This document shows, in pieces, positions 1-64,000 of a stretch of DNA of 64,000 nucleotides (positions are counted from its first letter, which is position 1; each line of letters starts with the position of its first letter). The stretch lies in the IMG/VR virus record IMGVR_UViG_3300044701_003953, positions 1-64,000 of that record. One strand, written 5' to 3'. Made by a program: the position numbers and the translations under genes. The notes beneath the pieces are model-generated. The model was given only the letters and a program-made list of their open reading frames with translations. It made no database searches and was not told where the DNA came from.

Positions 1-42
1 CTACCAATCCGATAGTGGATTGTATCACAGTTAGTTGGGTTA

Positions 43-131
43 CCATATCCAAACGCACTGGCAGGTCGCTCAAGCCTGCTGTCTGCATTGCCGCGGTTGA
101 TCATTCCGAATCTCAATGCGTTTGGATATAG
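43..131 (-). ncRNA. Long-stem hairpin cassette A (13-bp perfect inverted repeat around a ~59-nt structured insert)
   Basis: atatccaaacgca (45-57) is the exact reverse complement of tgcgtttggatat (117-129); the insert contains a GCAGG/CCTGC stem. Strand inferred from the upstream promoter and attenuator. Confidence 0.55.
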
Positions 132-136
132 TGTCG

Positions 137-211
137 CCATATTGAAACACACTAAACGAGGAGTCCTGTTTCGAACCAGTACCGTCTTATCTCTAATGTG
201 TTTCAATATGG
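137..211 (-). ncRNA. Long-stem hairpin cassette B (15-bp perfect inverted repeat around a 45-nt insert)
   Basis: ccatattgaaacaca (137-151) / tgtgtttcaatatgg (197-211); the stem is homologous to cassette A with compensatory base changes. Confidence 0.55.
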
Positions 212-380
212 TACCACAGCACACAGTCTACAAGAAACTGATTTTGTGGTCAACCATATGACAGGGTCGATACCCTGCCCAGGAGTCTTACAGTCTGCGT
301 TCTCGCCACAGAGTTCATGGATCCTGTCCGCCCGTTTATTTTTTTGAGTGCTTATGGGACCTCGTTTCCGCTTGCACCTT

Positions 381-414
381 AAAACAAAAAACCCTGGGTC
401 TTTCGATCCAGGGT
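381..414 (-). terminator. Rho-independent terminator (attenuator terminator)
   Basis: Minus strand ACCCTGGATC-GAAA-GACCCAGGGT followed by a U-rich tract (TTTTTTGTTTT). Confidence 0.8.
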
Positions 415-445
415 CCTTGTAGAATTCTATGTGTTACAATGAGTT

Positions 446-568
446 CTACTCAGACCCTCCACGATCAAGACGCTCAATCATTAGGGCACTAAAGTTAGGC
501 CAATAGGAATGGCCTGCCTTCGATTGGCATCCTAATGTTGATATGTTTGACAGTTTTGTAGTCATCAT
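446..568 (-). CDS. Putative 40-aa attenuator leader peptide MMTTKLSNISTLGCQSKAGHSYWPNFSALMIERLDRGGSE
   Basis: Translated by hand (below the ORF-track cut-off). ATG lies 7 nt after the -10 box; the last codons overlap the antiterminator strand. Confidence 0.6.
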   Translation of the reverse strand: MMTTKLSNISTLGCQSKAGHSYWPNFSALMIERLDRGGSE

Positions 569-575
569 AGTATCT

Positions 576-604
576 ATTGTATAGTCGTTTTATTTATGTG
601 TCAA
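576..604 (-). promoter_or_regulatory. Sigma70-type promoter TTGACA-17-TACAAT with embedded TAAATA late motif
   Basis: Plus-strand tgtcaa 599-604, attgta 576-581, tattta 591-596. Confidence 0.75.
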
Positions 605-659
605 CCGGTGGGAACCTACAATGTTCTCTATATTTCGTCCGATTTCGAAAATATTTATT

Positions 660-1553
660 CTATTGATCAAATATTCCTAAATTAGTATACCTGTCCTCGC
701 GGTCACAAACTATGGTGACTATAACAGAATCATCTTTAGCGGGCAATGCCAAAGATGCCCAAATATTAGCACCCGACGTGAAACCAGTTTTGATCCCTTC
801 AACTTTGTAGAGTTTTTTAGCCGTTATCTTTGAATCTTTAATAGAAACATCAATCATTCGATCAATGATCGCCTCTCTTCCTACTTGCGGTTCATACCCC
901 GGGCGCCAGCGAGATATGCCCGGAATGACCCAACTTTCTATGTCTGGCCGTACACCAATGATTTCTATATCGGGGTTCATTTCTTTAAGGAATTTACTCA
1001 CCCCGGTGATAGTGCCCATGGTCCCCATGCATGAAACAAAATGCGTGATCTTGCCGCCGGTATCTTTCCAGATCTCGGGTCCAGTTGTACTGTAATGATA
1101 TCTCCAGTTATCGTCATTGGAAAATTGATCTAACATTTTTCCACGACCCAGAGATACTAATTCTTTAGCACGATCTCTCACATCTGCCTGGTCTCCGTCG
1201 ACGATTTCTAGTTCAGCACCATTGGATATTAAAAGATTCTTTATATTTTCATTGACAAATTTAGAAATCACCAGTAAACATTTATAACCTTTTTGCTGGC
1301 AGATCATAGAAAGACTGATACCAGTATTGCCACTTGTTGGCTCTAATAACGTATCTCCGTTGGCTATCTCTCCTCGACGTTCGGCACCCTCGATCATGCC
1401 GATCACTGCTCGATCCTTTACTGATCCGCTGAGATTTTCGCTCTCCATCTTGACGAATAGACGAATGTTTTTGTTTCTATATTCGTCCGGTATTATACGC
1501 TTGAAATTTTTTAAAGAAGTATTGCCTATAGTCATTGGAATATCGACGACCAA
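660..1553 (-). CDS. cysM: Cysteine synthase B (O-acetylserine sulfhydrylase, PLP-dependent); start may be ATG at 1535
   Basis: TIGNT, GSVKDR (PLP lysine), PTSGNTG, DQFSN, HYSTTGPEIW, MGTMGT, IPGISRW and CDREDRY all match CysM. Confidence 0.9.
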   Translation of the reverse strand: MVVDIPMTIGNTSLKNFKRIIPDEYRNKNIRLFVKMESENLSGSVKDRAVIGMIEGAERRGEIANGDTLLEPTSGNTGISLSMICQQKGYKCLLVISKFVNENIKNLLISNGAELEIVDGDQADVRDRAKELVSLGRGKMLDQFSNDDNWRYHYSTTGPEIWKDTGGKITHFVSCMGTMGTITGVSKFLKEMNPDIEIIGVRPDIESWVIPGISRWRPGYEPQVGREAIIDRMIDVSIKDSKITAKKLYKVEGIKTGFTSGANIWASLALPAKDDSVIVTIVCDREDRYTNLGIFDQ

Positions 1554-1804
1554 ATTTTTAGCTTGTCGATCTTTCTTTTTTTAAATTCGATGATGTTTTC
1601 CTGATCGACTACCGTTTGATCAATGAGTATGTCTATCATCGCTAACACATCGGCGATCTCTTGTTCTAACATTTCTTTGTGCGGAATGTTAGTTTTATAA
1701 TGGCGAGATTCTAGCCCAAACCTACGGCATTTACTAACTTCTACGATGACTTCGGCACACTCTTCTTGTAGGATGTCGAGTGCCTGCTGTGTTTTAGCGT
1801 CCAT
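1532..1804 (-). CDS. MazG-like all-alpha NTP pyrophosphohydrolase
   Basis: LQEECAEVI...EQEIADVLAMID (EExxE / ExxD) motif; start trimmed to the ATG of MDAKT. Confidence 0.7.
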   Translation of the reverse strand: MDAKTQQALDILQEECAEVIVEVSKCRRFGLESRHYKTNIPHKEMLEQEIADVLAMIDILIDQTVVDQENIIEFKKRKIDKLKIWSSIFQ

Positions 1805-2555
1805 GTATGACGTGGCGTACTGTATCCCAGAATGCCATCTTATCATCGATAGACTTGTGTCCGGCATCCTGCGCTTCTTGTATTTTTGTCGAATTGCCGT
1901 CGCAGAAAATATTAACTAATTCCACCGCTGCCGGGCCATGATCGTCTGTGTCAACCTCGATATGTCTTTTTAACCAGGCGTAGAACTTAGGTGCTTCTTG
2001 CTCAGTGATGCCTAACTGTTTGACCATGTTCATGTACATTCCGGGGATGACTGTCTCTCGACCGAACGCAAATGCAGCTGCGGCCACATGCGGTTTGCCC
2101 GAATTGATAAATCCAAACGTGCTCTTCATAAAGGCTCGGCTAGCGGCAGGTGCTACTTCCATGGCTTCGTACAAACCTACTGAATGTATGCGTTCAACAA
2201 AGTTTAGCACACGGGTGGGGTCAGCGCCGATCTCTTCCATGGCTTCGATGTAGAGATCGAAGTGACTAATATATCTACCGTCAAAACAATCGCTTTCTTC
2301 GGCCACCATGATCGAGTTGATAAGACGAGCGGCACCATTTTTAGTATACTTGCTGGGTATCCACGGCACTGCGGTTGGGGCCACATAATTCTGCAAGCAC
2401 TTGACCAAGCACATGAAATCCCATACACAATAGACGTGATGTTCCATGAACGTGGCCAATTGTCGCTTATTCTCCATGACATCTGTAGTCAGTAGAGGAT
2501 GATTTTCTAATCGTGTCTGATGTTCACGTATAGCTTCAAGATCCAGCATCTTCAT
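1794..2555 (-). CDS. DUF3050 family protein (heme-oxygenase-like diiron fold)
   Basis: FMEHHVYCVWDFMCLVK, RLINSIMVAEESD, SHFDLY, FAFGRE, LKRHIEVDTDDHGPAA; start trimmed to MKMLDLE. Confidence 0.8.
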   Translation of the reverse strand: MKMLDLEAIREHQTRLENHPLLTTDVMENKRQLATFMEHHVYCVWDFMCLVKCLQNYVAPTAVPWIPSKYTKNGAARLINSIMVAEESDCFDGRYISHFDLYIEAMEEIGADPTRVLNFVERIHSVGLYEAMEVAPAASRAFMKSTFGFINSGKPHVAAAAFAFGRETVIPGMYMNMVKQLGITEQEAPKFYAWLKRHIEVDTDDHGPAAVELVNIFCDGNSTKIQEAQDAGHKSIDDKMAFWDTVRHVIHGR

Positions 2556-2721
2556 TTTTTCCTTGTTCAGACTTCTTAGCACGAGGCGGTTGCAATGTAG
2601 CGGCAATCTCTGCTTCGATGAGAGCACGACGCAAGGCGCCGCGTTCGGGATGATCCCACCATTTTGCAAAATGTATTTTTGATTGCTTTGAAAGTTTGAA
2701 ATTTTTGTTTGGAGATAGCAT
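2536..2721 (-). CDS. Small hypothetical protein (61 aa)
   Basis: Fills the gap between operon genes with tight coupling; start MLSPNK. Confidence 0.6.
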   Translation of the reverse strand: MLSPNKNFKLSKQSKIHFAKWWDHPERGALRRALIEAEIAATLQPPRAKKSEQGKNEDAGS

Positions 2722-2723
2722 TT

Positions 2724-3242
2724 TTATTCCTTCATAAACCCTGAAAAATTGACTGTGCATAGATCACGCATGCCACCATTGACAGTAACGTGAGGTACCT
2801 GGTCGTCCCAGATCGTTCCTTCGCCAACTTGCCAGCCAGCACTGGCGTAAAGTGTGCCGTCTACGGCATACTGTGTTATTTGGCCTATGTCAAACGGAGT
2901 AGCATAGATCACGGCTCGGACCATCCGGCCGGTTTCATTAGGGAACTCGGTACGCAATTTATGGAAAGTATCTGAGTGCAGCGGGATAATCGAGCCTGGT
3001 GGTATCACTATGCTTGAGATAGTCTTAACATCAAACCCAAGGTCCTGGCTGATCTTTTCCATATTAAATTCGTCTGTGTTCCACCACAGCTGATGGATGC
3101 GAGTATTTTCTAAACAATATGAAGATGGAAAGTTACTTCCTTCTTGATACATTTTAGTACCAATAGAACTGACTTCGTTTACACGGTGGTCAGCATTGGT
3201 AAAACGCGATAGATCGAAATCTACCTTGACATTTTTCAACAT
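2724..3242 (-). CDS. Cupin / Fe(II)-2OG oxygenase-like protein (aspartyl/asparaginyl hydroxylase-like)
   Basis: IPPGSIIPLHSD (HxD) and a distal WDDQVPH..NGG motif. Confidence 0.6.
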   Translation of the reverse strand: MLKNVKVDFDLSRFTNADHRVNEVSSIGTKMYQEGSNFPSSYCLENTRIHQLWWNTDEFNMEKISQDLGFDVKTISSIVIPPGSIIPLHSDTFHKLRTEFPNETGRMVRAVIYATPFDIGQITQYAVDGTLYASAGWQVGEGTIWDDQVPHVTVNGGMRDLCTVNFSGFMKE

Positions 3243-3244
3243 TT

Positions 3245-3481
3245 TTATTTTCCTAACAGTTTAAGATTCAAAACGAAATTCTCTACTGTCAACTTTATTA
3301 TGATAGACAGTAGTATCTCGTCTTTATCTTGTTCATCGATATTTTCAAACATCTCAGCCACGCTACATCCGATCATCATGTATGCGTGGTCTTCGCTGAC
3401 ATTTAACATCCCCCAGTCGATGGGATCTGTGATTTCTACTTCGCGAGCGAGATCGACTATTCTGTCGACAGAGATCTTCAT
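3245..3481 (-). CDS. Hypothetical protein (78 aa)
   Basis: Operon-coupled ORF (1-nt overlap with the upstream gene). Confidence 0.65.
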   Translation of the reverse strand: MKISVDRIVDLAREVEITDPIDWGMLNVSEDHAYMMIGCSVAEMFENIDEQDKDEILLSIIIKLTVENFVLNLKLLGK

Positions 3482-4611
3482 CAGCGACGCTCTCTGCCAA
3501 CTCCCTTGTCTGATATTTTTCTTGTTGTTTTAGTTGTTGGTGTGATTTCAACCCTCTTACCGGTGACCGCCGAAGGTGCGGCTATCGGTTTCGAAGGAGT
3601 ACTCGATTTTGCTGTGCCAGCAGAAGAACCGCCCACGGGCATCAATGATACTTTGGGCATGGCTTCCGATTCTGGAGCATAGATATATGTGGTATCGACT
3701 TTGACTAGTCCGCTCATGCTAGGATAGTCACGGAAATATTGTGCCGATTCGCTACGGACATCCATCATCAGGATCCCGTCGAATTTAGAATAGGTCTTGT
3801 AGTTTTCGTAACCAACATTGAGTATAGCTTCACGGATGTCTGCGGCTGTGCTTGACATCAGTGCTTGCTGATATTCGGAATTGTCTGTGTGGTTGAACAG
3901 TCCGTCGGCCATGGCTTTGGTAGTCGATTTCAGCATCTTAGGATCGATCAATGGACGTATGCTGTCTACCCATAGCGCAGGACTGACGCGAGCCGGGATA
4001 GGACCTTCTGGTTCTTTTCCTGTGCTCTTGGTGATGGCATCCACGATAGCCTTTTCTATGCCCGCCATGTCCATAGTGGCTTTGCGAGCATTGATCCAAC
4101 GGCCTCCTGAAGATACTGTCGTTTTGACTTCTACCGCTTGATCGCCGACTTGGATGTCGCCGCCGCCCGCGGCACGGCCACTCCAAGAAATATCTGGGCT
4201 CAAGACAGCCAGTGCTACTTCGCCTGGGCCAACACCTTGGCTGACCAACGAAGTCGATAATGCTTTGAATAATTCGACGTTGAATCCCGGTCCAACTAAG
4301 TCGGCGAAACTATGACCATTGCCATCGAGCAATTTCGCTGTATCAACGATACCTTTAGGAAAGTCTTCTAGGAACTTGTTCTTTTCCTCGATGGGAGATT
4401 TGATCTTGACTATGATGTCAGCGATCTGTTGTACGAAACGCTTGGCATCAGCATCTTTGCTGATGATGTTTTCGATACGTTCCTCGATGTTTCCTGCTTT
4501 GAGTGTGTCTATCACTTTCTGTAACAGACGGTCGTCATCAGTGGATTTCACAGCGGCTACCGCTTGTGCTTTGAGTTCGGGATCTTCAAATATTTGTAAT
4601 AGTTCGCGCAT
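3481..4611 (-). CDS. Hypothetical protein with a PD-(D/E)xK-like motif
   Basis: GPGEVAL...GDIQVGDQAVEVK; TAAATA-N5-ATG start. Confidence 0.6.
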   Translation of the reverse strand: MRELLQIFEDPELKAQAVAAVKSTDDDRLLQKVIDTLKAGNIEERIENIISKDADAKRFVQQIADIIVKIKSPIEEKNKFLEDFPKGIVDTAKLLDGNGHSFADLVGPGFNVELFKALSTSLVSQGVGPGEVALAVLSPDISWSGRAAGGGDIQVGDQAVEVKTTVSSGGRWINARKATMDMAGIEKAIVDAITKSTGKEPEGPIPARVSPALWVDSIRPLIDPKMLKSTTKAMADGLFNHTDNSEYQQALMSSTAADIREAILNVGYENYKTYSKFDGILMMDVRSESAQYFRDYPSMSGLVKVDTTYIYAPESEAMPKVSLMPVGGSSAGTAKSSTPSKPIAAPSAVTGKRVEITPTTKTTRKISDKGVGRERR

Positions 4612-4619
4612 GACTGTAT

Positions 4620-5393
4620 TTATTCTCTACGTTCTATATCGCTTTCATCGCATGCGTCACCGTATTGTATTTCCACTATTTTACAAGGTTCGTCGTAGGG
4701 ATTAGTCAATTTATGCCATTCCCCGCGTGGGATAGTGCGATTCTCGTGTGCGTCTAGCGTCTTCGGTGGCAATGTATACCCTCCTGCCAGCTGCCCATAC
4801 ACATCACATCGTCCGCTAGTGACATGCCAATATTCGTTCCTGTGCGCATGACGCTGTAGGCTAAGACTCTGTTTGGGATTGACTGTGAGTTCTTTTACTT
4901 TAGTACCCGGGACTTCGTGTAACACACGATAATACCCCCATGGCCGTTCAGTCTTGGGAGCCTTCCATTCTTCTAGTATCCACGAGCTTGAATTACCTTT
5001 GTCATGGCCACCAACTCCAAACACGAAACTAAGTCGTGGATCTTGTATCTCCATCTCGGGGATATTTTTATCTGTACGATCACCACCATTAGCGAAGATG
5101 ATTTCGTGGTCTGGGAATAGCTCAAGAGTTTCTTTGATGAAGTGTTTGGCACTACCATCAGCATCTGCTCGATCGTCAAAAAACACGACTTGGTCGACCA
5201 TCTTGAGATTCTGTATCAACTCTGCTCGTTCCCAGACTGGCATGAACGGTCTACCTTTTTTACGAGTCAACCATGCGTCAGAATTGACGCCCACTATCAA
5301 CCGATCGCCAAGAGCCTTCGCGGCACGGAAGTATGCCAAATGTCCCGAATGTAGCGGATCAAAGCCGCCTGTGACTAATACTATTTTTTTCAT
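4620..5393 (-). CDS. Cytidyltransferase-like (RfaE2/TagD) domain fused to a mannose-6-phosphate-isomerase-type cupin
   Basis: GGFDPLHSGH, GVNSDAWLTRKKG, FANGGDR; C-terminal ERPWGYY, SLQRHAHRNEYW, IVEIQYG..ESDIER. Confidence 0.85.
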   Translation of the reverse strand: MKKIVLVTGGFDPLHSGHLAYFRAAKALGDRLIVGVNSDAWLTRKKGRPFMPVWERAELIQNLKMVDQVVFFDDRADADGSAKHFIKETLELFPDHEIIFANGGDRTDKNIPEMEIQDPRLSFVFGVGGHDKGNSSSWILEEWKAPKTERPWGYYRVLHEVPGTKVKELTVNPKQSLSLQRHAHRNEYWHVTSGRCDVYGQLAGGYTLPPKTLDAHENRTIPRGEWHKLTNPYDEPCKIVEIQYGDACDESDIERRE

Positions 5394-6133
5394 TTATATT
5401 GATAAAAATCTTTGTCTAACCACGGGTATATGAGATCTTCTTGCCTTATGTATCCATACCGTGTTATTGAGTCAGCTGCACTCTTATGGAACATTCCGGC
5501 GTCGACGAGATCATAGAGTTTAGTTTTACGAAAATCAAAAGGGTCACGAGTCTTATAGACACCGGCATATAACCAATTATCTTTTCTATAAAAATAAGCG
5601 TCCTGACAGTCAAACCCGGACATGGCTAGCATGTGTATCAAGTTCACTATATTATAGTTATAAAAGGCATTGTTATACGATCTATTAACTATCCTGCCAT
5701 TTAAATTACCCGAATATTCTGGCACTGATAAAATCAACATGCCATTATCGGACATTTGCCGATTCCATAACGCCAGAGTTTCCATGGGCCTGAGTGCGTA
5801 TTGGAAGCTATCATGGCTCCATATAACATCTACTTTGAGAGGCAAAGATAGTTCCTCGAAATCTTTTTCTAGTATCGATATATTTTCATGTTTTTTCAAT
5901 TCGGGATCAAGCCGAGAAATATCTTTATCTAGAGCAACGACTCTCAAATTACGAGGTTCGGGAGGATCTTCTCGTGTTTGTAAAGTTCCCCACCAAAGAG
6001 CGTCAAGACCGGCTCCGCAGCCCATGTCGCATACCGTAGTGATGCTGTCAAGGAAACTGTCGTATTGATAGATAAGATCTAACACATAACGACTATGATC
6101 GTGGCTTTTGTGATTGCTAATGAATGGTTCCAT
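5390..6133 (-). CDS. Class I SAM-dependent methyltransferase
   Basis: VCDMGCGAG motif I; DVIWSHDSFQY motif. Confidence 0.75.
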   Translation of the reverse strand: MEPFISNHKSHDHSRYVLDLIYQYDSFLDSITTVCDMGCGAGLDALWWGTLQTREDPPEPRNLRVVALDKDISRLDPELKKHENISILEKDFEELSLPLKVDVIWSHDSFQYALRPMETLALWNRQMSDNGMLILSVPEYSGNLNGRIVNRSYNNAFYNYNIVNLIHMLAMSGFDCQDAYFYRKDNWLYAGVYKTRDPFDFRKTKLYDLVDAGMFHKSAADSITRYGYIRQEDLIYPWLDKDFYQYK

Positions 6134-6395
6134 GTTGTAGTGTTTCCATGATTACTTTTTTCTTATACTTGTCTAGTCTTGTTTCAAATTGATAACAAGC
6201 TTCTGCTAAATCAACTGACGGTTCTTTGTCAAACGAATATCGTCTTAATAGTGTGGCCCATTCATCGAGTGATTCTCTCGCACATTCGAGATCCACCGAC
6301 GACACTAGATCGGTCCTGGGGCGGGCATTTCTTACAGTCTGCCACTCGTCGAGCAATGATTGGCTCCAAGCCACGAAGTCCGGCATGGGCCTCAT
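6117..6395 (-). CDS. Hypothetical protein (92 aa)
   Basis: Start trimmed to the ATG overlapping the uvsY TGA stop (ATGA coupling). Confidence 0.55.
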   Translation of the reverse strand: MRPMPDFVAWSQSLLDEWQTVRNARPRTDLVSSVDLECARESLDEWATLLRRYSFDKEPSVDLAEACYQFETRLDKYKKKVIMETLQHGTIH

Positions 6396-6844
6396 ACCGT
6401 GACGTCCTCCATGCCAGCAGTCCGCAATCTGACCACGTGACCCAGCATCCATTGTTTGTTTTCCAGTCCCTTCATGAGACCTAACCACTTGTTACGGAGC
6501 AGGGCTACTTCGTTGATGATGGTCTCGAAGTCGATGACTTCGTCCTCGCCATCTACATACTTCTCAGCATCACGTGCGCTGAGTGCGCGAGCATAGTTCT
6601 CTAGATACTTCTGGAAATGCTTACGTCGTATCTTCCTGAGCTGTATGTTAAGGAACTCCAACACCGCTTCAATCTCTTGTAGCTGATTGAATCGATGCTC
6701 AGTGATACCCGGCATCTCTTTGAGGTTCTTTTCTACCAAGCCGCCGATCCTGGCGTCGTTTTTGGCCACTGATAGCTCACCTTCGTAATAATCGATGAAG
6801 GGAGGTATGTTACCTAGGTCTGCGACTATCTTGTTATACCACAT
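6392..6844 (-). CDS. uvsY: Recombination mediator UvsY
   Basis: YLENYARALSARDAEKYVDGE and KQWMLGHVVRLRTAGMED typical of T4-like UvsY; near uvsX. Confidence 0.8.
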   Translation of the reverse strand: MWYNKIVADLGNIPPFIDYYEGELSVAKNDARIGGLVEKNLKEMPGITEHRFNQLQEIEAVLEFLNIQLRKIRRKHFQKYLENYARALSARDAEKYVDGEDEVIDFETIINEVALLRNKWLGLMKGLENKQWMLGHVVRLRTAGMEDVTV

Positions 6845-8119
6845 TTATATATCCAAATAAGGAAACAGGGATCGCCAATCGGTCCCGCGACGTCGGTCGA
6901 TCTCGTCGAGATAGATCTTCATCTTATCGACTTCTTTACGGTTGAACTCAGTGACATCTAATCTCGCTTTCATGCCTTCCATGCGTTGCCTTGCTTCTCG
7001 TTGCTCAACAGTATCCGACGGCATGGCATCAAATATCCTGCGCCAATCATCTTGCCAGAACTCCCCGCCATATATCTCTGGATGTAGATAACTATGTCCA
7101 GTGGCGTATTGGAAATAATGACCGATGTGCCTAGTGTCATTATTACTGTAAAAAGTGATTTTGTCAATGAGATCAGGCATCGTTCTCATGGTCAAGGGAG
7201 TCACGGTCTGGTTCACGTTGAGCGTGATCCATTCCTGCTCGGCGACCCAAGCAAAGTTGCGTTCAAATAACTCTAAATCCAATCCCGATCGTGTATATTC
7301 GATCTCTGGTCCCCATGCGTCGATGCTGGCTGTGAAATCGAAACGAGATATCTTGTCCTGTTCATACAGTCTTTCGATATCGCCGATGTACTTACGGAAC
7401 ACCTTTTCTGGTACGCTGAAGTTAGAGAATATACCTAACTCGAGCTCAGGATTAGGGTGTTCGTCTAGTATGCCGATCACACGTTCGATCAACTCTTTCT
7501 GGACCAGTGTCTCTCCACCTAGCAAGTGTAGACGCCGTAGTTCATGCCCTTTACGCTCTAGCCACGAGTAGAACTTTTCGAGATAGAGATCGTCCTGTGG
7601 GTTCTTGTCTATCTTGCCAGGGATCCAGACACCGTTGCGATAGAATTGCCCGAACTTGACATTTTCCTGTTCGATCTTGGAACTTAGGTTCCCTGAACAG
7701 TATACGCAGGCCAGGTTACAAGTGTTCTTGGCGAATATCTCTACTATGCGTGGCGTGACGTGTGTAGCTGTGGGATCTGTAGCGAGCTCGGGTGGCGTCA
7801 ATCCGGGTATGTCTAGGTTGTGCTGTCGATCGCTCCATCCACCGGCTCGTTCGGTGTCACGGCAATACTCGCAACCATACCCCGGCCATTCACCGCGCAA
7901 CATAGCTTCGCGATCGCGGATCTTTTCTGGCAGATTATGGAAATCGTCGGCTTGGTCCAGGGTCATTGGCCAAGGTTGTACACGGTGGCAAGAAGATGAA
8001 GCACCCTGGTTTAACCAGATAGTGCTCCATGTCCATTTGCTCTGACAGGCTGTTTCGGTCTTGATCGGAAAGAAATCGCGATCAGTGAAGACTTTGGCTG
8101 GTTTGATATTCGCCATCAA
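6845..8119 (-). CDS. Radical SAM protein with N-terminal Cys-rich (twitch/SPASM-like) region
   Basis: CNLACVYC (CxxxCxxC), GGETL, additional SCHR and CEYC motifs. Confidence 0.85.
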   Translation of the reverse strand: MMANIKPAKVFTDRDFFPIKTETACQSKWTWSTIWLNQGASSSCHRVQPWPMTLDQADDFHNLPEKIRDREAMLRGEWPGYGCEYCRDTERAGGWSDRQHNLDIPGLTPPELATDPTATHVTPRIVEIFAKNTCNLACVYCSGNLSSKIEQENVKFGQFYRNGVWIPGKIDKNPQDDLYLEKFYSWLERKGHELRRLHLLGGETLVQKELIERVIGILDEHPNPELELGIFSNFSVPEKVFRKYIGDIERLYEQDKISRFDFTASIDAWGPEIEYTRSGLDLELFERNFAWVAEQEWITLNVNQTVTPLTMRTMPDLIDKITFYSNNDTRHIGHYFQYATGHSYLHPEIYGGEFWQDDWRRIFDAMPSDTVEQREARQRMEGMKARLDVTEFNRKEVDKMKIYLDEIDRRRGTDWRSLFPYLDI

Positions 8120-8358
8120 TCCTCATCGTAATCGTAATCTTCTTCGTCCTCTTCGTCCTCTTCATCGTCAAACCCGCCACCATATTCTTTCATAGCACGT
8201 TCTAGATAAGAGTCGTACCCGGCGAACTCTTTCAAATCGCCATCGCTCAAGAAATCGACCAGGACGCTGACGATATTGTCAGCGGCCGCTTGGCGTTCCT
8301 TAGAAGGAACATATTCCTTCATGATACCATACAGTTCGGTGAGTGCGTCAATGCTCAT
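8116..8358 (-). CDS. Hypothetical protein with acidic C-terminal tail
   Basis: Coupled to uvsX by a 1-nt overlap. Confidence 0.7.
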   Translation of the reverse strand: MSIDALTELYGIMKEYVPSKERQAAADNIVSVLVDFLSDGDLKEFAGYDSYLERAMKEYGGGFDDEEDEEDEEDYDYDED

Positions 8359-9434
8359 TATGCTTCCTCAAGTTCTCCAGCCGGGATGTCTTCTGCTTTA
8401 GACTCTCCGCGGTGTGGGTTAGCGACGAAATCAGTCATGACTCGGTCAAGGATGCCTTCTTCGTTGCGTTCCCAGGCTTTACGGAATTCTTTGACTTCTT
8501 CGCCGGCTGCTGTGACATATTTAAGCCTGTTACCATCTTTTTGTAACAAACCTTTGCCTTCGAAGAGATCGACTAGTCCTGAGTAAGGGTTCATACCAGT
8601 CTCATAAGGGATCTTGACTTGGACTGACTCGAAAGGCTTGGCATAGCGTGTCTTCATGATCTTACAACCAGCACGGATACCTTTGACTTCGGAGATCTTG
8701 TTGCCGTCTTCGTCCTCTTTGAGCTTCATCTTCTTCATAGCGACTACGATAGAAGAAGCATAGATAAAGCCCTGTCCGCCCGAGATCTTGTCATCGGGGT
8801 CGAACATGTCTTGGCTGGCGTAGGTGTGGTTAGTTGCCACTAGCCCGATGTTGAGACTGCCAAACATGTTCACGCAGTTACGGACTAGAGCTGTCAGTGA
8901 TTTGGCTTTACGACCCAAGTCACCTTTCATGTCGCCGGCTTCGAACTGGTTCACATCAGTGGGAGTCAGCATCATGCCCAAAGAGTCAAGCACGAACATG
9001 ACTTTGGGACGCTGGTCTTCGGGTAGCGTCTTGTATTCTTTGACGAACTCAGAAACCATCTTGGCCACATCGTCGATCATGGCCATGTTGAGTTTGAGTA
9101 GTTTGTCTTCGGAAGTATCTACACCCAAGGCATGTAGCCAGGCTTCGTCAAGTGCGTTCTCTGTGTCGATCAGGATCACATAGATGCCTTGCTGTTGTGC
9201 GTGTCGAACCAGGTTACCGGAACAGATAAACGATTTACCTGCGCCAGACTCGCCAGCGAACACGGTGACTTTACCTAGCGGGACTCCTTTGTGGAAGTCG
9301 CCGGAGATGAGATAGTTCAGAGCATAGTTGCCGGTGCTGATCCAGTCTGTGGGGTCATTGAAGCCCACGGAGATACCGTCGATGCTCTTAGTGATTGATT
9401 TACGGAATTTACTTACGTCGAATGGTTTGCCCAT
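8358..9434 (-). CDS. uvsX: RecA-like recombinase UvsX
   Basis: Walker A GESGAGKS, LIDTENALD, VLDSLG, ISGGQGFIYASS. Confidence 0.92.
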   Translation of the reverse strand: MGKPFDVSKFRKSITKSIDGISVGFNDPTDWISTGNYALNYLISGDFHKGVPLGKVTVFAGESGAGKSFICSGNLVRHAQQQGIYVILIDTENALDEAWLHALGVDTSEDKLLKLNMAMIDDVAKMVSEFVKEYKTLPEDQRPKVMFVLDSLGMMLTPTDVNQFEAGDMKGDLGRKAKSLTALVRNCVNMFGSLNIGLVATNHTYASQDMFDPDDKISGGQGFIYASSIVVAMKKMKLKEDEDGNKISEVKGIRAGCKIMKTRYAKPFESVQVKIPYETGMNPYSGLVDLFEGKGLLQKDGNRLKYVTAAGEEVKEFRKAWERNEEGILDRVMTDFVANPHRGESKAEDIPAGELEEA

Positions 9435-9456
9435 AATTGATCCTCATTAGTAGAAA

Positions 9457-9478
9457 CGGGTGGGACGGATCCCACCCG
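9457..9478 (-). terminator. GC-rich hairpin between gp32 and uvsX (weak U tract)
   Basis: cgggtggga-cgga-tcccacccg, 9-bp stem. Confidence 0.5.
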
Positions 9479-9489
9479 GTGTGCTCATA

Positions 9490-10476
9490 TTACTTCTGGC
9501 GATTACGGATCATCGCGAGGATGTCTTCGGCTTTCTGGCTAGAAGGTTTAGCGGCTGCCACGGGAGCGGCTGCTACAGGAGCGTCTTCTTCGTCGACTTC
9601 AAACGGAGCGGACTGTACTGGAGCAGGAGCGGCCTTAGCCACTGGAGCATCTTCGGATGCCGCGGCAGGAGCAGAACCACCACCAGTGAAACCAGCGGGC
9701 TTGTAGTAAGCACCCCACTTGTCGGGATCATATGCTTGACCATCCACAGATGCTTCGAACATCTCTTTCATGACTTTCAGCTCAGTGTCGTTGGGACGCT
9801 TGGGCAAGAAGTCCTGGAGGTCGTAGAGACCATATTGCTCGATGGCCGCACGTTCTACTTCAGTCAGCGCAGACTCTTTACGAGCATACTTGGAAGTAGA
9901 GTAGTCAGCATAACCACCTTTGGAAGTCTTGGTGATCAAGAAGTCCAGACCACGCTCGATGTCAGTTGGCAGTTCTTCCATCTCAGGGTCCATAAGGGCC
10001 GCCTTGACGATGTTGAAGATCTGGGGGCTGATCACGAAACGACGGATTGGATTCTCAGGGACTTTGTCGTCGCCTAGTGTGCTTTCGCGGACGAAGCCTT
10101 GGAAGAGATAAGATTTCTTCTTCCAATATTTGCGACCCATTTCTTCGAGGCTAGGGTCTTTGAACCATGTGCGTACTTCGGCCAAGATCGGACATGCGTT
10201 GGGTTCCCACATCTCGATACAAGGGACCTGGACTACCACTGGTTTAGAATCGGCTTGACCTTTGATGCCAGCGAATGGCAAGCGGATCATCGCACGTTCT
10301 ACCCAGAAGAACGAGTTCTTGGTATTAGCGTCGGGAAGGAAACGGATTCGGGAAGTTGAGCCTTCTGGGATGTTCCAGTGGGCGAAGATGGCGTTATCAC
10401 CACCAGTTGAGTTGCCGCCTTGACGGCTTTCTTGAGCTTGAAGTTTTGCACGGATTTCGGCCAATGTAGTTGCCAT
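9490..10476 (-). CDS. gp32: Single-stranded DNA-binding protein (T4 gp32-like)
   Basis: IRFLP, YWKKKSYLFQG, KGGYADYSTSK, acidic/Ala-rich tail; next to uvsX. Confidence 0.85.
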   Translation of the reverse strand: MATTLAEIRAKLQAQESRQGGNSTGGDNAIFAHWNIPEGSTSRIRFLPDANTKNSFFWVERAMIRLPFAGIKGQADSKPVVVQVPCIEMWEPNACPILAEVRTWFKDPSLEEMGRKYWKKKSYLFQGFVRESTLGDDKVPENPIRRFVISPQIFNIVKAALMDPEMEELPTDIERGLDFLITKTSKGGYADYSTSKYARKESALTEVERAAIEQYGLYDLQDFLPKRPNDTELKVMKEMFEASVDGQAYDPDKWGAYYKPAGFTGGGSAPAAASEDAPVAKAAPAPVQSAPFEVDEEDAPVAAAPVAAAKPSSQKAEDILAMIRNRQK

Positions 10477-10538
10477 GATGTTTTCTCCTTAAAAAGTGTG
10501 CCATAATAAATGTGTGAGATTGTCTCGAGCACATACAG

Positions 10539-10568
10539 AGTATATGCTCAAGTATTTAGCAAAGTCAA
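10539..10568 (-). promoter_or_regulatory. Dual promoter: TTGACT-18-TATACT with embedded TAAATA
   Basis: Minus-strand TTGACT 10568-10563, TAAATA 10558-10553, TATACT 10544-10539. Confidence 0.65.
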
Positions 10569-10581
10569 GAGAAATGTGATA

Positions 10582-11976
10582 TTATTTTTGGAGCCCAGAT
10601 AACCATTTTAGCATAGCCAGATCTGGATCTACGCTTTCAGTTGGTTGCGCAGGAACTGGTTGCTGTTCTGGTTGCTCAGGAGGTTCGAGTGCCGGAGTCA
10701 CTTGCTGTGCCACTTCGGGCATGTTCTGCTCGAGCCAATTTTGGACTACGGGGCGGGCGTCAGTTTCGGGATCCTCTTCGGCCATGGATTCTAGTTCATC
10801 AAACAAGTCATCATCCCCGATGATGTCGTAGAGTGCGCTGGTAGCGTCTGCGGCATCGGCGCCCAACAACAAGGGCTTGGTCATAAGTTCTTTGAGCTTG
10901 TTGATCTTTTCGGCATCGTCGGGTTGTGCCCAGGTGCCTTCGACCATGTCATCGGCCCAGGATTCGAACTCGCGTCCCATGGGTGTGTTTTGGCTGTCGA
11001 GGTATTGGCTGTAGGCACGGCGCACATAGGGCAAGGCTTCTTCCAGTCGCTCGTCAAATACACGGCGGGTGAGTCGATCTTTGATCTCGTCTTCGCCGAT
11101 GCCGCCAGCGTCACCGCTGCTGTCAACGCCTGAGCCGGCCCAGTAGAATCCATAGCCGCGGGGACCACGCATGCTCTTGAGACCTTTACGGACGTTCTGA
11201 TAACGGCGCTTGGCTGCTTCGATCATGACAGGTGTTATATCATCTTCGAATACTTGGTTGCGTGTGGCCGAAACGAATGTGCGTAGCGCGGCCATTTCTT
11301 TTACCAAGTCAATGATATGACCAGCACGCTCGTCCAGCATGTTGCCACCCTGGGCGATGTGCTGACCGATGGCTCTGGCACCTGTGAGGTTAGTGAAAGG
11401 CAATTTGAAACGTTCGCCTTCGGCGGTCTCTACATAGATGCTTTCGATGTTGCGTGTGCGGCAGCCGCGTTTTTCTTCATCCACTGGAGTGCTATGGCGC
11501 ACGATGATACGGGTCTCGCCCATACGGTCATAACTGATACGGCGGGTTCCATACATACGGCTTTCTCCAATGGTGACTTCGTCTGATGTGTAAGCAGAGT
11601 CACTCTTGCTCTGCTGTTTGATATCTCTGATATCCAATGATTTTTTAGTGATGTCGCGTGTGTCAAAATCCATCATGTTGCGCTTGGCGAACATTCGGAT
11701 GCCGCGCAGGAAGTCGAACCAGCCTTGCGTGTCCTCCTCGGGCATGCCGTCGGTGATGTTTTTGCTGTAATAGACTTTGATAGAGTTTTCGTCGATGAGG
11801 CTGATTGTGATATTGCCAAGATTTTCGCCACTCTGTGTAGAGTATTGGAAATTGATGAATCTCGCGTTTTCGGGATCCTGGGTGGCTTTGGCATTTTCGT
11901 CGCCAATGGTCACACCTTCAAACCTCGAGCGGATCTTTTCAAACAGGGCCTCGGCAATTTTATCTAATTCACGCAT
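10582..11976 (-). CDS. Hypothetical head-region protein (464 aa)
   Basis: Long ORF after terminase; TAAATA-N7-ATG; C-terminal LSGL motif. Confidence 0.75.
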   Translation of the reverse strand: MRELDKIAEALFEKIRSRFEGVTIGDENAKATQDPENARFINFQYSTQSGENLGNITISLIDENSIKVYYSKNITDGMPEEDTQGWFDFLRGIRMFAKRNMMDFDTRDITKKSLDIRDIKQQSKSDSAYTSDEVTIGESRMYGTRRISYDRMGETRIIVRHSTPVDEEKRGCRTRNIESIYVETAEGERFKLPFTNLTGARAIGQHIAQGGNMLDERAGHIIDLVKEMAALRTFVSATRNQVFEDDITPVMIEAAKRRYQNVRKGLKSMRGPRGYGFYWAGSGVDSSGDAGGIGEDEIKDRLTRRVFDERLEEALPYVRRAYSQYLDSQNTPMGREFESWADDMVEGTWAQPDDAEKINKLKELMTKPLLLGADAADATSALYDIIGDDDLFDELESMAEEDPETDARPVVQNWLEQNMPEVAQQVTPALEPPEQPEQQPVPAQPTESVDPDLAMLKWLSGLQK

Positions 11977-11989
11977 AGTAGTGTATTTA

Positions 11990-13558
11990 TCAACTCATCA
12001 TTATAAAGGGCATGGGCTCGATGTAGTCATCTAGGCTATCGCGCATTTTTTCATCTAAGTTAGCATCAAATCCCTGTAGCAGTTGTATCATGCGTAGGGC
12101 TAATACTAAGGCCATAACCAAGTCATCGGTTTCCCCGGGCTTGGCCGCAAAGCTCATACCGTGTGCTACAAATCCTTTGAGCTCAGTAATCAAGTTCTTG
12201 CTAGTGAGTGTGATACGTTTGTTTTCTATCAGAGTTTTGAGTTTAGCGCAAGCAGTAAGTTTGGGCTTGTGAGTGGTGTTGAATCCTTTGCGGAAGCGTC
12301 GCACATTTCCGCTTCGCCCGGGCTCGCTAAGGAAAGTGCCTCGTATGTTTTCCTCGCCTACTTCGGCGATGCTGACCAGTCCTGCCTCGCCTAAAGTATT
12401 GTTTTCCAGGCTGTAGTAGATGTCGTTTTCGCTGCCGGTGATACTATAAATGTAGTCGGCAATCTCTCGTAGTATAGCGATCTGTCGCTGGATCACTGTC
12501 TTGTTGTGTTTCCATTCAGCTACCTGTATCATGGACGGGATTTCTACTACTTGGATAGCGGCGTTGTCGCCTCCGGTGCCTAGGCTGGGATCCAGTGCTA
12601 TCACATATTGCTGGCCAGGCTCGGGTCGTTTATACCAGCGCACCTGTCCTTGTTTCTCCAGTGGATCACGCCCTTCCAGTTCCATGAGATGTATAGCCGA
12701 GATCAATGTCTCGTCGTAGATCACCGGTTCGCATTCGTGCTCTCGTTTGAAACGCTCTTCACCAATACTGGAACGCTCTTGGTTGGCCCATACTTCGTCG
12801 CGATCGGGATGACGGTTCCATTTAGCCATGTAGCCTTTGAAACCGTTCTCGCCCAACTCGCGCTGGTTACCGTATTCGTCCTCAGTCCTGTTAGCGGCAC
12901 GCCATAACATCCAGAACTGATCCTCGTCGGAGTTGGGGGTAGAAGTGATTATCGCTTTACCACCAGTAGCCAGCGTCGGTGATATAGAAGTCCAGAACTC
13001 TTTGGCGATAGAGTTTCGCACGAACGCGAACTCGTCAGCGTACAGGAGCGTGATGGACATACCCCGGCCTGTTGTTTCTGTGGTAGTGGCAGAAACTATG
13101 CGGCTACCATTTTCAAAGTCTATGCTGCCTTTGTTATAACTTACCACACCCGCACGGATGAAGTCAGGACACAACTCATAGGCATATCTGATACGTTGCA
13201 TGATCTCCTGGGCACCAGTGTATTTGTGCGCGGCGATCAGGATAGTAGAGTCGGGACGGAACATGGCATACCATAACAGATATCCTGCGGCTGTGGTGGT
13301 CTTACCCATCTGTCGTCCCAGCAGGTTGATACTGAATCGATGATTGTGATAGACGTCGATCAGTTCGTCTTGATAGTCAAAAGGCTGATACAGCATGCGG
13401 CCTTTGACAGGATGCTGTATGTAGAAATAGTTACCCAGGAAGTATTTAGGGCCCGTGGCGGGATCGGCACACCGAGCGAACTCGACGATCTGTTCATTGG
13501 TATATTTTTCTTTGCGGTGTGCGGGTTTGACCAGCACGCCTTCGAGACTCTTGGACAT
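11990..13558 (-). CDS. gp17: Terminase large subunit (gp17)
   Basis: GRQMGKTT Walker A, LLYADEFAF Walker B, ITSTPN, ALDPSLG nuclease motif, DDLVMA. Confidence 0.95.
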   Translation of the reverse strand: MSKSLEGVLVKPAHRKEKYTNEQIVEFARCADPATGPKYFLGNYFYIQHPVKGRMLYQPFDYQDELIDVYHNHRFSINLLGRQMGKTTTAAGYLLWYAMFRPDSTILIAAHKYTGAQEIMQRIRYAYELCPDFIRAGVVSYNKGSIDFENGSRIVSATTTETTGRGMSITLLYADEFAFVRNSIAKEFWTSISPTLATGGKAIITSTPNSDEDQFWMLWRAANRTEDEYGNQRELGENGFKGYMAKWNRHPDRDEVWANQERSSIGEERFKREHECEPVIYDETLISAIHLMELEGRDPLEKQGQVRWYKRPEPGQQYVIALDPSLGTGGDNAAIQVVEIPSMIQVAEWKHNKTVIQRQIAILREIADYIYSITGSENDIYYSLENNTLGEAGLVSIAEVGEENIRGTFLSEPGRSGNVRRFRKGFNTTHKPKLTACAKLKTLIENKRITLTSKNLITELKGFVAHGMSFAAKPGETDDLVMALVLALRMIQLLQGFDANLDEKMRDSLDDYIEPMPFIMMS

Positions 13559-13573
13559 GCTAGTATTTAAGGA

Positions 13574-13792
13574 TTATTTCTTGCCGAAGGGATTTTCGCC
13601 CGTGAGTTTGGGGCGAGCGAACCAAAGTTTAAACCAGTCATCGGTGCCGGGCTGTATCTTGTGCTTTTTCATGTGCGCAACTTTTTCGGCCGCGGTATGT
13701 GTGATGTTCCCACTGACAGAATGGTCAACGGTGTCTTTAGGATAGACACCGCGACCAACTCCTGCTAGATGTTTAAGTTCTTCTAAAGTCAT
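13574..13792 (-). CDS. Hypothetical protein (72 aa)
   Basis: Operon-coupled; N-terminal LKHLAGV motif. Confidence 0.7.
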   Translation of the reverse strand: MTLEELKHLAGVGRGVYPKDTVDHSVSGNITHTAAEKVAHMKKHKIQPGTDDWFKLWFARPKLTGENPFGKK

Positions 13793-13796
13793 GCAA

Positions 13797-15167
13797 TTAC
13801 TTGCTCAACTTGATGCTTTGGTATTCTTTCATGAGGTCACGACCTAGTTTGGCGACAGGATCATTGTCTTCAAACTGTGTGGTACGCATGGGGTTGTCGC
13901 CTTGCCAGTTAGGGTTAGCACCTTTGCTCTTATGTAGGTCATCGCCAGAAGTCACGACAGCGTCAACACCAGCTGTTTCTTCATCGGGAGTGTTTGCGTA
14001 TTCGATATCACGCTCTTCCTCGACTTCAGTTTCGTGCTCGGGGTGAGCAGCGACGATCGCGACTTGTGGCTCTTTGGCAGGAGCATCGCCCATGAGTCCG
14101 CTGAGCTTCAGCATCTGTGCTAGTTCTACGGCTGAATCACCTTGTGCTGTGATAGTGATGCTCTTGTTGCCATCGGCAGAGTTGTAGTTTGTGCTGACGT
14201 TGATCTCAGGTTTACCGGAGTCGCCAGTCGCACTCATTGGGCTCATCGAGCCACAGCTCTCACGCAAGCCAGCTAATTTAGCTAGTTCATCTAACTCCAT
14301 GGCAGATGGTTGTGCGGAGTCAGGAACGACTACTGTAGTAGTTGTTTCTTCGAGATTGAGTTCAGCGACTAATTTTTCTGTGACCCACTCGTAAGGATCA
14401 CCGCTACGAGCTTTGGCTGTGCCGTAAGGCATCTCGCCCGAACTCAGGTAGTAGTCATAGAGAGCATCATAGAGGTTGTCCTCGAGATCGCCACCTTGCT
14501 CGAAGGTTTTGACTTCAGCTGGGAAACGATCCAGGATGTGTTGTAATGTGTTGCCGTCTTCGTCGATGAGGCGTGCTTCGCTCATGTTCAGCAAGCGGCT
14601 CTTGAGGCTAGGACCTTTGGCACCCATCTTACGACCTGTGCCCTTTGGACGACCGCGGCCACGCTTCTCGCCAGTATCAGCAGGTTTGGCTTTACGACCT
14701 GGTTTGAGGTTGCCCCATTCGTCGTAAGCATCATCATCTTCTTCTTCACGGTCGCCACGGTAACCATATTTCTTATGGATGTTGCGATCGCTTTCAGCGT
14801 CGTGTTGCATCTTGACACCGCCCTTGGCGATGGCTTTCAGCAGGTTGGGGTCAAGACCCTCGACTTTGTATTTCTTACCATCTACTTCAAATTCTTCTTC
14901 GCCGGCAGCTTTGGCTTTGGCCAGTGCGCCCGAGAACTCGTTGCCTTCTTCCATCTCTTCGCACTGGCAGGGCTCGCTGTCGCATACCGGGCAGACTTCG
15001 CCTTCGGCCACGGTTTCTTTGAACTCGCGCAATTGAGCTTCGAGTCTAGCGGCGATGCCTTCCTTGATGCTACCTTTGGCCTCTACGGGCTCGTGGGTTT
15101 CTTTTACTTCTTCTTGTTTAGGTTCTAGGCTGTTCAGCGTAGAGAGGATGGAGTAGATGCTTGTCAC
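13797..15167 (-). CDS. Acidic hypothetical head-region protein with AT-hook-like motif
   Basis: KRGRGRPKG; two LAGL/LSGL motifs. Confidence 0.7.
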   Translation of the reverse strand: MTSIYSILSTLNSLEPKQEEVKETHEPVEAKGSIKEGIAARLEAQLREFKETVAEGEVCPVCDSEPCQCEEMEEGNEFSGALAKAKAAGEEEFEVDGKKYKVEGLDPNLLKAIAKGGVKMQHDAESDRNIHKKYGYRGDREEEDDDAYDEWGNLKPGRKAKPADTGEKRGRGRPKGTGRKMGAKGPSLKSRLLNMSEARLIDEDGNTLQHILDRFPAEVKTFEQGGDLEDNLYDALYDYYLSSGEMPYGTAKARSGDPYEWVTEKLVAELNLEETTTTVVVPDSAQPSAMELDELAKLAGLRESCGSMSPMSATGDSGKPEINVSTNYNSADGNKSITITAQGDSAVELAQMLKLSGLMGDAPAKEPQVAIVAAHPEHETEVEEERDIEYANTPDEETAGVDAVVTSGDDLHKSKGANPNWQGDNPMRTTQFEDNDPVAKLGRDLMKEYQSIKLSK

Positions 15168-15178
15168 TTTAGTGTTCC

Positions 15179-15760
15179 TTATCTTGCGGCGCTCTTGGGT
15201 TCAGGCTTGGCTACTTTGGTAGAGCCAACTGGACTCTCCGTGCCTTGGGGGATTTCGTTTGTGGTCTTACCGTCGGCTTTCTCCTTGCCGTCGATATCGT
15301 ATTTTCTTGTTTCTAATTCTTTGAAGAATGAAGTTAGGCGTTTCTCACCTACCAACTCTTGACCGGACTCCGAACTCATTTCTTCTTGCTCCAGGACAGC
15401 TTCTTTGCTTTCTTCAGAAACATTGAGTTCTTCTTGCTCCATCTGCGATTTCGTATAAACGCAAACATTCTCGCCAGCGATCTGAGCACGTTGGATGATC
15501 AATTGACGGATCTGCTCAGTGATAGTTGGGTAGCGCACAGCCACATCAAATTGGTAGACTTCTACTGGACCTGCTCTAGAAAAGTCTCTGTGTTCTTGGA
15601 TGGGCAGGCGTTTGACCTTGCCGATGGTTTCGACTTCGTATGTGTTGAGAGCGTTCTTGATGCGCTCCATCACTTCGCCTTTAGGGTCGATCCCTGCGAG
15701 TTTGACGCGAAACTCAAACAGTTTACCTGCTTCAAAAAAGTATGCTTGGAAATTTTTCAT
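15179..15760 (-). CDS. Hypothetical protein (193 aa)
   Basis: TAAATA at 15780-15785 upstream; N-terminus MKNFQAYFFE. Confidence 0.7.
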   Translation of the reverse strand: MKNFQAYFFEAGKLFEFRVKLAGIDPKGEVMERIKNALNTYEVETIGKVKRLPIQEHRDFSRAGPVEVYQFDVAVRYPTITEQIRQLIIQRAQIAGENVCVYTKSQMEQEELNVSEESKEAVLEQEEMSSESGQELVGEKRLTSFFKELETRKYDIDGKEKADGKTTNEIPQGTESPVGSTKVAKPEPKSAAR

Positions 15761-15782
15761 GTCCGTATCCTATTATCTATAT

Positions 15783-16277
15783 TTATTCAGATCTGCCTTT
15801 TTCTTGCTTGGCAGAATCCAGGATTTGTTTCAATAACTCGGAACGGTCTAGGACTACCCCGTGTCCTTCGATGGCCCCATCCTCTGGGCTTTCTTTGCTC
15901 ATCTGGTGATCCAGACGAGCCTTGCTTAATTGTAGTTGTATCATCTTGAGCTTTTTGTCCATCTTAGCAGTCTTGGCGGTTATAGCATGTCCTAATAGCG
16001 TAGATGCTGTTTGTAATATCACGCCCGAGTAACGTGGCTCTACGTTCATGCCCAGATCCATGAGATCTTTGAACTTTTCTTCTGCCAGATCTGCTAAGTC
16101 GTCCATCTCTTTGTCAGCGGCTTCTAACTCGCGGACCATTGGAAGAGCGGCATCGATCTTATCGATAGCAGTATCTACTTCTCTGATGACGTCTTTCTGA
16201 TGAGTTATTTCGGTCGAAACAGACTCGGTCTCGTCCGACGGGGACAGATTTAGTAGTTCCTCTAATTTTTTAGTCAT
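15783..16277 (-). CDS. Helical hypothetical protein (possible terminase small subunit)
   Basis: Start trimmed to MTKKLEELL (TAAATA-N5-ATG). Small-terminase role is inferred from size and position only. Confidence 0.55.
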   Translation of the reverse strand: MTKKLEELLNLSPSDETESVSTEITHQKDVIREVDTAIDKIDAALPMVRELEAADKEMDDLADLAEEKFKDLMDLGMNVEPRYSGVILQTASTLLGHAITAKTAKMDKKLKMIQLQLSKARLDHQMSKESPEDGAIEGHGVVLDRSELLKQILDSAKQEKGRSE

Positions 16278-16313
16278 AAAACTATTTAACCCAACGCAAA
16301 AGGGCGCCCCCAA

Positions 16314-16341
16314 AAAGAAAGGACCTTGCGGTCCTTTCTTT
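16314..16341 (-). terminator. Rho-independent terminator after dctP
   Basis: aaagaaaggacc-ttgc-ggtcctttcttt, 12-bp stem with GCAA loop on the minus strand. Confidence 0.8.
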
Positions 16342-16359
16342 CTATAGTTTTTAAAACTA

Positions 16360-17307
16360 TTAGGCTTTACGGATGGCGTCAACCAAGCCAGCTGTGAAGT
16401 AGTCTTCGTACTTGACGTAAACTTCTTTTGTAGCTTCTTGGAATTTGGCTTTTTCTTCAGCTGTCAGTGTGACAACTTCGATACCGTCTTTGGCAGCACG
16501 CTCTTGTGTAGCGGCTACGTCAGCGATCGAAATCTCACGCTCGTGACGGGCAGCAACGATAGCGGCGTCAGCAACAACCTTCTGGAGGTCTTCGCTGAGG
16601 CTGTTCCAGAACTGCTCACCGACTAGGATCGATGTCAGGAACAAGCTGTGCTCTGTGTGGTTGATGACTTTAGAAACAGCGTTCTGGCCTAAAGCGTAAA
16701 CACGTGGGTATGTGGACTCGCCGATTGTTACATCAGCTTGTGCCAGACCTTCTGTCAGCTCTTCTAGTTCCATAGGAACTACGTTGGCGCCAACAGCTTT
16801 GAATGTGTCGATAGCAACGGGAGAGAACGATGTGCGGACTTTCATGCCACGTAGATCTTCGATCTGGCTAACTGCTTCGTTACCTGGGATGATACGGAAA
16901 CCACCCGAGTATGTGAAAGCAAGACCCTTGATCTTCTTCTCTGTGGAAAGGCTGTTTAACAGGCTCTTACCAACTTCACCTTCGAACACGCGGCTGGCGT
17001 GATCGTGGCTTTGGAACAGGAAGGGCAAGTCCAGGGCGAAGAAGTCTTTGTTGACTTTGCCCAGTGTGATTGTGTATGTCTGGCTCATTTCGATTGCACC
17101 GCTGTCCAGCAGGTCGACTAGGTCGTGCTTGCTAACAGCTTTGCCGCCGTTGTATTTCTCAGCATACTCAGAAAGTGTTAAAACTTCGATATCCAATGCG
17201 CCTGCGGCTTTTGCTTCTACTTCAGCAGCAAAAACTTTGGCAGCACGGATGAAAAGCTCGATAGGCTCGTGCGCTAGAACCCAACGGATTTTCTTTGCTT
17301 GTGTCAT
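16360..17307 (-). CDS. dctP: TRAP transporter substrate-binding protein DctP-like, lacking a signal peptide
   Basis: LDLPFLF, YSGGFR, DLRGMKVRT, ESTYPR, TEHSLF motifs of the DctP family. Confidence 0.85.
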   Translation of the reverse strand: MTQAKKIRWVLAHEPIELFIRAAKVFAAEVEAKAAGALDIEVLTLSEYAEKYNGGKAVSKHDLVDLLDSGAIEMSQTYTITLGKVNKDFFALDLPFLFQSHDHASRVFEGEVGKSLLNSLSTEKKIKGLAFTYSGGFRIIPGNEAVSQIEDLRGMKVRTSFSPVAIDTFKAVGANVVPMELEELTEGLAQADVTIGESTYPRVYALGQNAVSKVINHTEHSLFLTSILVGEQFWNSLSEDLQKVVADAAIVAARHEREISIADVAATQERAAKDGIEVVTLTAEEKAKFQEATKEVYVKYEDYFTAGLVDAIRKA

Positions 17308-17427
17308 TTAGGAGTCTCCTTAAACTAAGTTTATGTTTAGATATTTATCCGGATCGAGAAGGATATGGGCAGGATAGCGTGAAACGAGGCATTTTATCAC
17401 GGGATTTCCTATCCCGAACTTCACTTA

Positions 17428-17862
17428 CTATTTACCTTTTCCTTGATGAAAAATCTGATCTTCGGTTACTATGCGAAAGTTTAGGCCTTGCCCTTTACAC
17501 CATGCACGGGCAGCTTCCCACTTGGCCATATTAAGTACCACGAATGCTTGATCACGGGTACTTTTAGCCTGTTCCATCGTGGTCTCTTTCTTGGGCTTGA
17601 CTTCGATCACTTCACCGATCTGGTTGCCATTTTTGTCCTGGTATATGATCAGGAAGTCGGGCACATAGATGGTGTTTTTACCTGTGAGCGGATTGCGATA
17701 GTTGATGTGTACTGCTTCGCTCGCCCATTTTAATATATTAGGATTGTTGTCGCAGAACTGCATGAAAACGAATTCCCATGCGCTACGATATGTGGGGGAT
17801 TTCTTACCTATGTACTTGTCGGGATTTTTTATCTGGAACTTTCCCTGGGCATACTTACTCAT
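17428..17862 (-). CDS. gp4: Head completion nuclease (T4 gp4 / TnsA-like)
   Basis: YRSAWE, WASE, YVPDF, IEVKP. Confidence 0.85.
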   Translation of the reverse strand: MSKYAQGKFQIKNPDKYIGKKSPTYRSAWEFVFMQFCDNNPNILKWASEAVHINYRNPLTGKNTIYVPDFLIIYQDKNGNQIGEVIEVKPKKETTMEQAKSTRDQAFVVLNMAKWEAARAWCKGQGLNFRIVTEDQIFHQGKGK

Positions 17863-18227
17863 GGTAATATACTACGTTGGATATATTTGTTTTTAACAGG
17901 CTGATTATTGATGCCCAATAAACTTGAATTGACACGATTGATATTTAAGAACATACAAAGATAGGCATTTAATTGATCCTTGCCCATCTTGTTAAACTCT
18001 GCTAAAACTTCCATGACATCTAGTTGTCGAGATTTACTAGTGTTTATAACTGCGCTAGCCAATGCCAAGGCACTTTCTTTATTATCAGTAATTTTTTCAA
18101 AGTTAGTGAAAATAGCATCGTTGATGTTTGATGAAACATCAAGGTCGGGCCGAAAGTAATTGTTAAAGAATCTTTCAGTTTTTGAATCACTGACTTCAAA
18201 ATTTGTAATAGTTCTTTTATCGGTCAT
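17859..18227 (-). CDS. Hypothetical tail/baseplate-region protein
   Basis: ATGA-coupled on both sides. Confidence 0.65.
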   Translation of the reverse strand: MTDKRTITNFEVSDSKTERFFNNYFRPDLDVSSNINDAIFTNFEKITDNKESALALASAVINTSKSRQLDVMEVLAEFNKMGKDQLNAYLCMFLNINRVNSSLLGINNQPVKNKYIQRSILP

Positions 18228-19354
18228 AACTCAAATCCCCCATCGTCTATACTAGAAAATCCAGATCGTTGTGTGCTGTTAGAAGCAGAAGGTGCATTGT
18301 TTATCACTTCTCCGTTGCTCCTTACTGAACGGCTACTCGACCCAATCGAAGCAAGCCCCGAAGTAACTTTGCTACTGATGTTTGATAAACTTGGAACATT
18401 GATTTTTGAGAGTGGATTATTGCCTCGTAGTATATCCATACCGATGCTTTTTAACTCGGCGCCAGCGATGGCTTTAAGATTAGATCCTCGAAAATTTTGA
18501 GCTCCGCGGGCGCCTTTGAGGGCTGCGCTTAAAAAGTTTCCGTCGGAAAGATCGGTGGTGATCTCGTCGATGGTGTTTAGTAACCCACCGGGGCCTAGGA
18601 TACTATTGGTGCCACCGCCGGCTGGTGTGAGTGGGCTGGGAACATGGTCATAGTGCAAGTCGGCGAATCCAGAAACAGTATTTTTGCTCACGTATCCGTA
18701 GGCATATTTCACCGTCTCAAACTGTACAGTCATCTCGTGAGTCATGGTACCATTTTCGCCGTTGACGTGCTCGCCGTGTCGGAATGCTGTGATCGTCGGA
18801 TTTATGAGTGTATACTCGCTGAACTTTTTCTGATAGAGGCTATAAATTCTAATAGCCTTTACAAACTGTTGTGTCCCGGGATTGTTGCCTGAAGAAAATC
18901 TAGGACTGTAGCCCCAGTCCTGGGATTGCCGAACTCCATATTTATGTGCTGAATTGTAGACGCTTTGTTGATAATCACTGTCTCGATAGTAATAACTGTA
19001 GTAGTCGTACCAGAAATTCCTGACTACATCTGCAGAGTCGTCGTGGAACACGATGTTGACAGGATCGTATTTGATCTTGTTTTGTACTACGTTGACACGA
19101 TTGTAAGCGTTAAAGGTTTTAGTATCAACTGTAAATTTTGGCAAAGAAGCTGACTTAACGATCATTCCTAACTCAAGTATTTGATCTCGAGGAATGCGAC
19201 TGATCTCGGGATTGATATCAACGGCCACATGAAAGAGGAAACCGTACTTGGGACTCAGCCTATAATTATCGCCAACAAAAAGTTTAGAGGCGTGCGAATA
19301 ATCCTTGACATTATCCCCGGTACTAAGTTCTTTAAGAAACTGATTTATGGACAT
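18224..19354 (-). CDS. Tail tube-like baseplate protein (gp54/gp48-like)
   Basis: VKSASLPKF, YDPVNIVFHDD and MTVQFETV resemble the tube fold; follows the tube gene. Confidence 0.55.
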   Translation of the reverse strand: MSINQFLKELSTGDNVKDYSHASKLFVGDNYRLSPKYGFLFHVAVDINPEISRIPRDQILELGMIVKSASLPKFTVDTKTFNAYNRVNVVQNKIKYDPVNIVFHDDSADVVRNFWYDYYSYYYRDSDYQQSVYNSAHKYGVRQSQDWGYSPRFSSGNNPGTQQFVKAIRIYSLYQKKFSEYTLINPTITAFRHGEHVNGENGTMTHEMTVQFETVKYAYGYVSKNTVSGFADLHYDHVPSPLTPAGGGTNSILGPGGLLNTIDEITTDLSDGNFLSAALKGARGAQNFRGSNLKAIAGAELKSIGMDILRGNNPLSKINVPSLSNISSKVTSGLASIGSSSRSVRSNGEVINNAPSASNSTQRSGFSSIDDGGFEL

Positions 19355-19386
19355 AGAAAAAATCCTTGCTCCTAGTATTTATGGCC

Positions 19387-19420
19387 AAAAAAAAGCCCGG
19401 AATTCCGGGCTTTGTTTTTT
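19387..19420 (-). terminator. Terminator after the tail tube gene
   Basis: aaaaaaagcccgg-aatt-ccgggctttgttttt; T tracts on both sides. Confidence 0.8.
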
Positions 19421-19449
19421 CTTCTGTGATTTTCTATGCGTCGTCTGGA

Positions 19450-20067
19450 TCAACCAGTCACAGTAGAGCCAATTGTACGAGCCACTGCGGAGCCAACTCC
19501 GGTACCAATTGGGCTTTGTACAGCGTTGTCGAATCTTATAGTTAAACTAATAGTTGCAGGATCGTTGGTGCTGTAATTCATGTCACCGTAGTCAACCTGA
19601 CTGATCTGGCATCCATACATCTCCCAAGTTTCAAGTACGTTGGGCGTGCTGGCACCGTTACCGCCATCGAGCACTTCGTAGCGCAGGATAAACTTGTAGT
19701 CAATGCCCGATGCTGCCGAGGCTTGTTCCATGAAGTCAAACTGCTTCTGGATCTGCTCGCCGACCAATTTAGCCACGTTGCCGGCTGCATCGTCACGCAA
19801 GTTCACTGAGGTTTCTTGCCATTCGGGCTTGCCTTGCAGGTAAACTTTGCTGTTGTAAACATCTAGTGTGATGGGATTGAAGTTTACACTGGGACGCTTG
19901 ATATCAATGACCTGTTTGGTCAATTCTACCTTAGGTTGGCTAACACCAAAACCGTCAAAACTAGCACGGAATCGGAACTTTAATTTTGGCATCAACAGAC
20001 CTTGTGCGCTGGCACTCTGATCTGTGGCTAATGGTACTGTAAATCTCGTCAATGATGATACTGACAT
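19450..20067 (-). CDS. gp19: Tail tube protein (gp19)
   Basis: Directly follows the sheath; KFRF..., LRDDA, WEMYGC, LTIRFDNA tube-fold pattern. Confidence 0.8.
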   Translation of the reverse strand: MSVSSLTRFTVPLATDQSASAQGLLMPKLKFRFRASFDGFGVSQPKVELTKQVIDIKRPSVNFNPITLDVYNSKVYLQGKPEWQETSVNLRDDAAGNVAKLVGEQIQKQFDFMEQASAASGIDYKFILRYEVLDGGNGASTPNVLETWEMYGCQISQVDYGDMNYSTNDPATISLTIRFDNAVQSPIGTGVGSAVARTIGSTVTG

Positions 20068-20145
20068 TTATATTCTCCTGTTACAGATATTTATCTGTGT
20101 CAAGGTAACAAACGAGGAGGGTTGACTCCTCGTTATATACCTATA

Positions 20146-23100
20146 TTATCCGCCCAACTTGGCGATATCGCCGGGGTTCTTCAAACGGATTGGAATGTAA
20201 ATGAATTCCACCGCTTTCATTGGCTCGATAGCAATATCGACATAGAGTTCATTGCGTGCAATTCGCTCTGGTGTATTGTTGGTGCTGTCGCAAACAACCA
20301 AGTAGTCATAGATACCACGCTTGGCCACTAAGTCGTTCATAGCGCCTTCAATGATGCTCTTGATTTGATCGCGTGTGATCTTGTCGTTGGGCTCAAACAA
20401 GAATCCGTTGCCTACGCTGGCCAATATCGTACGGATGTAGTTTACTAGACGAGCTACGTTTACGCGATCCATCGCAGATGCGGTTGGGTTTCGTGTCTTC
20501 TGGCCCCAAGCAACTAAACCAACACCGGGCAGGATAGTCAATGGGTTGACACGGTTCTCGTATAACGCATCGCGCATGCCTTGATTGATACCGTTACGGT
20601 TAAATCCGCCAGTCACAGGATTGATGTAACCAATGTCTGTAGCGTTATCAATCAGGCCGCGGCGTGTACCAGCTGGTGCAAACCATGGGTAAGAAACATT
20701 ATCGTTGCGGATGAATGTACGCAGCATCATATGCGATGCTGGGACAACGATAGTGTTGCCGTCTACGTCGTTGGTCAAACCAGCAGGATAGAAAATACCT
20801 AGATAAGGATCTGCTGTCGACAAGCCATCGCCGTTGACGTTGTTAGCCCAATTAGCAACAGCGATCGAATCTGTGGGCAGTGTCATTGGCGTGTCGCCGA
20901 TAACGAATGCTGTATTCTTACGATCGTTGTTGAGTGCAACCATGTTCGTGATTACTTCGGGGTAACCAGGTGCAGCGATCAGGTTGAAGAAGAACTGATC
21001 TTCACGGACTTGTGTGTTTCCGTCAATGGCACTGCGCATAGCTTTAACAACCATGTTGCGCTGTGCTTGTGCGCCCATGTATGGTGCACCATTGTCTTTG
21101 AGACCACTTACTGAGACCCAAGAACTGCGAACATCGGGCAATGTCTCGTTAGGGAAACTATCTTCATTGAAATAGTCACCGACATATTTCTTGACATTGA
21201 ATCCGCTTCGACGTGTGTTAAACAACAATGTTCCTCTGGGGTACAAACGTGGATTTGGTGCATCAAGATCGACATAGTTGCTGATCAGCATCTTGCCAAG
21301 GTCTGGCATTTCTCCAACGATTGGGTCAATCATTCCGCCAACTTGGAGGATCTCGTCGTCTTCACCAAGCTCGGTGTCGGCGTCCCAACGTGCGTCAGCA
21401 AAAATTATTCCGTTTTGGCTGATACGGTCTGTGTTGTCAATTGCTACCCACTTGTTTTGTGTGTTGTAACGATATAACTTGGGATAATTTTCTAGGTCTG
21501 ACGTGTCTAACCAAATATCTCCGGGTCGTAGAACAGAAATGCCATCGTTTTGTGTCTTTGGTTTAGTAGGAGAAATGATTGGGCCATTGGCATCAGTGTT
21601 TGTAAGATCGTATCCGCGGGCATCTGATGCCAGTGTACGATATCCTCTCCAGGCGCTACCATCATTGATCATGATATCGACTTGTGTAGGATCACCAAAG
21701 TACCAGTGTGTTCCATCATTAGGAGACGTGTATGGAGGATCAAAATCAATATCTGTTCGATTACTGATAGTGTCAAGTGCTTGATAAGAACTGATCACAT
21801 ATTCGGTCTCTGTGCTACGAGTATTTTGTTTGCTGAATCCGGCGCTCTCCATTGGAGATCCGGTGATTGTTTCGATCCAGATCGTTCCACCAGATAGGTG
21901 ACCGACGGTCACCGAACCAGTCGAAGAGTCGTATTGAGCAAAGACCTCTGGGGCATTAGCCGTTACGATTGCTCTCACAAAATTCGATTTAAACTCGTCG
22001 CTGGTGTCACCGCTATTAATAGTGATGACACTTGAAACAAATAGCTCGTCTGTACCGGGCTGTGTAGATCTCAGTATGATCGTTCCTCCGGTTAAACCTG
22101 AACCAGATCGTTTACGTGAAGTACGACCTTGCAATGTCTTGTAAAAGATATTGAGTGTGACGCCAGAAGTTAATATTCTATTGTCTCCGTACGATCTACC
22201 GATATTATCGTACTGTACGAATGATGTTCCTAATTGTACTGAGAATCCCCCAGCGATTGGGTCAAATCCATATATGGCACTTTGTTCGCTAGGATATGCC
22301 GGAACGGCTAACAAATTCCATGATGAAGATTCAGCATTGAATTGTTTCAGGGCAAGATTTAAGCCGCCGCCGATAGCCGATGTTTTGATGTAAACGCTAC
22401 CCGACGGTCTAGTTTCAGATGGTAGTATCCAATTTGGAACGTCAATATACGACCCCAGGAATGTTGCTGGGGCACGATACTCGCCGGCAGTAAGACCAAC
22501 GGATGCCAGTCCATTACCTTGGCCGGCTTCTATTTTTACGATGCCATCTTTATTGGCCCCGTCGTTTCCGCTCACTGCGTCTGCAGAGGCAAAAATTTCT
22601 AATTTGTCCCCATTAACGACAGCACGGACACCCGAAGCAAGTGGCGAACCGGGTGTGTATGAACCAAAACGTACTGTAATATCGCTAACTACTGTCTCAA
22701 GAGTATTGCCGGTGAATATAACTTCTTGACCATTGATGATGATTGAGTCATTGGGTTGTATAGTGCTCGACTCGGCAGGAACTGATCCAACTACTGTTGG
22801 CCAATTTTCAATTTGCCAAACAGTGGATCCCACTAGTCTCCAACGATTGCGAGAAGATTTGTGGAAGTATCTAATTTGTTTTTTATCGCAGACTACAGCA
22901 TAATCTCCGATTACACCAACACCATCACTAGGCAAATAAATAGGCACGCCACCAACTGTTATAACAGTAGCGTCGTTTTCTAGGTCAAATATTACTATAG
23001 GCTCTTTTGTAACAAATGCACCCCTTGATTTATCCCACTCATTGATGCCCCAGGCCGAATCACCGAGGTCTAACCATAAAGTAGCATCTTCGGGATCAGC

Positions 23101-23475
23101 TACAGGTCGAACCGAAGTTGGTTCAAGCTCGTCGAGATCAATATCAGCACGGATCGCATAAACGCGATTAGCTATAGCTAATGTGCTGTAGGCCGCCATC
23201 AAACCATATTCATTAAGTGCAGATCCATGCAAAGGAGTACCAGCGGCACTCTGCTTGAACTCAGGGTAACCCAGTGCCGATACTAATTCGCGTTGGCTGG
23301 TAAATACCTGCAATTTTCCAGCATTGGCCTTGGATGTTCCGGTGGCATAACTACCGTTGGATGTTTTGTCTTGTGCGGTAGCCAGGATCACCAATGGGGT
23401 GGATCCTACTGCGCCTGGTACATATTGACTCTCGTCTGTTACTGACAGTTGGAGTCCGGGTGATATCAGTGCCAT
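20146..23475 (-). CDS. gp18: Contractile tail sheath protein (gp18), unusually long (1109 aa)
   Basis: MALISPG, C-terminal WFAPAGTRRG, LYENRVNP, WGQKT, DRVNVARL, CDSTNNTPE, IEPMKAVEFI. Confidence 0.93.
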   Translation of the reverse strand: MALISPGLQLSVTDESQYVPGAVGSTPLVILATAQDKTSNGSYATGTSKANAGKLQVFTSQRELVSALGYPEFKQSAAGTPLHGSALNEYGLMAAYSTLAIANRVYAIRADIDLDELEPTSVRPVADPEDATLWLDLGDSAWGINEWDKSRGAFVTKEPIVIFDLENDATVITVGGVPIYLPSDGVGVIGDYAVVCDKKQIRYFHKSSRNRWRLVGSTVWQIENWPTVVGSVPAESSTIQPNDSIIINGQEVIFTGNTLETVVSDITVRFGSYTPGSPLASGVRAVVNGDKLEIFASADAVSGNDGANKDGIVKIEAGQGNGLASVGLTAGEYRAPATFLGSYIDVPNWILPSETRPSGSVYIKTSAIGGGLNLALKQFNAESSSWNLLAVPAYPSEQSAIYGFDPIAGGFSVQLGTSFVQYDNIGRSYGDNRILTSGVTLNIFYKTLQGRTSRKRSGSGLTGGTIILRSTQPGTDELFVSSVITINSGDTSDEFKSNFVRAIVTANAPEVFAQYDSSTGSVTVGHLSGGTIWIETITGSPMESAGFSKQNTRSTETEYVISSYQALDTISNRTDIDFDPPYTSPNDGTHWYFGDPTQVDIMINDGSAWRGYRTLASDARGYDLTNTDANGPIISPTKPKTQNDGISVLRPGDIWLDTSDLENYPKLYRYNTQNKWVAIDNTDRISQNGIIFADARWDADTELGEDDEILQVGGMIDPIVGEMPDLGKMLISNYVDLDAPNPRLYPRGTLLFNTRRSGFNVKKYVGDYFNEDSFPNETLPDVRSSWVSVSGLKDNGAPYMGAQAQRNMVVKAMRSAIDGNTQVREDQFFFNLIAAPGYPEVITNMVALNNDRKNTAFVIGDTPMTLPTDSIAVANWANNVNGDGLSTADPYLGIFYPAGLTNDVDGNTIVVPASHMMLRTFIRNDNVSYPWFAPAGTRRGLIDNATDIGYINPVTGGFNRNGINQGMRDALYENRVNPLTILPGVGLVAWGQKTRNPTASAMDRVNVARLVNYIRTILASVGNGFLFEPNDKITRDQIKSIIEGAMNDLVAKRGIYDYLVVCDSTNNTPERIARNELYVDIAIEPMKAVEFIYIPIRLKNPGDIAKLGG

Positions 23476-23576
23476 GTTGTTTTTCCTTTATATGACAAGT
23501 TATCAATATTTATTTTAGGATAACAAAATCCCACCGTTACGATGCCCTTAATTAAGGTTTAACCTTAAATAAGTGT

Positions 23577-23927
23577 ATGAAAATCAGGACATTATGCCCC
23601 ACTTGCAACGAAAGACCAGTAGCCGTCAATTGCCGTAAGAATGGAAAAACCTATTACAGGCGACAATGCGATCCGTGCATTAGAAAAGGGAAAGGAATCA
23701 AACCCAAACCACCATTATGGTTTCGGCAAGGATACAGAAAAAAATCTGTGTGCGATCGATGTGGATTTAAGTCCTCGTCAGATCGTCAGATGATGGTATT
23801 CCACGTGGACGGGGATCTAAAAAATGTGGACTGGAACAACCTCAAAACTATCTGTGCCAATTGCTCAATAGACTTGTTCCACAGTGGGTCAAAATGGAAA
23901 TTAGGAACTACCGTACCAGGTTTTTAA
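23577..23927 (+). CDS. Zinc-binding HNH-like protein
   Basis: CxxC pairs; CDRCGF...HVDGDLKN..WNNLKTICANC; TAAATA-N5-ATG. Confidence 0.65.
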   Translation: MKIRTLCPTCNERPVAVNCRKNGKTYYRRQCDPCIRKGKGIKPKPPLWFRQGYRKKSVCDRCGFKSSSDRQMMVFHVDGDLKNVDWNNLKTICANCSIDLFHSGSKWKLGTTVPGF

Positions 23928-24549
23928 TCTTGTTGTATAGATCTTCGATACTACTGTTGTTGTCGACTATATGATCAAAATCTGTCCCTATCCACGCCCA
24001 TTCTGAAGCGTGTACACCCGGGTACATCTGTGGCATTAATTGACCGTGATCTTCGAGAATGTATTGCTCTAACTCTGGGGTAGTGTTTTCTCGCAAAGCA
24101 CATTCGTACCACTCCGGTAAGTCTCCGCGCTGTACCCATATCACAGACCCCCCAGCTCTCTTGATGGCTGCGATTTCGTTGGGGAAACGGCAATCAGAAA
24201 TCACTAGGTCGTCAAGGCTTGTGCGGAGTTTGTTTTCTAAGCTGGCGATCCAGATATCGTCGTGGAACGCTTTGCGGCATACTTCTGTGCCCCAGTATTG
24301 TAGGACCCAGCGAGGAGTAAGATTGGGCATTCCTAGACGTTCCGACCACCACGGATCCACTTGCTCTCGCCATTCGCGGGCTTGTTTGGTGCGCCCTTCC
24401 AGCATGTCACGATCCCAGCCAAACACCGCGGCGACCGCATCCTTGAGCGTAGCGGCGAAACTTTCTCTCCGGAACTCATGGAAGTTTACTAGATAATCTG
24501 CGGCGGTGTCTTTGCCGCTGCCAATGAACCCACATATGCCTACGATCAT
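23908..24549 (-). CDS. Deoxynucleoside monophosphate kinase (T4 gp1-like)
   Basis: GFIGSGKDT P-loop, SFAATLKD, PRWVLQYWGTE, VISDCRFPNE, HASEW. Confidence 0.9.
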   Translation of the reverse strand: MIVGICGFIGSGKDTAADYLVNFHEFRRESFAATLKDAVAAVFGWDRDMLEGRTKQAREWREQVDPWWSERLGMPNLTPRWVLQYWGTEVCRKAFHDDIWIASLENKLRTSLDDLVISDCRFPNEIAAIKRAGGSVIWVQRGDLPEWYECALRENTTPELEQYILEDHGQLMPQMYPGVHASEWAWIGTDFDHIVDNNSSIEDLYNKIKNLVR

Positions 24550-24568
24550 GACGAATCTCCTTTGGTAC

Positions 24569-24597
24569 AGTATACACTATACCACCGAACATGTCAA
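24569..24597 (-). promoter_or_regulatory. Sigma70 promoter TTGACA-17-TATACT for dNMP kinase
   Basis: Plus tgtcaa 24592-24597 and agtata 24569-24574; AAGGAG SD downstream. Confidence 0.8.
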
Positions 24598-24986
24598 ACA
24601 CCGTATTTGTTCGTTTTGCGGGTTGGCACAGGACTGCGATTGTTTATATCGCTTAATTCTAGGCTTTTTTCTTGTGGGTTTGGTTTCAGTGCGTCGTCCC
24701 ACTCGACACCAACGGACCGATATGCCCGTTTTAGCATCTCCGATTCTAGTTTCGTGTAAGGTGCGGCTATGTTGTTACGGCCACACCAACTCTGGTCGGG
24801 TACAGATGATTCTGCTTTGCCATCAGACGCGGCTACTGCCATCATCACACGATTCAAGTCGTAGACACGATCGGCTGTGCCCGCTACACGATGTGCCGCA
24901 GGTATAGCCATTTCTTGATCTTTTCGTGGTTTGAGATTGTTGCGCACGGTTCCGGTGCGCCCTTCGGTGATTTCACGAGCTCGCAT
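24594..24986 (-). CDS. Hypothetical protein (130 aa)
   Basis: TAAATA-N5-ATG; N-terminus MRAREITE. Confidence 0.7.
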   Translation of the reverse strand: MRAREITEGRTGTVRNNLKPRKDQEMAIPAAHRVAGTADRVYDLNRVMMAVAASDGKAESSVPDQSWCGRNNIAAPYTKLESEMLKRAYRSVGVEWDDALKPNPQEKSLELSDINNRSPVPTRKTNKYGV

Positions 24987-25031
24987 ACTACTATTTAGAA
25001 TGCGATTGTGTTCTTTTGACCTACAGAAGTA

Positions 25032-25319
25032 TTAACGGAAGCGATTGAGTTTGTTGATCAAGCGACTGGCGGTGTTGATCTTTTTGGTGCGCTGTGCTCT
25101 ACGAGCCTGTGGCTTTTCGGTCCTAGCACGAGTCTTTTTCATGCGTTCTCGTTTAGCTACATCTATCTGATCGTTACAGTCACTGACTTGAGGGACTACA
25201 CGACCTTTGCGTGGGCCCGTTGTACAGCGCCATTTTAAAACAGGTTTGCCGCCACGAGTAGTAGTCTTGCGACGTGTCCAGACCATCTTGTGTTCCGTGA
25301 TGATCTCAGAGATTTTCAT
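25032..25319 (-). CDS. Small basic hypothetical protein
   Basis: Start trimmed to MKISEIITE, overlapping the gp13 stop; strongly Arg/Lys-rich. Confidence 0.65.
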   Translation of the reverse strand: MKISEIITEHKMVWTRRKTTTRGGKPVLKWRCTTGPRKGRVVPQVSDCNDQIDVAKRERMKKTRARTEKPQARRAQRTKKINTASRLINKLNRFR

Positions 25320-26191
25320 CAGCCTGTGATCCAAGTCAAAGGCATGGAGCCATCGACATAATCTTTGAGTTGTTGTTCGAGTGCGTCCATCTCAGCTTGC
25401 GCTTCGCTCTTGAGAGCAGAACCGTTTAATGCTGTGCCGCCCTGTGGACCGGCGATGGAGGCGAACTTCTCACGAGCTTCGCCCACGATGCGCTTGGCGA
25501 AACTGTAGGCATAGTCTTGGAGCCATGGGAAGATCATGTGATCATTGAACAGCATGATATCAGGTTTATAGTTATACAACCACAGCATCACAGGTTCTGT
25601 GCCCGACCCTGCGGGCATCTTGCGCACGATGGTAAGTTTCTTAGTAGCAGGATTGAATGTGAAATTCATGTGGCCGCCGAACATCTTCATGGCTAACTTT
25701 TGATAATCCACAAACAGTTCGTAACTAGAAAGGCCACCTACACGTCCGGCCACCAACATATAAGTGTTTAAATAACCCGAAGCAAAGGGCTCAAATTGAC
25801 TGGCTGTAGTGCCCGATACCGATCCGATACCACGACGTAGTATCTGGCGGACGGCCATGACTTCGCGTGGTAATATGTATTCTTGTGTTTCGGGAAGGAG
25901 TTCCATGAATGCATAACTCTCTTCCTGACTGTTAGAAGCACGTTGGCGATACTTGATCAGTGCTTGGTTGATAGCCAGATTGTAGTGCTCGGGATCTAGC
26001 TCAACATCAACGATCTGATCAGCGAGGCGCAGTCTGATATAGTCCGTGATCTCAGCACGTTTGGCTTCGACTACTTCTAGTTGGCTAGCATCGAACGCGA
26101 TGGGACCTGCGCCTGTGCCCGTGTTGGGGTCATACAGGTTATCGGTTTGGATGTTTAAGTTGGCATCAAGCCCGGTTTTAAGTGTGGCCAT
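25319..26191 (-). CDS. gp13: Neck protein (gp13-like)
   Basis: LRLADQIVDVEL, KQ/EKF..IAGPQGGTALNG..LKSEA pattern. Confidence 0.8.
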   Translation of the reverse strand: MATLKTGLDANLNIQTDNLYDPNTGTGAGPIAFDASQLEVVEAKRAEITDYIRLRLADQIVDVELDPEHYNLAINQALIKYRQRASNSQEESYAFMELLPETQEYILPREVMAVRQILRRGIGSVSGTTASQFEPFASGYLNTYMLVAGRVGGLSSYELFVDYQKLAMKMFGGHMNFTFNPATKKLTIVRKMPAGSGTEPVMLWLYNYKPDIMLFNDHMIFPWLQDYAYSFAKRIVGEAREKFASIAGPQGGTALNGSALKSEAQAEMDALEQQLKDYVDGSMPLTWITG

Positions 26192-26223
26192 TTACTGTGT
26201 CCTATTACACAGTATTTATGGCC

Positions 26224-27399
26224 TTACTGGACTTTGAGTAACAGGATGTCAGCGTTGATGCGCCCGTTGAGTTTAGCTTCGGTGGCACGGATCTCGTCCA
26301 AGAATTTGCGTAGCTGGACTTTAGATGCTTTGCCAAATTCCCGCAGTTTTTCCTCGGGTTTGCGGAGTGTCTTGCTCACGCTCTTAGACTCGTCATACCC
26401 AGTGATCGAAGTACCTTTGACTCCAAGCTCGTTAAATTGGGCAGCTACATACTTGCCTAGTTTGCGTGTCTTGACGTTATAAACCCATAGCTCTTGTGCG
26501 CCGATAATGTCCGAAGGAGATACAGATACCAATTTAAGGCTCTTATCTTCTTTGAGATATTTGAGCTTGGCTACCACTTTTTCTTTGCTCGGGGCTTTCT
26601 TGACACGGGCTTTGCGCTGTGTCTTCTTGACTTTCTCGAAGCTGTCGATATCGGCGAGGATACGATCGAGCCAACCAATGATGCGTTTGTAGTCAGCGGC
26701 TTTGAGATGGTTGTACCCTTCTTTGAGCTGTTCGTCCTGTCCCGATTTGGCCAGCTCTAGTTCATCTTTTTTATCCTGGAAAAGCACTCGCACTTTACCG
26801 ATCTGCGCTTGCGGCACTTTCTGTGTGGTCAGGAAATCATAGGCTTTATGATCCGTTTTGGCATTAGTATGGACTTCATCGACCCAGCCTTCCATCTCGC
26901 CTAATACTTCTGACAGTTTCTCATTGAGACGGTCCTGGATAGTGGGACGATAAGGTTCGGGTTTCTTTTCTCCCTTCGCCACTGGCTCGTCCGCGTCGTC
27001 GTTGGCATGCTTCGCGGCGTCTGCGATCCATCCGCGGATCTTTTCCAGTGCGTTATCTTTAAGCGGCATGCCTTGTTCGTTGGCCTTGATCAGGCTACAA
27101 AGAGTCATCGGGGTATGACGATCTGGGCTCTTGATATATGCCTTCGCTGTTTCGGGGTCGATTTTACCCGATGTCTTGACCCACTCGTTGACATATTTCC
27201 GCAGTTCTTTGACCGAATAGAAATAGTTGTAATAACGGAGACTGTTCCGTAGATGATGATCGAAATCATCATCGCTCATGGCCCAAGCACGTTCGGCGTC
27301 CCATGCTGGTTCACCGCCAGTGTACTTCTCGTCGGCGAACAACGGGTTTCGGGTGGCTTTGACTTTAGCTTTGATCGTCTTACCGTTTACTTTTACCAT
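26224..27399 (-). CDS. Hypothetical basic protein (391 aa) with its own early promoter
   Basis: Long ORF with phage-like codon usage; sigma70 promoter upstream. Confidence 0.75.
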   Translation of the reverse strand: MVKVNGKTIKAKVKATRNPLFADEKYTGGEPAWDAERAWAMSDDDFDHHLRNSLRYYNYFYSVKELRKYVNEWVKTSGKIDPETAKAYIKSPDRHTPMTLCSLIKANEQGMPLKDNALEKIRGWIADAAKHANDDADEPVAKGEKKPEPYRPTIQDRLNEKLSEVLGEMEGWVDEVHTNAKTDHKAYDFLTTQKVPQAQIGKVRVLFQDKKDELELAKSGQDEQLKEGYNHLKAADYKRIIGWLDRILADIDSFEKVKKTQRKARVKKAPSKEKVVAKLKYLKEDKSLKLVSVSPSDIIGAQELWVYNVKTRKLGKYVAAQFNELGVKGTSITGYDESKSVSKTLRKPEEKLREFGKASKVQLRKFLDEIRATEAKLNGRINADILLLKVQ

Positions 27400-27433
27400 T
27401 TCGTGTATTTCCTATGCGGAGTGGATTATCGCT

Positions 27434-27463
27434 ATTATAAAGGTCATTTGAGTTATCAGTCAA
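27434..27463 (-). promoter_or_regulatory. Sigma70 promoter TTGACT-18-TATAAT
   Basis: Minus TTGACT 27463-27458, TATAAT 27439-27434. Confidence 0.75.
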
Positions 27464-27732
27464 CCACAAAGGTGTGCCAGTGTTATATACTGCTCGATCT
27501 GGACCAATCTCTCGTCCGTTTTGGCTCGCAACTCCTCCAAACGGTTCGTTTCCCGGTGTAAACGGCGGCATTCTACCTCCTCCCGGCTTATTTCGGTAAG
27601 CAAGGCTTCCACGTTTTTATACATACGACCTAGATCCATCCGTGATTGCGGATTCTGGATGCTAGAGATCTGTATCCAAATTTGGTTGGCTCGTTGGCGC
27701 AGTTCTTCGGGCATGTTGACAGTATATAGCAT
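27460..27732 (-). CDS. Hypothetical coiled-coil protein (90 aa)
   Basis: ORF track; helical composition; start could be the downstream ATG (MPEEL). Confidence 0.55.
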   Translation of the reverse strand: MLYTVNMPEELRQRANQIWIQISSIQNPQSRMDLGRMYKNVEALLTEISREEVECRRLHRETNRLEELRAKTDERLVQIEQYITLAHLCG

Positions 27733-27779
27733 TTCGCGGCAAACGCCAAATCACTAAATACTAGATAAGAGGACTCGAA

Positions 27780-28946
27780 ATGCCCAGATTAAGCCTTTGG
27801 AAAGACGGTAAAAAGACTAACGATTACAAGTTCATGGATAAGCGTATCCACGAGATGTTCACCGTTGGCGGCACTGGCATCAATGTCCACAAATACCTGG
27901 GACCGATCGATCAGGGCGACACCGGCGATGCTACTAAACCCAGTTATCTGAATCAGAGTGAGCAAAACATCCAGGACTTGCTATTCGTAGAAAACCGCGA
28001 TCGCAAGTATGATTCCGATGTGTATAACATGCGTGGTATCTACAATCGCGGGGATCAGGATTTTGATCTCAGCCAATTTGGTATCTTCTTGAGTGCCGGT
28101 ACCACATTCATGGTGTTCCATTACAACGACATGATCGAGACACTGGGCCGCAAACTCATAGCCGGCGACGTGCTTGAGTTCATGCACTTACGCGACGATC
28201 ATCCCCTAGACGACGATGTTCCTGCTGCACTAAAAAGATACTATGTAGTGGGAGATGCCAGTTTTGCCGCTGAGGGTTTTACCCCCACTTGGTGGCCACA
28301 TCTATGGCGTGTGAAACTCAATCCGTTAGTAGACAGCCAAGAGTACAAAGACATACTTAACAAAATCAAAGTCGGAGATACAGATACCCCCATCGCCGAC
28401 ATACTCAGTACCTATGACAAGTATCTAGGCATCAATGATGCTGTGATCGAACAGGCCGAGTCCGAAGTTCCGGCATCAGGTTACGACACCAGCACATTAT
28501 TGCTGCCTAGAGCTGCAGGAGAGCCTACAGGAGTCACTGCCGACAGCGGCAAATCGGTAGAAGAACTCAATGACGTTGGTAATGCTACTGCCGACTCGGC
28601 GCCTACAACGATCTACAAAAAACCCACTGGTTATCTTACCAGTGACGGGCTCGCACCCAATGGTGAAAATATCTCGGCTGGAATCAGTTTTCCCGAATCG
28701 CCGATCGAAGGAAACTATTTCTTGAGACTGGATTATCTTCCAAATCGTTTGTTTAGGTACAACGGTTCGCGTTGGGTCAAAGTCGAAGATGCTGTACGCA
28801 CATCATTGACTAATAATTCTGACGACAACAAAACTCTTCGTGCCTCGTTTACACATAATACCAGCACATACAACGATCTCAACGGAGATACCATGCCAGT
28901 CAAACAAAGCCTATCTAAGGCATTTACTCCTAAGGCCGATAACTAA
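27780..28946 (+). CDS. gp14: Neck protein (gp14-like)
   Basis: DLLFVENRDRKY, FDLSQFG, LIAGDVLE; TAAATA at 27755-27760; precedes gp15. Confidence 0.75.
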   Translation: MPRLSLWKDGKKTNDYKFMDKRIHEMFTVGGTGINVHKYLGPIDQGDTGDATKPSYLNQSEQNIQDLLFVENRDRKYDSDVYNMRGIYNRGDQDFDLSQFGIFLSAGTTFMVFHYNDMIETLGRKLIAGDVLEFMHLRDDHPLDDDVPAALKRYYVVGDASFAAEGFTPTWWPHLWRVKLNPLVDSQEYKDILNKIKVGDTDTPIADILSTYDKYLGINDAVIEQAESEVPASGYDTSTLLLPRAAGEPTGVTADSGKSVEELNDVGNATADSAPTTIYKKPTGYLTSDGLAPNGENISAGISFPESPIEGNYFLRLDYLPNRLFRYNGSRWVKVEDAVRTSLTNNSDDNKTLRASFTHNTSTYNDLNGDTMPVKQSLSKAFTPKADN

Positions 28947-30376
28947 TGAGCCACCCAAACTTTTTCTACGACGGTCAGATACGACGATTTATCATGCAGT
29001 TCATACGCATGGTATCTAATTTTTACGTGGAGTTCGGCCAAGACCGAGATGGAAACCTAAGCCTGCAACGTGTACCTGTGATCTACGGAGATCAAAGTCG
29101 GCAAGCTGCACAGATACTTCGTGGTAATTCAGAAAACGCTTTACCGTCAGTGCCAGCAATGGCCGTATATGTTTCCGGACTCGACTACGACCGAGAAAGA
29201 GTGCAAGAGCCCAGTCATGTCAGTAAGATAAGCCTAAGGCAACAAAGGTATGATCCCGATACCGGGAACTATGATCCTACCCGTAGTGATTCGTTTACGG
29301 TAGAACGCATCATGCCGGTCCCGTATCGACTTACCCTCAAGCTCGATATCTGGACTTCTAATACCGAGCAGAAATTACAACTCATTGAGCAAATCGCCAC
29401 CTTGTTTAATCCTGCGCTAGAAATACAAAGTACTGATAATTATATCGACTGGACATCATTGAGCGCAGTATTCTTAACAGGTACCAATTGGGACTCAAGA
29501 GTAGTGCCAATGGGCAATGATGAACCCATCAGCATTTCAACATTGACTTTTGAATTGCCGATTTGGATTTCTGCTCCGGCCAAGGTACAAAAACTCGGAG
29601 TAGTGTACAAAATCATCAATTCTATCTACGACGCCGACGGCAATATCGCAAAAACCGTGTTCGATGACGAAAGTTATCTCTCTCGTCGAGTGATAGCACC
29701 ATTTGGTTTCAAGGTAGTCTATATCGGAGATAAAGTAACTTTGGTCAAAAACAGTACTGTGGTCAATGGAGAAGAGCATCCCGAGGTAGCCACGAGTTGG
29801 AAAACTCTCATCGACTACTACGGTGAACTAAAAGATGGACTCAGCGAACTACGCCTAAGACATTTTGACTCAAACTTTGAGTTGATAGGACATGTTAGTT
29901 ACAATCCTTTAGACGAAAGCCAACTGATATTCAACCTCGATCCCGACTCAGCGCCTGTTAATACTTTGACTAATGTGCATGCGATAATCGATCCTTATAC
30001 TATCAACTTAGATAAGCCAATTGGTCGCAGACCACAATATGCCAATCCTCCTGGTGAGCCCGAGCACCCACTTTATCGCATTTTCGTCACGGCGCCAGAA
30101 ATCGGAGATAGATTTTTAATATTGAATCCAATTGGTAGTCTAGACAACACTCAAGCCGCTGAAGTGTGGGCGGACCCAAATTTTGTCGCCGAAGCCAATG
30201 ATATCATTGAGTGGAATGGATCTACATGGCGTGTAGTATTCCATAGCCAGCGAGAATCAAACACCCAGTATGTAACGAACTTAAATACTGGCGTACAGTA
30301 TAGATGGTATCAAGGATCATGGGCCAAGAGCACAGAAGGAATATATCAAGAAGGCGAGTGGAGCATCGTAATCTAG
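28946..30376 (+). CDS. gp15: Tail sheath stabiliser / tail terminator (gp15-like) with C-terminal extension
   Basis: FFYDGQIRRFI, RVPVIYG, PVPYRL, QKLQLIEQI..LFNP. Confidence 0.8.
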   Translation: MSHPNFFYDGQIRRFIMQFIRMVSNFYVEFGQDRDGNLSLQRVPVIYGDQSRQAAQILRGNSENALPSVPAMAVYVSGLDYDRERVQEPSHVSKISLRQQRYDPDTGNYDPTRSDSFTVERIMPVPYRLTLKLDIWTSNTEQKLQLIEQIATLFNPALEIQSTDNYIDWTSLSAVFLTGTNWDSRVVPMGNDEPISISTLTFELPIWISAPAKVQKLGVVYKIINSIYDADGNIAKTVFDDESYLSRRVIAPFGFKVVYIGDKVTLVKNSTVVNGEEHPEVATSWKTLIDYYGELKDGLSELRLRHFDSNFELIGHVSYNPLDESQLIFNLDPDSAPVNTLTNVHAIIDPYTINLDKPIGRRPQYANPPGEPEHPLYRIFVTAPEIGDRFLILNPIGSLDNTQAAEVWADPNFVAEANDIIEWNGSTWRVVFHSQRESNTQYVTNLNTGVQYRWYQGSWAKSTEGIYQEGEWSIVI

Positions 30377-30834
30377 AGAGTTGCGGTGCTCTAATCTATT
30401 GCGTTCCAACGAAAAGATATTTGTTTTTGTTACGAAACCATGACCGACATGAAGGTTCGTGGGGATTAGTCGGCGGCAAAATCGAAAAAGACGAAACTGT
30501 TGTTGACGGTCTACGTAGAGAAATCCAAGAAGAAATTGGTGAAGTTGACTACAAAAAAATAATACCCATCGAAAAGTTCACTAGCGACAACGAAAGATTC
30601 TTCTTTCACACTTTCCTTATTCCAGTCAAAGACGAATTTGTTCCTAAATTAAATAGCGAACACAGAGGCTATTGTTGGGTAGGCATAAAAGATTACCCCC
30701 GGCCGTTACATCCGGGGGTATGGCGTAGTTTTAAATTTGATTCCGTGATAGCAAAACTATCAACTATGGAATCTGTGTTAGCCGATGTCGGCTTCCAAGA
30801 CAAACTCACGAGTGGAAACAGTACGGAAGTTTGA
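30358..30834 (+). CDS. Nudix hydrolase
   Basis: Nudix box GGKIEKDETVVDGLRREIQEEIG; GTG start chosen (track starts at 30304). Confidence 0.85.
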   Translation: MEHRNLESCGALIYCVPTKRYLFLLRNHDRHEGSWGLVGGKIEKDETVVDGLRREIQEEIGEVDYKKIIPIEKFTSDNERFFFHTFLIPVKDEFVPKLNSEHRGYCWVGIKDYPRPLHPGVWRSFKFDSVIAKLSTMESVLADVGFQDKLTSGNSTEV

Positions 30835-31455
30835 TAACGATTTCCATTCTGTTGGCACATAACCATCGGCACTGAAACCCTGTACTAATACAAAGTCTAC
30901 CTCAGGATAAGTCTCCATAACAAGCTTCATAGATTGCGCCCAGAATGGACGATCGGGGTCAGCTTCGCATCCTAATAGATAAACTTTACTATGTCCATCA
31001 AAACAGGCCATGTAAGCAGCAATGGCGCCCGAGTTCCAGGCTGGATCTTGTGGTACCAGATAGAACTTGCCGGGATAGTCTAAGACGTTGCCAGCGTTGG
31101 TGTAAACGATGTGATTCTTGCAATAGCCGCTCTTGGCTACTGTCTGGGCATTTTCTCGGCCGACTACTACCAGGAAATCAACTTCGATGTCTTTGTAGAC
31201 ATCATTGCAACCATAGGTCTGTAGTTTGCTCTCGCCCAGGATACCACCTTTGTGGTTCTTGATCAAGCGTAGATCAAATTTCTTGGCTGTATCACCACCA
31301 CCGATCACGATGGCTTGGCTGGTTAAGTGGTTGTTGAACACATTGTTGGGCACCCACTCGCGCTCGTATTGTTGATCATTACCGGATACTGTCATCTGTG
31401 TCGTGACTTCTTCACCGGTGTAAGTGGCACGATATTTTTGTTCAATTTTAAACAT
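30778..31455 (-). CDS. Hypothetical protein, Rossmann-like (MptE/Maf- or glycosyltransferase-like)
   Basis: AIVIGGG, YGCN, DFLV, NSGAIAA, VYLLG pattern. Confidence 0.5.
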   Translation of the reverse strand: MFKIEQKYRATYTGEEVTTQMTVSGNDQQYEREWVPNNVFNNHLTSQAIVIGGGDTAKKFDLRLIKNHKGGILGESKLQTYGCNDVYKDIEVDFLVVVGRENAQTVAKSGYCKNHIVYTNAGNVLDYPGKFYLVPQDPAWNSGAIAAYMACFDGHSKVYLLGCEADPDRPFWAQSMKLVMETYPEVDFVLVQGFSADGYVPTEWKSLSNFRTVSTREFVLEADIG

Positions 31456-31540
31456 AGTTGGCTAGCTCCAAAAGTCTATACTACTACTTATCAAAAATCT
31501 CCAAGATCAGCCCGGGTGGGCTGTGAAATCTCACTATTCG

Positions 31541-33895
31541 TTAAAACGGTTCCATGGTTGGTATGTCGGCCGCCGTCAAGATCGTGTTCGAGAATATGAA
31601 ACTGTCCATGTATCCACGCAGTTTATTGGCCGATGCTGTGCCGGTGTTGAATGTTATATAATCCACGGTATAGTTGTTATTCGCATAGAACCAACCACTA
31701 CCCCATCTGGTCCAATCCTGACCGCCATAGGCGGCTCCCAGCGTATGCGTCAATGTCCTACTGCTGTTGTATATCCTTGACTGTATGACCGTGGTGTTGG
31801 CCTCGTGGAAAAACTCTATCCAGTTCCAACTATTTGACGATGGCACCGCGGTACCATAAGTCCTGTCGTCGCCGGCGCCAGCACCGTCCCAGGAAAATCT
31901 TGGATAGGCTGTAGAACCATTGAATGTGAGGTATGCGTTCATTATCTCGTTGCTGTTAGTGACGCCATTACGATAAAATCCCACCACTGGGAGATTGAGT
32001 AATGTCGTAGTTGAGTTGAACCACCAGCCCACATACCATGTCGATGATTTGAACCCCATACCCCTTGGGCTGATATCGACCATGACATAGTTGGTGCCAA
32101 TAGTGGGATTGCTGAAAAATATGCTGTTGCCGGTACCGCCGTAGACTGTGTTAGTAGAACCTTGGATGGAAAGATTGTTGCCACCATCGGCACCAATGGT
32201 ATAGACTCCATGAGCATAACTGCTGGAATCAGTGAAGGTGGTTCCAGAGGCGGCGCCATAGAGCTTGACAAGGTATGGTTTTAACTGTATCGCGGCCACT
32301 GTAAGGCTAAATGTGCGCGGACTGTCTTGATTTTCGGCATCGGTGGCCACTACCGTAAAACTGTAAGTGGTCTCTGAAATGATGCCAGTGACTGTGCCTG
32401 ACAGCACGCCTGCCGATGTTAGTGTCACGCCTGCGGGCAACGACGATCCTGCGGCCAAAGCATAGGAAGTCGCGCCAGTGGCAGATAGTTGGATACTGAA
32501 GGCTTGATCTACCATTTGGCTGGTTAATGTGCCGGATGTGACCCAAGTTGGTGTTGATGAGAAAGTCACTCCATTGGGTTTCATGGCCAGGCCACCATCG
32601 GGGTTATTTAGATAGACCATGTAGGAGCCAGCTGCGGTGGCAGGGACCTGTGCTCTGACTGCTGTACCGGACACGAATGTGGTTGATGTGGCTAGTGTGT
32701 CTCCGATCAGTACTTGGCATCCCGACACGAAACCCGAGCCGTTGAGTTTGATATATCCACCTGCGGTATCCACTGCGGTGTCGTCTAGCACCGTCCCCGA
32801 CGAGTCAGTGACTTCTACGGAACTGATCTTGGGCGGAAGTGCTGAGTTGGCATTTTGTATGATGACGGCATTGATAGATCCGGCACTGGTCGCTGCTACT
32901 GCGATCGTTCCAGCAGGGTTCACTATTAATGCCGACGGATTGGGATTAGACTCTGTGACCGGCGGCACGAAAGCGATAGAACCGGTGGTGTCGTCTGTTT
33001 TGATCTGAGCGCCACCAAGATCGATGGTACTGCCGCTCAAGTAAAGATCTCGCCAGCGATATGACGATGATCCAATGTCGTAAGTGACATCAGTGGCAGG
33101 AATGATGTCTTGATCTACTGCCGAAAGATCAACAGCAGAAGCAGCAGATGCCAGGACTTGTGCTCGTATGTAACCTGTAGTAGTGTCAGAGCCCAGCGTG
33201 ATACGATTCACACGAACTGACACATTGGCGCTGGTTCCTGTGCCTTGTAGAACGATGTTGCCACCGGAAATAGTAGTGCCGATCGTGACTACATCTTGCG
33301 CACTGTCGCTGAGTAGCACACCGTATTCAATCTCGGTGATAGTAGTGCCGTTGGTGACAGCATCTACTGTGGAAGTCTTGTGATATCCGCCAACATTGTC
33401 AGTGGCCGATATCAACCAACGCACAGTGGTCACGCCCGAGGCCGAAAATGAGTCGATAGTGGCCGGGCTGTCACTGATGTCTACTGCTTTGACATAGACG
33501 TTGCTGTTTTCTAGATTGGGGACAAATGTGAGTTCGGTGCTGCCAATGGTGATGGGGTCAGCTGTGGTCAGCTTCCAGATCGAACTAGAGTGTAGCGTGC
33601 CTTCAGTGACTGTGAGTATGAGCCCCGACGATACTTCGGCGTTTTCGTTGGCGTCTAGGGCGCGGGTCCAAGAGCCGTTACTGCCTGATCCCAAAGTAGA
33701 AACAAAATAGATACCGTTCTCTGTGGCGTCAGTCTGACCTGTGACCAGAACACGGTCATTGACTTGTAGATTTACGCCATCGACCGTGGCCGGTGTTCCA
33801 CCTGATAGTGTTACATTCGATGTAGTGGCTACACGACAACTGCTTTTAAAGTCTGATTCTTGCAGTTGGTTAAAGCGAGGTCTGGTTAATCCCAT
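31541..33895 (-). CDS. Tail fibre/virion protein with IPT/TIG and putative Ig domains and a lectin-like C-terminus
   Basis: N-terminal CRVATTSNVTLSG..IDG fibre module; GGYIKLNGSGF..VRAQVP..VYLNNPDG; LPAGVTLTSAGVLSGT. Confidence 0.7.
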   Translation of the reverse strand: MGLTRPRFNQLQESDFKSSCRVATTSNVTLSGGTPATVDGVNLQVNDRVLVTGQTDATENGIYFVSTLGSGSNGSWTRALDANENAEVSSGLILTVTEGTLHSSSIWKLTTADPITIGSTELTFVPNLENSNVYVKAVDISDSPATIDSFSASGVTTVRWLISATDNVGGYHKTSTVDAVTNGTTITEIEYGVLLSDSAQDVVTIGTTISGGNIVLQGTGTSANVSVRVNRITLGSDTTTGYIRAQVLASAASAVDLSAVDQDIIPATDVTYDIGSSSYRWRDLYLSGSTIDLGGAQIKTDDTTGSIAFVPPVTESNPNPSALIVNPAGTIAVAATSAGSINAVIIQNANSALPPKISSVEVTDSSGTVLDDTAVDTAGGYIKLNGSGFVSGCQVLIGDTLATSTTFVSGTAVRAQVPATAAGSYMVYLNNPDGGLAMKPNGVTFSSTPTWVTSGTLTSQMVDQAFSIQLSATGATSYALAAGSSLPAGVTLTSAGVLSGTVTGIISETTYSFTVVATDAENQDSPRTFSLTVAAIQLKPYLVKLYGAASGTTFTDSSSYAHGVYTIGADGGNNLSIQGSTNTVYGGTGNSIFFSNPTIGTNYVMVDISPRGMGFKSSTWYVGWWFNSTTTLLNLPVVGFYRNGVTNSNEIMNAYLTFNGSTAYPRFSWDGAGAGDDRTYGTAVPSSNSWNWIEFFHEANTTVIQSRIYNSSRTLTHTLGAAYGGQDWTRWGSGWFYANNNYTVDYITFNTGTASANKLRGYMDSFIFSNTILTAADIPTMEPF

Positions 33896-33953
33896 GTGCG
33901 AAATCCGTTTTTATCGTGTATTTATGCTGTTGCTGGATTGTGACAACGGCCAA

Positions 33954-33979
33954 CAAAAAAGGGCCGGAGCCCTTTTTTG
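33954..33979. terminator. Bidirectional terminator
   Basis: caaaaaagggc-cgga-gcccttttttg. Confidence 0.75.
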
Positions 33980-33996
33980 CTTGATGCTGAGTTTGA

Positions 33997-35664
33997 TTAA
34001 TAGCGACCAACTGCTACTTCGATCACACCGCTCTGACCATCAAAGTTGGCCAGTGCTTTACCAATGATCTGACCCACTTTGGGATCACGAGCCACTGTGG
34101 CGTGTCCGTTACCGGAAGCTACCAAGATGTCGCCTTTGCGTACAGAACCTGTTACCTTGCAAGGAACACGACCTGTGAATGCTACTGCGACAACATTCGT
34201 ACCTTTGAGACCAGCGTTCATCAAGAAGCCAGGTGCTGTGGAAACCACACCAGCTACGCGAGTGGAACCTGGAGCAGCGACTGTGACTTCTTCGGCGCCG
34301 CCAAACTCAACTACTGTGCCAGCGTCATAGGCCTTGTCAGCAATATAGTTCTCTGCCAAGTCAGCGTATTTGGCTGTAGTCGCTTCGCCATCAAATGTGG
34401 TAGCGTAAACAGTACCAAACTTGTTGTTGCTTTGACCGATGTTGCCTGTGCCGTCTGTGCCGGCTTTGACGATGTCAGTGATCTCGATACCTGTGGCGGC
34501 ATCGGAACCGTCTGTGAACTTCATCTTACCGCTGCTGTTTGTTTGCTTAATAGCAGAAGCACCCGAACCAGTACCAATCTGAGACGAAGCAGCAACAACT
34601 TTCTTCAGGTTGTTGGAACTGTCTTTGATCTCAACGTCACCATTGGCATCTTTAGAGATCTTTGTACCGCCTAGGTTGATAGTAGAACCTGCTAGATACA
34701 AGTCACGGAAACGATATGTTGCCGAACCTAGGTCATAGGTTTCAGTCACTGTTGGTGTCAAGTTACCAGCGATAGTTGTGTTGCCGGGCAGAGCCGAAGC
34801 GTCACCTAGCACGCTGTAGTTTGTACCATCTGTGGTAAATTCCCACTTGTCAGAAGTTTCGTTCCAACGGATCTGTACAGCGGGGTCGTCGCCACGCAAG
34901 ACACGCAGACCAGCGTTCTGGCTTGGAGAACCTGTCGTGACATCGCTGTTGAGGTCGATGATGTTGTCAGCTACGCTCAATGTTGATGTGTTGACTGTGG
35001 TAGTAGTACCAGAAATAGTCAAGTTACCTGTGACTACCATGTCGTCGTCGATGCGTACTACACCTGTACCATTGGCTGTGACTGTGAGGTCTGTGTTTGT
35101 GGTTTTACTGGTTACGCTGTCGGTCTTGATACCAACTGCGATGTTAACAGCGTTACCATCACTGTTAGTGATGTTTGTGCCGGCTTCAATCTGTAGTGTA
35201 CCTTTGACGAGAACCACACCTGTGCCAACTGGATCAAGTTCTAGGTTACCCGAACCCGAAGTCTGGAATACCAGGTTTTGGTTAGCATCAGCTGAAACAA
35301 CGATGTTACCCGAATCTTCTTGCAGAACTTTCTGACCATTAACGTACAAAGATCCAGGACCGACGTAAACGTCTCGCCACTGTAGATCTGCGCTACCTAG
35401 GTCATAGGTTTGGTCTGTGTTGGGCAACATAGCGTTGCCGGTGAATACTACCGCACGAGTTCCGTCAATGATGACATCGACGTTGGAGCCTGTGCCTGTG
35501 TCGTTGATAGCGATAGTACTGTTGTTTTTGCTGATGCTGGATACGGCGATGTTACCGCCGAAAGAAACAGCACCTGCTGTTGAGCTGATCGTACCTGTCG
35601 AGGCATCGATCGATAATGGTCCAATCTGGATACCATTCTTTACTACGAAAAAGCTGCTTGCCAT
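33997..35664 (-). CDS. Tail fibre protein with C-terminal YADLAE (chaperone/peptidase-like) domain
   Basis: KYADLAENY..YDAGTVV, GVVSTAPGFLMN, GRVPCKV, IIGKAL. Confidence 0.75.
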   Translation of the reverse strand: MASSFFVVKNGIQIGPLSIDASTGTISSTAGAVSFGGNIAVSSISKNNSTIAINDTGTGSNVDVIIDGTRAVVFTGNAMLPNTDQTYDLGSADLQWRDVYVGPGSLYVNGQKVLQEDSGNIVVSADANQNLVFQTSGSGNLELDPVGTGVVLVKGTLQIEAGTNITNSDGNAVNIAVGIKTDSVTSKTTNTDLTVTANGTGVVRIDDDMVVTGNLTISGTTTTVNTSTLSVADNIIDLNSDVTTGSPSQNAGLRVLRGDDPAVQIRWNETSDKWEFTTDGTNYSVLGDASALPGNTTIAGNLTPTVTETYDLGSATYRFRDLYLAGSTINLGGTKISKDANGDVEIKDSSNNLKKVVAASSQIGTGSGASAIKQTNSSGKMKFTDGSDAATGIEITDIVKAGTDGTGNIGQSNNKFGTVYATTFDGEATTAKYADLAENYIADKAYDAGTVVEFGGAEEVTVAAPGSTRVAGVVSTAPGFLMNAGLKGTNVVAVAFTGRVPCKVTGSVRKGDILVASGNGHATVARDPKVGQIIGKALANFDGQSGVIEVAVGRY

Positions 35665-35695
35665 AGTTCCATATCTCCCTTCTGGCTTTTATTAT

Positions 35696-35725
35696 AAACA
35701 CGGGTGGAACCTACCACCCGTGTTT
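35696..35725 (-). terminator. Hairpin/terminator after the repeat fibre gene
   Basis: aaacacgggtgg-aaccta-ccacccgtgttt, 12-bp stem. Confidence 0.65.
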
Positions 35726-35737
35726 GTTCTTGCTCAA

Positions 35738-38700
35738 TTAAGCCGCGATGTAATCTTGCTTGACTACTACGCTGACTGTTCCCGAAGCGGCTGTGTATTG
35801 TAACAATACATTAGCGCCCGAGATCGTTGCTGTGATAGTTCCCAGCGAACCGTTTGTTGCTACGTTGCCGTATTCAACAAATGTTGCTGTTGTACCGTTA
35901 TGTACTACCAACACTTCGCTGACCTCGTAGTCGCCGCCGGCTGTGGAAGCCTGGACGACATACTTGGCGCTGCGATATGTGGCTTTGGCGAACGAGTCAA
36001 CAGTTGTAGCTGTTGTTGTCGCGCTTGTCGCGGCTGCTGTTGTTACGAAAGCACCGTTGGCAATTACTTTGGTTGTGTTAGCACCACCAGTGTACAGCTC
36101 TAATGCTGTGTCTGTTGGGCGGAACTCAAAGTCACCATTGACGCTGGCAACACCCGAAATCGTGGATGTTGTCTGCAGACGGCGCACATCGATCACATCA
36201 CCGTTCTCAGGGGCTTCTGTGAATGTCAGTGTTGTGCCCGAGATCGAGTAGGACACTGTTGGGATCTGGACCACACCGTTGATTGCTACGATAGCGCCAG
36301 CAGTCGTGATCGAGTCGGCCAGTGTAAAGGCTGTCGTAGATCCGTCACCGTTGAAGCTTTCTGCGGAAATGACTGTGAAATCACCGCCGATGTTTCTCCA
36401 CTGTGTACCTGTGTACAGTTCAGCACTGCCAGTTGTGGAGTTGTAACGAATCATACCAGCTGCGCCAGTTGCGGGACGCTCTGCTGTAGTACCTGCGGGG
36501 ATCATCATAGAGTCTGTGCCAAGTACTGCTAGTTTAGCACCAACTACTAGATCACCGGCTGTACCGTCACCACCAATGATGACTTGGTCGTATGTGGCAT
36601 CAGCAACAGAACGGAACAGACCTGCATCTGTGACACCGCTGTGGATGATGTTGTCACCGGCTGTTTGTGCCGAGTTGACTGTGAGGCTTTCGATATCCAG
36701 GTCTGTGGCAGAAACATCAGCTAATGTAGCAGAACCGCTAGCGTCCAGTGTTGTGAAAGCACCAGTGCTGGCTGTTGTAGCACCAACGGGTGTGCCGTCA
36801 ATAGCACCGCCACTGATCTGTGCGTCGCTGAACGAGCTTGTGCCTGTGGATGTTACATCACCTGTCAAGTCACCAGTTACGTTACCTGTGACATTACCTG
36901 TCAAGTCACCAGTTACATCACCAGTTACATCACCAGTTACATCACCTGTCAAGTCACCAGTTACGTTACCAGTCACGTTACCTGTTACGTTACCTGTCAA
37001 GTCACCAGTTACATCGCCTGTTACGTCACCTGTTACGTCGCCAGTTACATCACCAGTTAAATCACCTGTGAAGCCAGCTGAAGCAGAAACTGTTGTGAAA
37101 GCACCAGTGGATGCTGAGTTCGCGCCGATCGCTGTGCCATCGATGTTACCGCCGTTGATGTCAACGGTAGCAAATGTGGATGTACCAGAACTTGTTACGT
37201 CGCCTGTTAGGTCACCTGTTACGTTACCAGTTACGTTACCAGTTACATTACCTGTCAGGTCGCCAGTTACATTACCTGTCACGTTACCAGTCAAATCGCC
37301 TGTTACGTCACCAGTTAGGTCACCTGTTACGTTACCAGTTACATTACCAGTTAGGTCACCTGTCACGTTACCTGTAACATTACCAGTTACATTACCTGTC
37401 AAGTCACCAGTTACATCGCCTGTTACGTCGCCTGTCAAGTCGCCAGTTACATTACCTGTGACATTACCTGTCAGGTCGCCAGTTACGTTACCTGTTACGT
37501 TACCTGTCAAGTCACCAGTTACATCACCAGTAAATGTGGCGTTTGTACCATCGGTGCCATTTTCAAGGATTTTGCTTGTGCCGTTGCTTGCGTAGATATC
37601 GCCAGTTACGTCACCTGTTACATTACCTGTGACATTACCTGTCAGGTCACCTGTTACATCACCGGTTACATCGCCAGTTAAGTCGCCTGTGACATTACCA
37701 GTTACATTACCTGTTAAGTCGCCTGTGACATTACCAGTTACGTTACCTGTGACATCACCAGTTAGATCGCCTGTGACATCAGCAACGATATCTTTGTTAA
37801 AGTCCCATGTATCAGAAGCACTGTTGTATGTGATTGTTGCGTTAGCGCCATCAACTGTCAGGCCAGCACCGTTAGCGGCTGTAGCATTGGCAGCACCTTT
37901 GGCTACTGTGATGTTAAGGTCAGCGATGTCAACCTGTGTGGAGTTGACTGATGTCACAGTACCTTGTACTGTCAGGTCACCACCAACTACCAGATCGCCA
38001 CCAATGTTGGTGTCGCCACCAATACCAGCACCACCAGCGACCACTAAAGCACCTGTAGAGCTGTCTGTGGAAGCAGTTGTGTCTGTGATCTCAACAGCAA
38101 CAGCGGATGTTGTTAATGTTTCGGCAAATGTTGTTGTCAGTGTACCATCAACTGTGACTTCGATGTCGCCGGCGTTAGTACCATCGTCATTGATGATGAC
38201 GCTTGTGTCGTCTTCGATGATGCGGTCACCACCAGCACTGATCTTGCCGTCAACGTAGGCCTTTGTGGCTGCGTCTGTGTTGTCTGTAGGTGTGCCTACG
38301 TTAGTGATCTTGTTGGCACCAGCATCGATAGTGGAAGTAGCGTCAAATGTTGTGTCGCCCAGTGTAGTAGAAGCAGCGGAAGCATCAACTGTACCAGTGA
38401 ATGTGCTTGTACCAGCGGATGTGATATCGCCAGTTACATCGCCAGTTACATCACCAGTTAGGTCGCCTGTTACGTTACCAGTCACGTTACCTGTCAAATC
38501 GCCGGTTACGTCGCCTGTTAGGTCGCCTGTGATCGTTCCACTTGCTGTGATGTCATTGAATGAGCTTGTGCCGGAACTTGTAACATCACCAGTCAAATCG
38601 CCAGTCACGTTACCTGTAACATTACCAGTTACATTACCTGTCAAGTCACCAGTTACATCGCCTGTTACGTCACCTGTTAAGTCACCTGTGAAACCAGCTG

Positions 38701-39739
38701 AAGCAGAAACTGTTGTGAAAGCACCAGTAGAGGCCGAGTTAGCACCGATTGCTGTGCCGTCAATGTTACCGCCATTGATGTCAACTGTAGCAAATGTCGA
38801 TGTGCCGCTAGATGTGACATCACCTGTCAGGTCGCCAGTCACGTTACCTGTTACATTACCAGTTACGTTACCAGTCAAATCGCCAGTTACATCGCCAGTT
38901 ACGTCACCAGTTACATCACCTGTCAAATCGCCTGTGATCGTACCACTTGCTGTGATATTATTAAATGAGCTTGTACCGGACGAAGTGATATCGCCAGTTA
39001 CATCACCAGTTACATTACCTGTGACATTACCTGTCAAATCGCCTGTTACGTCACCAGTTAGGTCGCCAGTTACATTACCAGTTACATTACCTGTGACATT
39101 ACCTGTCAAGTCGCCTGTTACGTCGCCTGTTAGGTCACCAGTTACATTACCTGTGACATTACCTGTCAAGTCACCAGTCACGTTACCTGTAACATCACCA
39201 GTTAAGTCGCCACTGAAGCCAGTTGCGGCTTGTATTGTTGCGGCGCTAACGTCGCCTGTTGTTGTTAGGTCACCGCCTGTGATGCTCAGTGTACCATCTG
39301 TGAGTTCGTCACCAGTGATTACGCCAGCGACGAAGTCAGCTGTGGCTGTTTCGTTGATAGCACCTGCTGTACCACCAGTTTCTGTAGTCAGGATAGCTTT
39401 AAATGCGTCGTCGGCTTCTACCCAGACCAGGGCAGCGTTGACGTTGCCTACGCCAGAGATGCTGGCTAAGTTTCTGTTTACCAGGATACCAATGTCATAG
39501 CTTGGTGAACCGGTATAACCGTTGTTGAAAATGACCAGTGGGTCATTGATGTATGTGTTCGTGCTCTGTACCGTGCTCGTGTCGCCGCTGACAGACAAGT
39601 TACCAACGATGGTAACATTAGAATTCAGTGTTAGATCAGCGTTAAAAACCGAACCAACGAGTGTACCTGGTTTGATCTTGGTATACTCAATGGTTGAGTC
39701 CGTGATCTGATTATTTTTAATTCGTGTAATGTTAGGCAT
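35738..39739 (-). CDS. Long tail fibre / adhesin (1333 aa) with TG[DN][VL] tetrapeptide repeats
   Basis: Repeat blocks plus ATKAYVD and IPAGTTAERP...IRYN fibre modules; TAAATA at 39772-39777. Confidence 0.8.
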   Translation of the reverse strand: MPNITRIKNNQITDSTIEYTKIKPGTLVGSVFNADLTLNSNVTIVGNLSVSGDTSTVQSTNTYINDPLVIFNNGYTGSPSYDIGILVNRNLASISGVGNVNAALVWVEADDAFKAILTTETGGTAGAINETATADFVAGVITGDELTDGTLSITGGDLTTTGDVSAATIQAATGFSGDLTGDVTGNVTGDLTGNVTGNVTGDLTGDVTGDLTGNVTGNVTGNVTGDLTGDVTGDLTGNVTGNVTGDVTGDITSSGTSSFNNITASGTITGDLTGDVTGDVTGDVTGDLTGNVTGNVTGNVTGDLTGDVTSSGTSTFATVDINGGNIDGTAIGANSASTGAFTTVSASAGFTGDLTGDVTGDVTGDLTGNVTGNVTGNVTGDLTGDVTSSGTSSFNDITASGTITGDLTGDVTGDLTGNVTGNVTGDLTGDVTGDVTGDITSAGTSTFTGTVDASAASTTLGDTTFDATSTIDAGANKITNVGTPTDNTDAATKAYVDGKISAGGDRIIEDDTSVIINDDGTNAGDIEVTVDGTLTTTFAETLTTSAVAVEITDTTASTDSSTGALVVAGGAGIGGDTNIGGDLVVGGDLTVQGTVTSVNSTQVDIADLNITVAKGAANATAANGAGLTVDGANATITYNSASDTWDFNKDIVADVTGDLTGDVTGNVTGNVTGDLTGNVTGNVTGDLTGDVTGDVTGDLTGNVTGNVTGDVTGDIYASNGTSKILENGTDGTNATFTGDVTGDLTGNVTGNVTGDLTGNVTGNVTGDLTGDVTGDVTGDLTGNVTGNVTGNVTGDLTGNVTGNVTGDLTGDVTGDLTGNVTGNVTGDLTGNVTGNVTGNVTGDLTGDVTSSGTSTFATVDINGGNIDGTAIGANSASTGAFTTVSASAGFTGDLTGDVTGDVTGDVTGDVTGDLTGNVTGNVTGNVTGDLTGDVTGDVTGDVTGDLTGNVTGNVTGDLTGDVTSTGTSSFSDAQISGGAIDGTPVGATTASTGAFTTLDASGSATLADVSATDLDIESLTVNSAQTAGDNIIHSGVTDAGLFRSVADATYDQVIIGGDGTAGDLVVGAKLAVLGTDSMMIPAGTTAERPATGAAGMIRYNSTTGSAELYTGTQWRNIGGDFTVISAESFNGDGSTTAFTLADSITTAGAIVAINGVVQIPTVSYSISGTTLTFTEAPENGDVIDVRRLQTTSTISGVASVNGDFEFRPTDTALELYTGGANTTKVIANGAFVTTAAATSATTTATTVDSFAKATYRSAKYVVQASTAGGDYEVSEVLVVHNGTTATFVEYGNVATNGSLGTITATISGANVLLQYTAASGTVSVVVKQDYIAA
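36855..39240 (-). repeat. Degenerate 12-bp coding repeats (TGDV/TGDL/TGNV) in several blocks, with an internal ~130-bp duplicated spacer
   Basis: Runs such as gttacattacctgtgacattacct; duplicated spacer at about 37071-37200 and 38691-38820. Confidence 0.9.
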
Positions 39740-39905
39740 ACCTTGTAGCTCCTAAAAAGATTTCGCTATGGTATTTACCAAAATCGTAGGTAAACACCAT
39801 TCGTGTGTGAAATTTTTAAGGTCTACAAGAATGGAGTTGGATGGAAGTTAATGACTAAGCCGTGACTCTACAGGAGTCAGGTATTGAATTACATTATTAT
39901 TTATA

Positions 39906-41339
39906 TCACCAGGTGCTTAAAGCGGCTCTAACCCAGGTGTTTTGTGCTACACACACATATACATAGTTACTATCATATGCTACTTGCCCAGGAGTACCAC
40001 TTGCTGTAGCACTAGACGGTGCTGTTGCTGAAGCTAGACGTGTAGCCACAGTTGTAGCTAAGAAACGCACATCAATGATGTCTGTGGGCAACGGAGTTTC
40101 TAAGAAAGTTATGTTTGTGCCCAACACGGAATATGTAGCAGGACTTTGTATCACGCCGTTTAATGACACCATTACGCTGTCTGTGGTCGCTTCTTGATCC
40201 AACGTGTATGTGTCTGAAGAGCCATCAGGTTCGATGATCTGTGATTCGATGTTATTAGTGAGCTTGACCCAGGTATTACCATCGTATAATTCAACTGTAG
40301 CTAGATCTGTGTTATAGCGTATGTCACCTGAATTTGGGGCCGCTGGACGCTGAGAAGTGTTACCAACGGGAAGATTTATCGCGGCCGTAGTATCAATGTT
40401 TAATACACCGGTTGTAGAGACCGTGTCACTGGAGATAGTAGTATTGCCAATCACATACCCTGTGGCATCAAACTGACTGTGTGCTACGCCGTCTACTGTG
40501 ACATTAATGACGCCAGGATCGATCCCGTCATCGTTGATAATAACTGAAGTGTCGCCTTTGATGATCCGGTCGTCATTGAAGTCTAAGAAACGAGTGTCAA
40601 CATAGTTTTTAGTGGCTGCGTCTTGCGGATCTTCAGGGTCAGCTACACTGGTTAGTGGGTTTCCGTTGAGGCTGATTTTGCCAGGGCCAATGGCATCTAG
40701 GACGAGATCTTTAGCGCCATCTAGTGTAGAAATAGTCGTGTCGGTGACTTGTAGGTTACCGATATTGGCTGTTTGTCCTGCGGCGGCGCCTACGCCTTTA
40801 GGGCCGACATATCGGGCGCCTGACACATAGATCGCTTTGTCAGTGACATTAGTAGCTATAGCTGTAGGAAGATTTTCTCCAATAAAATGCAAGATTCCAG
40901 CTTGATAGTCAAAAAACCATTCGTCATCGTTACCGGATCCGGCACCAATTAGCTGTGTGCCGGTGGTCTGCGGTGCCGCGGCGCCTGGATCATTTACATA
41001 AACTTTGACCAAGTAAGTAGATCCAAACTCAGGAGGTATCCAATCAACAAGATCTGTTTTCCAGGTACGATTGTCACTAGATGTGATGTCTTCTGTGCAT
41101 TCTACCGTGGCTGAAGCTAATCCTGAATCATTATAGACTTCAATGATGTCGATGCTGCTATCGGGCATGACCAATGGGATATCGGCAGATCTCTGCCAAA
41201 CTTTGTCTCCGCGCACCAGCAAGGGACTGGAGATGCTTTCGTTAAAAGCACGCTTGTATTCCAGAGTATCAGTTTTAGCTAGTCCGTAACCTAGCTTCTT
41301 CCAGAGATAGTCAACTTTTTGATTGTCGGAGATAGCCAT
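39906..41339 (-). CDS. Virion structural / baseplate-fibre protein
   Basis: MAISDNQKVDYLWKK; shares ATKNYVD, LPVGNTSQRP and NGVIQ modules with neighbouring fibres. Confidence 0.7.
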   Translation of the reverse strand: MAISDNQKVDYLWKKLGYGLAKTDTLEYKRAFNESISSPLLVRGDKVWQRSADIPLVMPDSSIDIIEVYNDSGLASATVECTEDITSSDNRTWKTDLVDWIPPEFGSTYLVKVYVNDPGAAAPQTTGTQLIGAGSGNDDEWFFDYQAGILHFIGENLPTAIATNVTDKAIYVSGARYVGPKGVGAAAGQTANIGNLQVTDTTISTLDGAKDLVLDAIGPGKISLNGNPLTSVADPEDPQDAATKNYVDTRFLDFNDDRIIKGDTSVIINDDGIDPGVINVTVDGVAHSQFDATGYVIGNTTISSDTVSTTGVLNIDTTAAINLPVGNTSQRPAAPNSGDIRYNTDLATVELYDGNTWVKLTNNIESQIIEPDGSSDTYTLDQEATTDSVMVSLNGVIQSPATYSVLGTNITFLETPLPTDIIDVRFLATTVATRLASATAPSSATASGTPGQVAYDSNYVYVCVAQNTWVRAALSTW

Positions 41340-44300
41340 TATGCTGATGCTCCTATACTGATTGAGTTGACATAGTCATTGGTAGCCAACTGTATGCGAA
41401 CCAAGCACACATTTCCTGTGGCTTTGGAAAGATTTTCGCCGCCCAATGTCAGAGTATAACTTCCGTTGATGGCTGTGCCAGTAGGGATTCGGTCTGACGA
41501 TGTTACCGCACAACCATTGCTTCCGTTGCCACCAGTAGCGGTGTTGGCGCCAGGAACACCTGAACCAGCATAGTTAGTCGATGAATCTAACCAACCATTG
41601 AGAGTTGATGTAGTATCAACATCTGTGCCGGGTGCAGCTATCCACAACCCCGATATCTTGCCATTGATAGCGATGTCAAAGTTGGCTACCAATGTTCTGC
41701 GGAAGGCAAATGTGAAATATTGGTATCCTGTTCTTCCGGTGGCTAAATCGGGTCCAGCAGGAAGATAATTTGTAAAGTCTGTAGTGACATTTTTGATCGC
41801 TCCCCATCGAACAACAGCTTCGTTGGTTCCGTCTACCGTAGTAGCTCCTGTGAATACTTGGGTAGTATAATAATTTGTCGCAGAATTAAATGCCGGGGTA
41901 GCGTCTAAAGGTCCGCCGGTGTTTGAAATCACCACTCGTTTACCATTGTCGCTATAAGTACCACCTAAGTTAGATGACACAGGGATAGATTCTTCGTTGA
42001 TACCCGATATCGTCGACGAGTAGACGTTGATAGGTACAGTCACCTGTTTGGTAGTGCCAGATCCATTGACGTTGGTAGCCGTGACATTGAGATAACCAAC
42101 TGAGGCAGCGGTTCCGTCGATGTTGACGTCAATACCACCTAAAGCATATATTGATCCGTTGCCAGTGTTGGCATTGGGAATACCTGATGTCAAGAAACTA
42201 GTTGATCCATCAACGTCAGTATAGGATTTTGATTGTGGTGAGATCAATGATCCTGTGGTGCTTTCAAGGTTGGCGCCATCAGAAACAGTCACAGGGTTTC
42301 CATTGAAATAAGTCTGTCCGATCCAATCTGTGATAGTCACCCCACTGATCGTAACAGCACCACCGGTATTGTAATAAGGTACACCCGATATGTAACGATA
42401 TGTGCCGCTGGTTTTTTCAGTGATAGTAGCCGATGAAGTATCTAAGGTAGGTACCGCTATGAGATCGTCTCGTACAAATCCAGTTGAATTAGTATTTCCA
42501 GATACCGTGTGAGTAAGTTGGAGAGTGCTGTAGCCTACTGGCAAGTCGGAGATAAATTTTGATATGCGTGCATCAAAGACCTTGTAGAATCCTGTGGGGT
42601 AAACACTATCAGATATAGCAAGGTGTGCATCTCTGTCATCGACTACCACTAGGCTGTTATAGGTTCCCGACTTGTTAGATGCTGTGTCAAATATCACTGA
42701 GCCATCATCGGTGCCATTAACACTAGCAACTAATGTTCCTGCTATCGATGTGTTGGCATCAGTAATAGTCGACGACGAAATAGTTCCCGAAACATATCTG
42801 GTCACTGTCGTACCAGCCGATGGCATAGCGCCGCCGGAGTTATTCGTGGCATCATAGGCCAATCTTGGACTGGTGCCTTGGCTGGATGTGCTCATTGACA
42901 GAGTCTTTGACGAAAGATTTCCGGGGGCAACTGGGTTAGCTGCTATGGTTAACGTGCGACTCTCTGTGTCTGTTTGTGCAATGGTCCCGGGCATGCCAGC
43001 CACTGCTAATGTAACTGTCTTGGTGCCAGTAGTGGTGTAAGAATGCGATATCGACCCGCCAGTGGCCGTTCCTGCATCGCCTTCGTTGATTGTGCCCGAT
43101 GTGTTGCCGTCTCCCCAAGACCACTCATAGGTATCAGCATTTTGGCTAGTGGTTGAGAAATTAAACTTTGATCTATCGTTATTGTTGTAATCGGTATAGG
43201 CATAGCCCACCGAACTGCTGTCACCTAATCGGTCACTGACTATGTCGGCGGTCAATGTAAAATTTGATCTTACATCAGGTTCTACAGTGATCACTGTGGG
43301 CAACGAAGTAAATGGGCTGAGACTGTGGCCGTTTACTACGTCAAGAGTCACGCTGTAAGTTTTAGTAACCCCGGCTGCCTGATCGGACGCTGAGAGAGCA
43401 AATGTATGCGATATCGGAGAACCGGGATTTCCTGCGATACCTGGACCAACATCAATGGTGTTGTCGGTGCTATCGTCCCAAATCCAACGATATCTATTTG
43501 ATAGAAAAATAGACGTATTGCCGGGGGCTGTATCAGTAGAGTTAGTGAAAGATACTACTCCGCCAGCGGTCGCTTCTTCGTTGACTACGCGGACGGTGTT
43601 GGCTGTGAAGCTTGGTGTGTGCTCGCTGTAGACATAGATTGGGTAAGGATCTGACTCTATAGTGACTGGGGAAGGGCCTGCTGTGTCGCTGGTCGCTAGC
43701 AGCACTAAATCATATTTGGTGTCACCGTTGGTGTTGCTGTAGATATGGGTGCGAGTATCAGTGCCTGACCCATCGTCTTCCCATACCGCACCTTTAGTAT
43801 TGGGATCGTAGACGATCTTACCGCTACCGTCGACTTGTATACCGCCGTTGAGTTTGGTTAGAGCCGTCGTTGTACCATCGCCCCAGACGATCTCATATGA
43901 GTTTGAATATTCACTGAAGTTAGTGATCGCTAATCCGGTCACATCATCGGTGTCAATGACGTCACTGATCAACGACAACGAAGGCACGGGGTTTGGTGTG
44001 TACAGAGTGATGTAGTCTGTCTTGATCTCTTGATCAACCGATCCACGAGCACCAGCCGATAAGTCACCATTTAGTGTGCCTGCGGAGTTGTATGCTCGTA
44101 ATGTGACTGTGTACTGTTCGCCTTCCTCGTTGTTGTACGTGTGACTCACAACCGATCCGGCAGTTATCACTGTACCATCACCGAAGTCCCAATAATAATT
44201 TGTGGGATTGCCTGTGACAGTGCTTGTGAATTCTACTGTCATCGGGCTAGGACCAGCAACAACATTGGCTGAAAAATTGGCTTCGCCAACATAAGTGCCT

Positions 44301-44800
44301 TTGGCAATATTGAGTGCTACTTGATTGAGATCATCAATAGCGTCTGTGACATAAACATCAGGCGTCCAGCTGTCCCAGGAAGCATGTTCATTTAATGAGC
44401 TGTCGGTAGGAGTTCCAAGTATTACTGTCATTCCAGTAGTGCCAGTGGCCTGTGCCAAGCTACCAATGTCACTCCACCTCAATGTACCGTTGCCATCTGT
44501 GGTCAACACATAGTTAGATGTCCCACCCGAAATAGTGATATCTGTAACAGCACCAAGATCTAATAGACCACTCAATGAAGATATCGACGATCCTGAAATT
44601 AAAACATCTCCAACCCTGGCTTCGCCATTAACATCAAGGTCGTATGCTGGACTATTAGTTTTTATACCAACGCGGCCGTCTTGACTATTTTGATTATTGT
44701 TGACATCGAGGTAGATGAGGTTGCCTTCGAAGCGCAGGTCGACCCCTTGGCGCTCCAAGTTTTCATATAGCATCGCACCTGATATTCTACCTATTGCCAT
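41339..44800 (-). CDS. Large Ser/Thr-rich virion protein with PKD domains (1153 aa)
   Basis: NYYWDFGDG, YEWSWGDG, IVWGDG PKD signatures. Confidence 0.75.
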   Translation of the reverse strand: MAIGRISGAMLYENLERQGVDLRFEGNLIYLDVNNNQNSQDGRVGIKTNSPAYDLDVNGEARVGDVLISGSSISSLSGLLDLGAVTDITISGGTSNYVLTTDGNGTLRWSDIGSLAQATGTTGMTVILGTPTDSSLNEHASWDSWTPDVYVTDAIDDLNQVALNIAKGTYVGEANFSANVVAGPSPMTVEFTSTVTGNPTNYYWDFGDGTVITAGSVVSHTYNNEEGEQYTVTLRAYNSAGTLNGDLSAGARGSVDQEIKTDYITLYTPNPVPSLSLISDVIDTDDVTGLAITNFSEYSNSYEIVWGDGTTTALTKLNGGIQVDGSGKIVYDPNTKGAVWEDDGSGTDTRTHIYSNTNGDTKYDLVLLATSDTAGPSPVTIESDPYPIYVYSEHTPSFTANTVRVVNEEATAGGVVSFTNSTDTAPGNTSIFLSNRYRWIWDDSTDNTIDVGPGIAGNPGSPISHTFALSASDQAAGVTKTYSVTLDVVNGHSLSPFTSLPTVITVEPDVRSNFTLTADIVSDRLGDSSSVGYAYTDYNNNDRSKFNFSTTSQNADTYEWSWGDGNTSGTINEGDAGTATGGSISHSYTTTGTKTVTLAVAGMPGTIAQTDTESRTLTIAANPVAPGNLSSKTLSMSTSSQGTSPRLAYDATNNSGGAMPSAGTTVTRYVSGTISSSTITDANTSIAGTLVASVNGTDDGSVIFDTASNKSGTYNSLVVVDDRDAHLAISDSVYPTGFYKVFDARISKFISDLPVGYSTLQLTHTVSGNTNSTGFVRDDLIAVPTLDTSSATITEKTSGTYRYISGVPYYNTGGAVTISGVTITDWIGQTYFNGNPVTVSDGANLESTTGSLISPQSKSYTDVDGSTSFLTSGIPNANTGNGSIYALGGIDVNIDGTAASVGYLNVTATNVNGSGTTKQVTVPINVYSSTISGINEESIPVSSNLGGTYSDNGKRVVISNTGGPLDATPAFNSATNYYTTQVFTGATTVDGTNEAVVRWGAIKNVTTDFTNYLPAGPDLATGRTGYQYFTFAFRRTLVANFDIAINGKISGLWIAAPGTDVDTTSTLNGWLDSSTNYAGSGVPGANTATGGNGSNGCAVTSSDRIPTGTAINGSYTLTLGGENLSKATGNVCLVRIQLATNDYVNSISIGASA

Positions 44801-44810
44801 GTTTTATCCT

Positions 44811-45251
44811 TTACAAAGCGTCGGTCTTGACGTCGGTGCTGTTGAAATTGTAAATGATAACGATCTTGTTGGGACTGTTTGGTAAGTCAGGAGCCGGTGG
44901 AGGGCTAGTGAACACTATTTCTGGACCAGATATTGTATAGTTTACACCAGGCTGTTGATATACACCGCCAATGAATACCATGACGTCTGTGGCATTAGCT
45001 ACAGCATTGGTCATGGTAAAATTAGTAGAGGTATTGTTGCCAATTTCTTCTTGTGTTTCTATCATGACATTGCCCACTGATGCAATATCTTTCCAATCAT
45101 TATTATAAACGTATTGTACTCTGTTAGTAGATGTGTTGAATCTAATCATTCCATCTATTAGATTAGAAGGTTCAGGACCTGATGTACCAGCCAGTGGTAA
45201 TCGAAATGCATAACCAACTGAGGTACTTGAATTTTTTAAATAACGTCCCAT
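44811..45251 (-). CDS. Virion structural protein
   Basis: GMIRFNTSTN and VFIGGVYQQP..YTISG modules shared with the fibres. Confidence 0.65.
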   Translation of the reverse strand: MGRYLKNSSTSVGYAFRLPLAGTSGPEPSNLIDGMIRFNTSTNRVQYVYNNDWKDIASVGNVMIETQEEIGNNTSTNFTMTNAVANATDVMVFIGGVYQQPGVNYTISGPEIVFTSPPPAPDLPNSPNKIVIIYNFNSTDVKTDAL

Positions 45252-45273
45252 TTAAATTCTGCTCTTTTATATT

Positions 45274-45585
45274 TTACAATGTGGTATAACTTACTGTGGC
45301 GACGACAACATCATCTGCGGATGCTGATCCATAAACGGTGTCTCCATTATCTAGCAAAAGTTTTTCAGTATCTAAAATATAGGTATCACCGGGTTCAATC
45401 GATAGCGCACCATAAAATTTATTACCGTCCGATGGAGAATCTCCCGACGGAACCGCATAGAGATCGATGGTTCTCATAGTAGAGTCGCCATTGTAGAGAT
45501 ATATCACTGTGACTGCTCGTTCGCCGACAGTGTTGCTGATGATTGGCGCCGGCGTTGAAGTCAAGGTAGTGTTTGCAATTGACAT
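45274..45585 (-). CDS. Small virion structural protein (beta-rich)
   Basis: Operon position; beta-strand composition. Confidence 0.6.
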   Translation of the reverse strand: MSIANTTLTSTPAPIISNTVGERAVTVIYLYNGDSTMRTIDLYAVPSGDSPSDGNKFYGALSIEPGDTYILDTEKLLLDNGDTVYGSASADDVVVATVSYTTL

Positions 45586-45594
45586 GAGTTGTTC

Positions 45595-46140
45595 CTAAAA
45601 AATCAATGCGTAAATAAACGCTTTACGTTTGGTCACTAACTCTTTTTCAATAGAAGAATCGTTAGTGACAAATATTCCTGTGCCGCCACCGGCAACGGTA
45701 TTAAATTTAATTTCAACATTGGCATCTGTGTCTTTGATAGTGTTACCAGCTAATGACAGATTGCCACCTAATTCTGGCTGTAGATCTTCTACTACAGCCG
45801 TCAGTCCTGCCCCTGACGAAGAAGAAACCGAAGTAAGAATATATCTTGCTGTCCCATCTCCGTTGTTAAGTATCCAAGCATCATCGGACTCACGAAACTT
45901 AAGATATGCTGTTGTCAGTGTTCCGCGATCAACTTCAATTCCCGACGTGCTGTCACCACCCAATACGCCAGCTTGCATAGTATCGTCATCCAGTTTATTC
46001 AATGTGATTATTCTATCATTGACTGTGGATTCAATAGATTGTAATTTGGTTTCTGTGCCAGTGACTATGAGATTCCCTTGAAGTTCAATCGTAGGAGATT
46101 TGATGGTGTAATAATCGCTGACTATTTTTTTAGCTGGCAT
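45595..46140 (-). CDS. Virion structural protein
   Basis: DRIITLNK, SGIEVDRG, LTAVVEDLQPELGGNL modules; TAAATA at 46168-46173. Confidence 0.65.
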   Translation of the reverse strand: MPAKKIVSDYYTIKSPTIELQGNLIVTGTETKLQSIESTVNDRIITLNKLDDDTMQAGVLGGDSTSGIEVDRGTLTTAYLKFRESDDAWILNNGDGTARYILTSVSSSSGAGLTAVVEDLQPELGGNLSLAGNTIKDTDANVEIKFNTVAGGGTGIFVTNDSSIEKELVTKRKAFIYALIF

Positions 46141-46206
46141 ACTCTGTTATCCAAGGTAATTTCCTAGTATTTATGCTCATAGATACATTGTACAAACTGT
46201 TCGACT

Positions 46207-46557
46207 TTATGGAGATACTATGCCAACTACATCGTCATGAGCATTTTTGGCTCCGACTACCCACCGATATCGTTCTCCAGTGGATTTCCAGACAAAGTCG
46301 TCGGTGATTTTGATCACATTAAATTTTCCATGGTTAACATGAGTAGCTGTGATGGTCATTTGGCCTGGGCCCGAAAGTTTATCTACTAGCTTGCATCTGC
46401 TAGTTCCTTCGTCAGTTTTAACTAAAAACACTCTTTCGCCAAGTTGGCTTAGTATATCGCCAACCATGCCTCTTGATCCGCCGATCACCCAGGCGTCCGA
46501 CGAAATCATGTCTTGATTTCCTTGAAAATATTTTGTATCTAAGCTAGGTCTTCCCAT
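46207..46557 (-). CDS. Hypothetical protein after major capsid (116 aa)
   Basis: Start trimmed to MGRPSLDTKYF; TATAAATA 7 nt upstream. Confidence 0.6.
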   Translation of the reverse strand: MGRPSLDTKYFQGNQDMISSDAWVIGGSRGMVGDILSQLGERVFLVKTDEGTSRCKLVDKLSGPGQMTITATHVNHGKFNVIKITDDFVWKSTGERYRWVVGAKNAHDDVVGIVSP

Positions 46558-46578
46558 AGTGTAGTATTTATAGTCAAC

Positions 46579-46603
46579 AAAAAAGGGCCTTGCGGCCCTT
46601 TTT
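46579..46603 (-). terminator. Terminator after major capsid gene
   Basis: aaaaagggcc-ttgc-ggcccttttt. Confidence 0.85.
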
Positions 46604-46638
46604 GTCCTTCCCATCCCTGGGTTGGTCTGATTCTCTGA

Positions 46639-47805
46639 TTAGGAGAACGACAGATTTTGGATAGCAACTTTACCGAGGTAGTCGGCAGCGTTACCTAACG
46701 AAGAAGCTGTGTTTGTCAGCTCAACGTAGCCATAACGTGTCATGAAGCCTACGACTGGCTCGAATGTTGCTGGGTCAAGAACGACACCAGAAGACATTAG
46801 AGGAACATATGGGCAGTAGAACGCAGCGGCGTCAGCTTCGCTAGAACCTTTGTAGCCAACGAGAACGTCAGCATCATCGGCAGCATAGCTGTCAACGTAA
46901 ATGCGCATTGCACCGTTCAATGTACCAACGAACTTGGTGTTTGTTGGAGCTTCGAATGTGCCTTCTGTTGTACGAGCAAAAGCAGAAGTTGTGGCAGACT
47001 GTAGAACAGTCAGAGCAGCTGGGGAAACAACGGCCCAGTTACCAGCACCACGACGTGTGCGTTGAGCGATACGGTTAGCAACGCGGTTGATCAGAACTGC
47101 TAGAGCAGCGTGCTGGTCACCAACGAATGTAGCTTGACCGGAAACACCAGTTTGGTCGAATGTTTCTTGTGCTGTACCGGCTAAGCTACGCAGAGAACCG
47201 AGAACTTCTTGATCGATTTCAACTGTGATTTCTTGTGCCAGAGCAGCCATGATTTCTGCTTCAACGTCCAGGCCATGCATGGCTTGTGCGTCTTGAGCAG
47301 CTTCAAATGTCCAACGAGCAGACAGTTTACGAGTTTTAGCCTCGACAACTTGCTTCAGGATTTGGACGTTGATCTTACGACCAGGTGCGCCTTCCAGGCT
47401 AGCTGTAGAAGAAGCCTTACCATTAGGATCTGTACCTGTACCAGAGTACGCAGTAGCGATCTTGAATGGGCTCAGTGCTTCGTCACCGGCTGTTACGTTG
47501 TCATTGCTGTCAGCGTAACGAACGCGGAGTGTGTGGATCTGAGCAACGGGGCCTGTCATTGGCTGAACACCAACGATTTCGTTAGCGATAACTGTTGGCA
47601 TTACTCGACGGATAACTGGAAGAATAACGCGGTTCAGTGTAGCTACGTTACCGGAAGCTGTTGCACCGGCTGTTGCATTTTCAGATAGATACTTCTTTGT
47701 GTTTTCAAGGATCACGCCCATTGTTGTGCGCTTGGAACCTTGGAGGCCTTCGAGCAGAGCTTCTTTGGTCTCGCCCCAGCGGCTCTCTAATAGTGCTTGT
47801 GTCAT
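46639..47805 (-). CDS. gp23: Major capsid protein (gp23)
   Basis: VIRRVMP..IANEIVGVQPMTGP, KTRKLSARWTFEAAQD, AAFYCPYVPL, FMTRYG. Confidence 0.96.
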   Translation of the reverse strand: MTQALLESRWGETKEALLEGLQGSKRTTMGVILENTKKYLSENATAGATASGNVATLNRVILPVIRRVMPTVIANEIVGVQPMTGPVAQIHTLRVRYADSNDNVTAGDEALSPFKIATAYSGTGTDPNGKASSTASLEGAPGRKINVQILKQVVEAKTRKLSARWTFEAAQDAQAMHGLDVEAEIMAALAQEITVEIDQEVLGSLRSLAGTAQETFDQTGVSGQATFVGDQHAALAVLINRVANRIAQRTRRGAGNWAVVSPAALTVLQSATTSAFARTTEGTFEAPTNTKFVGTLNGAMRIYVDSYAADDADVLVGYKGSSEADAAAFYCPYVPLMSSGVVLDPATFEPVVGFMTRYGYVELTNTASSLGNAADYLGKVAIQNLSFS

Positions 47806-47830
47806 TTTACCTTTTCTCCTTTAGGGTAAG

Positions 47831-48928
47831 TTATTTAAGCCCTGCTAGACGCTTGATTTCGATGACGTTACTGACATCAGCCTCAGCGGCGGTTTTAGCA
47901 GTTTTATCTCCTGTAACCTCTACTCGACTTTCAGCAACCATTTGCTTTTGGGCTTGTGGTTTGCTAGAAGCATTGAGTACAGCAGGTAGATACTTTTCAA
48001 ATGCGGACTGTAGCTTATCAGTCTGCACCGATTCTAGAAGCTCGCTCATTACAGCGGCTTTTTCCTTGTTGAGAGGCTTGAGCAGTTCGGCCATAGTGGC
48101 TTTGCGCTCTGATAGATCCTTGACAACACGGATTTCACGTTCTTTGGATTCCACGATCGCTTGTTTCTCTTCAGCCGCACGAACCGCTTCGGCTAACTGT
48201 TGATCTTTTTCTGCGACAGCTTCGCGTAGTTTAGCGATTTCTTTGTTCTCATTGAGATGAGTAACAGCAAATTCACCTGCGAAGGCTTCAAAGATTCTAC
48301 GACCAAACATGTTTTCACGTGCGATCGAGATGTCTTCTTTGAGCTGGGTCAGTTCAGACTCCAGATTCTTGGCAACACTCTCTTTGACCAGTTTGGAAGC
48401 CTTGGCCACGAAGTTTTGCTGGAGCTCGGCCATTTTGGCTTTTGCTTCGGCTACTAAGCGAACCTTGGTTTCTACCACTGCTTGTTTGTCTTGCTCAAAT
48501 TCCTGGATTTCCTCGGCAAGAGCCTTGATGACAAACTGTTCGAGTTTAGCGATGCTATTCTCGTAAGTCTTGCGATCACTGCGCAGCTCTTTGATTTCTT
48601 CAGCCAATTTAGTAACCATGAAGTCGTTGAACTTCTTGGAACTTTCTGTCATGTGAACTTTGTGGTTCACACGCTCTTCGGCTAGGGCTGCTTTTTCTGC
48701 TTGGAATTCTTGGATTTCAGCTTGGAGAGATTCTGTCACCATCTTGTCTAGAGCTTCAACCATTAATGCTTTATCGTGCTGATAGCGTTCCGCGAATTCT
48801 TCGCGTAATTCAGCGCGGACTTGCTCGCGAGCTTCCGTCAGCTTGGCTTCCCAGGCTTCAGAGATCGCTGTGCGAGTTTCCTCGTTGATGATGCCACTAT
48901 CTAGCAATGGTTTGATAGCATCTAACAT
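47831..48928 (-). CDS. gp22: Prohead core scaffolding protein (gp22-like)
   Basis: Glu/Lys/Ala coiled coil between the protease and capsid genes. Confidence 0.8.
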   Translation of the reverse strand: MLDAIKPLLDSGIINEETRTAISEAWEAKLTEAREQVRAELREEFAERYQHDKALMVEALDKMVTESLQAEIQEFQAEKAALAEERVNHKVHMTESSKKFNDFMVTKLAEEIKELRSDRKTYENSIAKLEQFVIKALAEEIQEFEQDKQAVVETKVRLVAEAKAKMAELQQNFVAKASKLVKESVAKNLESELTQLKEDISIARENMFGRRIFEAFAGEFAVTHLNENKEIAKLREAVAEKDQQLAEAVRAAEEKQAIVESKEREIRVVKDLSERKATMAELLKPLNKEKAAVMSELLESVQTDKLQSAFEKYLPAVLNASSKPQAQKQMVAESRVEVTGDKTAKTAAEADVSNVIEIKRLAGLK

Positions 48929-48937
48929 CGGTTTCTC

Positions 48938-49564
48938 CTATAGTTTCAGTTCGTTGATGAGACGTACAACCGCCTCTTTCATGTACTTCTGTACTCTTTG
49001 ATCTGTATTGGCTTCACGTGCCATTTCAATGATCCCAGCACCACCTCTCATGTTCATGAGTCCTTCATAAATTGCTTTAGGATAGGCATGAGGTGCGCTA
49101 GGTTGAGCAACAACGTCCACGGTAACGATTTCAAACTCGCTAACATGGCCGGTTCCTTCGTTTACATTGCCGGAACCACGGCTTGAAACGCCGAGTTTTA
49201 CACCGGCTTCCAGCATGCTCTTGACTAGATTTCCCATTGGTGTGGGAAGAATCTTGAGCTTGCCGTGACCACAAGGACCATCCATCCACATTTCTGTGAT
49301 CATATGGCTCACGCGGTCTAAGTTGATCTTTAAATCATCAGGGTGATCAACTTCGCCTAAAACGGAGTAACCACCCTTGATCTGCTCATTGATAGTCGAA
49401 ACAGCTTTTTCGATCTCGTTAACGGGATACACACGCTGGTTAGCGTTTTTGACGCCACCTTCGATGAATATACCTTTCATGTAGAGATTCTTGCCATCTT
49501 CACCGCTTTCAACGATCATGTTGGCGCGGTCAAATGTAAGATTCTCGCGGAGATACAGGGCCAT
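48938..49564 (-). CDS. gp21: Prohead protease (gp21)
   Basis: NANQRVY, GEVDHP, GVSSRGSG, DVVAQPSAP. Confidence 0.93.
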   Translation of the reverse strand: MALYLRENLTFDRANMIVESGEDGKNLYMKGIFIEGGVKNANQRVYPVNEIEKAVSTINEQIKGGYSVLGEVDHPDDLKINLDRVSHMITEMWMDGPCGHGKLKILPTPMGNLVKSMLEAGVKLGVSSRGSGNVNEGTGHVSEFEIVTVDVVAQPSAPHAYPKAIYEGLMNMRGGAGIIEMAREANTDQRVQKYMKEAVVRLINELKL

Positions 49565-49577
49565 CTCTATCTATTCC

Positions 49578-50357
49578 TTATTCTGCTTTTTTAGGAGCAG
49601 GAGCTTTTTCCAGGCTACCAGCTTTGGCACCAGGAACGTTTTTGTTACCGCTGTTGATGGTAGAAGGAGCTTTTACTTTGCCGCCTTGCTCTTCACCGCC
49701 TTGAGCTAGGTTCTTGGCAGAACCGCCCATGTCGTTTTTACCAGCAACTACAGAAGCTTTGTTATCAGCGCCTTCGGTGTTGGAAACACCAGCGACTTTT
49801 TCTACGTATTCACGCAGTTTGTCAAGTTCAGCTTGACCGTCGTCTTCGGCAACTTCTTCTTTGTCTTCTTCAGCTTCGTCTTCGTCTTTGGCTTCAACAA
49901 CAGACTCTTCCATTTCAGCTTCTTCAGCTTCGTGGTCGGCCATGTCGTGGTCGCCGTTGCTGTCGGCGTCAACTTCGCCCATCAGCTTGTCAAATTCTGC
50001 TTTGAGTTCGTCGAGAGCGTCTTCGAGATCCATAACGCGATCTTCGATAGCTTCTTCGCCGCCAAACTCTTCTTCGCCGCCCATGTCGTCACCGCCAAGA
50101 TCCATTTCTTCGTCGCCGCCCATTTCAGCGTCAACTTCCATGTCTTCTTCGGAGATGCCTTCTTCGTCGGCTGTGATCTCGTCAACGAGATCTTCGACTT
50201 CGTTGCCGCCAACAGTCTCTTCTACGCCTTGCTCGTCAGAGAGTAGGCTTTCATAGATGTCACGGCTCTTTTCTACTACGATCTCGTGAAACAGTTCACG
50301 AGCCTGAGATTCTTGGTCATTGATGATATACTCAATGAGCTTTTCATATTTGTTCAT
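49578..50357 (-). CDS. Highly acidic prohead core protein (gp67/gp68-like position)
   Basis: Extreme Asp/Glu content; located between portal and protease. Confidence 0.65.
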   Translation of the reverse strand: MNKYEKLIEYIINDQESQARELFHEIVVEKSRDIYESLLSDEQGVEETVGGNEVEDLVDEITADEEGISEEDMEVDAEMGGDEEMDLGGDDMGGEEEFGGEEAIEDRVMDLEDALDELKAEFDKLMGEVDADSNGDHDMADHEAEEAEMEESVVEAKDEDEAEEDKEEVAEDDGQAELDKLREYVEKVAGVSNTEGADNKASVVAGKNDMGGSAKNLAQGGEEQGGKVKAPSTINSGNKNVPGAKAGSLEKAPAPKKAE

Positions 50358-50475
50358 GGTAAAAGGACTCCTTTTAATATGTTCCGTTAAACTATTTACA
50401 AAAGTACGTAGATAATCACTAAAAAACGGCTGTTTTTTTAGTCAAATGTTACAAAAGTATTATCTGAGGATATTT

Positions 50476-50709
50476 TTACAGCGAAGGTGCGCCTTCGGCG
50501 CCGGGGATTGGGGCAGCATACTGACGAGAAACATCTTGCAATTCTTGTTCTTTTTCAAACTTGCGTACATCGTTGACCATACGGATTTTGTTAAGATCAG
50601 CAAGAGTTAGACGTGTTTTACGGGTATCAGTTTTCTGCAATACCGTGTTGTCGTCACCATCTTTACCGTAACCAGTAGGGACATCTTGGAAGAATTCTAG
50701 TAGCACCAT
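50476..50709 (-). CDS. Small hypothetical head-region protein (77 aa)
   Basis: Start trimmed to MVLLEFF (TAAATA-N5-ATG). Confidence 0.65.
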   Translation of the reverse strand: MVLLEFFQDVPTGYGKDGDDNTVLQKTDTRKTRLTLADLNKIRMVNDVRKFEKEQELQDVSRQYAAPIPGAEGAPSL

Positions 50710-50731
50710 AGTGTTATTTAACCAAAAACCT

Positions 50732-52444
50732 TTAAACTCCCGGTGCTGGTGCTGCTGGTGCTGCTGGTGCTGCTGGTGCTGCTTCGGCACCACCAGGTAC
50801 TACAACTTCAGCACCTGCTTCGCCACCTTCAACAGGCGCTGGAGCGAACTGTTCGGTGTCGGATTCGATGCCGCCGGGAGTGATGCCCACGCTTCGCAGG
50901 CCGCCGATATCACCGGTGCTGGATGTGGAGTTTTCGCCATGCTCTTCTTTCCACATGATCTCGTTTTCTGCGATCTCAGCTTCGCTCATGCCCAGATAAC
51001 GCTTCATAAGGAAACGCTTGCTCATGTAAGGAAAGCCTTCTAGCTGTGTGAAAGTAGCGATACGAGCCGCATCAACATCAGCTTGGCGATATTGTGCAAA
51101 GTTCTGTGGCTCTGTGAATACTAGATCAAACAATTGGTTATCGATGTTGATGCCACGCCAACGCATGAACAGTTTAAACTCACGATCCAGTGTGTCAGCG
51201 ATCAGGCTCTGCAAGCGTTTGCAGTATTGATTGAAACGCCATTCTTGTATGAGTGCTGTGCCTACTCGGCCGTCATTGACACTTTGTGTGCCGTCATCCA
51301 TGCCAGTAGGCAAGTAACTGCTAGGAATACGCAGGCCACGGAACAGCTTGTTAGTAAAGAATCGCAGATCGGTGATCTCTCCTAGATTTGAACCGCCTTG
51401 CAATGTATCAACGCTGGACCCACGACCGTCAGCGGTCACTGGGAAGAAAAAGTCTTCGTTAGTGCTGAGTGGGTTATAAGTAGCATCCATAACATTGGCG
51501 CCGCCGCCAGTTTGTGTAGGAATACGGCGCTGGCTGACTTCGTTTTTGATGCGATCAACAAAGGCCATGGCCATATGTGGAGGCATGTTACCCACGTCGA
51601 TCTTGAAGATCCTGCGTTCCGGAGCACGCTGTACACGATAGATAATGATGGAATCTTCAAGCAGTTCTTTTTGCTTGAAAGTTTTAAAAATATTTTCTAA
51701 TACACTGGTACCAAATGGCCAGAAAGCATCTAAACCTTCAGTGAGACTGACATGAACCACATGTTCAGCATTAATGGCCGCTTCGTTCTGCGCATGGCTG
51801 AAACGACTGCCGCCAGTGTAAGGTGTGTTGGGTTGTACATAAGCCGAACCGCCGTGTGTAGGTGACGAACTCATGGCGTCAGTGGCTGCCACGGCTGTTA
51901 CAGTGAGATTCTGGAAATTAGGATTGATGTCTTTGATCACATACTGCTCAAGTTTTTTTCCTTCGGCTTCGTTGACGATAACTTTAGTGACCTTGTTCAT
52001 CTCTACCCAAAACAGTTTGAATGTCTCAGGATCGCGCACAAACACTTGGTCGCCGTACTTGAGGGCATTACGAACCACCTTGAATATGCGCTTGTTGAAG
52101 TCGTTGAGATTGACCCACTGCTGTAGTTGCTCTTTGAGGATCTTGACTTCGTTGTCGGTGGGCGAATCTTTGAAAACTATCTCAAAAGGTGTGTGATTTT
52201 CTTCATTGCGCTGTGTGCAAAATTCGCCCAGGATGTCGAGAGCGGCATTGACTTCTGAGTCCATGTCCATCTGCTCGTATTGGTTGTAGCGATCCAAACG
52301 ATTGGAATGTCCTACATAGACATCGGGCAAAGTGCTGGCCCAGTTACGATAGGAGGCATCGGCAGCGCGGTTCGCGCCCGATATGGGACTTCCGCCAACC
52401 AAAGATGGCACATTTGATGTTTTAAAGTATTTTTTCCAGGACAT
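50732..52444 (-). CDS. gp20: Portal vertex protein (gp20)
   Basis: QKELLEDSIIIYRVQRAPERRIFKIDVGN, EDFFFP, LFRGLRIPSS. Confidence 0.95.
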   Translation of the reverse strand: MSWKKYFKTSNVPSLVGGSPISGANRAADASYRNWASTLPDVYVGHSNRLDRYNQYEQMDMDSEVNAALDILGEFCTQRNEENHTPFEIVFKDSPTDNEVKILKEQLQQWVNLNDFNKRIFKVVRNALKYGDQVFVRDPETFKLFWVEMNKVTKVIVNEAEGKKLEQYVIKDINPNFQNLTVTAVAATDAMSSSPTHGGSAYVQPNTPYTGGSRFSHAQNEAAINAEHVVHVSLTEGLDAFWPFGTSVLENIFKTFKQKELLEDSIIIYRVQRAPERRIFKIDVGNMPPHMAMAFVDRIKNEVSQRRIPTQTGGGANVMDATYNPLSTNEDFFFPVTADGRGSSVDTLQGGSNLGEITDLRFFTNKLFRGLRIPSSYLPTGMDDGTQSVNDGRVGTALIQEWRFNQYCKRLQSLIADTLDREFKLFMRWRGINIDNQLFDLVFTEPQNFAQYRQADVDAARIATFTQLEGFPYMSKRFLMKRYLGMSEAEIAENEIMWKEEHGENSTSSTGDIGGLRSVGITPGGIESDTEQFAPAPVEGGEAGAEVVVPGGAEAAPAAPAAPAAPAPGV

Positions 52445-52477
52445 GTATATTTCGCTCGGGTGTTATATTTACCGTGA

Positions 52478-54760
52478 TTACATTAGGTCTCGCATCATTT
52501 CCTGCGCAACACGAGCACGCTCTATTTCGGCTTTGGTTTCGTCTTGCTTGGTCAAGAACTGCTCAAACAAGGCAATCATGCGATTTTGAGCGTCAATCAT
52601 TGGTGCTGTTCCTTCGCCTACTATAGAGACCTGACCCGATTCAACACGATTGCGGCCTTCTTTGAGTTGCAGTAAGGTCTCACCAAAGCCCTTCATTATT
52701 TCATTAACTTGGGAACGGCCGGCTTCGGATTGTTCGAGTTCTCGGATCTTAGTAGTGGCAGAATTTACATAATCGACCATGGCTTTGCCAAAGTCTCCAC
52801 TGGTGTTGATTCCGTCGGCTACGCTGTTGCGTGTGGTGCTAGTGATCAGCATAGCGGCTCTGCTAAGTTTGTCATACCAGTCAGATTCAAACTGTATAGG
52901 TATCTTATTGTTTTCTAGTGGTACAATCGCTTCAGTTCCATGCATAGTGAGATTGGGCTTATAGCCCGACTGGGGGCCCGACAACACCGCACCCCCGGCA
53001 GCAGCCACATTTTGTCCTTCGACCTCGACTCCGTTACCTAGATCGATTACGCCGGGGCTTTTTTCTGCGGCAGCTTTTTTCTCAGCAGCGATCTCGGCTT
53101 CGGTCTTGGGAATGTCTATGCCTACTTTACGGAATGCTTCGACCATTCCTTGCAGGGCTGTGCTCAGCATGTCGCTGTACTTGGGCAAGGCTTTAGTGGC
53201 GATGTTTTCTACTGCCACGCTGAACTTCATGGCAGCATCGGTGGCTTTGGCAAATCCTTGTGTGGCTTCATCCTGTGTCCCTGCCATGTTTTCGGCCGCG
53301 GCGCGACTCTTATCGGTGTCGCCATAGAATCTTGCTGCGGCATCGTTTGCCATATTTGAATACTCAGCAACAGCGCCCCCGGCTTTTGCTAATATTACTG
53401 CTGTGTCGGCCGCGGCTGCGGCACCACCTGCTTTGTTGAGTCGTCTCTGTTCTTCACCAATGGATTTGACATTGTTTAAAGTTTGATCTTGTAGTTGAGA
53501 TGCTGTTACATTTTGATCTTTAACTCCTGAATACATGGCCTGCAAGGTCTTGTCAAATTCTTTGTTAGTAGCACGCATCAGTGCTCCACCAGCATTAGTC
53601 ACTGCGGTGCCTCCGCTGGCAAAATATTCTAGCACACTTTGTTGCATGCTCTTTGGCACTGATGCATAGGCTTGCATGAACTTCTCGCGTTCGTTGTCAC
53701 TCATGTTAGCCATCAAGGAGGCACGCATACTTTCTTTGCGTGCTTCTTCCATTTTCTTTTTAGCATCTTCACCAGTGATATCAGACAGCACTTTGAGATC
53801 GGCTGCGTACTTACGAGTGCCGGCGGCAATTTCTTCTCTGCTCATCTTTTCAAGATTGCCAGATGATTTCATGTTGGCCATGTACTGACTCATCACGATA
53901 CCTTGCTCTTCGTAGCTGTAGCCCATGCTCAGCATTTCATCTCGGAGTGTTTTTCCACTGCGGCCGGTCATTGTGCTGGCCGATTGCATGCTACTTCCAA
54001 TACGCTGTGCGGCTTCGCCTACGGTCAGGCCCATGCCCATTATTGATTCGCGAGAACTCTTAACTACATTGGTAAATGCCTGCAAATTTAGCCCACTGGC
54101 GCCTGATATATTGCGCAACTCAGTGAGACCACCAGCAAAACTGGCCCCCATGGCTGCGAAATTCTTCATTGATTCGGCTGTCTTAGCTAGTTCTTTGGCC
54201 AAGACGTCATTGGCTATCTTGGCCGCAGCCGACAAGGCTTCGATCGCGCCCTCAGCAGCACCTTTGAGTCCTTTGAATACTCCACCTACTATCGGAATTT
54301 CTGATCCAAGATCTAACAAGGCACCCGAAGTGGTCTTGGCTGCCCGAGCAGTCATGTCGATGCCGACATTGAGTAAACTGGCCCCAGTGCTTATAGGATC
54401 GGCAGCCACGCGGTCGTGCATTTTAATCAAACCAGCCGCTATACGAGTGGCATTGGCGGCCAAGTTGGTGGTGAAATCTCGTACACTGACTTTCATCTGC
54501 TCCATCTGATTGCGTCGATCGGCGGCTTCTTTGGCTGCCATCAATCGTGCCCGTTCTTCTTCAGTGGTGGCGTTTTTTAATGCTTCTTCAAACTTTTTAG
54601 TGGCTGCGGCTGCCTCTTTGTTGGCTGTGGCCGTAGGGGAACTGGAGTTTTTTGGGTCCATGGCCTTGAGTTGGTCAAGGATTTTCTCCATGACGGATTC
54701 TGAGGCTACTCCCTCAACTTGTACTCGACCTACACCAGGAATGTCAATATTAACGGCCAT
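52478..54760 (-). CDS. Tape-measure-like protein (760 aa)
   Basis: Long Ala/Gly-rich helical protein; C-terminal GAVLSGPQSGY...HGTEAIVPL motif typical of tape-measure proteins. Confidence 0.6.
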   Translation of the reverse strand: MAVNIDIPGVGRVQVEGVASESVMEKILDQLKAMDPKNSSSPTATANKEAAAATKKFEEALKNATTEEERARLMAAKEAADRRNQMEQMKVSVRDFTTNLAANATRIAAGLIKMHDRVAADPISTGASLLNVGIDMTARAAKTTSGALLDLGSEIPIVGGVFKGLKGAAEGAIEALSAAAKIANDVLAKELAKTAESMKNFAAMGASFAGGLTELRNISGASGLNLQAFTNVVKSSRESIMGMGLTVGEAAQRIGSSMQSASTMTGRSGKTLRDEMLSMGYSYEEQGIVMSQYMANMKSSGNLEKMSREEIAAGTRKYAADLKVLSDITGEDAKKKMEEARKESMRASLMANMSDNEREKFMQAYASVPKSMQQSVLEYFASGGTAVTNAGGALMRATNKEFDKTLQAMYSGVKDQNVTASQLQDQTLNNVKSIGEEQRRLNKAGGAAAAADTAVILAKAGGAVAEYSNMANDAAARFYGDTDKSRAAAENMAGTQDEATQGFAKATDAAMKFSVAVENIATKALPKYSDMLSTALQGMVEAFRKVGIDIPKTEAEIAAEKKAAAEKSPGVIDLGNGVEVEGQNVAAAGGAVLSGPQSGYKPNLTMHGTEAIVPLENNKIPIQFESDWYDKLSRAAMLITSTTRNSVADGINTSGDFGKAMVDYVNSATTKIRELEQSEAGRSQVNEIMKGFGETLLQLKEGRNRVESGQVSIVGEGTAPMIDAQNRMIALFEQFLTKQDETKAEIERARVAQEMMRDLM

Positions 54761-54770
54761 TTTTCGCGCT

Positions 54771-54819
54771 TATAAATAATAGTAATCTACTAATAGACTA
54801 CTGGTCTACTGTATTTATA
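54771..54819. promoter_or_regulatory. Face-to-face late promoters (TATAAATA on both strands)
   Basis: TATAAATA at 54771-54778 (+) and tatttata at 54812-54819 (-). Confidence 0.7.
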
Positions 54820-54832
54820 GGATCAAAAAACC

Positions 54833-55654
54833 ATGTCAAATCCCTTAGCCAAACATTTCCGGCAACCTGCCATTTACCTCAAAATACCGTCGGGCGGACG
54901 TTTTTGGCCCGAAGGCAGCATTGAACTCACTGCCACTGGCGAAGTTCCAGTGTTTCCCATGACCATCAAGGACGAGATCGCGCTAAAAACACCCGATGCG
55001 CTCATGAACGGCGAAGGTGTGGTTAACATGATAAAAAGCTGCATTCCTGCCATCAAAGATCCCAAGGACTGCCCCACAGTGGATCTTGATGCTATCTTGA
55101 TAGCCATTAGATTGGCTAGTTATGGACAAGGCATGGATATAAACAGCACCTGCCCGAGCTGTCAGGAAAGCAACGAATCCACTGTCAATCTCACTTCTTT
55201 GTTAGATAATATCAGGATGTCGGGTTTCGTACCCGAAAATATCAATGGCATGACTTTTGAATTTTGTCCGCAGACGTTCCGAGACATCAATCGTGCCAAC
55301 ATGATCGCATTTGAAGAACAAAGGATCCTGGAACTAGTTGGATCAGACCAGATATCCGAACAAGAAAAAAATCGCTTGTTCAAAGAAAGTTTCCAAAAAT
55401 TAACTACCATGAGTCTTGACAGCGTGGTATCATCCATCAAATCCATTACTGTTGACGGAGAGAGCGTCAATGACCCTGGAATGATCCTGGAGTTTTTTGA
55501 CAACTGCGATCGCAAGACCTATGATGCTGTTAAGAAAAAGATCGACGATTACGCGAACGCCAACAAGATTAAACCTATCAAATTGACTTGCGAGCATTGT
55601 AATAAAGATTACGAAACCGATCTCACGTTTGATCAGGCAAATTTTTTCGACTAA
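54833..55654 (+). CDS. Baseplate hub assembly protein (gp26/gp51-like)
   Basis: LPS/IPSGG, FPMTIKDE, two CxxC pairs; divergent from the tape-measure-like gene. Confidence 0.7.
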   Translation: MSNPLAKHFRQPAIYLKIPSGGRFWPEGSIELTATGEVPVFPMTIKDEIALKTPDALMNGEGVVNMIKSCIPAIKDPKDCPTVDLDAILIAIRLASYGQGMDINSTCPSCQESNESTVNLTSLLDNIRMSGFVPENINGMTFEFCPQTFRDINRANMIAFEEQRILELVGSDQISEQEKNRLFKESFQKLTTMSLDSVVSSIKSITVDGESVNDPGMILEFFDNCDRKTYDAVKKKIDDYANANKIKPIKLTCEHCNKDYETDLTFDQANFFD

Positions 55655-55727
55655 GGCTTTTGAATCTACGCTCTGACCAGGAAGTATTAGATTTTTTAGA
55701 TCGCCTGGAAAAAGAAGCAAAAGCCTT
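55642..55727 (+). other. Candidate -1 programmed ribosomal frameshift signal
   Basis: T TTT TTC heptamer in frame at 55642-55648; 9-bp inverted repeat 55653-55661 / 55719-55727. Confidence 0.55.
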
Positions 55728-55881
55728 GAGATCAGAAGCATTGAAACTCTGCTGGTACATGAGAGGTGCTATTAGTTACGACGAAGCTATGCAGTTAAGT
55801 TATGACGACCGAGAGATAATTTCAAAATTAATCGACGACAATCTCGAAACAACTAAAAAATCAGGATTACCATTTTTCTAA
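55660..55881 (+). CDS. Small gp51-like hub-assembly ORF, probably the frameshift extension of the upstream gene
   Basis: TTG start with no clear SD; -1 frame relative to the upstream ORF and open back through the slippery site. Confidence 0.65.
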   Translation: MNLRSDQEVLDFLDRLEKEAKALRSEALKLCWYMRGAISYDEAMQLSYDDREIISKLIDDNLETTKKSGLPFF

Positions 55882-55890
55882 GGAAATAAA

Positions 55891-56625
55891 ATGCGAGTAG
55901 CCATAGTAACACCAACTATTGGGAGTAAAAATCTCAAAAAATGCATAGAAAGCGTGCAGACACAGATCTATACTAAAGTCAAACATTATATCTTTGTTGA
56001 CGGCGCCGACCACGAAGACTCGGTCAATGCCATCATTGAAAATGCTCGTATGTTTGATGTTCCGGTAGCCGTCTCTACATTAGCTGAGAATACTGGAGGC
56101 AATGGATGGTATGGTCATCGAGTATATGCGGCGTGCGGATTTTTAATTGATGCTGATGTAATATGCTACCTCGACGAAGATAACTTCCTTGAACCAAATC
56201 ATGTATTAGACCTAATAACCGTAATGGAAAATCAAGAACTTGATTGGGCGTATTCGTTAAGGAAAATCGTTGGTCCAAGTGACAACATTATCTGTCGTGA
56301 CGAATGCGAAAGTCTCGGAAAATGGCCAACTTATGTGGGAGAGAATGTGTTCCATATCGACACATCTTGCTTCATGGTCAAGCGAGACATCGCTACTACA
56401 ATCGGGCATGCATGGTATTTTCAATGGGGAGCCGACCGTAGATTTTTAGCGGCACTAAAACATTACTTTCCAAAATTTGATACTTCAGGTAGCTACAGCC
56501 TCTGTTATCGATTAGGCGGTAACGAAGGATCTGTGACAGAAGATTTTTTCCACGAAGGCAATCGTATCATGTCTGAACGATATCCATCTGGATTCCCGTG
56601 GGATCGTAGCGCATTAGAATATTAA
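55891..56625 (+). CDS. Glycosyltransferase family 2 (GT-A fold)
   Basis: IVTPTIG, IFVDG, CYLDEDN (DxD-like), IDTSCF. Confidence 0.8.
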   Translation: MRVAIVTPTIGSKNLKKCIESVQTQIYTKVKHYIFVDGADHEDSVNAIIENARMFDVPVAVSTLAENTGGNGWYGHRVYAACGFLIDADVICYLDEDNFLEPNHVLDLITVMENQELDWAYSLRKIVGPSDNIICRDECESLGKWPTYVGENVFHIDTSCFMVKRDIATTIGHAWYFQWGADRRFLAALKHYFPKFDTSGSYSLCYRLGGNEGSVTEDFFHEGNRIMSERYPSGFPWDRSALEY

Positions 56626-56629
56626 AAGA

Positions 56630-56651
56630 AAACCGCCCCATAGGGCGGTTT
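56630..56651. terminator. Bidirectional terminator between GT2 and amt
   Basis: aaaccgccc-cata-gggcggttt flanked by A and T tracts. Confidence 0.8.
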
Positions 56652-56672
56652 GTTTTTAGTCGAAAAGAACTA

Positions 56673-57896
56673 CTATTTGACTGATTGACGGAACTCAGGA
56701 TAAGCGATGAGTCCACACTCTTCCATGTCAGAACCTTCGTGTTCCTCTTTGGGAGAGACACGCAAGCCCATGACAGCTTTGATGATATACCAAACGATCA
56801 AGCTAGTGATGAACACCCAAGCGAAAATCACGGCAGCACCGTAGGCCTGGGTCAGGAACGATCCGGCTTTGTTGGTCAATGGCACTGCTAACAGTCCCCA
56901 TAGTCCAGCTACACCGTGTACTGAGATAGCACCAACTGGGTCGTCGATTTTGAAAATACGATCTAAAGTCAGGATGGATGCGTAGCAGATCAAACCACCG
57001 ATAGCACCGATTGCCGTAGAGGCGATGGCAGTGCCTGTGAGTGGTTCAGCAGTGATTGACACCAATCCAGCCAAAGCACCGTTTAGCGCCATGGTGATAT
57101 CTGACTTGCCTGTAAACAGTTTACCAGCGACTAATGCCGCTAACAAACCACCCACAGCAGCCATGTTGGTGTTGACGAAGATCTGTGCCACAGCGTTGGC
57201 GTCAGCGAACGTGCTCATCTTCAGTTGTGAGCCACCGTTGAAACCAAACCAACCAAACCACAGGATCCATGTGCCCAGGGCCACCAGTGTGATGTTTGAA
57301 CCTTGGATAGCACGTGGCTTACCATTGGGTCCATACTTGCCTTTTCTAGCACCCAGCAGGATCACACCTGCAAGGGCAGCGGCAGCACCGGCCATGTGTA
57401 CCACGCCTGAACCTGCGAAGTCCAGGAAGCCAGCAGCGTCAAGAGCGCCTTTGCCCCACTTCCAGAAACCTTCCACTGGATAGATGAAGCCAGTCATCAC
57501 TACTGCGAACAACAGGAAGCTCCACAGTTTCATGCGCTCGGCCACTGCTCCCGACACGATGCTCATGGCAGTTGCCACGAACACTACCTGAAACCAGAAG
57601 TCCGACAGTTTGCTGTAGTAAGCGTCGGCAGCGGGTTTGGCATGATCGCCTGCGACCAGGAAATCAAAGCCCGGGATCCACGAACCTTTGGCTCCGCCGT
57701 ACATGATGTTGTAGCCTACGAGTAGGAACATCAAACAAGCGATGCCGTAGAGCGCAAAGTTTTTAGTGATGATCTCTGAGACGTTCTTGGTGCGGACCAT
57801 ACCTGCTTCCAGCATGGTGAAACCTGCGCCCATGAACATGACCATGGCGCCCATGACTAGGAAGTAAAACGTATCTAAGCTATATGCTAGTTCCAT
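56673..57896 (-). CDS. amtB: Ammonium transporter (Amt family)
   Basis: AGFTMLEAG, DFAGSGVVH and ISVHGVAG (twin His), WFGWFGFNGGS, NGALAGLVSIT, IDDPVGA; start trimmed to MELAYSLDT. Confidence 0.93.
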   Translation of the reverse strand: MELAYSLDTFYFLVMGAMVMFMGAGFTMLEAGMVRTKNVSEIITKNFALYGIACLMFLLVGYNIMYGGAKGSWIPGFDFLVAGDHAKPAADAYYSKLSDFWFQVVFVATAMSIVSGAVAERMKLWSFLLFAVVMTGFIYPVEGFWKWGKGALDAAGFLDFAGSGVVHMAGAAAALAGVILLGARKGKYGPNGKPRAIQGSNITLVALGTWILWFGWFGFNGGSQLKMSTFADANAVAQIFVNTNMAAVGGLLAALVAGKLFTGKSDITMALNGALAGLVSITAEPLTGTAIASTAIGAIGGLICYASILTLDRIFKIDDPVGAISVHGVAGLWGLLAVPLTNKAGSFLTQAYGAAVIFAWVFITSLIVWYIIKAVMGLRVSPKEEHEGSDMEECGLIAYPEFRQSVK

Positions 57897-57897
57897 T

Positions 57898-58939
<1,042 letters not shown>

Positions 58940-59096
58940 AGTTGAATTACCTTTCTGCTGATACTCTTGATCAGCGTTGATGTCCAGGGTACTCCTGACC
59001 CTTGACACTAATATATATATAGCAGAGCACAATATCAGTGTGTGTTTTGTAGTATTTTTGTCATGGACATATAGATTTATGTCGTTAGCGACGGAC

Positions 59097-59126
59097 AATA
59101 AAAAACCGCTGCCAAAGACAGCGGTT
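59097..59126 (-). terminator. Terminator after the 64-aa gene
   Basis: Minus aaccgctg-tctttgg-cagcggtt followed by a T tract. Confidence 0.75.
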
Positions 59127-59146
59127 CTAGTCCAAGATACGCGAGA

Positions 59147-59341
59147 TTACTTCTTAGCGTCAGCTTTCTTTTCAGACTTAGCGTCAGCTTTCTTTTCAGA
59201 CTTAGCGTCAGCTTTCTTTTCTTCTTTTTTGGCTTCTGCTTTAGCAGGAGCGGCAGCAGGAGCTGCGGGTGCTTTGGCCGCATCGGCAGCAAACACCGAT
59301 GTAGCAATACCCATCATCAGGGCGGCAACTACGTTTTTCAT
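59147..59341 (-). CDS. Small secreted Lys/Ala-rich protein (acid-shock-protein-like)
   Basis: Signal peptide MKNVVAALMMGIATSVFA; KKADAKSE repeats. Confidence 0.7.
   Translation of the reverse strand: MKNVVAALMMGIATSVFAADAAKAPAAPAAAPAKAEAKKEEKKADAKSEKKADAKSEKKADAKK
59153..59221. repeat. 24-bp tandem repeat, about 2.9 copies
   Basis: cttagcgtcagctttcttttcaga repeated exactly. Confidence 0.9.
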
Positions 59342-59454
59342 TTTGAATTTCCTTTAAAAGAAACTACTCACGTGGTGTAGTGAGACCATCTCACTACTGT
59401 AAATATTTACGCTTAAGATTTTACGCCCAAAAAGAAACCGTCCAATTTGACGAA

Positions 59455-60456
59455 TCAGATTATCTCTACGAGGTTCTCGCGGAATATCTTCCAGCACGAT
59501 TCCCAACTCCACTGTTGGCTAGCTTGTTCAACTCGGTCTCTGGGATAGCCCAAGCAGATACGGGCAGATTCTGTGAGATCTTCGCTCATGTGCCCTGTGA
59601 TGCCGTTTTCCAAGATATCAATGGGGCCAGGTACAGGATAGGCTGCCACCGGAGTGCCCATAGCCAATGCTTCAATGATCACTATACCAAAAGTATCAGC
59701 ACGACTGGCAAACACAAACACATCGGCGTTGGCATAGTAGCGTGCTAGATCCGTACCACGCAAGGCTCCCACAAACTCGATGCTGGGATAGCGAGATTCA
59801 AGTTCTTGACGGTAAGGACCGTCGCCAACCACTATCTTCCTGGCACCTGGTATGTCGATCTCGCAGAAATCATCAAGACCTTTTTCTCGAGACACTCGGC
59901 CCACGCTCAACAGAACAGGTGGTCCCGATTCCTTGGATCGCATGCGATGATCAAAGATGTTGCGATCCACACCGCGTGTCCAGGCTCGGATGTCGCCGCG
60001 GAAGCCATGCTCTTTTAATTCTCTCACCATAGTGTCGGTTGTTGTAAGCACACGACCCGAATGCTTGTGGAACCAACGCAGATAAGCATAAGTGATCCAA
60101 GCAGGAACACCGTAGATCTTTTTCAAGAACTCGGGGAATTTGGTATGGTAGGAAGTGTTGTAGCGATAGAAGTGGCTGTCTAACCACCACCGCGCCGCGA
60201 AGCCAATTGGGCCTTCCGTAGCGATGTGTACATAGTTCGGATCAATCTCTTGGATCTTGTCACCAATGCCCTTGGGCCAACTAAGCCGAACTTCAGGATA
60301 ACCAGGAGCGCCACGATTAGGGAACTGCCGGGGATCAATATAAAAGATATCGTAGCCGTCGCGACGAGCATGTATTTCCAGATTCTGGAAAGTAGTGACC
60401 ACACCGTTGATCTGCGCAGGGTCATTGTCGGTTATGATGAGGATTTTTTTTCGCAT
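59455..60456 (-). CDS. GT-B family 4 glycosyltransferase, Agt-like (diacylglycerol glycosyltransferase)
   Basis: QINGVVTT, HIATEGPIG, YHTKFPEF, WTRGVD, VGRVSREK, DTFGIVIIEALAMGTPV; directly behind plcP. Confidence 0.85.
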   Translation of the reverse strand: MRKKILIITDNDPAQINGVVTTFQNLEIHARRDGYDIFYIDPRQFPNRGAPGYPEVRLSWPKGIGDKIQEIDPNYVHIATEGPIGFAARWWLDSHFYRYNTSYHTKFPEFLKKIYGVPAWITYAYLRWFHKHSGRVLTTTDTMVRELKEHGFRGDIRAWTRGVDRNIFDHRMRSKESGPPVLLSVGRVSREKGLDDFCEIDIPGARKIVVGDGPYRQELESRYPSIEFVGALRGTDLARYYANADVFVFASRADTFGIVIIEALAMGTPVAAYPVPGPIDILENGITGHMSEDLTESARICLGYPRDRVEQASQQWSWESCWKIFRENLVEII

Positions 60457-60525
60457 GAGTGTACTATCTTGTAGCCGCGATAGCGTATGTCGTACCGCAT
60501 GGATGCGACTGCCTGTTCGCAGACT

Positions 60526-61365
60526 TCACGACTGGGCAGATCCATTTGTATCGTTGCTGGTCGATCTTGGGGATTTGTAAGGCTTACTGCTACTAGTATC
60601 AGTGTCCACATCGTCGTGCTCTTTGGTCCAGGTCACTATCTCCCAGCGACCGTCGTAGTGTTCGACAAGGGCAGTCATTGATTCCACCCAATCTCCATCG
60701 TTCATGTATGTGACGCCGTCTATTTCTTTGATCTCAGCGTGATGTATGTGTCCGCAGATAACACCATCAAAGCCACGCTTCTTACAGTATGCGGCAAGGT
60801 TCTTTTCAAATTGAAATATGAAGTCTATGGCTTTTTTCACACGTCCTTTGAGATACTTACTCAACGACCAATAACCAAATCCCATGCGATGTCGTATCCA
60901 ATTAAACTTGCTGTTTAACATCAACACAAAGTCATAGGCCTTGTCGCCTAAAAAGCTGATCCATGGGGCTAGTCTAGTGATACCATCGAAGAGATCACCG
61001 TGTGTGACTAGATAGTGCCGTCCATCTACACCTATGTGTTCGCACTGATTGACCACTTCAATATTGCCAAAGTTGATGCCGTAGGGCATGAGCGGTCTAA
61101 GGAATTCGTCATGATTACCAGCCACATATATGACTCGTGTGCCACGCTTGGCATGACCCATGACACGTCGTACTACATTGGTATGGCTTTGTTTCCAACG
61201 CCATTTGTTTTGCTGTATCCTCCAAGCATCAATGATATCTCCTACTAGGTAAAGCGTTTCACAGGTATGATGTTTGAGGAAGTTGTTTAATTGATTGGCT
61301 TTACAGTCCCGCGTACCAAGATGCACATCAGATATGAATATAGATCTGTAAGTTTGTTGCGGCAT
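60526..61365 (-). CDS. plcP: PlcP-type Mn-dependent metallophosphoesterase (LpxH-like phospholipase C)
   Basis: FISDVHLG, LVGDIID, GNHDE, HGDLFD, YWSLS, CGHIHH, NDGDWVES. Confidence 0.8.
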   Translation of the reverse strand: MPQQTYRSIFISDVHLGTRDCKANQLNNFLKHHTCETLYLVGDIIDAWRIQQNKWRWKQSHTNVVRRVMGHAKRGTRVIYVAGNHDEFLRPLMPYGINFGNIEVVNQCEHIGVDGRHYLVTHGDLFDGITRLAPWISFLGDKAYDFVLMLNSKFNWIRHRMGFGYWSLSKYLKGRVKKAIDFIFQFEKNLAAYCKKRGFDGVICGHIHHAEIKEIDGVTYMNDGDWVESMTALVEHYDGRWEIVTWTKEHDDVDTDTSSSKPYKSPRSTSNDTNGSAQS

Positions 61366-61419
61366 AACAAATATTTACTCTTTCTGCTTTGCGACAAATA
61401 ACTTACTATGACCGTTTCA

Positions 61420-61917
61420 TTACAAGATCCGCATATGCGGATCTATCGCTTTCGCTATTCGCTCAGCGATGTTTTTTCTAAATTAGAACTATTGTTTGTT
61501 TTTAAGTATCATCCAGATTAAGCAGCCACACTTCGCCCCTTGCGGGGCGAAAAAGGTTTTACTAGCATCATCCGAGTAGCACAACCACTTAGCGTTGGAA
61601 CTATGATTGACTATATTTTAATATAAACAATCGCGCAGGCGGTCATCCGGTACCTGCTCATCCCGTCTTCCTATGACGGCGGGGTCTACGACATACGCTA
61701 ACACATCGCAGAGCCGTGTGAGTATCGTTGTAATCTCACATCTTTTAGCCTTGATAAAAGAACATTTGTCTTACAGCGAAACCAGTTGATAAAGGCATAT
61801 CTGGTCATCGTCCTGTCAAGGATAGTCGCTGTATGCTCGCGGCGGCGGCGAGACTTCGGTCCCCGTGATCCAAAGATCCGGTTATCGTCGGCACCCGATG
61901 TTGGCCGGTGCTAGCCT
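61420..61917 (-). ncRNA. Candidate large structured non-coding RNA downstream of the GIY-YIG gene
   Basis: About 500 nt with no ORF of 60 aa or more, at least 8 local hairpins, long-range complementarities and a GCAA tetraloop. Confidence 0.55.
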
Positions 61918-62367
61918 TTACTCGCTGATGATATTTTTAAGTTTGCCCTTGATGTGGGAGCCATGTACACGGACTTGTATGTGTCCGTTATAGTATTCGT
62001 TGGATTCTAAGACTTGGTGTCGGAATTGTTCTCTTGCTTCGATGTAACTGCATTCGGCCTTGCTGTAACAGTAATAGAGTATCTCCCTGGTAAAGTTTTC
62101 GGGACCTAGCGTTTCTACATCTCGGTTTAGTTCGTCGTTTGAGCCATAATAAGTCTGCCAGTCTGAATCGATTTTTGATTTGATGCGTTTTTTCTTTTTA
62201 GTGCCATTCTTCAGTTTAACAGTTCGATAAGTGGTTTTTGAGAATTTTGCCAGTTTTTTGCCTATGTATTTCCTACCTGATACTCGATTCGTGATGAGAT
62301 AGACGAAGCCTACACAATCGTCGGGCAAAGATTCTACGGGTGAGTTCTCGAAAAGCCACATGGACAT
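61918..62367 (-). CDS. Single-domain GIY-YIG endonuclease (Seg-like)
   Basis: GFVYLITN...KYIGKK, YYGS, conserved E (YIEAREQ) and YYN. Confidence 0.8.
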   Translation of the reverse strand: MSMWLFENSPVESLPDDCVGFVYLITNRVSGRKYIGKKLAKFSKTTYRTVKLKNGTKKKKRIKSKIDSDWQTYYGSNDELNRDVETLGPENFTREILYYCYSKAECSYIEAREQFRHQVLESNEYYNGHIQVRVHGSHIKGKLKNIISE

Positions 62368-62391
62368 CCATAGTTATCGTTTTATCGTTGA

Positions 62392-62862
62392 TCATAGATT
62401 TTTTTCGTAGATCCAGCCAAGATGTTCGGTTTCGTGTATCCAGGTGTAGATGGGAAACGTCACGGGCAACACCCATTCTCCGTTCCAACCTAGGTAATCA
62501 CCGCGGATCGCGGGTTCTAACACTATGCCTTGCTGTTCGCAGGTTCTGCGATATGCTTCAGGATAACGCGGATAGTATAAGGCCTGCTGACGGAAACTGT
62601 CAAAATTCATGCCTTCGAACCCGATACCTTCTATGATCACGGCCTTGTCGAGATCCTGTTCGACTACTGTATCGCCGTCCCTTTTGTTGTAGAACTCCAC
62701 GACCAAGAGATGGTCTCCATGTCCTCCGGAGACATCAAAAGTCTTGACGTGGTGATGATCGAGCTCGCCGCGGAACAATACTTGATCGTCCCAACGGATT
62801 TCGATCTCGGGATAGTCGTCCCACCATACGGGTTTTAGAGTGATATCAATGACGGTATCCAT
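62392..62862 (-). CDS. Hypothetical protein coupled to a radical SAM gene
   Basis: Overlaps the radical SAM stop by 17 nt. Confidence 0.65.
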   Translation of the reverse strand: MDTVIDITLKPVWWDDYPEIEIRWDDQVLFRGELDHHHVKTFDVSGGHGDHLLVVEFYNKRDGDTVVEQDLDKAVIIEGIGFEGMNFDSFRQQALYYPRYPEAYRRTCEQQGIVLEPAIRGDYLGWNGEWVLPVTFPIYTWIHETEHLGWIYEKNL

Positions 62863-64000
62863 ATATCCTTAACCAATCTGTTGCTTCAGGTAAAAAATCT
62901 TCGACGGTCTTGTCGTGGAGCTCATCCTGCTCGCTGAGCCTAGCAGCCATATCTCGGCGTAGTTCATCGGCTCCTGCCGGTTCAGGTCTCCGCAAGTGTC
63001 GTATCAACGCTTCTGCTTCGTTCTTTAATGTGATCTCGACGTTGTTGGGATTCTTGGTATTGTTGAATCTTTCACCTTGTATCTGTATGCTGTCTGCGAA
63101 ATCCTGTAAGTGCTGTATAGTATATGCTTTGAGATCCTCGGGCAAGAGATCTGACAACATCCATCTTGGACGATTTGGGTAGCTGGCATCGATGGGGATA
63201 CGACGATCCAGGGCGTGTTTCAGTAGCGTGTGGTATCTTAATACTGATAATGCTGTAGGTACTGTACGGAAAGTCCATTGTACTTCTGGCATAGCATCTC
63301 TCATATCATCCACATTACGCAGGATCTGTGTGATGTCTGCGCCTTGCCGCAGATAATCGTTGGCACGGTCTGCTGTTTCGATGCTGACGCCAATCTCTAC
63401 TCGTTTGAAGATACGCAAGAGATCATGATATTTTGAGTAGTTGATACTACCGTTGGTAGTGAACGACAAGTTTAACCAAGTCATCTTTTTGTCGGCAAAC
63501 ATCTTCAGCAGATCTCGGAAACGCTCAATGAGTTCAGGTTCTCCGCCGATGATGTGTACTACACGAACCGACTCGTAATTTACATCGAACCAGTCAACGA
63601 AACGCTGCCAAGCCACCGGATCCTGCGTCCATGGCTCTAACTTGTAGTCGATAGGAATCCATCCCATCTTCCGTTGATCTTGTGCCACACGGCTAGATGC
63701 TTCGGGCGGACAAAACTTACAGCTGAAATTACAAGTGGTACCGATGTTGAGATGTAGGCTGGCTATGCGGGTAACAGTCTCTCCGTCGTTGTTGGCGCTG
63801 TAATCAAAATACCCTTTGTGCGGACTCTGCTCAAAACTACGGTCAAACTGTCGCTGGAAGATCACCGACTTGAGATTTTCTTTCTGTCTCGCAGATGTAT
63901 AACCGGCAGCATCTTTCATCTGGCACATGCGGCACATAGGATCCACGGTATCACCTAATTTGATCCTGCGCTTTTCCCGCATGCGACTGCTGTTCCAATA
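62846..64000 (-). CDS. Radical SAM protein, 5'-truncated by the window edge
   Basis: CNFSCKFC, IIGGEP, FTTNG; the frame is open to position 64000. Confidence 0.85.
   Translation of the reverse strand, partial: YWNSSRMREKRRIKLGDTVDPMCRMCQMKDAAGYTSARQKENLKSVIFQRQFDRSFEQSPHKGYFDYSANNDGETVTRIASLHLNIGTTCNFSCKFCPPEASSRVAQDQRKMGWIPIDYKLEPWTQDPVAWQRFVDWFDVNYESVRVVHIIGGEPELIERFRDLLKMFADKKMTWLNLSFTTNGSINYSKYHDLLRIFKRVEIGVSIETADRANDYLRQGADITQILRNVDDMRDAMPEVQWTFRTVPTALSVLRYHTLLKHALDRRIPIDASYPNRPRWMLSDLLPEDLKAYTIQHLQDFADSIQIQGERFNNTKNPNNVEITLKNEAEALIRHLRRPEPAGADELRRDMAARLSEQDELHDKTVEDFLPEATDWLRIYGYRH

Follow-up and report, generated by a model that had tools for sequence, protein, structure and literature searches.

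Organization of the gene pair

Two adjacent minus-strand genes, encoding an LpxH-like metallophosphoesterase (plcP-like) and a GT4 glycosyltransferase (agt-like), lie within a T4-like jumbo phage contig from a freshwater metagenome (Table 1). The window, the whole 64,000-nt stretch analyzed, is the first 64 kb of IMG/VR virus record IMGVR_UViG_3300044701_003953 (207,520 bp, 59% complete). The esterase matched Pfam Metallophos and Metallophos_2, and the second product matched Glyco_transf_4 plus Glycos_transf_1; a weak GT4-conflict hit (21.9 bits) fell below its cut-off of 26. The absence of a predicted terminator or TAAATA between the genes suggests that they are probably co-transcribed. The sequence-only reading had described an esterase with PlcP-type motifs directly upstream of a GT4, behind TAAATA six bases before the ATG, and this observation is confirmed.

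Table 1. Features of the locus and its downstream context (window coordinates)
Position	Strand	Feature	Details
61408-61424	-	Pho-box-like tandem repeat	TGTAAT-gaaac-GGTCAT; one mismatch to the clade pattern TGT[AC]A[TC]-N5-TGT[AC]A[TC]; 43-59 nt upstream of the esterase ATG; 30 nt from TAAATA
61372-61377	-	TAAATA hexamer	Six bases before the ATG; may be the -10 element of a promoter giving a nearly leaderless mRNA, or a T4-type late promoter core
60526-61365	-	plcP-like gene	LpxH-like calcineurin-type metallophosphoesterase, 279 aa
60457-60525	-	Intergenic spacer	69 nt; no terminator or TAAATA found
59455-60456	-	agt-like gene	GT4 glycosyltransferase (GT-B fold), 333 aa
59438-59453	-	Terminator-like hairpin plus T-run	Immediately after the GT4 stop; probably the end of the two-gene unit
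59147-59341	-	Small secreted Ala/Lys-rich peptide	Start of the downstream co-directional cassette (56673-59341)
59102-59128	-	Terminator-like hairpin	
58247-59098	-	TorF/Gcw_chp porin ORF	Signal peptide starting at about 58939
57898-58236	-	glnK	
56673-57923	-	amt	Marine subtype
56630-56651	-	Terminator-like hairpin	Follows amt

The genes are truly phage-borne. Portal, major head protein, baseplate hub, tail tube and terminase genes lie to the left, and a family-B DNA polymerase and PhoH lie to the right. Contigs from runs of two samples tiled positions 56000-61950 with no differences and at even depth. Host inference gave no assignment: Amt was about 40% identical to the Amt of five freshwater betaproteobacterial genomes, while its best named cellular relatives (66-70%) were mostly Gammaproteobacteria. 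No tRNA or tmRNA was found in the window or the rest of the genome, whereas relatives carry a beta-type permuted tmRNA.

The minus-strand sequence upstream of the esterase reads GAGTAAATA-TTTGTT-ATG. This placement of TAAATA is more than chance, as the hexamer ends 5-7 nt before the ATG of 12 of 212 predicted genes of the 207.5-kb genome, against 0.16 expected from its genome-wide frequency. Genes with the same arrangement include the large terminase and a virion protein. The "late-type" promoter proposed by the sequence-only reading is possible but not shown, since AGTAAATA matches the T4-type late consensus TATAAATA at only 6 of 8 positions. All four exact TATAAATA copies in the window lie in the structural-gene region, three of them in gaps between genes.

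Family placement of the predicted enzymes

The esterase does not cluster with true LpxH, the outcome that had been named in advance as refuting a PlcP assignment. It scored 47.9 and 35.9 bits on the two NCBIfam LpxH equivalogs, below cut-offs of 134 (NF003743) and 190 (TIGR01854), while true LpxH from Pseudomonas scored 338 and 345 bits. NCBIfam contains no PlcP or Agt model. Five bacterial genomes hold both a true LpxH (213-338 bits) and a paralogue (38-54 bits) that the phage protein resembles. In a tree, the five LpxH sequences were separated from all 98 PlcP-like rows by the longest branch (support 100). The 23 viral rows formed one clade (97) inside the PlcP-like group, sister (97) to a gammaproteobacterial set that includes Pseudomonas. 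Motif III is GNHD in the window protein and GNH[DE] in all 98 PlcP-like rows, but GNRD in all five LpxH rows. The metal-binding residues D13, H15, D43, N84, H85, H122, H206 and H208 are all in place, and were invariant in 62- and 66-sequence alignments. The structural model (pLDDT 87.2) has a predicted LpxH-like fold with a helical insertion at residues 128-196, between motifs IV and V, and a disordered C-terminal tail of about 30 aa after about residue 250. The top 25 PDB matches were all LpxH (17-21% identity, TM 0.5-0.6), and Swiss-Prot structure searches likewise returned only LpxH.

Operon context was examined next in the 80 closest bacterial loci, at 48-58% esterase identity. About 50 have a GT4 directly downstream on the same strand, 36-45% identical to the phage GT4. 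This is the "type 2" plcP-agt neighbourhood of PMC4796936, whose supplement lists Caulobacter, Polynucleobacter, P. aeruginosa and Thiomicrospira among carriers, identified by BLASTP (E < 1e-40) against MED193_17359. The 48-58% homologues occur in Caulobacteraceae, Pseudomonas and Thiomicrorhabdus; the first two, and Thiomicrospira, the classification under which related strains appear, are on that list. Assignment of both proteins therefore rests on operon context, this genus-level overlap and published motif descriptions, rather than on comparison with a characterized PlcP or Agt sequence.

The GT4 carries every published Agt/GTcp signature residue. H104, T160/R161, D254 within FASRADTFG (249-257), GRVSREKG (186-193), W318 and the N-terminal QINGVV motif (15-20) correspond to GTcp H104, T162/R163, D256 within FPSxTDTFG, GRVAxEKN, W320 and the Gly-rich motif. 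These include the catalytic dyad His104-Asp256, with Asp in place of the usual GT4 Glu, and the diacylglycerol-contacting residues Thr162, Arg163 and Trp320. H104 is invariant, as is W318 in 30 sequences. The model (pLDDT 92.6) has a predicted GT-B fold with two Rossmann-like halves. Eight of its nine best reviewed structural matches (TM 0.81-0.90) are glycosyltransferases that act on diacylglycerol-based lipids or inositol phospholipids: SQD2, mycobacterial PI-mannoside mannosyltransferases, related GDP-mannose alpha-mannosyltransferases and alpha-monoglucosyl-DAG synthases. The Agt/GTcp clade is delimited by 35-58% identity within it and under 25% to other GT4 enzymes; without a characterized Agt among the comparisons, identity was 37-45% to bacterial GT4s encoded downstream of plcP and 14-25% to reviewed GT4s of other function. 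Asp is not general among the phages, as 30 of 38 viral GT4s have Glu here. The specificity of that subclade may differ, given that the D256E mutant of GTcp lost more than 90% of its activity. Values of dN were 0.10-0.15 for the esterase and 0.30-0.40 for the GT4; dS was saturated in both, so dN/dS ratios are not given.

Viral relatives and Pho-box-like repeats

Three clade-level findings are new here. First, at least 582 IMG/VR contigs encode a relative of the esterase, and thousands of metagenome proteins are known. Second, among 82 viral loci examined, the esterase is followed directly by the GT4 (38 loci) or by a GT2 (42 loci), never both; one locus has too little sequence downstream and one has neither, giving 80 of 81 with enough sequence. 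Third, Pho-box-like repeats followed by TAAATA precede the esterase, pstS and one unknown ORF. pstS is adjacent to the esterase in 13 of 80 loci and in phage Mosig; this frequent neighbour and the repeats upstream of the esterase and pstS strengthen the phosphorus link at clade level. A second, unrelated metallophosphoesterase occurs in the same phages.

A scan with the E. coli Pho-box consensus CTGTCAT-N4-CTGTCAT gave only chance-level 11-of-14 matches (15 observed, 18.6 in shuffles). The clade-specific pattern emerged on inspection of sequence upstream of pstS in relatives. Of 50 strict repeats in 1.79 Mb, about 46 lie within 150 nt upstream of the esterase, pstS or the conserved unknown ORF. 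TAAATA-N4-8-ATG precedes the esterase in 42 of 82 relatives, and exact tandem repeats lie 11-12 nt upstream of TAAATA in 25 of 82 loci by the strict pattern. This is the geometry of a PhoB-dependent promoter, although binding by any PhoB is inferred from sequence alone. In the window the single box is degenerate and displaced, but occupies the position of exact copies in relatives. Only 12 matches with at most one mismatch, none of them exact, occur in the whole 207.5-kb genome (0.003 expected per 100 nt). pstS was not found in the 207.5-kb record, which is incomplete, so absence from the phage is not shown. No public RNA run was found to hold this DNA. Lake metatranscriptome assemblies held only short fragments of relatives' esterase genes, 80-90% identical; with DNA carry-over not excluded, we do not count these as evidence of transcription.

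Inferred lipid remodelling, alternatives and related systems

We propose, with a probability of about 0.6, that the two genes are a phage copy of the bacterial PlcP-Agt membrane-lipid renovation operon. In this view, the esterase would act during infection as a PlcP-type phospholipase C, cutting the phospho-head group off host glycerophospholipids to leave diacylglycerol. The Agt-type GT4 would then transfer glucose or glucuronate from a UDP-sugar onto the diacylglycerol, keeping the bilayer intact with phosphorus-free glycolipids. Released phospho-alcohols would enter host metabolism and supply phosphorus for replicating a genome of about 340 kb. As PlcP releases phospho-alcohols rather than phosphate, further host enzymes would be needed to make the phosphorus usable. 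Both gene trees are consistent with the pair having been captured once as an operon from a proteobacterium, and in this view it has been kept under purifying selection in a widespread clade of freshwater T4-like jumbo phages. The module would there behave as part of a phage-borne Pho regulon. Our analysis establishes family placement, synteny, signature residues, predicted folds, the regulatory motif and the distribution. Phospholipase C activity, synthesis of MGlc-DAG and/or GlcA-DAG, all substrates and products, PhoB binding, timing of expression and benefit to the phage are inferred, and substrate specificity in this family is known for only a few members.

The interpretation in the sequence-only reading is partly supported. 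Its core, a PlcP-type esterase plus Agt-type GT4 on a phage, held in every test we could run. Its claim of "phage rather than PhoB control" is doubtful in light of the repeats in relatives and the one-mismatch copy in the window. The proposed combined nitrogen-plus-phosphorus island is not conserved: adjacency to porin-glnK-amt is real here, but was seen near the esterase in only 1 of 80 related viral loci. Phosphorus mining and envelope alteration, both suggested there, remain inference.

A more tentative extension is that this clade, and more distantly some pelagiphages and cyanophages, carries its own small Pho regulon. It would comprise pstS, a plcP-type phospholipase coupled to a GT4 or GT2 glycosyltransferase, and the unknown ORF, each behind a Pho-box-like operator plus TAAATA. 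Infected, phosphorus-starved cells would be made to strip phosphorus from their own membranes and rebuild them with glycolipids, making membrane phospholipid a virus-mobilized reservoir. Part of the heterotroph-derived glycolipid signal in phosphorus-poor waters would then be virus-driven, and genes counted in viromes as "lpxH / LPS biosynthesis" would in fact be phosphorus-scavenging genes. By rough arithmetic, a small cell's membrane holds a few million phospholipid molecules. This is of the same order as the phosphorus in its chromosome, and equals several copies of a 340-kb phage genome at about 0.68 million phosphorus atoms each. We found no paper describing plcP as a phage gene, nor any containing both plcP and "auxiliary metabolic genes", and papers on Mosig and on pelagimyophages do not mention the gene. 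Re-reading these common genes, at present filed as LpxH/LPS genes in phage records and virome surveys, would change how viral gene inventories from lakes and oceans are interpreted. The conserved operator-plus-TAAATA architecture also offers a handle on how these uncultured phages sense host phosphate status.

The best-surviving alternative, which we consider unlikely, retains the same biochemistry but places the benefit in a changed envelope. This could block adsorption or entry of competing phages, change how membrane proteins behave, or stabilize the membrane until lysis. Published work links lipid renovation to changes in membrane proteins and to phage attachment in Pseudomonas and Ruegeria (PMC9804370; PMC9938194), and pelagimyophage glycosyltransferases have been read as surface modifiers (PMC7029224). 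In this window the pair also lacks an intact Pho box and may use a TAAATA signal shared with structural genes. The clade-wide association with pstS and Pho-box-like operators nevertheless points to phosphate starvation as the condition that matters, although the two benefits are not mutually exclusive.

Less likely still, the esterase may have no lipid-replacement role. It could weaken or consume the membrane, or act on another phosphodiester or pyrophosphate substrate, while the glycosyltransferase modifies LPS, a protein or DNA. The generic GT2 of unknown acceptor in half of the relatives, the second metallophosphoesterase and the inferred status of the substrates leave room for this. Against it stand the direct coupling to a glycosyltransferase, the diacylglycerol-contacting residues and predicted fold of the GT4, and the same gene order in bacteria where the pathway has been shown experimentally. 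Defence-system models (PADLOC) gave no hits for either protein.

We regard as very unlikely that the esterase is LpxH and the GT4 an LPS or cell-wall glycosyltransferase, together forming a lipid A / LPS module. JGI names the relatives "LpxH" and "glycosyltransferase involved in cell wall biosynthesis", GenBank names the Mosig and S-SRM01 homologues as the hydrolase/diphosphatase, and viromics papers list viral lpxH under LPS biosynthesis. The equivalog scores, paralogy, tree and motif III described above all argue against this. A chimeric assembly joining host DNA to a phage contig is extremely unlikely: although the amt-glnK-porin cassette looks cellular and the assembly graph breaks inside amt/glnK where related sequences are present, depth is even, phage genes lie on both sides, an identical GT4 lies on a 339,769-bp contig, and hundreds of viral contigs carry relatives while no cellular genome exceeds 58% identity.

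Characterized members of the bacterial PlcP-Agt pathway are Sinorhizobium meliloti SMc00171, Phaeobacter sp. MED193 MED193_17359, SAR11 HTCC7211 PB7211_983 and PB7211_960 (GTcp), Agrobacterium Agt atu2297, and P. aeruginosa PA3219 with PA3218 and PA0842. Gene order is the same, and identity to operon-linked bacterial homologues (48-58% for the esterase, 37-45% for the GT4) is comparable to the 41-47% reported between characterized members. The GT4 matches GTcp in length (333 versus 334 aa). The phage module differs in its lytic-type T4-like jumbo phage carrier, its own viral clades (support 97 and 100), the degenerate, displaced box, the disordered esterase tail, Glu in most viral GT4s, and replacement of the GT4 by a GT2 in half of the relatives. 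LpxH shares the calcineurin-like fold with a helical lipid-binding insertion and is the nearest solved structure, but is only 16-21% identical, and the phage protein was never found here in a lipid A gene context.

The "putative UDP-2,3-diacylglucosamine hydrolase" of Pelagibacter phage Mosig EXVC030M (QOI69083.1) and that of Synechococcus phage S-SRM01 (QPX48289.1) are homologues (48.5% and 36.5% identity) that group with the viral clade. Both sit on long branches, and neither has an adjacent annotated glycosyltransferase. The processive glycosyltransferase Pgt (GT21) lies downstream of plcP in Mesorhizobium and Agrobacterium, among the neighbourhoods with other glycosyltransferases described in PMC4796936. 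The GT2-superfamily gene that takes the GT4 slot in phage relatives has a weak Glyco_transf_21 hit but could not be assigned to Pgt/GT21. It is short (238 aa), its best curated hit is an arsenosugar-type GT2 far below cut-off, and no homologue was found downstream of plcP in the 80 bacterial loci. Finally, cyanophages and pelagiphages carry the phosphate-stress genes pstS, phoA and phoH, with Pho-box control reported for cyanophage pstS (Zeng and Chisholm 2012; Sullivan et al. 2010). These too are host-derived Pho-regulon genes on T4-like phages, but import or release external phosphate or have unclear roles, whereas the pair described here would mobilize an internal pool, the membrane phospholipid, and replace it.

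Genomic setting of the gene pair

The window is the first 64 kb of an IMG/VR virus record that is 207,520 bp long and is rated by CheckV as 59% complete. An identical GT4 protein is recorded on a 339,769-bp contig, and close relatives lie on contigs of 317–379 kb. The phage is therefore a jumbo phage of roughly 340–380 kb. A portal, a T4-type major head protein, a baseplate hub, a tail tube, a head-tail adaptor and the large terminase lie to the left of the gene pair, with a family-B DNA polymerase and PhoH further right in the genome. The DNA comes from freshwater metagenomes.

Two minus-strand ORFs, a metallophosphoesterase and a GT4 glycosyltransferase, are separated by 69 nt. A terminator-like hairpin follows the second gene, and TAAATA sits six bases before the ATG of the first. 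The sequence-only reading had described this arrangement, and its observation was confirmed as written. Its interpretation, a PlcP-Agt pair behind a late-type signal and forming an island with nitrogen genes, was partly supported. Features of the window, of the phage record and of related loci are collected in the table.

Locations of the gene pair and of other features in the window, in the 207.5-kb phage record (G000) and in loci of related phages (L handles)
Feature	Location	Strand	Description
LpxH-like esterase gene	window 60526-61365	-	279 aa; Pfam Metallophos and Metallophos_2
GT4 glycosyltransferase gene	window 59455-60456	-	333 aa; Pfam Glyco_transf_4 plus Glycos_transf_1
Small overlapping ORF	window 60432-60611	-	59 aa; hydrophobic N-terminus
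Pho-box-like repeat	window 61424-61408		TGTAAT-gaaac-GGTCAT
RNA motif	window 61771-61916	-	Rfam Polynucleobacter-1 (RF01718)
Homing endonuclease	window 61918-62367	-	SegE-type GIY-YIG; Pfam PF19835, 115.9 bits
Radical SAM protein	window 62846-63982	-	next to the gene pair
amt-glnK-porin cassette	window 56673-59341	-	amt (marine subtype, TIGR03644), glnK, TorF porin, 64-aa secreted peptide
TAAATA before an ATG, examples	window 13559-13575; window 11977-11995		the first before the terminase
Second metallophosphoesterase	G000:C1:205812-206603	-	no curated family match
Second metallophosphoesterase, relative	L148:9224-10072		40% identical to the G000 protein
GT2-family glycosyltransferase	L127:2598-3314		238 aa; also at 41 other viral loci
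Conserved ORF	L127:3349-4047; L148:7999-8652		217–232 aa; homologues in L003, L119 and L160
Permuted tmRNA	L006:13857-14225; L100:3266-3644		two-piece, betaproteobacterial type; also in L108, L116, L126 and L136
csgF, csgG, FecR-domain protein, CHASE2-guanylate cyclase	L003:2130-3437; L006:1859-3203; L003:12620-14674		close to the pstS-esterase-GT4 block

The nitrogen genes form a cassette downstream on the same strand, in which the small Ala/Lys-rich repeat peptide gives a weak Asr-like hit. The adjacency to the esterase is real, but any of these genes was seen near the esterase in only 1 of the 80 closest IMG/VR loci. The proposed nitrogen-plus-phosphorus island is thus a feature of this genome's variable region and not a conserved unit. 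Amt is 75–94% identical to metagenome proteins on contigs of up to 192 kb, which are probably phage, and at most about 70% identical to cellular Amt, mostly of Gammaproteobacteria. Viral amt and glnK have been described before (PMC8115048).

Upstream of the esterase, the RNA motif is a full-length match (102.5 bits against a gathering score of 37) that starts right after the stop of the segE-like gene and lies about 400 nt from the esterase. It is the only Rfam match in the 64-kb window and was not found in 11 related loci. The motif was described from Burkholderiales and freshwater/estuary metagenomes, so part of that record may be phage DNA. Homologues of the homing endonuclease just upstream of it sit at variable positions near the esterase in 8 of 80 relatives, in keeping with a mobile, variable region. 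The radical SAM protein has about ten distant paralogues (21–29% identity) scattered over the 207.5-kb record, including a cluster at 106–113 kb. The small ORF overlaps, in another frame, the poorly conserved 3' tail of the esterase gene and the GT4 start.

Family placement of the esterase and the GT4

Clustering of the esterase with true LpxH had been set beforehand as the outcome that would refute the PlcP reading, and it was not observed. Against the two NCBIfam LpxH equivalogs the protein scored 47.9 and 35.9 bits, where the cut-offs are 134 and 190. Five bacterial genomes holding a close homologue of the phage protein were next searched with the LpxH model. Each has a true LpxH at 213–338 bits, and four of the five also showed the homologue as a second, weak match at 38–54 bits, the range in which the phage protein scores. 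In a maximum-likelihood tree of 103 sequences, the five LpxH were split from all 98 others by the longest branch (support 100). The 23 viral sequences formed one clade (97) nested among the bacterial paralogues and sister (97) to a gammaproteobacterial group containing Pseudomonas, Nevskia and Thiomicrorhabdus, with the homologues of phages Mosig and S-SRM01 attached to the viral clade on long branches. The third phosphoesterase motif is GNH[DE] in all 98 paralogue rows and GNRD in all five LpxH rows. All metal ligands are present. The AlphaFold model (pLDDT 87.2) has the LpxH-like core plus a helical insertion at residues 128–196; LpxH entries were its 25 best PDB matches, but only at TM 0.5–0.6 and 17–21% identity. 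The protein is thus an LpxH-like lipid phosphoesterase, as predicted from sequence and model, of a different orthologous group.

We infer from gene neighborhood and published carriers, rather than from comparison with the experimentally characterized sequences, that this group is PlcP. Among the 80 closest cellular loci (48–58% identity; Alpha-, Beta- and Gammaproteobacteria), about 50 have a GT4 directly downstream on the same strand, 36–45% identical to the phage GT4. This is the "type 2" plcP-agt neighborhood described by Sebastián et al. (PMC4796936). The supplement of that paper lists Caulobacter, Polynucleobacter, P. aeruginosa and Thiomicrospira as plcP-agt carriers, and P. putida as a plcP carrier with agt elsewhere in the genome, which matches our Caulobacteraceae loci (GT4 present) and our Pseudomonas loci (no adjacent GT4). 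For scale, characterized PlcPs are 46–47% identical to one another (PMC8528852).

The GT4 was compared with the features by which Wei et al. (bioRxiv 10.1101/2021.03.25.437072, published as PMC8231724) define the Agt/GTcp clade: a His104-Asp256 dyad with Asp replacing the usual GT4 Glu, the motifs GRVAxEKN and FPSxTDTFG, a Gly-rich motif, and the diacylglycerol-contacting residues Thr162, Arg163 and Trp320. The enzyme studied there is 334 aa long. The phage protein has a similar length (333 aa) and carries H104, GRVSREKG, FASRADTFG (D254), QINGVV, T160-R161 and W318. Most of these positions are invariant in an alignment with bacterial plcP-linked GT4s. Its three best NCBIfam hits, all far below cut-off, are lipid-linked glycosyltransferases: GlcN-phosphatidylglycerol synthase, the LTA glycolipid-anchor transferase IagA/BgsA, and alpha-monoglucosyl-DAG synthase. 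The nine best reviewed structural matches of its model (pLDDT 92.6) lie at TM 0.81–0.90. Eight of them are enzymes that glycosylate diacylglycerol-based lipids or inositol phospholipids, namely plant SQD2, mycobacterial PI-mannoside mannosyltransferases and related GDP-mannose alpha-mannosyltransferases, and two alpha-monoglucosyl-DAG synthases.

Distribution in related phages and Pho-box-like repeats

Both proteins have thousands of close metagenomic relatives, at 78–85% identity among the listed hits for the esterase and 66–75% for the GT4. No cellular genome exceeds 58% identity for the esterase, and the close relatives are therefore viral; at least 582 IMG/VR contigs encode one. In 82 viral loci the esterase is followed directly by the GT4 in 38 and by an unrelated GT2-family transferase in 42, never by both, while one locus has too little sequence downstream and one has neither. 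In 80 of 81 informative cases the esterase is thus coupled to a glycosyltransferase, as one expects if its inferred product, diacylglycerol, must be glycosylated. The GT2 could not be assigned to a known lipid transferase. The viral GT4s are monophyletic (100) and split into a group of 8, including that of the window, which keeps Asp, and a group of 30 with Trp-Glu at that position. Both gene trees place the viral clade next to the same gammaproteobacterial lineage (loci L010 and L020). This is consistent with a single capture of the operon, although that remains inference. dN is 0.10–0.15 for the esterase and 0.30–0.40 for the GT4 with synonymous sites saturated, which indicates purifying selection.

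Permuted tmRNA genes lie within a few kb of the esterase in some relatives and hint at betaproteobacterial hosts; none was found in the 207.5 kb of this phage. The curli secretion genes csgF and csgG of relatives echo those reported in pelagimyophages. A second metallophosphoesterase, unrelated to the first, lies in L148 just downstream of the esterase-GT4 block. That it might process the phospho-head groups is pure speculation.

The gene pstS lies next to the esterase in 13 of the 80 closest IMG/VR loci, in the contigs L003–L005 and in phage Mosig. Upstream of those pstS genes we found tandem direct repeats with 11-bp spacing: TGTAAT, TGTCAT or TGTAAC, then five bases, then the same again. 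The strict pattern occurs 50 times in 1.79 Mb of viral loci. About 30 copies lie 26–146 nt upstream of the esterase ATG on the coding strand, about 10 lie upstream of pstS, and 6, in six related phages, lie upstream of the conserved ORF of 217–232 aa. This ORF has no Pfam or NCBIfam match and is not present in the 207.5 kb of this phage; it may be a third member of a phage Pho regulon. The usual layout is repeat-N5-repeat, 11–12 nt, TAAATA, 4–6 nt, ATG; examples with an exact box lie in the 60 nt upstream of the esterase in L123 and L128. This is the geometry of a PhoB-dependent promoter, in which the Pho box replaces the -35 element about 10 bp upstream of the -10. By this reading TAAATA, taken as late-type in the sequence-only reading, would at clade level be the -10 element of a Pho-box promoter that gives a nearly leaderless mRNA.

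In the window itself the box has one mismatch and stands 30 nt from TAAATA rather than 11–12 nt. Only 12 such near-matches, and no exact match, exist in the whole 207.5-kb genome, so a chance occurrence in that spot is unlikely (0.003 expected per 100 nt). Its function is nonetheless doubtful. TAAATA ends 5–7 nt before the ATG of 12 of 212 predicted genes (0.16 expected) with no Shine-Dalgarno sequence in between, and a second peak lies at 19–21 nt with AGGA between the motif and the ATG. This suggests a class of leaderless or nearly leaderless transcripts in this phage. The terminase and a virion protein are preceded by TAAATA-N5-7-ATG without boxes, and one relative (L006) has ATAAATA-N5-ATG before its esterase. 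A late-type signal therefore remains possible for this particular phage, and the two readings may coexist.

Proposed mechanism and relation to known systems

Our analysis establishes the family placement, operon structure, signature residues, predicted folds, selection, distribution and operator motif, whereas the biochemistry is inferred from the characterized bacterial pathway. In this view, the esterase would cleave PE, PG or PC to diacylglycerol plus a phospho-alcohol, and the GT4 would make glucosyl- or glucuronosyl-diacylglycerol from UDP-sugars. It is a further inference that the released phosphorus feeds phage DNA synthesis. By rough arithmetic, a 340-kb genome needs about 0.68 million phosphorus atoms, and a small cell's membranes hold a few million phospholipids. 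A changed envelope that hinders competing phages is a plausible additional or alternative benefit. A chimeric join with host DNA was set aside, since phage genes lie on both sides and contigs from runs of two samples tile 56000-61950 without a single difference and at even depth.

No paper mentioning plcP together with auxiliary metabolic genes was found, and phage records and virome surveys call these genes LpxH or list lpxH under LPS biosynthesis. The enzymes and the pathway are known from bacteria, and phage phosphorus genes under Pho-box control are known from cyanophages. New here are the presence of the predicted pathway on phages, its near-obligate coupling to a glycosyltransferase, its scale, and its apparent place in a phage Pho regulon.

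What the first reader, a model, noticed from the sequence alone, without database searches (positions are those of the whole stretch)
61420..62367. Minimal GIY-YIG nuclease followed immediately by a ~500-nt highly structured RNA: candidate nuclease-RNA system
Seen: directly after the stop of a 149-aa GIY-YIG protein that lacks the long DNA-recognition tail of homing endonucleases, an ORF-free region folds on the minus strand into many helices: CACC/GGTG, GATC-TTTG-GATC, CTCGC/GCGAG, TCCT-TGAC-AGGA, GTGAG/CTCAC, CCGTC/GACGG, GCAGG/CCTGC with inner CGG/CCG, and TTCGCCCC-GCAA-GGGGCGAA (61532-61551). There is a long-range TTAGCGT/ACGCTAA pair (61695-61701 with 61589-61595), repeated GGATGA motifs, and a 20-bp perfect palindrome (61425-61444). 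CAGCGACTATCC (~61821-61832) and AAAATATAGTC (~61609-61619) resemble the group I intron P7 strands, but no interrupted gene or clear P/Q elements are visible. Inference: a large ncRNA/RNP partner of the nuclease (RNA-guided or RNA-regulated, by analogy with OMEGA/HEARO), a group-I-derived ribozyme, or a structured replication origin.
Basis: partly seen in the sequence, partly recalled or inferred. Interest (0 to 1): 0.8.

Follow-up and report, generated by a model that had tools for sequence, protein, structure and literature searches.

The report
Phage nuclease gene with large RNA
The gene-free stretch after a small phage nuclease gene encodes a roughly 495-base, highly folded RNA whose first third is a catalogued RNA family of unknown function, and comparison with about 150 relatives shows two short exposed segments that are always identical to each other while changing between phages.

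Summary
Window 61420-61923 (minus strand) is the gene of a roughly 495-nt structured RNA. It starts at the stop codon of a 149-aa SegE-type GIY-YIG gene (61918-62367) in a 207-kb T4-like freshwater phage contig.

Its first 141 nt are Rfam RF01718, the Polynucleobacter-1 RNA (102.5 bits against a threshold of 37). Weinberg et al. (2010) described this motif and noted that it lies downstream of one gene family. So the core of the finding is already known.

Several things appear to be new:
- The upstream gene is a catalytically intact GIY-YIG nuclease.
- The RNA is phage-borne.
- The conserved part is the middle and 3' two-thirds, which Rfam does not model. It has about 15 covarying helices and three pseudoknots.
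- It carries two homologous modules with exposed 7-nt cores that are identical in 138 of 139 relatives, despite at least 50 inferred changes.

Group I intron, tRNA/tmRNA, HEARO and replication-origin readings are not supported.

Gene and RNA travel as a pair in about 98% of loci, but each also occurs without the other. I favour a separable, trans-acting phage RNA next to a Seg-like nuclease gene (0.4) over an RNA-guided nuclease (0.25). No transcript data could be obtained.

The parts
61918..62367 (-). 149-aa SegE-type GIY-YIG nuclease gene, catalytic domain only
   Evidence: Pfam PF19835, E 1.7e-33, residues 4-130. PHROG 447, E 8.8e-38, full length. Y23, Y34-I35-G36, R94, E110 and N127 are invariant in 21 homologues, including cyanophage and Melnitz proteins. 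AF2 model has pLDDT 88 and shows a Lys-rich beta-hairpin at residues 41-67.
61420..61923 (-). Full structured RNA, about 495-500 nt. Its conserved 5' sequence overlaps the last two codons and the stop codon of the nuclease gene.
   Evidence: Conservation extends about 500 nt downstream of the gene in relatives. The motif CAGU-UAA-G before P1 is kept even where a different ORF precedes the RNA. Strand is fixed by the G-U/A-C asymmetry.
61771..61916 (-). 5' domain, equal to Rfam RF01718 (Polynucleobacter-1 RNA). It contains PK0 (61913-61916 with 61903-61906), P1 (61907-61911/61891-61895), P2 (61863-61881), P3 (61836-61852), P4 (61826-61831/61774-61779), P4a (61811-61822) and P5 (61780-61806).
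   Evidence: 102.5 bits against a gathering score of 37, model positions 1-141 of 141. P1 is 100% canonical and P4 99.8% canonical, with 64 and 94 compensatory cells.
61589..61739 (-). Middle domain. It contains P6 (61718-61739), P7 (61682-61715), pseudoknot PK1 (61695-61701 with 61589-61595), pseudoknot PK2 (61672-61676 with 61643-61647), the P9 stack (61660-61664/61597-61601, 61653-61657/61636-61639) and the most conserved block, GGUACCGGAYRACCGCC (61636-61652).
   Evidence: APC-corrected mutual information and pair counts on 88 sequences. The conserved block was used as a search pattern and returned 114 true RNAs among 119 viral loci.
61602..61635 (-). Optional AT-rich insertion. Some relatives have a longer version with TTATAG repeats; most relatives lack it.
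Evidence: Alignment A1.
61566..61588 (-). Twin module 1: GUGRY-UG-NNN-A-CUC-[core]-G. The core GGAUGAU lies at 61567-61573.
61531..61553 (-). P10 hairpin (8 bp, GNRA-type loop) between the two modules
   Evidence: 97% canonical with compensatory changes.
61507..61532 (-). Twin module 2: GUGUGRC-YR-NNN-A-UCU-[core]-A. The core GGAUGAU lies at 61508-61514 and is identical to the core of module 1.
   Evidence: The four variable core positions are identical in 88 of 88 sequences, with at least 21, 4, 11 and 15 changes on the tree. 11 of 11 independent pairs changed the same way. Cores are identical in 138 of 139 RNAs across two 5'-domain classes.
61445..61506 (-). Variable A-rich linker (61471-61506) followed by the P11 hairpin (61445-61470). 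P11 is a covarying 6-bp stem enclosing GAGCG-NNA-GCGAA.
   Evidence: Alignments. The linker ranges from 0 to about 70 nt in relatives.
61420..61444 (-). Terminal hairpin P12 (the 20-bp palindrome at 61425-61444) plus a short U-rich tail. This is the probable 3' end and terminator.
   Evidence: All 8 pairs covary, with 160 compensatory cells. In many relatives a convergent gene ends right after this hairpin. The consensus terminator scan did not call it, because the U tail is weak.
62391..62420 (-). Weak sigma-70-like promoter match just upstream of the nuclease start codon. It could drive a joint gene-plus-RNA transcript.
   Evidence: 9 of 12 hexamer matches; not enriched over shuffles. This is a lead only.

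Best explanation
Shown. The stretch is the gene of a roughly 495-nt, multi-pseudoknotted phage ncRNA. Its 5' third is the Rfam family Polynucleobacter-1. It lies on the same strand as a SegE-type GIY-YIG gene, starts at that gene's stop codon with no room for a promoter in between, and ends at a covarying hairpin. The part conserved across the wider RNA family is the middle and 3' two-thirds. The 5' domain is exchangeable, with at least three versions. The 3' domain holds two homologous modules, each presenting a single-stranded 7-nt core in a constant frame (A-CUC-core-G and A-UCU-core-A). The two cores are always identical to each other while differing between phages.

Inferred. The RNA is made as the 3' continuation of the nuclease mRNA. 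It is a separable, trans-acting stable RNA that uses its twin cores to bind two copies, or two symmetric halves, of one partner nucleic acid that has not been identified. The nuclease gene is a linked companion rather than an obligatory user of the RNA. I read it as a Seg-like gene sitting beside a stable-RNA gene, as T4 segB sits among tRNA genes and as the cyanophage homologue sits before tRNA-Arg.
For: Identity of the RNA:
- RF01718 match at 102.5 bits.
- The 2010 description places the motif downstream of gene family GOS11034.

Structure:
- 97 consensus pairs, 94% canonical, 53 with compensatory changes.
- Pseudoknots PK0, PK1 and PK2 are supported by mutual information.
- G-U 762 cells against A-C 114 cells in helices.

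Phage origin:
- Tail sheath, portal and baseplate genes in the window.
- The window is IMG/VR contig 3300044701_003953, 207.5 kb.

The pair behaves as a module amid variable neighbours:
- The gene lies just upstream of the RNA (next ORF, or one ORF further) in 136 of 148 unique loci.
- The commonest next neighbour on either side reaches only 20-28%.

Separability:
- L168 has the RNA at 96.8 bits with no nuclease gene in 7.5 kb upstream, in a different gene context.
- L325 and L327 have twin-module RNAs without the gene. In L327 the RNA follows a terminator-like hairpin with a U run.
- 1-kb or 0.2-kb ORFs are inserted between gene and RNA in about 7% of loci.
- L046, L075, Melnitz-3 and S-SRM01 have the gene without the RNA.

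The same slot holds another stable RNA in relatives:
- S-RIM2 and P-RSM4 homologues are followed about 150 nt later by tRNA-Arg(AGA).
- 60 RNA-bearing loci contain no tRNA gene.

Twin cores:
-.
- A different core, AGCGAAA, appears in both modules of a distant subfamily.
Against: - No transcript evidence.
- No partner for the twin cores was found, whether in the RNA, in 4-7 kb flanks, or in the 64-kb window.
- The tight abutment of RNA and stop codon in over 90% of loci, and the near-universal pairing within this clade, fit a functional partnership at least as well.
- The nuclease lacks the DNA-binding domain of true Seg homing enzymes and is unusually well conserved (68-84% identity). Both facts sit badly with a selfish homing gene.
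- RNA-only loci are few. Their genomes could encode the nuclease elsewhere, since only 10 kb or less was seen.
Confidence: 0.4

Rival explanations
1. Nuclease-RNA particle. The RNA scaffolds one or two copies of the domain-only GIY-YIG enzyme. Its twin 7-nt cores, extendable to about 12 nt with the constant frame, supply the missing DNA recognition, for example on the two strands of an inverted-repeat target. Alternatively the RNA gates the enzyme's activity.
For: - The enzyme has no DNA-binding tail but keeps all catalytic residues and has a Lys-rich beta-hairpin.
- The RNA overlaps the ORF end, as TnpB guide RNAs do.
- Two-way linkage of about 98% within the clade, as a module among variable neighbours.
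- The twin cores behave like programmable specificity segments: at least 50 inferred parallel changes, and a completely different core in another subfamily.
- L324 shows that a 60%-identical nuclease still carries an RNA with a different core.
Against: - RNA without the gene and gene without the RNA both exist.
- About 680 isolated-phage homologues of the same short architecture were found. The two checked with the RNA models (Melnitz-3, S-SRM01) lack the RNA, the two cyanophage loci inspected show a tRNA gene instead, and a DNA search of the collection found no match.
- No complementary target was found nearby or in the 64-kb window.
- Core type shows no co-variation with nuclease residues above phylogenetic background.
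- Cores are short and come in only about 10 types, unlike known guides.
Confidence: 0.25
2. Translation- or tRNA-directed RNA. The twin cores imitate message triplets. In the window's clade they read as an A-ending sense codon (GGA, AGA, GCA, GAA) followed by UGA or UAA. They would bind two identical host or phage tRNAs or a translation factor, in the genomic slot where related phages carry tRNA-Arg(AGA).
For: - Core types in 139 RNAs follow NNA-URA with one exception, and never contain UAG.
- Cyanophage homologues are followed by tRNA-Arg(AGA).
- RNA-bearing loci lack tRNA genes.
Against: - The pattern does not generalise. The distant subfamily has AGCGAAA in both modules.
- There is no tRNA-like or tmRNA-like element.
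- There is no evidence of any tRNA contact.
Confidence: 0.08
3. Cis-acting 3' untranslated region. The structure only stabilises the nuclease mRNA or controls nuclease translation.
For: - It starts at the stop codon and ends at a terminator-like hairpin.
- The 2010 authors scored the motif as possibly cis-regulatory.
Against: - About 500 nt with three pseudoknots and many invariant junction nucleotides is far more than stabilisation needs.
- The RNA persists after other genes (L017, L062, L018) and without the nuclease gene (L168, L327).
Confidence: 0.08
4. Group I-derived ribozyme or self-splicing element carrying the GIY-YIG gene as its homing gene.
For: GIY-YIG genes often sit in phage group I introns. 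NCBIfam gives a weak hit to the group I intron endonuclease family (E 0.0027, below the cut-off).
Against: - No group I hit even at E<=10.
- The flanking ORFs are complete, separate genes, and the downstream gene differs between relatives.
- The proposed P7 strands do not pair in the covariation-supported structure.
Confidence: 0.02
5. DNA-level element, such as a replication origin or protein-binding iterons, with the two repeats acting as binding sites.
For: - Two direct repeats plus an AT-rich insertion with TTATAG repeats in some relatives.
- Both strands fold better than shuffles.
Against: - Compensatory changes maintain base pairs.
- G-U pairs outnumber A-C about 7 to 1, so selection acts on one RNA strand.
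- The AT-rich insertion is optional.
Confidence: 0.03

Closest known systems
Polynucleobacter-1 RNA motif (Rfam RF01718; Weinberg et al. 2010, PMC2864571)
   Same: Window 61771-61916 matches the full 141-position model at 102.5 bits. Like the published examples, it lies directly downstream of one conserved gene family in freshwater sequence data. The original alignment already carried a 3' 'tail' with extra stems and a pseudoknot.
   Different: - The Rfam model covers only the 5' third.
- Here the RNA sits in a phage genome, whereas the authors found none in sequenced phages.
- The upstream gene is identified here as a GIY-YIG nuclease.
- The 5' domain is replaceable. Class B and the AGCGAAA subfamily do not hit RF01718, while the middle and 3' domains are shared.
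HEARO / OMEGA guide RNAs with IscB or TnpB nucleases
   Same: A structured, pseudoknotted RNA abuts or overlaps a nuclease ORF. It was first catalogued in the same 2010 survey as an RNA tied to a nuclease-like gene. It contains lineage-variable single-stranded segments.
   Different: - The nuclease is GIY-YIG, not RuvC or HNH.
- The variable segments are internal, only 7 nt (12 at most), and present twice, rather than one terminal guide of 16 nt or more.
- No transposon ends and no matching target were found.
- RNA and gene are separable.
T4 segB within the tRNA gene cluster; cyanophage GIY-YIG ('T4-like GC 213') followed by tRNA-Arg
   Same: A Seg-family GIY-YIG gene lies immediately upstream of, and on the same strand as, a stable-RNA gene in a T4-like phage. 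The segB case is from my own knowledge of the T4 literature, not a tool result.
   Different: - The RNA here is a 495-nt non-tRNA.
- The nuclease lacks the C-terminal DNA-binding domain of SegB.
- No homing or cleavage data exist.
I-TevI / Seg catalytic domain (GIY-YIG superfamily)
   Same: The GIY and YIG strands, Arg, Glu and Asn are all invariant. Pfam SegE_GIY-YIG match.
   Different: - There is no linker or DNA-binding domain.
- A 27-residue Lys-rich beta-hairpin is inserted after the YIG strand.
- No significant sequence or Foldseek match to any solved structure.

Membership tests
Rfam RF01718 Polynucleobacter-1 RNA | Covariance-model score at or above the curated gathering score, over the whole model | tested here: met
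   102.5 bits against 37, model positions 1-141 of 141, E 5e-21.
Rfam RF01718 Polynucleobacter-1 RNA | Model helices kept by compensatory changes in relatives | tested here: met
   P1 100%, P3 98%, P4 98-99.8% and P5 98% canonical, each with compensatory changes, across 88 sequences.
Rfam RF01718 Polynucleobacter-1 RNA | Location downstream of a gene of family GOS11034 (possible homologue of P-SSM2 locus 218) | not testable with these tools
   The upstream gene is one conserved family (136 of 148 loci) and has cyanophage homologues.
GIY-YIG nuclease superfamily, SegE-like | Profile match to the GIY-YIG catalytic domain | tested here: met
   PF19835, E 1.7e-33, 115.9 bits against a cut-off of 25.
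GIY-YIG nuclease superfamily, SegE-like | Catalytic residues (Tyr of GIY, Tyr-x-Gly of YIG, Arg, Glu, Asn) | tested here: met
   Y23, Y34-I35-G36, R94, E110 and N127 are invariant in 21 homologues. The assignment of roles by analogy with I-TevI comes from memory.
GIY-YIG nuclease superfamily, SegE-like | Fold similarity to a solved GIY-YIG domain | tested here: inconclusive
   The AF2 model (pLDDT 88) has the expected order of strands and helices. Foldseek against PDB gives no match below E 0.16.
Seg / I-TevI type homing endonucleases | C-terminal DNA-binding domain joined by a linker | tested here: not met
   The protein is 149 aa and the catalytic domain ends at residue 130. No second Pfam, PHROG or NCBIfam domain was found.
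Group I intron | Match to the group I covariance model; conserved P3-P7 core | tested here: not met
   No hit at E<=10 in 61300-62450. The proposed P7 strands belong to P4 and to an optional insertion.
Group I intron | Interrupts a host gene whose exons rejoin | tested here: not met
   The flanking ORFs are complete and unrelated. The downstream gene differs among relatives and is often convergent.
OMEGA/HEARO-type RNA-guided nuclease systems | Structured RNA encoded next to or overlapping the nuclease ORF | tested here: met
   The conserved RNA 5' end overlaps the last codons and the stop codon.
OMEGA/HEARO-type RNA-guided nuclease systems | A variable guide segment complementary to a target | tested here: inconclusive
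   Twin variable 7-nt cores exist. No complementary site was found in the RNA, the flanks or the 64-kb window.
OMEGA/HEARO-type RNA-guided nuclease systems | RNA and nuclease co-occur obligatorily | tested here: not met
   RNA-only loci: L168, L325, L327. Gene-only loci: L046, L075, Melnitz-3, S-SRM01.
OMEGA/HEARO-type RNA-guided nuclease systems | RNA-dependent, reprogrammable cleavage | not testable with these tools
   This needs biochemistry.
tRNA / tmRNA | Cloverleaf or tRNA-like domain with a tag reading frame | tested here: not met
   ARAGORN finds none in the window or in 60 related loci. No Rfam tRNA or tmRNA hit.
Intrinsic terminator (for the 61425-61444 hairpin) | G+C-rich hairpin followed by a U run | tested here: inconclusive
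   The hairpin covaries at all 8 pairs, and relatives mostly have UUU(A) after it. In the window the tail is UUGUAAU, and the scan did not call it.

The most novel reading that the evidence does not exclude
The RNA is a programmable twin-guide scaffold for the domain-only GIY-YIG enzyme. Two pseudo-symmetric modules each hold one nuclease monomer and pair a 7-12-nt core with the two halves of a target. This would be the first RNA-guided nuclease of the GIY-YIG class, with a two-seed recognition logic unlike Cas9, Cas12, IscB or TnpB.
Probability: 0.15. Interest if true: 0.95.

Novelty: new member of a known kind. Interest (0 to 1): 0.6.

Why it matters
Polynucleobacter-1 has been an orphan RNA motif since 2010. 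This window and its relatives give it a concrete setting. It belongs to T4-like freshwater phages. It rides behind a catalytically intact GIY-YIG nuclease gene. It is three times longer than the catalogued model.

It also carries two exposed segments that are kept identical through dozens of changes. That is the signature of a sequence-specific contact with an unknown partner. This turns a catalogue entry into testable questions:
- What do the twin segments bind?
- Does the nuclease need the RNA?

HEARO came from the same survey and later proved to be the guide RNA of IscB. That history makes the nuclease-partner possibility worth a direct experiment, even though present evidence leans against an obligatory partnership.

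Tried and rejected
- **Group I intron, HEARO, ROOL, GOLLD, RAGATH, tmRNA.** No Rfam hit even at E<=10 in 61300-62450. The only other matches are chance-level.
- **tRNA/tmRNA.** None in the window or in 60 related loci.
- **Isolated phages.** No DNA match. The protein matches 679 records, all below 60% identity. The two tested with the RNA models (Melnitz-3, S-SRM01) have no RNA.
- **Genome-contig scan.** The 17-nt RNA pattern returned mostly chance hits in high-G+C genomes. Only two short metagenome-bin contigs were genuine.
- **Intramolecular partner for the twin cores.** None found; 0 of 88 RNAs contain the exact complement.
- **Partner in flanking DNA.** The phage's own core or its complement is not enriched over other core types in 689 kb of flanks. 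In the 64-kb window only the gene's own two sites match.
- **Pairing of repeat 1 with repeat 2.** It is 92% canonical but has no compensatory changes, and the parallel substitutions break it.
- **Co-variation of core type with nuclease residues.** Not above phylogenetic background.
- **'Sense codon plus stop codon' reading of the cores.** Fits the window's clade but fails in the AGCGAAA subfamily.
- **Solved-structure relatives of the nuclease.** None by sequence or by profile, and none by Foldseek.
- **Covariance models.** I did not build any and did not run the count of structure pairs. Pair statistics come from my own scripts on the tool-made alignment A1.
Full report
**What is there**

The window is part of a large T4-like myophage. 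It has a tail sheath (20146-23475), a portal (50732-52444) and a baseplate hub (35738-39739), and nearly all genes are on the minus strand. It is identical to IMG/VR contig 3300044701_003953, which is 207,520 bp long.

The ORF at 61918-62367 (-) encodes 149 aa. It matches Pfam SegE_GIY-YIG over residues 4-130 (E 1.7e-33) and PHROG 447 end to end. Between its stop codon and the next gene (60526-61365, an LpxH-like metallophosphoesterase) lie 552 bases. No ORF there exceeds 38 aa.

**It is a catalogued RNA, but only in part**

Rfam places RF01718, the Polynucleobacter-1 RNA, at 61771-61916 (-). The score is 102.5 bits against a gathering score of 37, and all 141 model positions are matched. No other family matches, not even at E<=10. 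That excludes group I introns, HEARO, ROOL, GOLLD and tmRNA. ARAGORN finds nothing.

Weinberg et al. (2010; PMC2864571, supplement) described this motif from 16 freshwater sequences and one Polynucleobacter genome. [quoted passage not shown] They also noted that no copy was found in a sequenced phage. Their alignment carried a 3' "tail" with extra stems. So the RNA-gene association is not new. Its phage setting and the nature of the gene appear to be new. The paper library holds no other paper that names the motif, and I found none linking a GIY-YIG enzyme to a partner RNA.

**Extent and structure**

More than 587 relatives of the nuclease exist in IMG/VR. The best 80 are 68-84% identical. In these, about 500 nt downstream of the gene are conserved in three blocks.

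I aligned 88 non-redundant full-length RNAs (A1). RNAalifold gives 97 consensus pairs. These are 94% canonical, and 53 of them show compensatory changes. APC-corrected mutual information recovers the same helices and adds three pseudoknots:
- PK0: the 5' tail GGCU pairs with the P1 loop.
- PK1: 61695-61701 pairs with 61589-61595. All seven pairs covary and 97% of cells are canonical.
- PK2: GUYRU pairs with the loop of the invariant CCGGAYRACCG hairpin.

G-U cells outnumber A-C cells 762 to 114, so the RNA is read from the nuclease's sense strand. Folding energy alone cannot tell the strands apart, with z-scores of -4.0 and -4.8.

The RNA ends at a hairpin in which all eight pairs covary. This hairpin is the window's 20-bp palindrome at 61425-61444. 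In many relatives a convergent gene stops right after it.

The conserved 5' sequence (CAGU-UAA-G) overlaps the last codons and the stop codon of the nuclease gene. It is retained even where another small ORF precedes the RNA. This leaves no room for a separate promoter, so I infer co-transcription.

**Linkage**

Gene-first search: nearly every homologue with enough downstream DNA has all three RNA blocks on the same strand. The exceptions are L046 and L075. In about 7% of loci an ORF sits between gene and RNA. These are either 329-342 aa of unknown function or a 72-aa ORF with a QSregVF_b match.

RNA-first search: I scanned for the most conserved block, GGTACCGGAYRACCGCC. Of 119 viral loci, 114 are true RNAs. 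Among these:
- 103 have the gene upstream,
- 9 lack upstream DNA,
- 2 (L137, L168) have upstream DNA but no gene.

The pair is the stable unit in a fluid neighbourhood. The nuclease gene lies just upstream of the RNA (next ORF, or one ORF further) in 136 of 148 unique loci. In contrast, the commonest second-upstream and downstream genes reach only 28% and 20%. Those neighbours include Hc1-like, radical SAM, gp46/gp47-like, a baseplate protein and DUF6614.

**Separability**

L168 has a full class-A RNA (RF01718 at 96.8 bits) in a different gene context and without the nuclease gene.

A pattern taken from the 2010 seed sequences found four more loci. L324 has a 60%-identical nuclease gene plus the RNA. 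L325 and L327 have twin-module RNAs with no nuclease gene within the 8.5 kb and 4.8 kb upstream that were available. L326 had only about 80 nt upstream of its RNA and is uninformative. In L327 the RNA follows a terminator-like hairpin with a U run, which suggests its own transcription unit.

Among isolated phages the nuclease has 679 homologues, all below 60% identity. Melnitz-3 (49.6%) and S-SRM01 have no RNA after the gene. In cyanophages S-RIM2 and P-RSM4 the homologue is followed about 150 nt later by tRNA-Arg(AGA) on the same strand. Sixty RNA-bearing loci contain no tRNA gene.

Only class-A 5' domains hit RF01718. Class B (for example L005 and L018) and the L324, L325 and L327 RNAs do not, yet class B and L324 share the middle and 3' domains. 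The family-defining part is therefore the two-thirds that Rfam does not model.

**The twin segments**

This is the most informative new feature. The 3' domain contains two homologous modules on either side of the P10 hairpin:
- ...AAGUGRC-UG-NNN-A-CUC-[7 nt]-G
- ...AAGUGUGRC-YR-NNN-A-UCU-[7 nt]-A

The strongest non-Watson-Crick covariation signals in the whole RNA link equivalent positions of the two 7-nt cores.

The four variable core positions are identical in 88 of 88 sequences. On a tree built without those columns they change at least 21, 4, 11 and 15 times. 11 of 11 phylogenetically independent contrasts go the same way. Across both 5'-domain classes, 138 of 139 RNAs have identical cores, and the single exception is probably a pattern mis-hit. 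There are about 10 core types. GGAUAAU, GGAUGAA, GGAUGAU (the window's type) and AGAUAAU are the commonest. In the Polynucleobacter-type subfamily both cores are AGCGAAA, which differs at 5 of 7 positions but sits in the same constant frame.

Such concerted identity implies that both segments contact the same kind of partner in a sequence-specific way. I could not find that partner:
- No complement exists inside the RNA.
- There is no enrichment in 689 kb of flanking DNA.
- The 64-kb window holds no site other than the gene's own two.
- Nuclease residues do not co-vary with core type above background.
- Pairing between the two repeats is possible, but the parallel changes break it.

In the window's clade the cores read as an A-ending codon followed by UGA or UAA. 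That reading fails for AGCGAAA.

**The nuclease**

The GIY and YIG strands, R94, E110 and N127 are invariant, even in cyanophage and Melnitz homologues. The AF2 model (pLDDT 88) shows the expected strand and helix order, plus a 27-residue Lys-rich beta-hairpin inserted after the YIG strand. No solved structure matches by sequence, profile or Foldseek. There is no DNA-binding tail.

**Interpretation**

Shown:
- A roughly 495-nt structured phage RNA.
- Its 5' third is RF01718.
- It is tied to a catalytically intact, domain-only GIY-YIG gene.
- It has a modular 5' domain.
- It has twin identical specificity-like segments.

Inferred: I favour, at 0.4, a separable trans-acting stable RNA. It would be co-transcribed with the nuclease gene in this clade and would occupy the slot where related phages carry a tRNA. 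The nuclease would be a linked Seg-like companion.

The nuclease-RNA particle (0.25) remains a serious rival. In its favour:
- the abutment of RNA and gene,
- their behaviour as a module,
- the missing DNA-binding domain,
- the guide-like twin cores.

Against it:
- RNA-only and gene-only loci exist,
- no target was found.

A tRNA- or translation-directed role, a mere 3' UTR, a group I derivative and a DNA-level origin are each less likely. The reasons are given under the rival explanations.

**Verdict**

The central object is an already catalogued RNA family whose function is still unknown. The group I and origin ideas fail. The nuclease-partner idea is untested and somewhat weakened. The extended architecture and the twin co-changing segments are new, concrete handles for experiments.

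Noticed in passing
window 56673-58236 (-) and 58247-59098 (-): The phage carries an ammonium transporter (Pfam Ammonium_transp, E 1e-100) directly followed by a P-II nitrogen regulator (E 2e-31), then a Gcw_chp outer-membrane beta-barrel-like protein (E 6e-49). This looks like a host-type amtB-glnK nitrogen-uptake cassette used as auxiliary metabolic genes.
   Followed up: partly
window 59147-59341 (-): A 64-aa ORF with a signal-like N-terminus and tandem KKADAKSE repeats. It has no Pfam match. Relatives often carry an Hc1 histone-like gene just upstream of the nuclease gene.
   Followed up: no
window 62846-63982 (-) and 62392-62862 (-): Upstream of the nuclease gene lies a twitch-domain radical SAM protein (NCBIfam NF033640, E 3e-55) and a 156-aa ORF with no family match. 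The 156-aa ORF ends 25 nt before the nuclease start codon.
   Followed up: partly
window 61602-61635; L024, L043, L068, L089 (same RNA position): An optional AT-rich insertion lies between P9b and the 3' strand of P9. In some relatives it expands to three or four TTATAG(T/A) repeats, and it goes with an AUGAGYAGG variant of the adjacent stem. Its function is unknown.
   Followed up: no
L018:4434-5447, L029, L053 (between the nuclease gene and the RNA): A 329-342-aa ORF with no Pfam or PHROG match is inserted between the GIY-YIG gene and class-B RNAs. L017 and L062 instead have a 72-aa ORF with a QSregVF_b match.
   Followed up: partly
L005, L013, L038 and others (class B); L324, L325, L327: At least two further 5' domains replace the Polynucleobacter-1 motif in front of the shared middle and 3' domains or twin modules. 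None of them is in Rfam.
   Followed up: partly
A1 columns 99 and 111 (window about 61822 and 61810): Strong non-Watson-Crick covariation (U/C swapping with C/U) flanks the P4a hairpin: ACUAUCC...GGACGA versus ACUACCC...GGAUGA. This suggests a register shift or a tertiary contact.
   Followed up: no
L302 and L314 (genome contigs): The only genuine hits in bacterial 'genomes' are 1.5-1.7-kb contigs in Flavobacteriales and Bacteroidetes metagenome bins. They are most likely phage fragments that were mis-binned.
   Followed up: no
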